Below are positions 1 to 64,000 of a stretch of 64,000 bases of DNA, one piece after another. The position numbers were made by a program, and so were the translations under genes. Each line of letters opens with the position of its first letter. Positions within the stretch are counted from its first letter, which is position 1. The DNA is taken from NCBI RefSeq assembly GCF_009914755.1, contig NC_060940.1; one strand, 5' to 3'. A model generated the notes under the pieces. It ran no database searches and was not told the origin of the DNA. It worked only from the letters and a program-made list of their open reading frames with translations. This stretch comes from the human T2T-CHM13v2.0 reference genome, Homo sapiens.

Positions 1-177
1 ATTCGTCGGCGGAACAGATGCTGGAAGTGGGGAGGAGGAGGAGGAGGAACAGGAGGAGGTACGGGGGTCTGGGCCGCTGTAGAGAGCCGAGGCCTCCGAA
101 GTCTCAGCACTAGGGCAGTGGGAAGCTGTTACAGGGTAGACGCCCGGGATGTGGGAGGGGCTATATGATAATCTGGG

Positions 178-496
<319 letters not shown>

Positions 497-1305
497 TGGG
501 AGTTGTTCTGTATTGTGGAGTAAAGGGAGGCAGAGGTGAAGCCATCGAGAGAGCAGCGAGCTCATCGCTCCCCACATTCTATTAAAATGCACATTCTCCC
601 GGGAGGGGGTTTCCAGTTAATGAAACAGGAAGCGAGGTCTGTTGAGCTTGCAACCAGCTGAGAGCAATTTGAGGACAAAAGGGAAGGGCGGGAAGAAGCG
701 GGATCTCGGGAAGGTGGCAGGCAGGTGAGAGCCTGGCTGGCCCGTTCACGCCTGTCTGCCCCTGGTGGCCAGGACGGGAAGGTCAGAGGACAGGGTCGGA
801 GGCGCCAACGCTCCTGGGGTCCCAGCTGCTGCAGATCCGGGCTGGGGCTGGGCCTGGCCGCTGCTGGGGGCGGGAGGCAATTCCCAGCCCCGGGCCGGTG
901 ACGTCAACGTTGTCATGGAGACCCGGCTTCCCTGCCCAGCGTTGCAGCTGCGGGAGCCCGGGCTGGGAGGCTCTGTGAGGCTGAGGGAAGCAGAGGGCAC
1001 AGACCTGGGTCCTGCAGGCGGTGGCTCCACCTAAGAGCACAACCCTGCCAGAGGCAGGATGCCCAGAATGGGCGGGGCTCCCTGCTGCACCCAGCCCGCC
1101 CCGACCCTTGCCGCCCAGACGTGGCTTCGGCCTTGCGCTGGCTCCTGGGGTAGCGGATGGGGAACCCCCTGAGATGGGGGCCCAGGCTTCCCCACCTTGG
1201 GGTCCAGGGACTGCCCTCTCAGGGGCGGACTCAGTCCCCAGTCTGGAAGTTGTCTTGGCATAAGAGTGTTCTGGCATGCTCCTGTCGTCGTCCCCTTAAC
1301 AGGAG

Positions 1306-2267
1306 TGTTTCCGGACCAAACTGAGGGTGGGGCTGCTTATTCTCGCGGCCCAATAACGAGATGCAGATGAACGGGGAAAGGAAGGAGTTGATTTCTGTAA
1401 CCGGGTGCAGGGAGAAGGCCTGGAAATTATCCCCAGACCAACTCAAAATTACAAAGTTTTCCAGAGATTATATACCTTCTAAGCTATATGTCTACGTCTG
1501 AGTGTGTATTCATCTAAAGACATAAGTGATTAACTTCTTTCTTTCTTTTTTTTTTTTTTTTGGAGACGGAGTTTCACTCTGTCACCCAGGCTGGAGTGCA
1601 GTGCACTGCAGTTCACTGCAACCTGTGCCTCCTGTGTTCAAGCAATTCTCCTGCCTCAGCCTCCTGAGTAGCTGGGATTACAGGCATGCACCACTCCGCC
1701 CAGGCTAATTTTTCTATTTTCAGTAGAGACAGGGTTTCACCATGTTGGTCAGGCTGGTCTCGACCTTCTGATCTTGTGATCCAACCACCTGGGCCTCCCA
1801 AAGTGCTGGGATTACAGGCTTGAGCCACCATGCCTAGCTGTGATTAACTTCTATAACTAAGGTCTGAGTCCTGAAGCTCTTCCTCTGGAGCCTCAGTAAA
1901 TTTATTTAATCTAAATGGGTCCAGGTGCTGCGGTGATTACCCTTATCTTGTCTCCTGCTAAATCATGGGGGTTTGGGGAGTTCCTTCAGACCCCCAATAA
2001 ACTTGCCTGTGGAGGCCTGGGGAGTTATTTCAGACCCCCAGTAAAACTTGTTTAATCCTAAACAGGTCCTGTTAAGAATTCCTTCGTTATCCTGTCATGC
2101 TTCAAGGCCCAGGAAAGGCCCAGGCAAAACTCTTGGTGGGCTTTTGTGACATTCCAGCCTTTGTAGAAGGGCACTGGCTCTCTCAGCTATTAATGTTTCA
2201 CTGAACTACTCGGTCAGTGCCGAAGCCGTTGTGATGAAGCCTGCGTTAGTGAGACCCGGCCTGCACA
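1306..2267 (-). mobile_element. ERV1-class solo LTR (LTR15-like, subfamily tentative) with an internal antisense Alu (~1539-1838)
   Basis: TG...CA termini with a 4-bp TSD GGAG (1302-1305 and 2268-2271). TATA-like GGTATATAA on the - strand near 1470 and internal direct repeats (CAGACCCCCA..AAACTTG). The Alu is flanked by the TSD GTGATTAACTTCT. Confidence 0.8.
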
Positions 2268-3177
2268 GGAGCACATGAAGAGGGAACCAGAAGCCTCTTA
2301 CTGACCTCCTTCCACTCCCCCCGTTCTGTTTCCAATGCCTATTCACTAAGGAACATTGACTGAGCCCCTCCTTGTGCCAAGCAGTGTCCTGAATGCTTTA
2401 TGAGGTCACGGAATCCTCCCTGTGGCCCCAGGACCTACAAGGGACATTTTGGAAGCCGCTGGTTTATTTATTGTTGAGCACATATGTGTTCACACATGTG
2501 TTCCCTGGAGCACATGTGTGAAATGGTGTTCTTCTTGGCGCTATGGACTGCTCTGTCAAATCTTTCCAGTTTGTTTTTTTAATAGATGTATTTTTTGTTT
2601 TTGGAGACAGGGTCTCACTCTGTCACCCAGGCTGAGGTGCACTGGCACCATCATAGCTCACCGCACCCTCCACCTCCTGGGCTCAAGTGATCCTCCCACA
2701 TCAGCCTCCTGAGTAGCTGGGACTACAGGCCAGTGCTACCATGCCTATTTTTAAATTTTTTATAGAGACGGGGTCTCACCACGTTGCCCAGGCTGGTTTC
2801 AAACTCCTGGCCTTCAGTGATCCTTCTGCCTTGGCTTCTTAAAGCACTGGGATTACAGGTGTGAGCCGCCATGCCTGGGCTTTTCCAGTTTCTTAAAATA
2901 CCTTTAGTAGCACAAAGTCAGTCTAAGCTAGTTAAGACTTTGGCCTCAAAACTCAGTTCACGTTTCCTTCAGCCCCTCCCTTTTCTGAGCACCTGCCTCA
3001 TTTTGCTGGGGTTGCCCTTGTCCTCCGTAGGCCATTGCTGCTTCTCTGGCTGACAACAGGGATGTTCAAATGGTGGTCCAGGTGTGAGCTTTGGGAGAGA
3101 CCCCATGAGGCAGGGGTGGAGGTGATGGTCCCCAGGCCATATTCCCCCCAGCCCCTTCCCCCTGTGGGCCACCTCCC

Positions 3178-3193
3178 GCTGCCCCCTGCTGGG
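3178..3193 (-). promoter_or_regulatory. CTCF consensus motif CCCAGCAGGGGGCAGC
   Basis: Exact match to the core CCASYAGRKGGCRS on the - strand in non-repeat sequence. Confidence 0.55.
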
Positions 3194-3660
3194 TCTCTTC
3201 TTCCTTTCTGGGTGGCATAACAGGAAGCTATCTCAGGCTTACTGCCTCCTGGTGTCCACTTGACTCCCAGAAAGTCACACTGCCCTGACCTGTAGACTGG
3301 AGGACATTGCTGTGGTCACCTCTCCCCACCCAGGCACCTCTTGCTAGCTGCCTTTCTCTAGTCCAGGCAGGCAGCATGAAGATCAAGCATCACCTGCCTT
3401 GGGCTGGGGGTGGCTGGAGGACAGGAGTGAACCCGGAACCTGGGAAGGAGATTTCCCTCTTTTTCTCTCCCTGGTCATGGACCTCAAGTCTTCTGTTGGA
3501 GGTGGGATGACATATGGAGAGAGTGGAACATTTTGCACCACTTTTTAATAAGCCCTGAAGTCGTCTTTTAGTTTTCTACCTTTAGAACATGGGGAACTCA
3601 TGCCTAGATGGTGATTTCTAGACTGCTAGAGAAGGCTCACTCAGTCTCCTCTTATTTTGA

Positions 3661-3798
3661 CCATCCATCTACCCAATGATCCATCCACCCACCCTCTATC
3701 CATCTATTCTCCATCCATCCAGCCATCTACTTATTCATCCATCTGTCCATCCTCTCTCCATCCACCCTTCCACCTACCCATCCACCCACTCACCCATT

Positions 3799-3832
<34 letters not shown>

Positions 3833-4034
3833 CCCACCCATTCATTTATCTATCTACCCATCCATCTATCCATCCATTCACCATCATCCACCCACCCATC
3901 CATCTATCCATCCACCCACCTATCCATCTATTCATCCATCCAGCCACCCATCCATCTATCCATTCACTCATTCATTCATCTATCCATACATACATTCACC
4001 ATCCATCCATTCATCCATTCACCCTCCATTCATC
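3661..4034 (+). repeat. Degenerate (CCAT)n low-complexity tract
   Basis: Direct inspection. It is the source of the His/Pro/Ser/Ile ORFs. Confidence 0.95.
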
Positions 4035-4151
4035 AACGTTGACTGTACACCTACTATGTGCCAGTCACTCTGGTAGATGCTGAGGATCTAGCAATGAACA
4101 AGCAAGACCAAAATTCCCATGCTTATAAAGCTTATGTTCTGGGAGGAGTCA

Positions 4152-4524
<373 letters not shown>

Positions 4525-5577
4525 TTAATCCAAACAGGGGACTGGTGAGAGTTGAGGAGGGGTATCCAGGTGGGGCTCACTGAGAAGGTGACATTTGAGC
4601 AAAAACCTGAGGGAAGGGAGAAGGGAGCTGAGTGGGTATTTGGGGAAAGAGTATTCTAGGCAGAGGGAACAGCCAGTGCAGAAGCCCAGAGGTGGGAGTG
4701 GGCACAGAGTGTGAGGAGCAGGAGGAGGGGATGCAGCCAGGGCAGAGTGGGCACAGGGGAGGAGAGGGGAGGGCCGGGTCAGCGGCTGCTTGCGGGCCTC
4801 TGGGTGTCATTGGTTTCACTGTCCATCCGCTCGGTCCACAGTAGCTCCACATGCACTGCAGCACTTGCTGCTCACCGGGCCCCTTGCTGAGGGTTCCCCT
4901 GTGCACGTGTCATCTCATCTCCAAAATAGTCTCATCATTCTCATTTTATAGATGAGAAAACTGAGGCCTGAGCCTGTAAGGTGAACCATGAGGGATGAGA
5001 AGGGAATAGGCTGGAAGTGGGTATTTGGGGTGGGTCGGGCAGAGCCCAGGCCTACATGACATTCTCTGGGAAGAGGCAGCCAGGCCTTTGCCAAAAACCT
5101 CCCTATGGCTGCCCCAGTTGGCCCAGGTTCTTGAACCTAGAAGAACCCAAATCTTCTTGTCACAAACTCTCTTGGGGAGGCAAGAAGCTTCTCTGTTCCC
5201 AGCCTTCCAGGATGACCAGCCCCAGCGGGCGTGTGTGTGGTGGGGTGGGGGAGAGGGAGGGACAGAGCCAGGTTTTTCCTACCAGGCAGGCCCATGCAGC
5301 TTGCGCGTGGGTGGGTGAGAGAAGGGTGGGTGGTTCTTAGCAGAAGGAGATGATGCCAAATGGGCCCAGGAGGTGGCCAATAGCATCCAGAGGCCAGAGC
5401 TGCTCTGGCAGAACCAGGCACTGGCTCCATCTCACAGTGGTCCAGGGGCCACATTTGAGCCTCCCTTGGCCTGTCTTGGCAAGAAATAGAGAGCAGACAT
5501 TTACAAAATGTTTGGTTATTCATTTGACAAATATTTACATGCGTCTACTGTGTGCTAGGCCCTGGGTTCTGTACTGA

Positions 5578-5764
5578 GTAGATGATGAGTGAGTGGGTGG
5601 ATGGGTGGGTAAATGAATGAGTGGATGACTGGGTGGATGGGTAGCTGGATCAATGGATAGATAGATGGATGATGGATGAATAGATTGGTGGGTGAGTGGA
5701 TGGGTGAATAAATGGGTGGGTGTATAGATGGATGTGTGGATTGTTGAGTGACTCATGGATGGAT
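5578..5764 (+). repeat. Degenerate (GGAT)n tract
   Basis: Direct inspection. Confidence 0.93.
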
Positions 5765-6610
5765 ATATATTAGTTGTTTATTGCTATTTAACAAATCATT
5801 TCAAAATTTGTGGCTTAAAGCAGAAAATATTTATTATCTCACTATGTCTCTGGCTCAGGAATTTGGGATTGCCTAGCTGGGTTGTTCTGGCTCAGGGCCT
5901 CTCACACGGCTGCTGCAGGATGGTGGCTTGGTCTGCAGTTTCATATGACAGCTCGCCTGGGGCTGGAGGATCCACTTAATGATGGATCCCTTGCACAGCT
6001 ATTAACAGGAGGCCTTGGTTTCTCATTACACTGGCCTCTCTGTAGGCTATGTGAGTGCCCTCATGATGGCAGCTGGCTGTATTCAAGGTCAGTGATTCTA
6101 GAGAGAAAGAGAAAGACCAAGATGGAAGCCAAAGTGCCTCTGATGACCTTGTCTCCGGGTCTTACACCATTACTTCTGGTTTTTCCTTTTTTTTTTTTTT
6201 ACCTGTTAGAAGCAAGTCACAAAGTTCCACCCAAACTCAAGGGGAAAGGAAGTAATTTCCACCTCTTTGTGTTTTTTTTTTAAGACAGGGTCTCACTCTG
6301 TTGCTCAGGCTGAAGTGCGGTGGCGCAGTCATAGCTCACTGCAGCCTTGACCTCCTGGGCTTAAGCGATCCTGCTGCCTCAGCCTCCCAAGAAGCTGGGA
6401 CTACAGGAACATACCACCATGTCCAACTAATTTTTGGTATTTTTAGTAGAGAGAGAGAGAGAGGTCTCAAACTCCTGAGCTCAAGGGATCCTCCTGCCTC
6501 GACCTCCCAAAGTGTTGGATTACAGCCGTGAGCCAATATGCCCGATTAGTTTCTACCTCTTGAAGGAGGAGTATGAAAGAATGTGTGGGCACAGTTTAAT
6601 ACCATCACAA
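5765..6610 (-). mobile_element. MLT1 (F/H-like) LTR remnant with Alu insertion; similar remnants at ~33958-35150 and ~63240-63950
   Basis: TATTAGTTGTTTATTGCT..AACAAATCA..GTGGCTTAAAGCA..TTTATTATCTCAC..TCAGGAATTTGGG, typical of reverse-orientation MLT1. Confidence 0.65.
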
Positions 6611-6882
6611 GAGATAAATGGCTAGAGCAGCAATAATTCTTCCAGGGTGCTGAAATCTTAGAATGATTTTAAACCAGGGATTCTCAACAGTAACTTCATG
6701 TTAAATTCCTCTGGGACACTAAGAAAATATCAGTTTTGGGGAATCAACCTTGACATTCTTATTAGTCTGGGGAGTGACTTGGACATTGGCATCTGTGCTT
6801 TTGTTTTGTGGAATGATTTTAAGCTTTAATTGTGAAACCCAGCATATATGTTCTGCTTTTTAAAATTATAATAAAAATATAA

Positions 6883-7146
<264 letters not shown>

Positions 7147-7551
7147 TGATCCATCCACCTCAGTCTCCCAAAGTGCTGGGATCATAGGTGTGAGCCACTG
7201 TGCCTGGCCCATTTTAACAATTTTTGAGTGTCCCATTCAGTGGCACTCTGTACATTCACACTGCCATGCAACCATCCCCCTCAGTACACTTTCATCTTCC
7301 CAAAGGGAAACTCTGGGCCCATTAAACACAAATTCCCCATTTCCGCCTCCTCCTGCAGCCCCTGGCAGCCACCGTCCTGCTTTGTGCCTCTATGAATCCG
7401 ACTACTCTAGGAGTCTCCTGTTTGCAGAAACTACAGTATTTGTCCTTCTGTGTCTGGTTTACTTCACTTAGCACAATATCTCTGAGGTTTATCCATATTG
7501 TACCGTGTGTCAATTTTTTTTGTTTTGTTTTTTGTTTGTTTGTTTCTTTGA

Positions 7552-7653
<102 letters not shown>

Positions 7654-8869
7654 TGAGTAGCTGGAATTACAGGTGTGCACCACGACGCCCAGCTAATTTT
7701 TGTATTTTTACTAGAGACGGGGTTTCACCATGTTGGCCAGGTTGGTCTCCAACTCCTGACTTCAGGTGATCCGCCTGCGTTGGCCTCCCAAAGTGCTGGG
7801 ATTACAGGCATGAGCCACCGCGCCTGGCCATGTGTCAGAGTTTTATTTCTTTTACAGTTGACTAATATTCTGTTGTCTGTCTAGACCACATTTCTTTATC
7901 CATGCACCTGTGGATAGACTTTAAAAATCCACAGCGGTGGGTTTTTAAAGTGTCCTGGTGGTGCTGCTGTGCAATCAGTGATGAAAACCAAAGCCTGGAT
8001 GGCACGGTGGCTCATGCCTGTAATCCCAGCACTTTGGGAGGCCAAAGCGGGTGGATCACTTTGAGGTCAGGAGTTGGAGACCAGCTTGGCCAACATGGCG
8101 AAACCCCGTCTCTACTAAAAATACAAAAAATTAGCCAGGTGTAGTGGTGGGCACCTGTAATCCCAGCTACTCAGGAGGCTGAGGCACAAGAATTGCTTGA
8201 ACCCAGGAGGCAGAGGTTGCGGTGAGCCGAGATCGCGTCACTGCACTCCAGTCTGGGCGACAGAGTGAGACTCTGTTACATAAAAAAGAAAAGAAAGAAA
8301 AAACCAAGGCATAAGTCCAGCATTTCGCAAATCCTCTCTGCACAATAGAATCACCTGAGAGCTGTTTTAAACAATGCGGATGGCTGGCGCCTGTCCTAGA
8401 GCAGCTGCATCAGATTCTGGGCTGGGGGAGAGGTGGGGCTAGCCAGGAATTGAGTTCCTTGCAGCGTGGGGGAGGGCAAGGTGTGCAGAATTATTTCCCA
8501 GTCTCTGCTGCCTCCTGGTGGCACAATTGACAACAGTCGGGTAGTGACGCCTGTCAGCATGGTTCCTCTTCCTCTCCAGGGCTGGCTTACCCAGCCCCAA
8601 AGGACCCCACTCCCGGGGGTCTGGGGACCCTGAAGGCTCTTGTCTGACCCCTCTCCCCACCTGTATTTCCTGGCTGGCCTTGCGTGCCTCTGTGTTTAGA
8701 AGAACCGACGAGTTTATTAGAGAAGGAAAGACTGCACTGTGTGACCTTGAATAAGACAGTTCGCCCGTGCCTCAGTTTCCCTGACTTTCACGCAAGGATC
8801 ACCACGGTTTCCTCTGTCAAGTTCCTGAGATGGCAGGCAAGCATGCGTGTTAGGGCTGGGGAGGCCACC

Positions 8870-9210
8870 GCGGGGAGGTTTCGTACCCTCAGCATAATTG
8901 CCATTAGGGGCCAGATCACTTGGTGGGGACCGTCCGTGCACTGTAGGGTGCTGAACAGCTTCCCTGGCCTTGACCTCCTAGATGCCAGTAGCATCCCTGA
9001 GCTGGGATAATCAAAAACTGTCTCCAGATAGGGGCAATGTCCCCTGAGTGCAGGATTGCCAAATAAAATAGTTAAATTTGAATTTAACTTTGAAAATTTG
9101 AATTTCAGATAAGCACATAATGTTTTTGTATAATTATGTCCAAAGACTGCATTTTTATTTCCTAAATCTGGAAACCCTTCCTGAGGGACAAAATCACTCC
9201 AGCTGGCACT
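8870..9210. mobile_element. MER20 (hAT-Charlie) interrupted by a MER53-like element (~9051-9178)
   Basis: MER20 motifs GTGCACTGTAGG..CCCTGGCC..CTAGATGCCAGTAGCA..TGTCTCCAGA. MER53-like ends are AGGATTGCCA and TCTGGAAACCCT, with internal GTTAAATTTGAATTT. Confidence 0.7.
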
Positions 9211-9430
9211 AGCCAGTGCCCTTGTGAGTTTTTGACACCTGTTTCAAGAACTCACACCAGGCTGAGGGCTAAGGCGGCAGATGGGGAAGTTGTGGCAGGG
9301 GCGGAACTTGCCCCAGCCTGGCAGGGGGAGGGGTGCCGTCTTGCGGGAGTGGGACAGGCAGGCCCAGGAGTGATAAGCGTGAACTAGAGAGTGCTGTGCA
9401 GGAGGAAGCTGGGGCCGCCGTCGGGCCTTC

Positions 9431-9719
9431 TCCCTCCAGGGGCCCAAGAGCCACTGGTACTCAGTGTCTGGGTGGGGGCAGGGGGGATTTTTGTTCTCCC
9501 AGCACCTGCGGCTGTTGAGACCAGAGAAGCTGGTGGTCGACCACAGCCTGGGGTATTAGTTCACCCCTAGCTTCTCCCCAGCGAGACCCCAGGGCCCTTG
9601 GGCACAGGGGATTAAGCCTCTATCTGCTTACGTGCAAGCGGAAGAAATAGGCCCAGAGAGCAACAGTGGCGGGTCTGCAGTCACACAGCCAACTTGCGCT
9701 TGTGGCAGTGGCAAGGTTG
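9431..9719 (+). other. Candidate far-upstream alternative first exon (PLCG2 long-5'UTR isoform or overlapping lncRNA); 5' end approximate
   Basis: Unique, ATG-free, GC-rich segment ending in the donor TTG|GTGAGT (9720), with a second donor CTG|GTAAGT at 9771. It is preceded by ETS (GGGGAAGT 9283-9290) and GATA (TGATAA 9371-9376) motifs. I recall an upstream PLCG2 start about 40 kb from the main promoter (unverified). Confidence 0.5.
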
Positions 9720-10176
9720 GTGAGTATCTGAGTCTTCAGGCCACGGCATTTTCCGCTCGAGTGGAGCCTGGTAAGTGGCCTCTATTTCTGGTACATTCTC
9801 TGGGAGCCCCCAGTATTTTCCAGACAGAGGGCACTGAAGACAGGCTTTGTGCTGAGGATGGGTCACCTGAGGTCCAGCTGCTCCCCCGTACTCCTCCAGG
9901 GAAGGGCTGGGACCCCTTCTCCTGCGGCTGCCCCTAAAAGGACAGATTGTTGCTTCTGTGGGATGAGGAGAGGCAATGTGGCATGGTGGTTAAGCACGTG
10001 GACTTGGAGCCAGACGGCCTGGGGCTGAATCCTGGCTCCGCCTCTCACCAACTGTGACCTTGGGCAAGGTACTTAAACACCCTGTGCCTCCATTCTTAAT
10101 CCATGAAATGGGCATGATGAAATGACACCTACTCCGTAGGGTTGTTAGAAGAATGAAATGAATTAGTAAGTGCTCA

Positions 10177-10569
<393 letters not shown>

Positions 10570-11059
10570 CTAGTGACATTTACTGTCTTCCTTAGGAAGC
10601 TGGTTCAGTGGGGCTGTCGACCACAGGTACCAACCCTGCCCTCCCCTACAGAGTATGTGACGTAGGCACAGCCAATGACTGCATCCCAGTGCTTCGACCA
10701 GTCACAGGGTCAAGGGTGAGCACGTGACCCCAGCAAATGAGCACATCCCTGGGGCTGGCGTGCAGAGGCTCTGGGAGTAAAGCTTCCTTTTCCCTGGCCA
10801 GGTGCAGTGGCTCACACCTGTAATCCCAGCACTTTGGAGTCCCAAGCAGGCAGATCGCCTGAAGTCGGGAGTTTGAGACCAGCCTGGGTGAAACCCCATC
10901 TCTAATAAAAGTACAAAAAATTAGCCGGGTGTGGTGGTATGTGCCTGCAATCCCAGCTACCCAGGAGGCTGAGGCAGGAGAACTTGGGAGGCATAGGTTG
11001 CACTGAGTTGAGATAGTGCCAGTGCACTCCAGCTTAGGCAACAGAGCCAGACTCCATCT

Positions 11060-11096
<37 letters not shown>

Positions 11097-11812
11097 GAAA
11101 CCAAACCAAAACACAACCAAAGCTTCCTCTTCCCACTGTGGGTGCAGAGGCCTGGGGCTGTGGTCAGCATCCCTAGCACATGGGGCTTAAAAAGAATGAA
11201 ACCAACCCATTGAGGGTTCTCTTGAGTCCCTGGATTCACCTTGCCTGCCAGGCAGAATCCTCCCTGGAATTCCCACAGATGTGAGACAGTGAATCTCCCA
11301 GTTTGCTTAAGCAAGTTTGAATAGAGTTCTAATCCATGCACCCTCTGTGCCCCATAGAGCAAGAGGGGTTCCCCCAAGGCAGTCCCCTTCCTCCATAGAC
11401 CAGCGCTCTTGGCCTTTGTTTTGATCCACCTGCTGCCCCGACATCCAGGCCCAGCCTCACACCGAGACACTGGCCCACTCTCAGGGAGGTGGGTCCTCCA
11501 GGTCTGATGTGATTAGAGCTCGCTTATAAGAGGAAACAAACAAACTTGTATTAAATACCTGCTGTGTGCCAGGTATTGTGCTGGGGCTTTGAGGTTATTT
11601 TAGTTGTATTTTACAGATGAGGAAACTATAGCTCAGAGAGGTAAAGTGACTTGTTCAAGCTCACACAGCCAGGAAGTAGAATCGCTTCTATTTGAACCCA
11701 GTCTGGTTCCAAAGCATCCACTATATCATATGGCTTATTACTTGCAGGAGGAAGATTTTTTTTCCGTCAAAAATTTTTGCCCTTTGGATTTTCCCCAATT
11801 TGTACATATTTA

Positions 11813-12159
<347 letters not shown>

Positions 12160-14103
12160 TCAAATCAGAGTCATTATCATATCCATCACTTCAAACGTTT
12201 GTCATTTCTTTGTGTTGTGAACATTGAAAATCTCTTCTAGCTTTTTGAAAATATACAATAAGCCATAGTTAACCATATTCACCCTACAGTGATGCAGAAC
12301 GCCAGAGCGCGTTCCTCCTACCTAGCTGAAATTTGTGTGCATTCACCAACTTCTCCCTATCCTCCCCTCCCTCCTCCCCTTCCCAGCCTCCAGTATTCAA
12401 AATTCTACTCGCTTCCTCCATGTGCTCAACATTTAAACACAGATTTTAATTGTGGTACAAAGCACACAAAAGTTACCATTGTGGGGGCGGGGGGGGGGGC
12501 GGTGTTGGCTAAAATTGAAAAGGTAGCAGAGTACCTCTCAGTCAAAAGATGACCTAGAGAGTCCATTACTCCGAGTACATAGTACCCCTGGAAAATAGGG
12601 GTTAGGTCTCATTCATGCATTCAACCTGCTAGGTGCCAGGCAGTGCTCAAGGAAGGGCCTGACTGGGATGAGACCAATGAGGGCTCCAGGTGCAGAGTTG
12701 AGGATGGTGCTGCTTCACAGGTGATGACCCTGCCTGTGTATGACTCTAAGAGTGACTGCCATCTTCCATCCTACTCCTGGGGCCGAGCCTATCTCCCTGG
12801 AGCCCCAGCCCCCATGCAGGGTGAAGGAGGGTTTAGATGACTTGGCAGAGTCTTAGTCCAGCCAGGAAAGGAACGTCCCATGCACTACCCCTGAGAAATG
12901 ACTCCATCAACAGTGGTTTCAGGAGCGCTTAGTATGTGCTGGGAACTGGGGTGGACAGGAGTGACCACAGGCATCCCACTGCTTTCAGGGAGCTGGTGGG
13001 GAGAACTCAAGACAGATGATAGCACATATAATCATTTGTTACCCCACGGTGGGTGCTATGAAGGAAAGAGCCAGGTGCTACGAGACGGGAGTGAACAGGG
13101 GCCGGGAGCCTCACTTCCCATCTGGCCAGACTTCCTCAGGTTCTGGGACCCAGCTTCACAGGGCCCCTCGTCCTCCCAGCTTTGAAGTTCTTATCATTGG
13201 TCCCGCTCCTCTTGTTCTTCCAGACGTGTGAAGAGGGCCTGCTCTGTGTCATTATCAACTTGCAATAACTTAGTGTCCCATTTCATCTTTTTGGTTCTCG
13301 ATACCTGCTTCACAGTTCACCTATTATGTTTTATCGACAGAAGAACCAGTCTAGCTGGGTTCGGTGGCTCATGCCTGTAGTCCCAGCACTTTGGGATGCT
13401 GAAGTGGGGGGATCACTTTAGCCCAGGAGTTTGAGACCAGCCTGGGCAACATAGTGAGTCTCTGTCTCTACTAAAAAAAGAAAAGACAGAAAAGGAGAGG
13501 AAAGAAGGAAGGAAGGAAAGGAAAGGAAGAAAAAGATAGCTGGGCATGGTGGTGCACACCTGTAGTCACAGCTACTAGCGAGGCTAAGGTGGGAGGTTCA
13601 CACGAGCATGGGAGGTTGAGGCTGCAGTGAGCCACAGTAGCACCACGGCCTTCCAGTCTGGATGACAGAGACAGACCCTATCTCAAAAACAAAAACAAAA
13701 CAAAAGAACCGGTGTGCTCTGTCTCTTGACTGGACCGACTGGCACAGACTTGCTGGAACACTGGTCACCCAGGCAAAGAGCCCAGGTAGAGCGACCTGCG
13801 TGGTCAAAAGCCAGGAGGCTGGAAGGAGTGAGGGACATTTCCGGAGCCAGAGGCCACAGTGGCCAGAGGGGAGTGAAAGGGGTGAGGTTGGGCTCAGGAA
13901 TGGGCACCTCATGCACCCTGAGCTGATGAGAACCAGACTTAGGGCTTTTATTGGAACTGGTGGGTTAGGAGATCCTCTCTCTTGTGGATGTGAAGCCAGG
14001 AGAAAGGAAAGCTGCAGCTATGCAGGGCTCCTGTGGGAGACAGCCTGCCTGGAGGTGAGGCCCATCCCAAGGGAGGGAGAGTGGCGAGATGAAGAAAGAC
14101 TAA

Positions 14104-14472
<369 letters not shown>

Positions 14473-14475
14473 TGA

Positions 14476-14706
<231 letters not shown>

Positions 14707-16539
14707 TAGGATGGTCTCAATCTCCTGACCTCTTGATCTGCCCGCCTTGCCCTCCGAAAGTGTTGGGATTACAGGCATGAGCCACCGTGCCCTGTCCCCC
14801 AACTTCCCTTTTTGATTAAAACAGATTGAGGTGACTTTTCTTCTCACTTGTAACCAAAAAAATTCCAAATCTTTTGGCACTCCATAAATAGCAGTCATGA
14901 TGGTGAAGCTGGTGGGGATGATAAGGAGGCAAGTTTGTTTTTTTTTAAGACAGTCGTGCTCTGTCACCCAGACCATGGCTCTCTGCAGCCTTGACCTCCT
15001 GGGCTCAAGTGATCTCCTACCTCAGCCTCTTGAGTAGCTGGGTCTACAGGCATGGGTCACCATACCCAGCTAATTTTTTTTTTACAGGCAAAGTCTCACT
15101 ATGTTGCCCAGGCTGATCTTGAACTCCTGGACTCAAACAATTCTTCCGCCTCAGCCTCCCAAAGTGCTGGGATTACAGGCATGAGCTACTGCTCCCAGCC
15201 CAGGAATTGGAATTTTTTAGAGCATCTGGAGAGGTGAAAAAGGGGGCCAACAGGCTGGATGCTGCAGGAAGGAAGGGGAAAGGAAGAAGGGTTGGTTTTT
15301 CTGGATTCAAAGTGTCTCATCTTAACTCCAACCCTGGACTTTAAAAATAATGTTATGCAGTGGAACCTTTTTCCTGTTGATTCCATAAACATTCAGCAAA
15401 GAATATAAGATGATTAAGTGCTGGTTGTAAATGACCTCCAGCAACGGGGCTGGGTTTTGCATCCAGGTCACTGCAGGGCTGAACTAGAAAAGGTTGTGTT
15501 GGGTAACCCAGCCCAAGATTCAATCTTAATCGGTCTAAGCCAGTGGTGGCATTCCTAGCCTCCCTCCCACTGATTGGCCGGGAAGGGCATATGACCTAGT
15601 GCTGACCCATGAGAGGTAAGGAGAGTTGCCGGAAGCCTTCTTGGATGACCTGTGGCCACAGGAACCTCTCTTTTCTGTAAGTTGCAATATCCCTTAGGGT
15701 AGTCACTGAAAATCTTCATGTTTGACCATCCTCTGCCTTTCCCAAGTTGAATTTTGCTCAGTTTCATCCAAACAACGACTATAACTCAGGGTTGCATTCA
15801 ACATATTTAACAACCGAGATAACATGGACCCTGACTAACTAATAGCCACTGGCCACAGACTGCAGGCCATATGGTAATTACCAGCTGGATGTCAACCCCA
15901 AGTCTGCTCCCTATTATGGGCTGCATGTAGTTGGCTCCTGGGGATACAGAGATAAATTATGTGCATTTACTGTTCTCAAGGTGGGCAGTCTGGTAGCTTC
16001 TGTAAGAAAAAGTAGGTTAGGTCTAGAATGCCAATGTTTCGCATTTTCCCTGTAAATCTCAGGTTCTGACCTTGGCTGACATTAGGGTCAGGGGGGAGCT
16101 TGGCCCAGGCTGATTCAGCAGATCTGGAGGGGCATGGGCATGTATGTTTAAACAAAGTCCCAGTTGGGAACCTCTGCTTTCAGCTATCCATTCAGAGGCC
16201 GAGTTCAGCGGCCAGACGTTATTCCTGAGCCTCCTGGCTGTCATACAGCGAACGACCTGACTCTCTGTAGGGGCGAGACTAGCCCATTCAGAGGTGCGTC
16301 CTTCCTTTTTCTTTAGAAGGGAGCAAGTGTGTAAAGGAGGAAGAACAAGGGTGCACTTCTGGGGACAACATAATGTCACAGAACCAGGGAAGGAATTTCA
16401 TGGCCCCTAGAAAACTCAATAGGCAAGAGGATGCCATAGTCGAATGGAACCTCTATTAACCCCAAAGTCAGACAGGACCAGCCCATGGGTGCTCAGGGCA
16501 CTGTGGCACAAACAAGGCCGGCCTGCTGGATAAAGGGAG

Positions 16540-16880
16540 GTAGAAACGCTTTCAGCCCTCCCCGGTGCTTCCCGGTTTATAACTTCATCTACTCGTGACA
16601 CGTGGGGGTCCGCCGCCGCCACTGGCAGGGTGCCTTGAGTGCTTGAGTTTTCGCCCCCAGCACAGGTGGAGAACCCAACTCCCAGAAAACATCTGGGGCG
16701 GAAACGGAAGCATGGCCGCAGCGGTGAACGCACTGCATTCTGGGAAATGTAGTCGAAACGGCCGCTGGGGCAGAGTGAGCACCCACAGTGGTGCCTTCTG
16801 GGGAGGGTCGTTTTCACGTAGTCCAAGAGCCAGGGGTGGGAACCGCGGGGCTCTCACCCCAGCGCCGGGAGGGGATGAAC
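16540..16880. promoter_or_regulatory. Orphan promoter-like CpG-rich element (ZNF143/THAP11 SBS, tandem ETS, GC box, YY1-like, E-box)
   Basis: TGCATTCTGGGAAATGTAGT at 16734-16753 is ACTACATTTCCCAGAATGCA on the - strand. GGGGCGGAAACGGAAGCATGGCCGC lies at 16695-16719 and CACGTG near 16599. Local CpG enrichment stands out from CpG-poor flanks. Confidence 0.65.
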
Positions 16881-17583
16881 AACTTTTGGATTTTGAATTT
16901 AAGTGTAGGATTTCGTTTTGTCAATCTCCAACCCTAACACCCAAGGAGGCAGAGAATAAGAGCAATATACACTTCTGTGATGCCATTCATGTCTGCATTG
17001 ATTATTTCTCCGTCGAACTTGAGTAAACAGGCAGTTTAACCTCCCAAGCATCTGTAAAGTGGGCATATTAATAATTCCCACTTCTCAGGCTTGATAACGT
17101 CAATCAGGTAACTGGTACAGTGCCTGACACACCTTCATTGCCCTCTTCTCTTGGAACCAGTGGAGCCTACAAAGCAAACAGATGTGCTTTGTAACCAGGA
17201 GTATGAATTCTGCTCCAGGAGAGCACGGGGGACTTTGTCATATTTTGGGAGTTGTAATTTCATTAAATTCCAGCCAAAATTCATAGGCAAAAACGTAAGG
17301 AAATCTTGTCACATAAAGGGATTCAGCAAAGGTACACCAACCACCTTGCTAGCCAGGACACAGTGAGATGAAAGTTAAAAGCATATGACAAGCTTCTGGG
17401 TCAAGCATTCTCAAACAGTACTAGCGATAGTATTAATGGGTTTATCCTCTATAAAGAGTAATTTGGCAATAGCTTTCAAAATTACAAAGGCATATATGTG
17501 CAGCTTCAGTGATTCCCCCTCTAGGAATTTCTCCTGCAGACATACTCCAAGATTTTCAAAATGACAAAAGTTTAAGAATATTA

Positions 17584-17883
<300 letters not shown>

Positions 17884-18213
17884 TTATTAATGGTAGTATT
17901 GTTTTTTAAATAAATGATTGGAAGTCATCTACACATCTGTGGATAGAGGATGAGTTACATCAATTGTGATGTATCCATATACTGGAATACCATGCAGCCA
18001 TTTAAAATAATAAGGTGCAACATCATCTATATAATATTCTTGCAAAAAAATGTTTAACCTAAATCTATTATGAGGAAAGAAACAGAAATTCAAGTTAAGA
18101 GAGATTTGCAAAATGCCTGGACACTCAAAAATGTCAGTGTCATAAAAGACAATATGGACTGGCGGACTGTTTTAGATTACAGTAGACTAGAGACATGACT
18201 GTTAAATGAATGA

Positions 18214-18750
<537 letters not shown>

Positions 18751-19672
18751 ATGAAAAAAGAAAGGTGCAGAGCAGAGTATGCAGAATGCTGCATTTTTGT
18801 GGAAATGCTCAAAGACTGAGTCTGAAAGGAGACACAAGAAAGAGGTGACTAAGGATGTCTCGGAGAGGAGAACTGGTTTGGGGGAGGGGACATTAGGGGT
18901 AAACAGGGGACTTCTTGCACTTACCCCTTGAGACCTTTTGAATGGCATGCCATGTGCCTGTATAAACTATTCAAATTGCAAAAAAATAACTTCAAAGAAG
19001 ACTGTTTCTGGGAAAGCACTTGTGGTCAGAAAACCCCAGACTCGGATCTCCTATTCCCCATTTGTAGACTTGATGGTAAACCCAAACAGAAGGAAGGAAA
19101 GCCAGTGACTTTCATATCTGTTTCCACATCTTATCCTCATTACAACCCTGTGAACCAGTTAGGTTTTATCGGGCACATTTGACAGATTAGGAAAATTGAG
19201 GCTCAGAGAGGCTCGGTGAGATGCTGGCAGAGCTGGGATTGAAACAGTCTTGACTATGACTGTACCTGGCTCCTTCCCTCCTGCAGGGGACCTCTCCAGG
19301 CACTGAGGCCTGTGGCGGGGGGTGGCAGGAGAGAGCTCAGGGTGGAAGATGTGGGTGAGGTTTACTTCCAGGCTGTGGTGCTCACTAAAGCTCCTTTCCA
19401 CTGCGACTTTCACAAGGGGGCCCCTCAGTCAGGAAACAGCAGTCTAGGATGCCGGGCAGCCAAACCAGGGTTTGATTTACATGTTCTCACACTACTGGTT
19501 GGGTGGTTTATTTGGGAAGGTAGGAGCTAACTCAGCCAAAGATCCTGTTCTCTGAACCCATCTGGGTTGCTTTTTAACATCTCTATAATCCCTGAAGATG
19601 TAGATTTTAAAAAATCACTTGATTGATTTTTGTCAAATTATATGCCTTAAACAAACTAAACTTTTTCATTAA

Positions 19673-19867
<195 letters not shown>

Positions 19868-20779
19868 TAGTAGAGACGAGGTTTTACCATGTTGGCCAGG
19901 CTTGTCTCAAACTCCTGACCTCAAGTGATCCATCCGCCTTGGCCTCCCAAACTGCTGGAATGACAGGCGTGAGCCACTGTGCCTGGCCTTCATTAAATAA
20001 ATTTAAAGAAATAGATGAGTGTTACCAATTCAAGCAATGAAGTATTTGGAGGGCAATTTGGTGTTTCTGTCAAAATTGTTTTGGTATGTGTCCAGCATTT
20101 ACACAGCAAATGATTTATCTTTCCCTGTGGATATACTCACCCCACTGTTCAAGGATACATGTCCAAAGATGCATTGCTTATGAAGCAAAGACACAAACCT
20201 AGAAAGAGCTGAGATGTCCCTCAATGGACAGCTGCTTCACTTAAGTGTAATCCATCTACGCGGCGGAATGCAAGGTACCATGGTTGAGAAAAAGAAAGCT
20301 GGCTGGATTTGCTGACCTAGAAAGAGATCTGCAATATACCGTTAAGTAAAAACAACAGTAGAATAATATGATCCCATTGTGAAAAAAAAAAAGTTAAAAA
20401 CACATAGAGGTATCTATGTTTTAGCAAACATAGAAAACAATGTATAAGATCCAGCAATTTGGCTGGGCGTGGTGGCTCATGCCTGTAATCCCAGCACTTT
20501 GGGAGAACAAGGCGGACAGATCACCTCAGGCCAGGAGTTCAAGACCAGCTTGGCCAACGTGGTGAAATTCCATCTCTGCTAAAAATACAACAACAACAAC
20601 AAAAATTAGCTGGACATGGTGGCGGGCTTCCGTAATCCTAGCTACTCAGGAGGTTGAGACAGAAGAATCCCTTGAACCTGGGAGGGGAAGATTGCAGTGA
20701 GCTGAGATCTCACCACTGCACTCCAGCCTGGGTGGTGATAGAGTGAGACTCTGTCTCAAAAAAAAAAAAAAAAAAAAAT

Positions 20780-22359
<1,580 letters not shown>

Positions 22360-22770
22360 CTATCTCAAAAAATAAATATAAAAAAAATATAATATATGTA
22401 TATAATATATATAAAAGAGCTAGGATTTGAACCTGCAACTCTTCACTGTGATGTAGGCCCCGTCTATCACGTATGAACTATGAGCCTGCTGAGTGCTGGG
22501 TGCTGAGCTGGGAGCTCCCACTGTTCCCCAACACTGCGTCTCAGAGTTCCCTGATGCTGGAAGCCTGGAGGCCCTCACAATTCTAGGGTGTTTTTAGAAT
22601 ATCATTGTGGGGTGAAAGCAGGTTCCAGCTTCCCCAGGTGGAAGGTTCCAAGAAGCACCCGGCCAGCTCTGAGAAGTACCCGGCCAGCTCCTCCACTCTG
22701 CCTGACAGGGAGGGGACTGTGAGGGTTGGGACACGTCCTCTTTTAAGGCTCTCTCTTGCTGGCTTCTGAC

Positions 22771-22784
22771 CACTTCCTCTTTTT
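22771..22784 (-). promoter_or_regulatory. PU.1/SPI1 consensus site AAAAAGAGGAAGTG in a GC-rich unique block
   Basis: CACTTCCTCTTTTT on the + strand matches the extended PU.1 consensus. Confidence 0.5.
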
Positions 22785-24569
22785 CCTGGGGTGGAGGCGG
22801 CTGGCCGTGGCAGCACTAATAGCAGCTGGGGGCGGAGCAGGCCTCCAAAAACCCTCCCGGAGTGGCTCAGCCCCTCGGCTGAGGGCAGGAGAGCAAGAGT
22901 CCACTTCAGCTTCCATCTGAGGTCTCTGTGAGCCCCCAAAGGAGGGGCTGGGAGAGGTGGTCCCCTTAGCTCCCCCTCCCCAGCCAGAACAGAATCACTG
23001 ACCCTGAGGCTTGGCTTGGGCTGCATCTGCTTCCAGCAACTTCCATGAAGGACGTGACTGTAGACGAGGCCCACTCCTTGCACGGCCAGGGCCCTCAGGG
23101 TGCCCAGGGAAGTGAGGGCCAGTGCTGGAAGCTCCAGCCTAGCACTGGGCACCTCCCCGGTGAGTGGCTGTTGGGGGCAGAGCTGCCAGCAGGGAGAGGA
23201 CAGCTATGAAAGACGTGGCTCCAGGCCTTGCACTGCCACCTGTCAACTCGGGGCTTTGGGCAGGCTGCTTTTCTCCTTTGGGCCTCAGTTTCCTCATCTG
23301 TGTAGTGGAGACCAACCACGGTACTTCGAAGGTCTGTAGAAATTCCTGGTACACAGCAAGTGCTTAATAATGGTATGAGCTACTATTAGCTAGTGCCTGT
23401 GGCTCAGTCTGAGCTGTCCAGGGTGCCCCACCAGCTTCTGCTGAGGATGGCCAGTGGCAGCTCAGCTCTGCTCCCGGCCTCGCACTCGGCCCTGCCTCTC
23501 CCCGCCACCTCAGCCTGGCTTCCCACCTGTGGCAGGTGCAACCAAGCTCAGGTCCACACAGCACGAGCTTTAGTTTTCCCACTCACAGCCCCATTGAGCC
23601 AATTTGGTAAAACATCCACATTGGTCATTGGTGGGTTATGCCAAGTTCAGCATTGTGTTAAAGTCCTGGCAGGTTTTTTTTTTTTTTTTTTTTTTTGTAT
23701 TCTGGTTAAATATGTATAATATAAAATTTACCATTTTGACCATTTAATTTAATTTTTTTTTTTTTTGAGATGGAGTCTCACTCTGTTGCCCAAGCTGGAG
23801 TGCAGTAGTTGTATCTTGGCTCACTGATGCCTCCACCTCCCAGGTTCAAGCGATTCTCCTGTATCAGCCTCATTAGTAGCTGGGATTATAGGCGCACATT
23901 ACCACGCCCAGCTAATTTTTGTATTTTCAGTAGAGAAGGGTTTCACCATGTTGGCCAGGCTGACCTGGCCTCAAGTGATCTCCCTGCCTTGGCCTCCCAA
24001 AGTACTGGGATTACAGGCATGAGCCACTGCACCCAGCAGTGCTGACTTTTGGGAGGGGATGAGGGAACCAGGAGGTGACAGATGCCACAGCCACTAATGC
24101 AGATGCCACAGCCATGACTGTAGGATGGGGAAAATATGAAGGGAGCTCAGCCGTTTTATCTCCAGGAGAAGCAGCTGGAGGGCTGGGAGAGGGCCTGGGG
24201 AGTGGGAAGTGGCTGCGGAGGTGAGACTCCCCCATCCCTGGGCCAACAGCCAGGGCTCCATGGTTGGGCTAGATGGTCCCACCTTGGGTGGAGGCTGAGC
24301 CTGTGTGAGGCGCTGCCCTGTGTCTTCTCTTGCCTGGCCTGGCCGCCATCACAGGCCCACCCCCGGGGAGAAGATTCTAGGAGGAAAGTCCAGGCCAGGC
24401 CTGAAAGGACTTCGCTCCTTGGTAACTATCCCTCAGGGTTGACCCAGTGACACAGGTTCTAGGGACCCACTTCTAGGTTTGCCGCCTCCATCTCCATCTC
24501 CGTCTCCACCTCCACCTGAGTTGAGAGGGGATGGAGAAGCTTCCTGGGGAAACTCTGCCCTTCTCCACC

Positions 24570-25180
24570 CATCCCCACCTCCTTCCCTTCCCTCCCCATC
24601 TCATTCCCTCCCCTCCCCACCTCCTTCCCTCGCCTCCCCCACCTCCTTCCCCTGTCACCTCCTTCCCGCCCATCCCCACCTCCTCCCCTCCCCTCCCCAC
24701 CTCCTCCCCACCCCTCCCCACCTCCTCCCCTCCCCTCCCCACCTCCTCCCCACCCCTCCCCACCTCCTCCCCACCCCTCCCCACCTCCTCCCCTCCCCTC
24801 CCCACCTCCTCCCCACCCCTCCCCACCTCCTCCCCACCCCTCCCCACCTCCTCCCCTCCCCTCCCCACCTCCTCCCCACCCCTCCCCACCTCCTCCCCTC
24901 CCCTCCCCACCTCCTCCCCTCCCCTCCCCACCTCCTCCCCTGCCCTCCCCACCTCCTCCCCACCCCTCCCCACCTCCTCCCCACCCCTCCCCACCTCCTC
25001 CCCTCCCCTCCCCACCTCCTCCCCACCCCTCCCCACCTCCTCCCCTCCCCTCCCCACCTCCTCCCCTGCCCTCCCCACCTCCTCCCCTGCCCTCCCCACC
25101 TCCTCCCCTGCCCTCCCCACCTCATTCCCTCCCCTCCCCACCTCATTTCCACCCCTCCTCACCTCATTCCCCTCCTTTCC
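24570..25180 (+). repeat. 21-bp C-rich minisatellite (CCCTCCCCACCTCCTCCCC + TC/AC/TG); 21 regular units plus degenerate flanking units
   Basis: Period 21 is visible directly and as 7-aa repeats (TSSPPLP, PHLLPxP, GGEEVGR) in several frames. Confidence 0.97.
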
Positions 25181-25866
25181 CATCTCCTTTCCATTTCCTT
25201 TTGCCTATACCTTGTACCAAGCTGGGTGGTGATCCACTTGGAAATTCACAAAGCAGTGCACAGCACTTCACAGTTTGTCAAGGACCTGGTAAGTTGTAGG
25301 TGCTCAATACTTGCTTTAGTGAATGAATGACTGTGGGGCCCCATGGCAGAGCTCACTAGTGGGAACCTCACGTGTCTCCCTAGCAATGTCAAAGGCCTGT
25401 CTGAAGTATGTGTGGGAGGGATCCCCAAAAGGGACACCAATAACTGCTCTGGGATATTTAATAAAATATGCTATGAAGATTAAATGGAATAATGTGTAGG
25501 AAATGCCTGCTACATTGTAGGTATTCAAACTTTAGTTATCATTATTATCTTTTATTTTAAAGAATAATCTGATTCTGGATCAGAAGCAGTGACTCCCACA
25601 AAGGTCATCAAAAAGGGAATGGTGCAAAGTGAGAGAACATTGGCAGAGGAAGAACCAGCTGTGTGTCCTTAGGCAAATTGCTTACCCTCTCTGAGCCCCC
25701 ATTGCCTGATCTGTCAAATGGGTCTGGAAATCCTCACTTCCTCTGCTATTGTGGTAGGCATCAGATGAGATAAAAGATGAGTTCAGTCTTAGCAAGCAGG
25801 GAAGAGAAGCCCAGCTGAGCTGAGAGGTGGCTGACAATGGGAAACCACCCCAAGCCTGTTCCTTTA

Positions 25867-26651
<785 letters not shown>

Positions 26652-28329
26652 TAAGCACATGGCCTCCAATCTGTCCTCGACCAAACCCTGACTCCAGGCC
26701 AGTCAGCAGCACCGAGCCTGGCCTGTTTCCATGGAGAACAGGAAAGGCACCAGCGTGTCTGGGAGGAAAGACGGCTTCCTGTTCAAAGCCACAGATAGGA
26801 TGGCCATAAAGCAGGGTAGTAGAATTGTCATTATTCCGCAAGATCAAATAGGGCTGCTAAGCCCAGGAACCGTCGGGGAGGCCCAATGGATGGGCCACAT
26901 TTCCCCTGCAAGGCCAACTGGCAAGTGGCCACTGCCCCCTACCGCCTTTCAGATAGGGCTTCCTGTAGGAGTATGCTGCTATGCCGGGCTATTATTGTCA
27001 GTATTCACTGAGTGCATAGTATATGCCAGTCACTGACCTCAGCGATCTGTAAGATTTATCTCCTTTAATCCTCAGAACAAACTGCTATCTTATACGGCAG
27101 CTATTATTATTAACCCCATTTTACAGATGAGGGAACGGAGGCAGAGAGAGGTTAAGTATGTTGCCCAAGGTCACACAGTGGAGGAGCCAAGCCTGTACTC
27201 AATCCAGGTCATCTGAAACCAGAGCTTATGAAGGTGACCACACCATACAGTGTCTCAGGACAGGGGAGGCCAGGCACAGAGGTGGTGGGGGAAAGAAGGA
27301 AGCTAAGTGAGAGGTACCAGGTCCCAAGTGAACCCCTCATTAATACTGGTGTTGAAGAGGCGTGGACTTCGTGAGGCGGGTGTTATTGGCACTGTTTTAC
27401 AGATAAGGAGCTGAGAGTCCAGAGAGACAGTGAGTTGCCCAAACAACAAAGCTGCGTTTGAGCCTAGATGTGTCTACTGCACAGCCTGGCTCGTCAGTGA
27501 GCTTGCTGCCTTATCCTGCTTCTTCAGCAGTTTGTTCCGAGTCTGATCTGTCTTGAGAGCCCCACAGCCTGGGGCACAGGCCTGGAACACACACACCGCG
27601 CCTCTACGCCTGTTTTTAGAAATTGTGTATGGGATTCCAGTGGTTCCTACTTGCTGCTACTTTGGGCAAAGGAGAGGAAATGTGGTAGGAAGTGTAGTGA
27701 CTCTGTATCTTGGTGAGTGGTTGTTTGCCTGAGCTCAGATGCTGCTGGAATGAAGAGTTTTGAAAAGACAATCATTTTGGAATAGTTGCATCTCTTTTAC
27801 TTTTGGGTGAGTCAAAGGAAAAAGGGAGCTCTAGGAGGGACCACATTGGAAATTCCATCCACCCACTCATCCACCCATCTGATCATTCAATCATCTGTTT
27901 ATCCAATCATTCATCCATTCATCCATCCACCCACCCATTTTCTGGGCTCCAATTTTCTGCTAGGCCCTGGAAACAAAACACACAAAACCCCCAAACAAAC
28001 AAAAAAACAAAAGAGTAAAAGCCTCATAGAAAAAAAAGCTGTTTAGTGACCAGCCTGGCCAAGATGGTGAAACCCCGTCTCTACTAAAAATATAAACATT
28101 AGCCGGGCGCGGTGGCAGGTGGCTGTAATCCCAGCTACTTGGGAGGCTGAGGCAAGAGAATCGCTTGAATCCAGGAGACAGAGGTGCAGAAGAGCCGAGA
28201 AAGCGCCACTGTACTCCAGCCTGGGTGACAGAGTGAGACTCTGTCTCAAAAAAGAAAAAAGACAAGAAAAAAGAAAAAAAGCTGTTGTTTCACATTTTCC
28301 TCCAGCACTTCCTATTTTTTACATTTGGA

Positions 28330-29940
<1,611 letters not shown>

Positions 29941-30527
29941 CATTGTTTTGTTTTGTTTTTGGTTTTTAAAGCACACATCCTCATGCTAAGATATTTGAAA
30001 AAGCCAAAAATGTATAAAGAGATGGAAAAAGAACCTCCCACAGACCACTATGATTAATATTTAATCTTTTTTATTTCCCTTTTAAATATATTTACTTATG
30101 TTATTTATTCTTTGATAGGTAATATCTGCACTGCTGCAGAATTCTAAAGGTCTAAAATCACAGATTCAATGAGTCTCCCAAGCAGGAAAGCTGCATTTTC
30201 AACCTGAATAGATCTACTGCAAAGCCTGGCTCTTTCAGTGCCTCTGCCACCGTATCCTACTTCCTCCAAAGTTTCTTTCTAGTCTGATCTGTCTTGAGAC
30301 CCCCAGTGCCTGGAGCCCCTGTCATCCAAACTCCTCCTAGGGACCGCTACTGTTGCCGCTTTCTAGATGATCTTCCAAGGATAGCTTATAGCTTGTATAT
30401 ATGGACATATACTTGTCAAATTTCCCTTAAATTGTACGTTACCCATTGCACTGAGCACTTGTCCGTAGCTCCTTTCCAGTCTTGTAGCTCTGCTGAGTTT
30501 TCTTTCTATAGTTAAGAATACAATGTA

Positions 30528-30773
30528 GGCCGGGCGTGGTGGCTCACGCCTGTAATCCCAGCACTTTGGGAGGCCGAGGCGGGCAGATCACAAGGTCAGG
30601 AGATCGAGACCATCCTGGCTAACACGGTGAAACCCCGTCTCTACTAAAAATACGAAAAATTAGCCGGGAGTGGTGGCGGGCGCCTGTAGTCCCAGCTGCT
30701 GGGGAGGCTGAGGCAGGAGAATGGCGTGAACCTGGAAGGCGGAGCTTGCAGTGAGCCGAGATCGCGCCACTGC
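30528..30773 (+). mobile_element. AluY lacking its 3' end, poly(A) tail and right TSD
   Basis: AluY diagnostics (GAGATCGAGACCATCCTGGCTAACACGG, GAATGGCGTGAACC, GGAGCTTGCAG). The sequence breaks off after GCGCCACTGC. Confidence 0.88.
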
Positions 30774-31307
30774 TCATCTATCAGTTGTAGGAGGCACAGC
30801 AGGAATTCATTCTAGTGTTAGGAAGAATGAGGAATTTATTAAAGGACATTAGGTGGCTTGGAGAGTCTCCAGGAGGGCAGAGATCCAGGTCTGGAGTCTA
30901 CATAGCCAGAAACAAAGCACAACCACAGGTGGGATTGCTCGAGTAGAGCAGTGCCCACTGCCAGGACTGGGCACAGAGCATGGCTGGTTCTGCTGGGCTC
31001 AGGGTGCTGCACCCTCTGGTTCTCTCCCTCCAGATACCAGGTGTTTCTGCCACTACCTTTGCCAGATATGTACCCTCTGACACCTGCTTCTCTTGTTGGT
31101 GGCTTTTGGACACAAGCCTGATGCTGGTACGTCTGACTATGGGGCAGAGCTGAGCGTCCCTACCCAAGCTGCAAGGGAGTGTGGGAAAACAAGATCTGGC
31201 TTTTTCTTTGGCTAGGTGTGGCCTTATATGGGGAGGCAGTCAAACATAGGAGGTCAAATTTTGCTGGGCACCCAAAAAGAATGGCAGAGCCCACTACATA
31301 ATACTTA

Positions 31308-32055
<748 letters not shown>

Positions 32056-32489
32056 GTAATAATAATAGTAATGATAATACTTAAATGTAAGTGTATTGTA
32101 ATTATGAAAGTGTAATTCTTCTGATTATAACACGGTACATGGGTGAGAGGTGACGCGTTGTAATGGTTAAGCTTGGGCAGCAGCCTGGGAGCTGACTGCC
32201 TAGGTTAGAGTCATATCTCTTTCCCTCGGCTAGCCTTTCAAACTTGACCATGGCTCGAACTTCATTATGCCCCAGTTTCCTCCTTTGTAAAATGGGGATC
32301 AAAATAGAACACCCCTCATGGGTTGGGCTGAGGATGGGATGAGTTAACAGACATAAGGCTTAGAACCATATCTAGCTCATTGTATTTGCTATGTAGTTGT
32401 TTGCTCTTCTCATTTTTCCAATCTTTTATTATAAAAATTTTAAAACATACAGAAAAGTAAAAAGGGTTGTATAGCAAGCATCCATCTAG

Positions 32490-32729
<240 letters not shown>

Positions 32730-32939
32730 TAGGGTTGTCTGGAACTCCTGACCTCAGGTGACCTGTGTACCTCGTCCTCCCAAAGTGCTCAGATTACAGG
32801 CATGAGCCACCACGCATGGCCCCTGAACATTTACTCTGTTTGCTTTGTCACATCTGTCTATGCCTCTTTCCAATTATTAATGCATGTTAATTTTAATGCA
32901 TTTCAAAGTAATGGCAAATGCATACATATGTTGCTATTA

Positions 32940-33314
<375 letters not shown>

Positions 33315-34543
33315 CTATAGATGAAACAGAATCATTAGGTTGAGGGGAGAGTGAAAAGGCAGGCCAAGGGACTTCCTGACAATGGGAAAAGCCTGAGCAA
33401 AAGAATACACCACTGCAATATCCCCCCAAGTCCCCAAGGCTGGCTGATCAGGCAGAGCCCCTTCAAATGGGCATTAAAAATACTTGCTAATCCCAAGGTT
33501 TTGGGTGGCCAAGGCAGGAGGATCACTTGAGGCCAGGAGTTTAAGATCAGCCTCAGCAACATAGTGAAACCTCACCTCTACAAACAAATTTTTAATTAGC
33601 GGGAATGGTAGCACATGCCTGTAGTCCCAGCTACTCAGGAGACTGAGGCAGGAGGATCCCTTAAGCCCAGGAGTTAAAGGCTGCAGTGAGATATGATCAT
33701 GCCACTGTATTCTAGCCTGGGCAACAGAGTGAGACCCTGTCTCTTAAAAACAATTAAATCAACAAAAAATAAGATAAAATACAAAAGATAAAAATACTTG
33801 CTTGCTCAGATTTGATTTAGAGGAGACTGAAGAAGAGGCCTTACAGAAGGCAAAGAAGGAAAGTTCCAGATGGGAGAACCCAGCCTCTCCTCCACTGCCG
33901 CAGATGATTCTGCTGTAGCCCAGATTTGCAAGCTCCACTCAGCAAAATAATCTCCCTGTATCAGTCATCCATTGCTGCATAACAGATGACTCCAAAATGC
34001 AGTGGCCTAAAGCAACAATAACTCAGATTTTCTCATGGTTTCTGTGGGTCGGGTATTTGGGAGTGGCTGGGAAGTTCCAGCTCTCTGCAAGGTCTCTTGT
34101 CCAGCTGCAGGTGGATGCCAACTTGGGCTGGGGCCATCTCCAAGGTGTCCTCCCTCTCACGGCCTGTGCCTGGGCTGGGAAGATGTGAGCAGAGGTGAAC
34201 TTTACAGGTGAGGCTCCCCGGGCACCTCTCCAGCATGGTGAGGTCAGGGTAGCTGGTCTTCTAACGTCATCTTGGGGCTCCTAAGTTGTGTGCCTCAAGC
34301 CAGGCAGAAGCTGTCACACATTGTCCCTTTTACTACATTTTATTGAGGCAGCTATAAAAAGTTACAAAGGGGGCCGGGTGTGGTGGCTCATGCCTGTAAT
34401 CCCAGCACTTTGGGAGGCTGAGGTGGGTGGATCACCTGAGGTCTGGAGTTCGAGACCAGCCTGGCCAACATGGTGAAACCCCATCTCTACTAAAAATAGA
34501 AAAATTAGCTGGGCGTGGTGGCAGGCACTTGTAATCTCAGCTA

Positions 34544-34831
<288 letters not shown>

Positions 34832-35351
34832 TTAGCCAGGTGTGATGGTGTGAGCCTGTATCCCTAGCTACTCCGGAGGCTGAGTGGGAGGATTGCTGGA
34901 GCCCAGGAGGTCGAGGCTGGAGTAAGCTGTGATTGATTGAGCCACTGTACTGCACCCTGGGGGACAGAGTGAGATCCTGTCTCAAAATAAATAAATAAAT
35001 AAGTAATAAAAAGTGAAAAGTTACAAAGATCTGGCAGATTCAAGGAAAGGAAACCTGGACCCCATCTCTCCATGGACGAATGTCAATGTGACAGTGTAGA
35101 AGAGCATGTGGGATGGAGGAAGAATCAGGGGATGTGTCTTTGGAAAGTGCAATTGCCCACAGCTGGCATCTGAATAGATTCACTCTCCTCAAAGGCACTT
35201 TTGCGACATTGATCACTGGCCAAGCATGCCCCGTGCAGGTCTCACCCTCCAGCCCATGCAGTTGTCTTTCAGCCACAGGCTGAACACTGGCCATCCCAGC
35301 TGTGTCAGAGGACTTTGGCAAGCCTAATTTTCTCCATCTTTTTTATTACCT

Positions 35352-37521
35352 TGTGGACCAGGTTGAACAGTGTCCCCCAAATTTATGTCCAGCTGGAACC
35401 TCAGAACATAGCTGTATTTGGAAAGAGGGTCTTTGCAGATGTAATCAAGTTGATATGTGGTCATACTGCATTAGGGTACATCCTAAATTGATGAGGCTGG
35501 GTGTGGTGGTTCAATCCCGTAATCCCAGTACTTTGGGAGGCCTAAGTGGGCAGATCACTTGAGCTCAGGAGTTCGAGACCAGCCTGGACAAAACTGAGAC
35601 CCTGTCTCTACAAAAAATATAAAAAATTAGCCGGGCATAGTAGTGTGCACCTGTGGTCCCAGCTACTCGGGAGGCTGAGGTGGGAGCATTGGTTTAGCCT
35701 AGAGGTGAAGGCCGCAGTGAACCGTGATCACCCCATTGCACTCCAGCCTGGGTGACAGAGTGAGATGAGACACTGTCCCCCCACAAAAAAAATAAATCAA
35801 TGACTGGTGTGTCATAAGAAGAGGGACATTTGGACACAGAGACATGCACAGAGGGAAGATGATATGAAGGCAACACAGCGACACACAGGGAGAGCACCAT
35901 GTGACAACTGAGGCAGAGGATGGGGAGAGGCATCTGCAAACCAGAACACACAAAAGATTCCCAGCAACCACCCAAAGCTTGGAGAGAGGCATGGGACAAT
36001 CTCCCGCAGAGCCTCCGGAAGAAAGCAACCATGCCGGCCAGGTGTGGAGGCTCATGCCTGTAATTCCAGCACTTTGGGAGGCCCAGGAGGGCAGATCACT
36101 TGAGGTCAGGAGTTCAAGACCAGCCTGGGCTACATGATGAAACCCTGTTTCTACATAAAATACAAAAATTAGCTGGGCGTCATGATGGGCACCTGTAATC
36201 CCAGCTACCCGGGAGGCTGAGGCAGGAGAATTGCTTGGACCCGAGAAGCAGAGGTTGCTGTGAGCTGAGGTGGTGCTAGTGCCCTCCAGCCTGGGTGACA
36301 GAGTGAGATGAGACACTGTCCCCCCACAAAAAAAATAAATCAATGACTGGTGTGTCATAAGAAGAGGGACATTTGGACACAGAGACATGCACAGAGGGAA
36401 GATGATATGAAGGCAACACAGCGACACACAGGGAGAGCACCATGTGACAACTGAGGCAGAGGATGGGGAGAGGCATCTGCAAACCAGAACACACAAAAGA
36501 TTCCCAGCAACCACCCAAAGCTTGGAGAGAGGCATGGGACAATCTCCCGCAGAGCCTCCGGAAGAAAGCAACCATGCCGGCCAGGTGTGGAGGCTCATGC
36601 CTGTAATTCCAGCACTTTGGGAGGCCCAGGAGGGCAGATCACTTGAGGTCAGGAGTTCAAGACCAGCCTGGGCTACATGATGAAACCCTGTTTCTACATA
36701 AAATACAAAAATTAGCTGGGCGTCATGATGGGCACCTGTAATCCCAGCTACCCGGGAGGCTGAGGCAGGAGAATTGCTTGGACCCGAGAAGCAGAGGTTG
36801 CTGTGAGCTGAGGTGGTGCTAGTGCCCTCCAGCCTGGGTGACAGAGTGAGATGAGACACTGTCCCCCCACAAAAAAAATAAATCAATGACTGGTGTGTCA
36901 TAAGAAGAGGGACATTTGGACACAGAGACATGCACAGAGGGAAGATGATATGAAGGCAACACAGCGACACACAGGGAGAGCACCATGTGACAACTGAGGC
37001 AGAGGATGGGGAGAGGCATCTGCAAACCAGAACACACAAAAGATTCCCAGCAACCACCCAAAGCTTGGAGAGAGGCATGGGACAATCTCCCGCAGAGCCT
37101 CCGGAAGAAAGCAACCATGCCGGCCAGGTGTGGAGGCTCATGCCTGTAATTCCAGCACTTTGGGAGGCCCAGGAGGGCAGATCACTTGAGGTCAGGAGTT
37201 CAAGACCAGCCTGGGCTACATGATGAAACCCTGTTTCTACATAAAATACAAAAATTAGCTGGGCGTCATGATGGGCACCTGTAATCCCAGCTACCCGGGA
37301 GGCTGAGGCAGGAGAATTGCTTGGACCCGAGAAGCAGAGGTTGCTGTGAGCTGAGGTGGTGCTAGTGCCCTCCAGCCTGGATGACAGAGTGAGACTCGGT
37401 CTCAATAAATAAATAAATAATAAAGAAGAAACCAACCCTTTTGACCCCGGGGTCTCAGACTTTTAGCCACCACATCAGCGAGTTATGGTGTTTGTTATAG
37501 CAGCTCTGGGAAACTAATGCA
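35352..37521 (+). mobile_element. MLT1C-like (ERVL-MaLR) solo LTR interrupted by two sense Alus (from 35495 and from 37122) and the 543-bp triplication
   Basis: MLT1 motifs GGTTGAA..GTCCCCCAAA, TATTTGGAAAGAGGGTCTTTGCAGATGTAAT, AATGACTGGTGT..ATTTGGACACAGAGAC and terminal GGAAACTAATGCA. Confidence 0.8.
35741..37380 (+). repeat. Tandem array of 3 x 543 bp (plus 11-bp terminal microhomology); each unit is Alu 3' end + MLT1C middle + Alu body
   Basis: Units start at 35741, 36284 and 36827, with CTCCAGCCTGG recurring at 37370-37380. Identical 78-aa ORFs occur at 35901, 36444 and 36987, and homopolymer lengths (C6, A8) match in all copies. Confidence 0.98.
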
Positions 37522-38088
37522 TGTTTTCAGTGACATTTTAGCCCCTTCTGAATGGTCTGGATGGCTGGTTGACAGCTAAGTTCAGACCCGATGCAAAAGC
37601 GCAGTCTATGTAGGAATGTCCCCTGTGGACAGCTGCTGTGTAGCCAAGGTGGGTTACATACTAGGAAAGGGCCCTGGGGGCCCCCACAGGGAGCTAACTC
37701 TATTGACGGGGGACCCAGGTAACAGATGCAGGCATTTGCTGTGAGTCACAAGACACTGATGTGTGTTTGCTTGCTTGGGTATTTTTTTACTTTTTGTTTT
37801 TTAACTTTGTAAATGAGGCTTAGCCTTCCCAGGTGTGTCCTACCTCTTCTGTCTCCTGTCTCCCATCTCTGTGTCCTGTCTCCTGGAGCTGGTTTGATTT
37901 TGTCAACATGGGCACTGTTTATGATGGCAACAGCTGTGACCTTTAGAGTCAAGAGGAAATCCACCTACAGGGACTCAGGCCTTTCTCTCCAAGTGGGGCC
38001 ATAAACTGTTATTCACCAAAACATGGGGGAGGCATAGGAGGGAAACACAGCCGCTCCTAGGGGAAGCCACTCTGTTTCTCCTCTGCAG

Positions 38089-39344
38089 GGCTGGAGACAC
38101 AGGTGGACACCTGGCTGTGCCCCCAACCCTGCCCTCAAGCTCTGCACCATTTTGTAACCCTCAAAAGCAATCAGGCCTCTGTACTTGCTGAGCCCACTGC
38201 CTGAGAAGTCCATTTTCCAGGCCCTCACTTAGCCAGCGCCTCCTCCTCCTCCTCTTCCTCCTCCTCCTCAGGTCACCCTCCTCCAAGAAGCCTTTGTGAC
38301 CACCACACAAAAACCCAGCCCTTCCTCCCCCATTATATTCATCTGCTCTGCTAAAGTGCTCACCCCACTGGAAATGATCTTGTTTATGTGTTTCCTTGTT
38401 TACTGTCTGTCTTCAGTAGAATGGAAGAGCCATCGGTATTTTGTCTTTTTTTCCCCTTGTCCATTCTTATATCCTCAGCTTCTAGAACATTCCCTGGAAC
38501 ACAGCAAGTGTTCAGTATTGTTCATGGAGTGACAGATGTCTCAGCCAAGAAGGTACAATCACAGGGAAGAATGACTTCAACTGGTCTTGACTTCAACCTG
38601 CTTCCAGCCTGGTTCCCTTCTCCCACCTCCCTACAGCCCACAGAAGATCTTTTCCAAACTGGAAATCTGTCCAGGTCATTCTTCTGCTCTAAGGCTTTCA
38701 GTAGCTCCCCCTTATCCCCAGGAGGAAGTCCAAATGCCTTAACAAGTGTCAAGGAACACTTGGTGAGCCCTGCTTTCCTTGCTAGTCACTCGTGCACAGC
38801 TGAGTCTTTCCCCAGAGTGGATGTCATTCATGCTGTTCCCATTGCCTGGATTCCTGCTCCTCTCCACCCCATTCAACTGATAAACTCGTGGTTTTTTTTT
38901 TTTTTTTTTTTTTTTTTGAAACTGAGTCTCGATCTATCACCCACGCTGGAGTGCAGTGGTGCAATCTCGGCTCACTGCAACTTCTGCTTCCTGGGTTCAA
39001 GAGATTCTTGTGCCTCAGCCTCCCGAATAGCTGGGGTTACGGGCGTCTGCCAACATGCCTGGCTAATTTTTGTATTTTTAATAGAGATGGGGTTTCACCA
39101 TGTTGGCCAGGCTCTTCTCAAACTCCTGACCTAAAGGGATCCCCCCGCCTTGGCCTACCAAAGTGCTGGAATTACAGGCGTGAACCACTGTGCCTGGCCT
39201 CAACTGATACACTCTTGTCCTTTTACTAGGCTCAGCTTAGGGACCGTCACCTCCAGGAAGCCTTCCCAACCTGCACTGATCACTTCTTCTTCTTCTCTTT
39301 GGGATTATCACTTGTATTGTAATAAAATCTTGTTTTTTTTCTTT

Positions 39345-39345
<1 letters not shown>
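38089..39345 (+). ncRNA. Possible terminal exon of a non-coding transcript from the upstream promoter
   Basis: Strong acceptor ctctgtttctcctctgcAG ending 38088, and AATAAA at 39321-39326 followed by T-rich sequence. The interior is largely L2- and Alu-derived. The window holds no transcript evidence. Confidence 0.25.
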
Positions 39346-40670
<1,325 letters not shown>

Positions 40671-41289
40671 TTTGTTCAACCAGTTGGTCTTCCCCAGCAG
40701 CCTGGGACTCCTGACAGAGAATAAATCTTTCATCTCCTTATCCTCAGAGCCTGTAGTAGTAACTGACATGTGGTAGGTGCTCAAGAAATGCTGTGGGCTG
40801 ATTGAATGAGTCCATTCATGGAATGAATGAATTTCTTGACTGCATGAATGAGGGTTCTATTGAAAGAGTGCTTAAGGTAAGTTTGTCTCAGATGCCATGT
40901 GAGTTTCTCTGCTCCCCCACAAAGGAACTCACCATGAGTGATGAGCTGGTCTTTCTGAAATGGTTGCCGCAGGTAAAACCCCCTTACCATTACGTCTAAT
41001 ATCTTCCTGTATCTGCCCAAAGTGCCCAGACTGCTTCTACCTCTGAACAGGCTTGCCTGGGTTTCTTCCCTGTTGTTTCAGTGAAAGGCACTGGTGCCCA
41101 TACTAGAGGGTGCAAGAGAATGATAGCGGCGGGCGGCAGTTAAATGCGGATCCCTAGGCCCTGCCCCTACGTTCTGATTCAGTAAGGCCAATAACTCCCG
41201 GCGCATCTCAGACTTTTCTAAGGCCCCCCAGGAGAGGTGAGAGTCCTCTGTAGAAGTGTAAATAATTCTAGGTCTTGAAAAAGACATGG

Positions 41290-41665
<376 letters not shown>

Positions 41666-42625
41666 TTAATGCCTCTGAGCCTCGGTTTTCTTATCTGTAA
41701 AGCTGTCCTGAAAGTAATGGAGCTTCCCAGTTCCACTGTGAGGATGAAATACATTGACTGCACGAAGGGCCCTGATGCAAGGTAGATATTCAATAAATGT
41801 TGTGGATTTTGGTAAGCCAAAAAGATTCCAAATGCTTTCTCTCCACCCCCTTCGCTAACTGCCTTATATTTTAATTTTTATTGATGCATAACAACGCAGA
41901 GAAGTGTACAGTTCACTGGATCTTCACACACTGAACACACCCACGCCCACATCACCCACACCCCAACCGAGAAACCAGCACCCCTCAGGACTCGCCTGGG
42001 TGCTGCTCATCACCACCTTCCCAAGGGCAACCGTTCTGACTACTAGCAGCCTTGTTTTTGAAACAGTTTTAGTTTTCTATAACAACTAAGACATGCATAG
42101 TAAAGAATATTTAGAAAACAATGACAAGAGAAAAGTCAGAGACATGTGAACATATTGAACAGCCTTTAAAAAATATTAATTTTTTGGCCTGGTGTGGTAG
42201 CACATGCCTGTAATCCCAGCCCTTTGGGAGGCTTAGGTGGGAGAGTCGTTTGAGCTCAGGAGTTCAGGACCAGCCTGGGTAACACGATGAAACCTTGTCT
42301 CTATAAATAAATACAAACATCTAGCCAGGCTTGGTGATGTGTGCATGTAGTCCCAACTACTTGGGAGGCTGAGGTGGGAGGATTGTATGAGCCCGGCGGA
42401 GGGGGCAGAGGTTGCAGTGAGCTGAGATTGCGCCACTGCCCTCCTGCTTGGGCTACAGAGTGAGACCCTGTATCAAAATAATAATACTAACTTTCTGTTG
42501 AGGTATAACGTGCATAAAATGGCCCAGATCAGGCCGGGCGCGGTGGCTCACGCCTGTTATCCCAGCACTTTGCGGGGCCGAGGCGGGCGGATCGTGAGGT
42601 CAGGAGATCGAGACCATCCTGGCTA

Positions 42626-42880
<255 letters not shown>

Positions 42881-43406
42881 TCATAAAGTGACTAACCCAT
42901 GTGACCACAAGATCAAAACCTAGAACATCGCAGCCCTCAAGGTCCTTCCTTCTGCTGCCTCCAAGGCAGTGAGATTCTCTATTCTGACTTCTTTTTGTGT
43001 GTGAGAAAAAGTCTCTTTCTGTTGCTCAGGCTGGAGTACACTGGTGTTGTCACAGCTCACTGCAGCCTTAAACGCCTGTGCTCAAGGGATCCTCCCATCT
43101 CAGCCTCCCAAGTAGCCAGGACTATTCTGACTTCTAAAAGCACTGATGAGTTTTGTGAAACACAGCCTTGTTTTAGACAAAGCTTCCCTCTCTCTGGTGC
43201 TGTTGGAGAACTCTTGCTCATCCCTCAGGACCCAGTTCTGAGGTTACCTCCTCTGAGAAGTCTTCGCAGCTCCATGAGGCAGAGGATTAGCCCTTGCCTG
43301 ATTTGTCCCTCTAATTCAGCTCTTGCCATTCTGTGATAGTAAATGCCTCTTCCTGCTGTCTCCCCATTGAGAGGTAAATAGGTCTAATCTATTTGCCTAA
43401 TATAGG

Positions 43407-44952
<1,546 letters not shown>

Positions 44953-47825
44953 TCAGTCTCTTCCCTTTCAGGTCTGGTTGCCAGGAGTGGCAGATGTGGA
45001 AATAATCGGTGTCCCTGTTGACACACTTGAACTTCTCAGTGTACCTTGTCTGCACCCCAACCACTCCTGGGCTTCCAGCAATGTGAGATCATTGATAGCC
45101 TTTTTGTGGAAGCTGAATACGTCCTAGTGGAGACTCCAGACATGAGAACGAGGGGCTTTTGTCTTCAGCAGTGCAGATTGGGTAACTGAGGCTCAGAGAC
45201 TATTACATTGTTGGAGACACAGGGGGGTAAGAGGCAGAGCTGGGATTCACACTGAGGCCCACCTGTCTCTGTGTCCCATGTTTTCAGCTGCTCTTGTACA
45301 CTATTGCTCTTGGCTTTCAACTGGCTGTCTTGATTTTACATGAGGTTTGGGGCCTGGCAAATGCCTGGTTGCAGTCTGGTTCTTAGCATAACAGGGTCCG
45401 CATGTTGAGAGTTCATTGCAATGTAGTGACTACTGAGTCAGCTCCAGGGGTCCCATCTAACCAGGATCCATGCCCAGGACTTGGATATGCGTTCGCAGAC
45501 TCACTCCTCCACAGCAGCCCTATTTACCAAAGAAGAAAGTGAAGCTTACAGCGGCTGCAAATGCTGTGCAGAGCTACAGAGAGTGAGCGACTGGGACTGG
45601 AACCAGCTCTGTCTCACTCCAAAGCCCCCTTTTTGTGTTCCTCCAACTACACTCTGTGCCCATCATGCAGGACTTTGATGGTTGCTGCTATATCCCTGGA
45701 GCCTGGGAGTGCCTGGCCCCTTGCAGGCACTCCGCAAATGTTTGTTGAATGAATAAATGAGCTCCACCAGGACTCCAGGTTAGAGGTGCTCAAAGCAAAA
45801 CCATGGGTCGGGCACAGTGACTTATGCCTGTAATCCTAGCACTTTGGGAAGCTGAGGTGGGTGGACTGCCAGAGCTCAGGAGTTTGAGATCAGCCTGGGT
45901 AACACGGTGAAATCCCGTCTCTACTAAAAATACAAAAAAAAAAAAAAAAAAAAAAAAAAAGCCAGGCGTGGTGATGCACGCCTGTAGTCCCAACTACTCA
46001 GGAGGCTAAGGCACAAGAATCACTTGAGCCCAGGAGGCAGAGGTTGCAGTGAGCTGAGATCCAACCACTGCACTCCAGCCTGGGCAGTAAAAAAAACAAA
46101 ACAAAACAAAACCCACAAAACCATTAAACCGGGGGCTCCACCAAGCTGGCCACAATTTAAATAGCAGAGGGGTCTGCCCTCCCCTACCTCCAGAAGCAGT
46201 GAGGCCTAACCCCATTGAAAGCCCATTCTGGGTGGTACTTCCTCTCACAGAGGCCTGCCAGCCAGCAGCTGGGACTCGGCTCGTCGCCACGGATGTGTGC
46301 TTCTCTGAACAATGTTGGGAAAGGAAACTAGACTCAAGGGCTCCAGGGGGTTTTCTGGTCATTTTGGCTGTGGGGGTAGAGGGGGAGGGTTGGCGAGGTT
46401 CCCTGGGGCAGGGCGGTGGACCTCAGCCTGGTCACTGCCTTTGGAGGTGGTGGTGGAGGAGGGGAAAGGAGGTCTGGGTTTGAAATAACCCTCTAAGGGT
46501 GGTTTTTTTTTTTTGGTCAGGGTCTTACTCTGTTGCCCAGGCTGGAATGCAGTGGCACATGATCTCGGCTCACTGCCTGCAACCTCTGCCTCCTGGGCTT
46601 AAGTGATCCTCTTGCCTCAGCTTCCCGAGTAGCTGTGACTCAGGCTCACTCCACCAGGCCTGGCTAATTTTTAAAGTTTTTTGTAGAGATGGAGGTCTCA
46701 TCATGTTGTCCAGGCTAGTCTTGAACTCCTGGGCTCAAGTGGTCCACCCTCCTTAGCCTCCCAAATAGCTGAGATTACAGGTATGAGCCAATGTGCCCAG
46801 TCCACAGATATTTTTCAAAACAGCTTTCTTGAGATATAATTCACATCCCATGCAACTCATGCATGTAAAGTGTACAGTACAGAGGCTTCAGCACATTCAC
46901 AGAGCTGAGCAGCCATCGTCACAATCCATTTTAGAACATTCTTATCATCCCAAAGAGCAGCCCTGTATCCCTTATCTTTTACCTTCCGATAGGCCCGCTC
47001 TCTGCTTTCCTGGTCCTTGGCAACCACTGATCTACGTTCTGTCTCTGTAGATTTGCTAATTCTGCATATGCTATAGGTGGGTCTTATGATGGGGAAATTA
47101 AGTCCAAAGAGGGTGGCTGAGCAGCCCACAGCCATAAAACTAAGGAAGGGGCAGACTTGGAACTGGAGCCCAGATTCCTTGTTTCCAAGTTCATGCTTTC
47201 ACAGGAGGTCTTCTTCTTCCCAGTAACAATTCCTAAAATAGTCAGCCTTGGTTTTGCCCCATGGGGATGAGGGCTTTACCTCCCTCATCTCACAGTCCCC
47301 CTCAGATGTAGGTACATTTCTGATACCCATAGGTATAATAATGAGGAAACTGATACCCAGAGAGGCTAATGGTCCAATGCACCATGGCTGCCAGCAAAGA
47401 GAAGAGGGTAATAGGGAAAAGCATTTGTATGCCCAAGGACTGGTGAGCAACACAGAATACAAAGAGTCAAGATGATTCAGCTTAAAATGTAATTTTCTTT
47501 CAGGTTATTCTTTCTTACCTATCCACTTCCCTTTTTCTTTCTTTTGTAGGAAAAGGAAAAGAAAGATCCCTCTACCCTTTGAGGTCACTTCCTGACCCAT
47601 TTGTGCATCTATGTAGAGTGGTTACAAACTCACATCTCCCTGCCTGAATGCCTCTTATTAATCTGGGGATGGGTGGCAGGTCAGCATGCCCATGGGCTCT
47701 GACACCAGACAGGCTGAGGTTCAAATCCAGCCCCCACCACCCACTGACTTAACCCACTCTAGCCCTCTGACAGCTAACCTGTGACAGGGCCTTTCTACCT
47801 CATATGTCTGAACCCACAGAGTGGT

Positions 47826-47857
47826 TTCTTTCTCTCTCGTTCTTTCTTTCTTTCTTG

Positions 47858-47900
<43 letters not shown>

Positions 47901-47962
47901 TTTTTCTTTTTTTCTTTCTTTCTTTCTTTCTTTCTTTCCTTCTTTCTTTTTTGTTTTTTTTT
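47826..47962 (+). repeat. (CTTT)n microsatellite derived from an antisense Alu tail
   Basis: Direct inspection. It runs into an Alu at ~47963. Confidence 0.95.
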
Positions 47963-47964
47963 GA

Positions 47965-48066
<102 letters not shown>

Positions 48067-48421
48067 TGAGTAGGTGGGATTATAGGCACCCACCACCAGG
48101 CCAGGCTAATGTTTTTGTATTTTCAGTAGAGACGGGTTTTCACCATGTTAAGCAGGATGGTCTTGATCTTCCAACCTCGTGATCCGCCCGCCTCAGCCTC
48201 CCAGGGTGCTGGGATTACAGGCGTGAGCCACCGCGCCCGGCTCAGAGTGGTTTCTTTCCCTACCTATTTTATTCCATGGAAAAGAAAGAATACACAGAAT
48301 GGTTCCTTCCCCACCTATTATCCTTGGGAAAAGAAGTGTCATTTTACATTAGAGTCCTCCCAGAACAGCGCCTGCCGCCTTGATGATGACGACGATTGTT
48401 AATTCTGAGATGGAGTCTTGA

Positions 48422-48520
<99 letters not shown>

Positions 48521-49546
48521 TGACACTACAGGTGTGTGCCACCATGCCTGGGTAATTTTTGTATTTTTAGTAGAGAGGGGGTTTTACTATGTTGGCCAGG
48601 CTAGTCGTGAACTCCTGATCTCAGGTAAGCCGCCTGCCTTGGCCTTCCAAAGTGCTGGGATTACAGGCATGAGCCACTGCACCTGGCAGATTATTTTTAT
48701 TTTGAACAACCAAGTTAGAGTTTGAGAAAGAGATGAAGAGCCCCCAGTACTCTCTTTCAATCCACTGATTCCTTCAGTTGTTCACCTGGGGGGTGGGGTT
48801 GGGCTAGGGGTTGGTTAGCAAAAAATGAGCCAAAGAAGAAAATGAATTAAAAACATGAAAAAAAAAAAGCAAACTGCCATTTATGATGACCATTATCTCA
48901 CACACAGTGGACATTTTAACTCAAAAATACTATAGGCTCACAGGCATAGATTAAACAGAAACCTGTTCTTCATGTTCTTATTTTTTTGCTTGCTTCCCAC
49001 AGATGAGAGAAAAATCCAGCCAGAATTGGCATCTGTCAAGATAGGCTTTTAGGAGCCACGGCTCCCTAGAGTGGTCTCCACACATTCTGATTATATGCAA
49101 TCTCATTTTGCCATCAAGAGACTTAACCCACTCCCCTATCCATGTAGACTTTGTAATAATAAATTATACATATATATGACTGAACTAATATATTATGTAC
49201 TTTATATAACACATACTAAAACAAAAGTGTGAAAAAGATTGGTTGAAATAAATACAAGCTGAAGTTCTAAAAAAAAAAAAAAAAAAAAAGTGAGGCAAAG
49301 GAATTGCCCCTAGATGTAGTCATTTTTCCTGGGGAATTGGCCCCATGACTTCAAGTGGTTGATGTCATAATGAGTCCTTCCAAGATCTCTTTAAAAAATT
49401 GATGTGTTAAGTGATCTGTGGTGATGAGCACAGGTATACACGCCAGTTGGGAGTGCTGAAAGAAATGAATCCACAGATCTTGTGAAGTCAGCAAACGAGT
49501 CCTATGGCTTGGGATACAACATTGACAGTGAGAGTGATATTCCTCA

Positions 49547-49699
<153 letters not shown>

Positions 49700-49742
49700 T
49701 TAGCTAAGCATTATGGCATACACCTATAATCCCAGCTACTCA

Positions 49743-50108
<366 letters not shown>

Positions 50109-50683
50109 TCAGGAGGCAGAAGCAGGAGGATCGCTTGAGTCCCGGAGTTCGAGGATGTGGTGAGCTATGATGGCACCACTGCACTCCAGCCTGGGTGACA
50201 GAGTGAGACCCTGCCTCTTAGAAAAAAGAAGCTATAACTCAAGCAACTTGGAGGTGAAATTCAAGTGCCTGACAGCTGTCTAGGTGCCCCTGAAGCTGCC
50301 TCTAGTCACAACAAAGATACCTCCATTAAAGAGCATAGGAAGCGTTTGAATCAGATAGCTTCATGCAACACACGAACGGAAAAATAAATTTCTTAAAGAA
50401 CATATTAGCTTCTTCCCATGAGATCAGGAAAACGGGACATCAATTGTCTGGGGTTCTTTGCTCCTGACTCCCTTTGGGGCTGGCACTATGTTGATCACGT
50501 TTTACAGATGGGGAAACCGAGGCTGTCGGTTTTTAAGTGGTCTGCCTAAGGTAGCAGTAAGGGTTGGTCTGACTCCAGCGCAGCCTCAACGAGGGCTTCA
50601 AATTAGGGCCATGAATTGGCAATTCCTGGCGGGTGATTGTGAAGAGTATGTTTATTTTTAATTTTTATTTATTTATTTATTTT

Positions 50684-50812
50684 TGAGACGGAGTGTCTCT
50701 CGGCCACACCCATCCTAGCTCATTGCTGTCTCGAACTCTCGAGCTCAGACGATCCTCCCGTCTAGGCTTCCCAAAGAGCTGGGATGACAGGCGTGAGCTC
50801 GGGCGCCCGGCC
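50684..50812 (-). mobile_element. Old Alu monomer (FAM/FLAM-like) at the CpG-island edge
   Basis: TTTTTGAGACGGAG...GATCCTCCCG..CCCAAAGAGCTGGGATGACAGGCGTGAGC..CGCCCGGCC; diverged but CpG-rich. Confidence 0.7.
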
Positions 50813-50879
50813 GGGAGTGTGTTAAGTATACGGCAAACACCTGGACTGCGGCCGGCTCTCCAGGAATGCCATGATATTG

Positions 50880-50889
50880 GGGAATTCCC
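50880..50889. promoter_or_regulatory. Perfect palindromic NF-kB site GGGAATTCCC
   Basis: Exact match to the kB consensus GGGRNWYYCC, about 260 bp upstream of the TSS. Binding is not shown by sequence alone. Confidence 0.6.
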
Positions 50890-51142
50890 TTTGCACCTGG
50901 CCAAGTGGCCTCGGGCAGGTAGCCTCCCCTCGGGTTGCCTCAGTTTCTTCTTTGGCACGCAGAGGCGGGGCTCCAGGCCTGGGCCGCTCCATGGCGGGGA
51001 GGGCGCGGGGACGCTGCGCTCGGGGTGCGCTCCGAGAGGCGGACCCGGCTGGGCGCGCCTGGGGCGGGGCGAGGCGGGGCGAGGCTGGGCGGTGCGGGGG
51101 GCGGCCCCCGAGGATCACGTGGCGCGGCGCCGCGGCCGAAGC

Positions 51143-51276
51143 AGAAGTAGCGAGCGCCGGCGGCGGAGGGCGTGAGCGGCGCTGAGTGACCCGAGTCGGG
51201 ACGCGGGCTGCGCGCGCGGGACCCCGGAGCCCAAACCCGGGGCAGGCGGGCAGCTGTGCCCGGGCGGCACGGCCAG
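51143..51276 (+). other. PLCG2: PLCG2 non-coding exon 1 (main TSS approximate)
   Basis: Very GC/CpG-rich, ATG-free segment just downstream of GC boxes, ending in the donor CAG|GTGAGC at 51276/51277. It matches my recollection of the PLCG2 mRNA leader (AGAAGTAGCGAGCGCC...GGCACGGCCAG|CTTCCTGATT). Confidence 0.85.
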
Positions 51277-52772
51277 GTGAGCTGCCCGGCCGGGAGCGAG
51301 GCAGGCAGGGCGCCCAGGGACCTGCGCCCCGCGGGGACCGGCTCCCAGGGCGCTGCGTCCGAGGGGGTCTGCGTCCTGGCTCAGCCGGAGCGGGCAGGGA
51401 CGGGGCGCACCCTCGGGGACCCCGGCCCGCCGTGCCCGGGGTCCGTTTGGTGACGGCAGGGATCCTGGCCCAGCCGCTGGCCACTTCCTCACCCCGGGCC
51501 GGCGCCACCTCTCCGGTCCGTGCGGTGGGGCGGCCCCAGCTTTGAATGGGGACCGGGAGGAAGGTCAGGGGTCGTGTGGGGGCTGGCGTTCAAAACTCCT
51601 CTTTTCGAGCGGCTCTGCGTGGGGTGGCGCCGTCTCTCCTGACCGCCCTTGTGCCCAGAGCTCGCGGACGCTCGGAGCCACACTTCCCTGTCTCACTTCG
51701 GTGGTTGCGGGTGGCGGGTGGGAGCGATACCGCGGGAGGCGCAGTCCTTCCCGGAGACTTTTGGAGAGCTTGCAGGACACTCGCGATGCCCGCTCCGCAA
51801 CTGTCTGCGTAATTATGCGTGTGTCTGTGCGTGTTGTGTTTTGTTGTGTTTTGGAATCCCAAAGAGGGCATTACCCGCACAGCGCAAGAGTTCAGGTTAA
51901 AGACGTGCCCCGTTTGGACGGGGAGCTCCTGGATTCCAGCAGGACGGTGGGGCGGGGCTCTCTTGGTACCCTAATCTTGAACTAGGGTGAGAAACTATGG
52001 GGGGCGGGGTGGTAAAGGGGTGACATGGCGCGAGGGAAACAGGTGGCCTTGCCCGTCGGAACTTAATTTGAATTTCAGTTCCATCAGTGGGACCCTGGGC
52101 AAGTTGAAGAACCTTTTTGAGTCTGTTTCCCCCTCTGGATACTGGAGCCACCCAATTTTCCAGGGCTGTGTCGAGAATTGGGGCTTATTGCTGTTCCACG
52201 AGGTTCGCTGAGAATCGGGGCGCATCCATGGAGAGTCCTTGGGCAGTTCCTGACTCTCTGGTTCAAGGGCATTCTCTGGGGCATGGGCCCTCGTCCTTGG
52301 CTACAGTTCTGCGGGGAAGTTTTACAGAATTTTGAAGTCTATGCCAGCCTCAAGCAGTTTCTCTTGCAAAGGTGTGTGTGCAGTCACGTGTATACCAGCT
52401 CAGGGACAATCGTCATTGTGAGCCTCACTGATGTTTAAGTCACCTAATGATGCAGCTGCCTTCCCCCACCAGCGACTGGAGTATGGGCAGTTCCTCTGGA
52501 AGAGGAAAAGCACAGACCCCATGAATAGCCCTTTTGCACTCATTGGGTAGAGTCAATGAAAAGCTGCTGGTGAGAAAACTTTTGAAAACACTTCTTGGTC
52601 AGGCACGGTGGCTCACACCTGTAATCCCAGCACTTTGGGAGGCCGAGCTGGGCTGATCACTTGAGGTCAAGCTTTCCAGACCAGCCTCACCAACATGGTG
52701 AAACCCCATCTCTACTAAAACTACAAAAATTACCTGGGCGTGGTGGTGGCCGCCTGTAATCCCAGCTACTCA

Positions 52773-52922
<150 letters not shown>

Positions 52923-53391
52923 TTAGAAAACAGCAAGAACACAAAGAGAAAAATTTGCCCGTTACATCATCAGTTAATATAAATAAAGTCAAGTTGTATC
53001 CTCTACCCTCTCCCAGCCTCCGATAAATAGTAACCACTCTCCTGGATTTACCAGAAGATCACCTTTATAAAAAGGGAATTGTATTATACTCATACAGTTG
53101 CAACTATTGTCTGAAGCTATTTTTTTATTGACCTCACAAATCTTTCCAGATCAAATTGCTTATCTATCATCCTCATTCTTTCTGATGGCTACTGAGCGTT
53201 CTTCAGTGCATGTGCACCATTATTTATCCAGGAGGCCCCCCACATTGATGAGCAGTTGTTTTCTGTTTTTTTTTTCTTTTTTTGTATTTCTATTGCAACT
53301 ATTGCTTCCATGATTTTCTGTCGTACATATTGCATCTTTGTGCATGTCTTTCTTTACATGTACAATTGCAGGATCGAAGCATATGCGTGTT

Positions 53392-54813
<1,422 letters not shown>

Positions 54814-55140
54814 TTGGTGAGAGGCAGCATGGAAGTCTGGTGTTTATGGCTGAGTTGATCCACTGGGCTTCGAAGCTGGAAGTAACTGGGACCCTGGGGA
54901 AGGTTAAGTCCAAGGCCCTCCCAGAGTGAGGGCTGGAAAGAACTGAGGAGCCTGGTCCCTTGTCCTGGTTTCTGTTTAATTGAAGGTGTTATAATGGGGC
55001 TTGTGTTTCCTACTTATGTTCCAGTGGACAATGGCCTAGAGACCTGGGAGTGGGGAACTCCAGGATGCATGGCTGGGAACAGTCAACATAGTGAAGAGCT
55101 CTGTGGTTGGCAGCTGGGTCAAATCCAGTTTCAGCTACTT

Positions 55141-55262
55141 TTTTAAAATTTTATTATTATATTATTATTATGCTTTAAGTTTTAGGGTACATGTGCACAA
55201 CGTGCAGGTTTGTTACATATATATACACGTGCCATGTTGGTGTGCTGCACCCATTAACTCGT
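55141..55262 (-). mobile_element. Severely 5'-truncated L1PA 3' end inserted in a MIR
   Basis: TTTAAGTTTTAGGGTACATGTGCACAACGTGCAGGTTTGTTACATA..GCTGCACCCATTAACTCG, with TSD-like flanks TTTCAGCTACTT and TTTCGCTACTT. Confidence 0.85.
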
Positions 55263-57786
55263 TTCGCTACTTTCTATCTGTGTGACCTCGGATAAGTCCC
55301 TTAACCTCTTTTGAGAGGGGCAAGTACTGGCAAATCAGTTAATATCTGGCCAGATGCTGCCACAGGATTCTGGACTAGGGGCTTGGGACTCAGGTGAGGG
55401 TTTTGATCTTTGTGCTGCTGCTGGTCTACATGACTTTGATCAAGTAATGTGACCTCTTGGGATTTCAGTTTTCCGCTGCCGCATTTCCCATTGAGATAAA
55501 TGAGACGAACCAGACACAACAGGTGCTTGGCACCTGGGGAAGGGCCCAATAAATGGCTGCTTAACAAGGATGAAATGGGCCATGGGGGCACCTTGTTCAT
55601 CCCTTTGTCCTGGCTAATGATCAGGAGGTCATTTTGGGTTTCTCCTGATAAGGTAAGATGCACATTAACTCTCAGCAGGGTTTTTTTTTAGCATACTCTG
55701 TTCTGCCTCCTAGCCTTTGCTTAAACTTAAAGCCAGTTCCTCCTGCTTCATCTTTTTTGAAAGATTGAGTTCAGATGCCTGCTTTTTTCCCCTGAAAGCT
55801 TTTTCTGAGCCCTTTAAGTGCCTAGCCACACTCCAGATTAAATTTAGGGTTCCTTCTTGCTGCTCTCTGCCCGCCGTGCCCCCAGTGCATGCTTCTGCTG
55901 CTGCACTTGTAACTACATTAGAATTCTCAGTTGATTAGTCTGTTTCCCCATGGGTAGAGAGCAGGTGTAATTATCTCCTGCTGCTGGCATGGCTGACCGA
56001 GGAGGTCCCTTTGGTATGGGTGTGCAGTAGAGGGAGGTGGGGGCAAAGGGCAAATCCTGGGCCCCTCCCCATTCCCCTCATTTGCATCCTAGTCCCCACC
56101 TCAGTGCCTGGCATAGAGTTGACATTTGATTAATGCCTTCCTCAATGGCCGATTAATGCTAACTGAGACCCTGGTAAATGCTGCAGGCTGTGCATACATT
56201 GTAGCTTTTTGTCTTCCCAGCTGCCCCTTGTGGGCATTTAACCTCCATTTTACAGATGAGGGAACCGAGCCACAGATTTAGAGCAGCTTGGCAGAAGGCT
56301 GAGCCCGGCTGGAAGCACAGACAGCCCTGGCTGAACACCAGCCTCTCACTCCTCCTTGTTTGGATCCTGGGAGGGTCTCTCTAGTGCTACTCTGTAACCT
56401 TGAGAGCTACAGAGTAACAACTCCAGGCACCTCCAGGGACTTGGAGGGAAAGGAGGAGATAAGAAACAGAACAAATAATGGTAATTTTAACAATAGCTTA
56501 ATCTAAGGAGTGCTGACTTTGTATCATTGTTTTAAGGGCCTGAGATACATTATCTTGTTTAAGCCTTACAAAAACATTTAGATGGTGGATACTGTTACCT
56601 TCTTTTATGGGACTGGAAATGAGCCCAGAGGATCTAAGTGACTTCTTGCAGCCTAGCTGGCAAGGGGGTCCCTGGTGGTTCACCTCCAGGGCCTGGGGAG
56701 CCCCTTCACTCTAAGTCCTATTTTGGGGGCAGGCAATGTGTTTCTGGGGATTTGGGAGGCAGAATAAGGGGATGGTACAGAGTGAGGGCTCAGGGAGGGA
56801 CTAAGGGATTTTGAGCAGAGGAGTGACATGATTTGATTCATGTTCTAAAAGGATCCTTCTGGCTATGCATCTGAGAATTGACCCTAGCAGGTCAGGGAAG
56901 AAGTGGGGAGAGCAGGATTAGAATAGTTCAAGTATGAGATCCTAGGAGGAGCCGGTGAAAGGGTGAGATGCGTTGGAAGTGGTCGTGAGAGAGTCCACGC
57001 AAGGATTCCTCCAAGGTTTTGGGCCCAAGCACCTCTCTGACACTGACCACCCACAAGCATAAACAGCAATCCAGGACACCTGCTAGGTGCTGGCCGTCAC
57101 CCAAGGTGCTTTGCTGGGGCATTTCTGAACACTCCCATTTTAAAAAGGCTAAAACTGAGGCACAGAGAGGTCAAGCAGTCTACCCAGAGCCACACAGTCA
57201 GCAGGAACCTTCTCTAGGGTTTGAACGTGAAGCTGCCAAGACCTGACATTTCCTGCCTTTCATCCTCATTTCTATGCAGAGGAACCATTTGCCAAAGTCT
57301 CCCTGGATGATTCTGAAGGTTTAGTTTGTTTTTCGTTTATTTCATTTTTTTTTTTTGTTCTTAATTTTGCTCAGGAATAAAGAGATGGTTAGAAATCTCT
57401 AGACAGGATAGAGAAGGATGTTGGAGATTAGGGGTGAGAGGTGGGAGCCAGGCTGGGCTGCTTTGGCTATTCAAATATTCTTTAGGATAAGAGTGGGTGG
57501 GGAGAGAGGGGACTCACTGCCAGGTCAGGGTGATTTGGTTATTCAAAGCCCACGTAACGGTTGGGTCCTTGAGGTCAGGGGCTCTTCTCACACTTCAGTT
57601 TCCATTTAAACCTTTGTGTCCTGCCTTAGCTCTCTGAGTGGCCAGCGATGCCTTGCCACTAGAACCTTCTCCTAAAACTCATCCTGATTGACATGAGACA
57701 GGATTTTGGTTCCTGAAGTTCATGGCCTGTTAACTAAACCCCTTTCAGTACTAAAATCAGTTCACTCTTTAATTCTGCCCTTTCAG

Positions 57787-58184
<398 letters not shown>

Positions 58185-59039
58185 TGATGAGGTTTACACC
58201 AGGTGGAGGAAGTTCAGCTGGGAAAACTCTGGTGAAAGAACTGAAGCTGAGGTCAGCCAACATGGAAATGGCATTCAGGCAGCTCTCCTTGCCTGGTGGT
58301 TCTGTGCCCTGTCTGACAGCATCAGGGATCGTCTGGTTCCCACAACTGGTCGAGTCATCTTTCCTCTTAAGGGCGAATTAGCCCAAGCCTGCAGAAACTC
58401 ATAGCTTGGTCGCCAAATGCTACCTTGTTTTACTGCATACCATAGCAGTGAGGGGCCTTTGCTTTAGTCTCCAAGCAGGGAGAGTGAGTTGTTGAACGTT
58501 TTGTAGCTTTCAAATGCAGGTCTGGTCTTGGTAGAGGTGTCCCTCCTCCCCTACCTCCGTTAGATTGGGCAGCTGGTTCAGATCCTAAAGTTTCTAAGAC
58601 TGTTTTTAACAAATAGAGTAAAGGCACTTAAGCAATTTTCAGTTGCAAATATTTGCTCTAATTTGTGTTTTTAAATTAACTAGTTTTTAATTGAAATATA
58701 TATTCCTGGGGGTTAAGGAGTCAACTCAAATATTTCTCCTCCCTAAACCATCCTGCTGAGGCAAGCTCATTACCAGTTACTTTTATCTTCCAAAATAGTC
58801 TATGCTTGCATAATGTGTGGGTTTAAAAAGAAAACAATTGGGAACTCTTGTACACTTCTGCACCTTGACTTCTTTTTGTTAATTAATAATGATGTTGGCG
58901 GTGGTTTCTTATCAGCACACATTGATCTCATTCTTTCTTGGACACACGACATGTAATGGCGCAGGCCTCAATGTAACAGTTTAACTCCAGAGAAGGGCAT
59001 TTCATGCTATTTCCAGGCTTTTGTTATTATTCGAAGTGA

Positions 59040-59234
<195 letters not shown>

Positions 59235-59235
59235 T

Positions 59236-59266
<31 letters not shown>

Positions 59267-59404
59267 GTAGAGATGGGATCTCACTATGTCCAGGCTTGTC
59301 TCCAATTCCTGTGCTCAAGTGATCCTCCCTCCTTGGCCTCCCAAAGCATTGGGATTACAGGCATGAGCCACCTCACCCAGCCTTGCACTCTTTTTTTTTT
59401 TTTT

Positions 59405-60050
59405 TATAATAGATTGATTGAGACATAATTCACATAGTATACATAGAATTCACCCATTGTATGCAGCATGTATAGTGTGGTGGTTTTAGTATATTTATAT
59501 AAATGTGCAAGCACCACTCCAATCAAAAGTATAACCTTTATATCACCTCAAGATGAAACCCCATACCTTTCACCATCACCCCATCCCCTCATCCCCCCTA
59601 CCAGACGTAAGCAACCGTTAAATTTAATTCTGTTTCTATAAACCTCTCTATTCTGGACATTTCATAGAAATGGATCCTATGTATGTGGGCTTTTGTGACT
59701 GGCTTCTTTGACTCAGCATTTTTCAAGGTTCATCCACTTTGTTGCGTGGATCAGAAATTTTCCTTTTTGTGGCAGAATCATGATACGTTGTATGGGTATT
59801 CCACAGTTTATTCAGTCATCTGTTGACGGACCCTTGGGTTGTTGCCACCTTTTGGCTAATATAAATAGTGCTGCTAAGAATGTTTCTCTACAAGTTTTTG
59901 TGTGGATGTCTGTTTTTATTTCTTTTGGGTATATACCTAGGAGTGGAATTGCTGGGTCATACACTAACTCAGTTTCATCATTTTAGGAACTGTCAGACTG
60001 TTTTCTAAAGTGGCTGCACCATTTATATTCCTTCCAGTGGTAGAAAAGGG
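59405..60050 (-). mobile_element. L1MB-type 3' end, antisense
   Basis: TTGAGACATAATTCACATA, TTCTGGACATTTCATAGAAATGG, GGGTATATACCTAGGAGTGGAATTGCTGGGTCATA. Confidence 0.85.
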
Positions 60051-60109
60051 TGATCGTTGCATTATTCTTCATTTGTATATATGGGTATATCTGAAGGACA
60101 GCTTCCTGA

Positions 60110-60340
<231 letters not shown>

Positions 60341-60904
60341 TAGGCAGGATGGGGGTATGGCATATTTTAACTTTAAAGGGAAGTTTGGCAGCACCCCACA
60401 AAAGAGGTTGCCCCCACTGTCTGTTTCAGCCACAGGATGTAAAAGTACCTGTTGCCTGAACCCTCATCTATGCTGCGTGGCTGCTGAACTTGGCCATCCA
60501 CAGGTAGACTTTGGTAGCTTGGTGTCATCCTTAATTTGATGTATCCTATCATGAGTGTGATCAAACTGCTTTCTGAAAGGCTTTTCCTGGTTTTGGAGCC
60601 CAGTGGGTCTCTTGTGGCACAGAGCCAGAGCCCTGCTTTGGAACTGCCCATGTGGAGGTGGCCATCTTCCCTCTTGACTGTTTGCATTGGCCGGCTCCAC
60701 CCCCAGGTGGCCCAGAAACCTGTTGCAGCTGGGGTGGCCACCCTCCCTTCCCCCACAAGGGGTGAGAGGGTTGGCACTGATGGTAAATACAGATGGGCCA
60801 CGTTGAGACTGGACTGCAGGTTGTTCCTTTCTCTTCTCAACCTGCCCATCCCAAACCTAGCTGCCCATCAGAAACACCCAGGGGGGATCTTGTAAGTATA
60901 GGGT

Positions 60905-61010
60905 ATTAACCATGGCATGTGTATACACCTGTGTAACAAACCTGCATGCTCTTCACATGTATCCCGGAACTTAAAGTAAAATAAAATAAAATAAATATAT
61001 ACAAAAAAGA
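60905..61010 (+). mobile_element. Short older L1PA 3' terminus
   Basis: CCATGGCATGTGTATAC..GTAACAAACCTGCA..CACATGTATCCCGGAACTTAAAGTAAAATAAAA. Confidence 0.8.
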
Positions 61011-61330
61011 AATTACAGGGTATTAGAACCTTCTTCTGAAGCTCATTGTGATGGGCATGAGACAGGATTTTGGCTTGAAATCTATGCCCTGTCATTCTCC
61101 CCTTCTGCTGAGTAATACCATTTCACTCGCTTACGCGGATGCGCTCTCTCGCTCTCTGTTTTAGAGACAGGGTCTTGCTCTGTTGCCCAGGCTAGAGAGC
61201 AATGGCCTGATCATGGTTCACTATAGTTGTGAACTCCTGGGCTCAAGTGATCCTCCTGCCCAGTCTCCCAAGTAGCTGAGACTACAGGTGAGTGCCACCA
61301 TGCCTGGCTGATTTTTTAACTTTTGTGTAG

Positions 61331-61552
<222 letters not shown>

Positions 61553-62597
61553 TAATAAGTCCCCCGGATGGTCTGATAACTAGGCAGGTTTCACACATAT
61601 GCCACTGGAGAGACACTGCCCTTCCTCCACCTTCCCCCTCCTCTCCCTCCTCTTCTCCCTCCCACTTTCCCTTTCTTTCTCCTTCCCTTCCCACCTTTGC
61701 CCCCCCTCCATTGCCTCCCCTCTGTCATTTGGATGCCCACTGTAGGCGCCGCCCTAGGCGCTAGAGATACAGCAGTTATTAAATTGGATTCAAATCTCCG
61801 TGGAGCCTATATTGCTTTATTAGGTATGAGCAGTCTGGGGCTTGACTTCCAGTGCCCTTGGATGAGCTTTGCTGTGTGATCTTGGGCAAGTTACCTCCAC
61901 TCTCTGAACTTTAATTCCCTTATCTGTGGACTGGAAATAACATTGGTGTCTACCCTACAGGCTCATGGTTGGGAAGAAGCAAATGAGAAGATGCATTGGA
62001 GAGGCTCGGCTGAATTCATAGTGTGTGACAGGCACTCAGTTGTTGGGAACCACCACTTTCAGGATGTTTGCTGTTGTTGCTAACTAGTGGAGTCCAGCCT
62101 ATGTAGTCTTCCTTAGGGGTTTGGACTGGAGGGGAGTAGGGTCCATTCTCAGGTTTTCAGAAGAGGGATGACGTGATTGGATTTGCATCTTTGAGCATGC
62201 AGTGGAGGTCCTGTTTGCAATGATGGTGTTGGTAAAGTGACAGGGAAAGCCAATTATGTGTGAAGAGCTTAGAAATGGTGCTTCTCCCTCACACCTTGAG
62301 AGAGCAGGCCTTCAGGCCCTGGGTGGGGACTGTCAGTGTCACCGCTCAGTCTCCTGCTGAGAAGGGTGACGTTTTATCTCAAGAAGAACTCCCAGCTCTG
62401 GCAATTTCCTCACGGGGTTCTGGTTAGCAGGAACTTGCTGGTTACTGTGGGGTCTGCAGGGGCAGGTGCACATGAGAGGAGCACCGGCACCGGGTTTTGG
62501 AATAGTTGGCAAATGGTGTGTGACTTTTGGACAGGTGTTACAATCCCTGTGCAGACCTGGGTAAAATACCTAGGTCCTACTGTCTAAAGCAGCGTGT

Positions 62598-62825
62598 GGT
62601 TCTCAACCAGGGTGATTTTTGCCTCCCCCTCCCTACTCCAGGGTAGGGGGCATTTGGCAAAGTCTGGAGACGTGTTGATTTTCTCACCTGGGATACAGGG
62701 TGCTACTGGCATCTAGTGTGTAGAGGCCAGAGAGGCTGTTAAATGTTCTATAGTGCACAGGACAGTCCGCACCACAGAGAGTGATCCAGCAAACGTGTCA
62801 GTGGTGCAGGGGTTGAGAAACTGCT
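62598..62825. mobile_element. MER20 DNA transposon
   Basis: GGTTCTCAACCAGGGTGATTTT..TTTGGCAAAGTCTGGAGAC..TGCTACTGGCATCTAGTG..GGTTGAGAAACTGCT. Confidence 0.8.
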
Positions 62826-63377
62826 CTAGAGTCATGTGTTTGCTTTGCTCACAGCAATAAAATGTCACTGGGTAAAATAGGGTTTTGCTCTGAACCCTGT
62901 TTGGATGGAACTTTCTCATTTGTTCAGCACATGTTTGCCATCATATTGAGTGCTAAACTCTGCAGAGAGAGGGAGGAGGAGGATGGAGTCCCAGCTTGCA
63001 AGAGGGGGAGACAGACTCAAACTTGCCCTTGCAAGATTGTGTGCTTAGTACCATAGCAGGAGTTTTCACTGGATGTGGTGTGAGGAGGGAAGGTTTTTGT
63101 CCATTTGGATGTGGGGGAGGTGGTGAGGAATGGGGAGGGCTCATTGTGGAGGAGCTGCTTGGGTGGAGTTTAGAGAGATTTGCTAGATGGTTAGCAGGGA
63201 TGGCTGCCCTGATCCTGTGGGATTAATGGGTGTCATGTAATATAAACAAGCAGATTTGTGGGTCATAGATCTGGGCAGAGCTCAGCTGGGCAATTCTTCT
63301 ACTCTTTGTAGCCTGGACTGAGGTCATTTGGTGTCACCTCGCCTGGAAGGTTCCAGAATCTTCACTCACACATCTGA

Positions 63378-63720
<343 letters not shown>

Positions 63721-64000
63721 TAGCTGGGACTGTTGACCAAACATCTACCATGTGGTGGTCTCAGGCAGAAGAGTCCCAGGCAGAAGCTACAGGCTTCTTA
63801 CGACAGCCTCATAAATCCGAGGACATCACTTGCACCAACTCAGATCAGCAAGCCCAGCTCAGCTTCAAGGAAAGGAAATTTCTCTCTTAGAGAAGGAATG
63901 GCATGCATATCGATGGTAGGCAGGAACTGATGGTGGCCACCAGCAGCCAAGCTCCCATATGAGCATGTCGACTCTGAATCCCAATTTATGATGCAAATCC

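What the first reader, a model, noticed from the sequence alone, without database searches (positions are those of the whole stretch)
35741..37380. Perfect 3 x 543-bp tandem array built by Alu-Alu crossover, 13.8 kb upstream of the PLCG2 TSS
Seen: three copies that look base-identical, including homopolymer lengths. The left parent Alu reads TTGCA|CTCCAGCCTGG|GTGACAGAGTGAGATGAG and the right parent reads GTGCC|CTCCAGCCTGG|ATGACAGAGTGAGACTCG. The two internal Alus are chimeras, GTGCC|CTCCAGCCTGG|GTGAC. This pins the crossover to an 11-bp window. Inference: a single-copy ancestor (Alu, MLT1C middle, Alu) was duplicated by Alu-mediated recombination or template switching, then expanded again by unequal exchange between the perfect copies. 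Zero divergence between copies made of old repeats means the event is very recent, so this is probably a multi-allelic human CNV (1/2/3+ copies). Because it is pure Alu+LTR sequence, short reads would largely miss it. From memory, the reference spacing across this interval is about 1.1 kb shorter, which would fit a single reference copy (unverified). It lies in the regulatory region of an immune and Alzheimer-associated gene.
Basis: partly seen in the sequence, partly recalled or inferred. Interest (0 to 1): 0.85.

Follow-up and report, generated by a model that had tools for sequence, protein, structure and literature searches.

The report
Alu-bounded 543-bp triplication upstream of PLCG2
Three letter-perfect head-to-tail copies of a 543-base piece of old repeat DNA sit between the two PLCG2 promoters; they were made by recombination between two neighbouring Alu elements, which is a known and fairly ordinary kind of human structural change, and no effect on the gene has been shown.

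Summary
Window 35741-37380 is a perfect period-543 stretch of 1640 bp, made of three identical units plus the 11-bp CTCCAGCCTGG. This genome holds the unit nowhere else.

Anatomy: one old LTR-like interspersed element (about 35354-37540) received two same-strand Alu insertions. The segment from the left Alu's tail to the right Alu's head was then triplicated. Both internal Alus are right-Alu head plus left-Alu tail, with the switch confined to 11 bp.

The parent Alus are only about 76% identical. The first step was therefore a short-homology Alu/Alu rearrangement. The extra copy most likely came from unequal exchange between perfect 543-bp units.

This matches the multi-copy transposon-mediated rearrangements of Balachandran et al. 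2022 (PMC9675761), so the kind is known.

Zero differences bound the age only to within about 4-6 Myr (recalled rates), not to "very recent".

I could not test copy-number polymorphism, the GRCh38 copy number or the ape state, because no other human or ape sequence was reachable. Nothing found indicates a regulatory effect. The array lies in the intron of LNC-PLCG2 transcripts, about 26 kb from the Alzheimer SNP rs12446759.

Interest is modest.

The parts
35354..35492 (+). 5' part of an old LTR-like interspersed element (the host of both Alu insertions), outside the array
   Evidence: 11 of 17 dispersed copies of the middle element also match 35354-35494 on the same strand and in collinear order. 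The MaLR/MLT1-type name is recalled, not tested.
35493..35787 (+). Left parent Alu (full length). Its last ~47 bases from 35741 (CTCCAGCCTGG onward, plus the A-rich tail) are the start of unit 1.
   Evidence: two sub-threshold Metazoa_SRP matches (35496-35610 and 35630-35736, + strand), the dimeric 7SL-derived pattern. alignment; possible 10-bp target-site duplication AAATTGATGA / AAATCAATGA, read by eye.
35741..36283 (+). Unit 1 (543 bp): Alu tail 35741-35787, LTR-like middle 35788-36035, Alu head 36036-36283
   Evidence: identical to units 2 and 3; 100% hit
36284..36826 (+). Unit 2 (543 bp), identical to unit 1. It begins inside the first chimeric Alu (36036-36330).
36827..37369 (+). Unit 3 (543 bp), identical to unit 1. 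It begins inside the second chimeric Alu (36579-36873).
37370..37380 (+). Closing 11-bp CTCCAGCCTGG, the interval to which the Alu-Alu exchange is confined (also at 35741, 36284 and 36827)
   Evidence: bounded by an A/C mismatch on the left and a G/A mismatch on the right between the parent Alus; 73% G+C
37122..37423 (+). Right parent Alu (full length, own tail ATGACAGAGTGAGACTCGG... and (AAAT)n tail). Its head up to 37369 is part of unit 3.
   Evidence: Metazoa_SRP matches 37123-37235 and 37258-37405, + strand
37424..37540 (+). 3' part of the same old LTR-like element, outside the array. Its first ~15-20 bases repeat the bases just before each Alu head (target-site duplication of the right Alu).
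   Evidence: 11 of 17 dispersed copies match 37424-37540 collinearly. In 9 of them the matched stretch overlaps the end of the middle match by 15-20 nt of the copy.

Best explanation
This is a tandem triplication created by a transposon-mediated (Alu/Alu) rearrangement.

Ancestral state (inferred from the anatomy): one old LTR-like element carried two independent same-orientation Alu insertions about 245 bp apart.

Step 1 (shown by the junction, mechanism inferred): an exchange or template switch took place between the right Alu on one template and the left Alu on the other. It fell at equivalent Alu positions, inside an 11-bp identical tract (CTCCAGCCTGG). It duplicated the 543 bp between the two exchange points and left a full-length chimeric Alu (right head + left tail). 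The parent Alus are only ~76% identical and share no perfect tract longer than 16 bp. Step 1 was therefore a homeologous or microhomology-guided event (replicative template switching, or short-tract recombination), not classical long-homology NAHR.

Step 2 (inferred): the two perfect 543-bp units then misaligned, by unequal sister-chromatid or interhomologue exchange or by replication slippage, and a third copy was added with the same junction.

All of this happened recently on the evolutionary scale, probably on the human lineage. An array of perfect 543-bp units is expected to keep changing copy number, so it is probably (about 55%) polymorphic among people.

No function is shown. The default reading is a neutral intronic structural variant.
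For: - Perfect period-543 stretch 35741-37380, three identical units.
- The unit is unique to this locus in the genome: 3 hits at 100%, and the remaining matches listed are to the Alu part only at 79-88%.
- All four Alu positions are on the + strand with paired 7SL-like matches.
- Internal Alus equal the right Alu over 259/259 aligned positions through the 11-mer, and the left Alu over 60/60 from the 11-mer on. Left vs right Alu before the exchange point: 187 matches, 58 mismatches, 4 gaps. The exchange tract is 11 bp, the sixth-longest perfect tract between them; the longest is 16.
- Single-copy ancestor: 8 of 17 dispersed copies of the middle element align collinearly to left flank, middle and right flank. 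The right-flank match overlaps the end of the middle by 15-20 nt, i.e. one target-site duplication for one right-Alu insertion.
- The kind is documented in Balachandran et al. 2022, PMC9675761, sections 8 and 11. They report 493 TE-mediated rearrangements. The 'HR' class is defined by a chimeric full-length TE with breakpoint microhomology. Microhomologies are GC-rich (median 57.1%; ours is 73%). [quoted passage not shown]
Against: - Nothing in the sequence contradicts the structure.
- The order and number of events cannot be read from one haplotype, because identical junctions are equally expected from a one-step double template switch.
- Recency rests on zero differences. These bound the age only loosely (95% bounds about 4.2-6.4 Myr with recalled rates), and gene conversion between units could also maintain identity.
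- Polymorphism, the reference copy number and the ape state were not tested. Two exact-match scans of other collections with a 46-mer of the unit found nothing. Three literature searches found no description of the locus.
Confidence: 0.82

Rival explanations
1. One-step origin: a single replication-based event (FoSTeS/MMBIR-type) made two successive template switches at the same 11-bp microhomology and produced the triplication directly. No two-copy intermediate and no later unequal exchange were involved.
For: The two internal junctions are identical. The parent Alus are too diverged (~76%, longest perfect tract 16 bp) for efficient classical homologous recombination, which favours a replicative mechanism for at least the first junction.
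Against: Identical junctions are also the automatic result of unequal exchange between two existing units. Once two perfect 543-bp units exist, misalignment is easy. Balachandran et al. interpret their multi-copy cases as additional gains after an initial rearrangement.
Confidence: 0.15
2. An older array (predating the human-chimpanzee split, or fixed long ago) whose units are kept identical by gene conversion or repeated unequal exchange. In that case zero divergence does not date the origin, and the array may be fixed rather than variable.
For: Zero differences among 3 x 543 bp are compatible with ages up to several Myr even without homogenisation. Tandem arrays are known to evolve in concert (established knowledge, recalled).
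Against: With only three units and sharp edges, there is no sign of conversion spreading into the ~76%-identical parental Alu parts just outside the array. The array holds 21 CpGs in three units and C6/A8 homopolymers, all unmutated.
Confidence: 0.07
3. Assembly artefact: the true CHM13 haplotype has fewer (or more) units, and the three perfect copies reflect mis-assembly or over-polishing.
For: Perfect identity of copies is what a consensus artefact would also give. No reads were available to check.
Against: The array is 1.6 kb, much shorter than the long reads behind a telomere-to-telomere assembly (recalled knowledge), and both flanks are unique. The junction structure is exactly that of a biological Alu/Alu exchange.
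Confidence: 0.02

Closest known systems
Multi-copy transposable-element-mediated rearrangements (mCNV TEMRs), 'TEMR-HR' class, of Balachandran et al. 2022 (PMC9675761; sections 8 and 11 and the xlsx supplement read)
   Same: - Same-orientation Alus flank the amplified segment.
- Breakpoints fall at equivalent Alu positions, giving a full-length chimeric Alu.
- The microhomology is short and GC-rich: 11 bp here, against 6-65 bp in the 'HR' duplications that I read in Data 2, part 35.
- There are more than two copies.
[quoted passage not shown] Our unit is 295 Alu + 248 LTR-like of 543 bases (54.3% / 45.7%).
   Different: - Identity with that published case is not shown. Its locus is given only in a PDF figure that I could not read.
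- The readable xlsx has no chr16 row beginning 8173-8177 (the GRCh38 neighbourhood as I recall it). In the part that I read, it has only one chr16 duplication, at 23.45 Mb.
- Any ~540-bp Alu-to-Alu unit is about 54% Alu, so the percentage match is weak evidence.
- Their cases were shown to vary between people. Ours was not tested.
Variable-number tandem repeats / large-unit minisatellites
   Same: Head-to-tail array of a few-hundred-bp unit in an intron, with perfect units that favour unequal exchange.
   Different: - There are only three units.
- The origin is traceable to one Alu/Alu junction rather than to slippage of a short motif.
- Variability was not tested.
- It is missed by TRF when the longest period is 500.
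Pathogenic Alu/Alu-mediated copy-number variants (AAMR; recalled from the literature on 17p13.3 and other loci, not read here)
   Same: Chimeric Alu at the junction, short microhomology, diverged Alu pair, and a replicative template-switch model.
   Different: Those are usually kilobase-to-megabase deletions or duplications affecting exons. This one is 543 bp of repeat-derived intronic DNA with no known phenotype.

Membership tests
TE-mediated rearrangement, homology class (TEMR-HR; Balachandran et al. 2022) | The rearranged segment is bounded by two TEs of the same family in the same orientation (for duplications) | tested here: met
   7SL-like matches on the + strand at all four Alu positions; the left, chimeric and right Alus align over their whole length.
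TE-mediated rearrangement, homology class (TEMR-HR; Balachandran et al. 2022) | [quoted passage not shown] | tested here: met
   the chimera matches the right Alu 259/259 through the 11-mer and the left Alu 60/60 from the 11-mer on. The microhomology is 11 bp, and there is no inserted or lost base.
Multi-copy CNV (mCNV) TEMR | Higher-order amplification (three or more copies) with the same junction | tested here: met
   three identical units and two identical chimeric junctions.
Multi-copy CNV (mCNV) TEMR | Copy number differs between human haplotypes | not testable with these tools
   Only the window's own haploid assembly is held ('no relatives here'). Scans of genome contigs and viral contigs with a 46-mer of the unit gave 0 matches. 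The supplements of two population long-read papers gave nothing: one search was not read (time-out), and one search was a cut file with no relevant hit.
VNTR | Tandem head-to-tail repetition of a unit | tested here: met
VNTR | Variable number among individuals | not testable with these tools
   As above
Segmental duplication | Duplicated block of at least 1 kb at 90% identity or more (definition recalled) | tested here: not met
   The unit is 543 bp.
   No Dfam/RepeatMasker library was available. Shown instead: the 241-bp middle is an old dispersed repeat, with 451 first-look candidates. Of these, 40 were scored, giving 45 listed matches: 3 at this locus at 100% and the others at 67-76% over long stretches (short partial matches up to 88%).
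cis-regulatory element of PLCG2 | Overlap with an annotated or assayed enhancer, silencer or promoter | tested here: inconclusive
   None of the RefSeq functional elements listed in the hub's table overlaps 35741-37380, but 4 enhancers are not listed there. There is no CpG island: GC is about 0.52 and there are 7 CpG per unit. The ETS-core CCGGAAG occurs once per unit, but its count in the window (4) is not above chance (mean 4.55).

The most novel reading that the evidence does not exclude
The array is a human-specific, multi-allelic copy-number variant lying between the two alternative PLCG2 promoters (LNC exon 1 at 9375 and canonical exon 1 at 51143). It is in linkage disequilibrium with the Alzheimer SNP rs12446759, about 26 kb away. 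By changing spacing, chromatin or the number of LTR-derived factor sites (one CCGGAAG per unit), it contributes to the reported genotype-dependent ratio of LNC-PLCG2 to canonical PLCG2 transcripts. It would then be a hidden causal or co-causal variant at a GWAS locus.
Probability: 0.03. Interest if true: 0.7.

Novelty: new member of a known kind. Interest (0 to 1): 0.3.

Why it matters
As it stands, this is a clean textbook-quality example of how two diverged Alus give birth to a tandem array. The ancestral state, the 11-bp exchange interval and the follow-on copy gain can all be read from one haplotype.

It would matter more if copy number varies among people. The array sits inside the intron of the LNC-PLCG2 transcripts, between the two promoters whose relative use is associated with the Alzheimer-protective allele of rs12446759 (Turner et al. 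2025, PMC12738660; abstract and passages read). Arrays made of repeats are often left out of SNP-based fine-mapping.

No evidence for such an effect was found here.

Tried and rejected
1. Other human haplotypes or apes. The own-genome tool holds only this assembly. Exact 46-mer scans of genome contigs and viral contigs, made in the hope of stray human contigs, found 0 matches.

2. Published catalogues.
- Balachandran 2022 xlsx: no row with coordinates beginning 81763-81766 or 8173-8176, and no 'PLCG2', 'mCNV', 'MaLR' or 'triplication'. The only '8177' hits are on chr19. In part 35 the only chr16 duplication is at 23.45 Mb. The coordinate prefixes rest on my recalled GRCh38 position of PLCG2. 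The four PDFs of that paper could not be read.
- Schloissnig 2025 supplement: not read, the call timed out.
- Logsdon 2025 supplement (a cut file): no PLCG2 and no relevant coordinate.
- Sulovari 2019: not held under the DOI or under a PMC id that I guessed.

3. Literature. 'PLCG2 + tandem repeat + Alu' gave 14 papers, 'PLCG2 + VNTR' gave 16, and 'PLCG2 + structural variant + long-read + Alzheimer' gave 8. By title and abstract, none describes a repeat or SV upstream of PLCG2. One was checked by passage.

4. Right flank 37425-37530 as a genome-wide query: found only itself. Its membership of the LTR-like element was shown instead by local alignment of fetched copies.

5. I give no figure from memory.

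6. ETS-site enrichment: not above chance.

7. Segmental-duplication reading: rejected, because the unit is under 1 kb and found at one locus only.

Full report
**1. The observation**

- A script that compared every base with the base 543 positions downstream found one unbroken run of identity for i = 35741..36837. The perfect periodic stretch is therefore 35741-37380, or 1640 bp.
- The three units (35741-36283, 36284-36826, 36827-37369) are letter-identical. The last 11 bases (37370-37380, CTCCAGCCTGG) repeat the first 11 of each unit.
- The repeat finder gives the same 543/543 spacing.
- Tandem Repeats Finder, run here with a longest period of 500, did not report the array.
- In the whole assembly that holds the window (24 contigs, 3.12 Gb), the 543-bp unit has three 100% matches, all here. 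Every other match listed is to its Alu part only, at 79-88% identity; 40 of 7250 first-look candidates were scored.

**2. Anatomy**

(a) The Alus.
- Each of the four Alu positions (35493-, 36036-, 36579-, 37122-) gives two sub-threshold matches to the metazoan SRP RNA model on the + strand. Scores are 28.6-42.6 bits against a gathering score of 70. This is the pattern of a dimeric 7SL-derived Alu.
- From recall, the left one looks AluJ-like and the right one AluS-like. I did not test that.

(b) The middle.
- The 241-bp middle (35795-36035) is an old dispersed repeat. It has 451 first-look candidates. Of these, 40 were scored, giving 45 listed matches: three at this locus at 100%, and the others at 67-76% over long stretches, with short partial matches up to 88%.

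(c) The host element.
- I examined 17 dispersed copies. Three came. The other 14 I picked from the scored hits because their match reached the 3' end of the query, and I fetched them with 500-bp flanks.
- I aligned each to window 35200-37700 at E <= 0.05.
- 11 of 17 also match the left flank 35354-35494 on the same strand and in order. 11 of 17 match the right flank 37424-37540. 8 of 17 match both.
- One copy (L018) gave no match in the three non-Alu stretches that the script printed. Two copies (L016, L019) gave only short opposite-strand matches to the left flank, which I did not count.
- Some right-flank matches are weak (E 0.003-0.023).
- In 9 copies, the stretch matching the right flank overlaps the end of the stretch matching the middle by 15-20 nt. 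This is what a target-site duplication of the right Alu would give.
- The ancestral locus was therefore one old LTR-like element (about 35354-37540) with two independent Alu insertions. From recalled hallmarks it is a MaLR/MLT1-type LTR. The label MLT1C cannot be tested here.

**3. The junction**

- In alignment A1 (counted), the internal Alu is identical to the right Alu at 259 of 259 aligned positions up to and through CTCCAGCCTGG.
- It is identical to the left Alu at 60 of 60 positions from that 11-mer onward.
- Against the other parent it differs at 58 positions plus gaps (head), and at 12 mismatches plus 12 gaps (tail).
- The exchange is thus confined to 11 bp, bounded by an A/C difference on the left and a G/A difference on the right.
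- The two parents are only about 76% identical before the exchange point (187 matches, 58 mismatches, 4 gaps).
- Their longest perfect tract is 16 bp. The 11-mer is the sixth longest, and it is 73% G+C.

**4. Mechanism**

- Shown: a chimeric, full-length Alu at each internal boundary, and no inserted or lost bases.
- Inferred, step 1: an Alu/Alu exchange or template switch at equivalent positions duplicated the 543 bp between the exchange points.
- The parents share so little uninterrupted identity that classical long-homology NAHR is unlikely. The thresholds of a hundred or more bases are recalled. A microhomology-guided replicative switch or short-tract homeologous recombination fits better.
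- Inferred, step 2: two perfect 543-bp units then offer ample homology for unequal exchange or slippage, which adds a third unit with the same junction.
- A one-step double template switch gives the same product and cannot be excluded (rival, 0.15).

**5. Age**

- The unit has 7 CpGs.
- I used recalled round rates: 1.0e-8 per non-CpG site and 1.1e-7 per CpG site per generation, with 29-year generations.
- With these, the chance of seeing no difference reaches 50% at about 1.0-1.5 Myr. It reaches 5% at about 4.2 Myr (three independent lineages) or 6.4 Myr (two lineages).
- 'Zero divergence' therefore places the events probably after the human-chimpanzee split. It does not by itself make them very recent, or the array polymorphic.
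- Homogenisation between units would loosen the bound further.

**6. Comparison with what is known**

- Balachandran et al. 2022 (PMC9675761; abstract, sections 8 and 11, and parts 1 and 35 of the xlsx supplement read) catalogued 493 TE-mediated rearrangements in three genomes.
- They call a rearrangement homology-driven when the chimeric TE rebuilds a full TE with breakpoint microhomology, and they found GC-rich microhomologies.
- The present array meets each structural criterion (see Membership tests).
[quoted passage not shown] Our unit is 295 + 248 of 543 bases (54.3% / 45.7%).
- That is a lead, not an identification. Any ~540-bp Alu-to-Alu unit is about 54% Alu, the locus is named only in a PDF that I could not read, and the readable table has no row in the expected chr16 neighbourhood (the expected coordinates are recalled).

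**7. Context**

- Primers from Turner et al. 2025 (PMC12738660; abstract and passages read) place that paper's 'LNC' exon 1 at 9676-9695, LNC exon 2 at 26584-26603 and PLCG2 exon 2 at 57800-57819 of the window. This agrees with the hub's exon table.
- It is 13,763 bp upstream of canonical exon 1.
- It lies between the lncRNA alternative exons 34111-34207 and 38479-39624.
- The paper states that rs12446759 lies 13 bp after LNC exon 1, i.e. near window 9732, about 26 kb from the array. [quoted passage not shown]
- The paper has no occurrence of 'structural varia' or 'tandem'.
- Nothing links the array to that signal. No listed RefSeq functional element overlaps it (four enhancers are not listed in the hub's table). 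There is no CpG island. The one ETS-core motif per unit is not enriched.

**8. What remains open**

- Copy number in GRCh38, in other people and in apes could not be examined with the collections at hand.
- No paper describing the locus was found in three searches. Supplements and PDFs that I could not read may hold it.
The Alu parts are unmappable, but the 241-bp middle has no near copy in this genome. Balachandran et al. nevertheless report that their all-repeat case needed ddPCR.

**9. Verdict**

- The feature is real and was described exactly.
- The mechanistic reading is well supported.
- The kind is known.
- The population and regulatory claims are untested.
- Interest 0.3. Novelty: new member of a known kind, possibly already catalogued.

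Noticed in passing
window 35628-35679, 36170-36221, 36713-36764, 37256-37307: Sub-threshold matches to the Rfam family mir-1268 (61.5 and 38.8 bits against a gathering score of 83) fall inside the right monomers of the Alus. This is probably just the Alu-derived nature of that miRNA family, not a gene.
   Followed up: no
window 38239-38269 and 38892-38917: A (CCT)10 microsatellite and a T26 homopolymer lie just downstream of the array. The T26 lies inside, and the (CCT)10 about 0.2 kb upstream of, the lncRNA alternative exon 38479-39624. Both are likely length-polymorphic.
   Followed up: no
window 34500-34830: Further same-strand Alu sequence lies about 0.7 kb upstream of the left parent Alu, 70-77% identical to the array's Alus (families D2 and D3). 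It is an additional substrate for Alu/Alu rearrangement in this intron.
   Followed up: no
window 9676-9695, 26584-26603, 57800-57819: Published LNC-PLCG2 primers map uniquely to the annotated exons. The 51-bp retained-intron isoform of the paper equals the 9375-9719 versus 9375-9770 exon variants of the hub table, which places rs12446759 near 9732.
   Followed up: partly
supplement of PMC9675761 (Data 1 and Data 2): In the rows that I read, the 3PRIME_TE column repeats the entry of the 5PRIME_TE column, while the two sequence columns differ. The 3' element's coordinates cannot be taken from that table.
   Followed up: no
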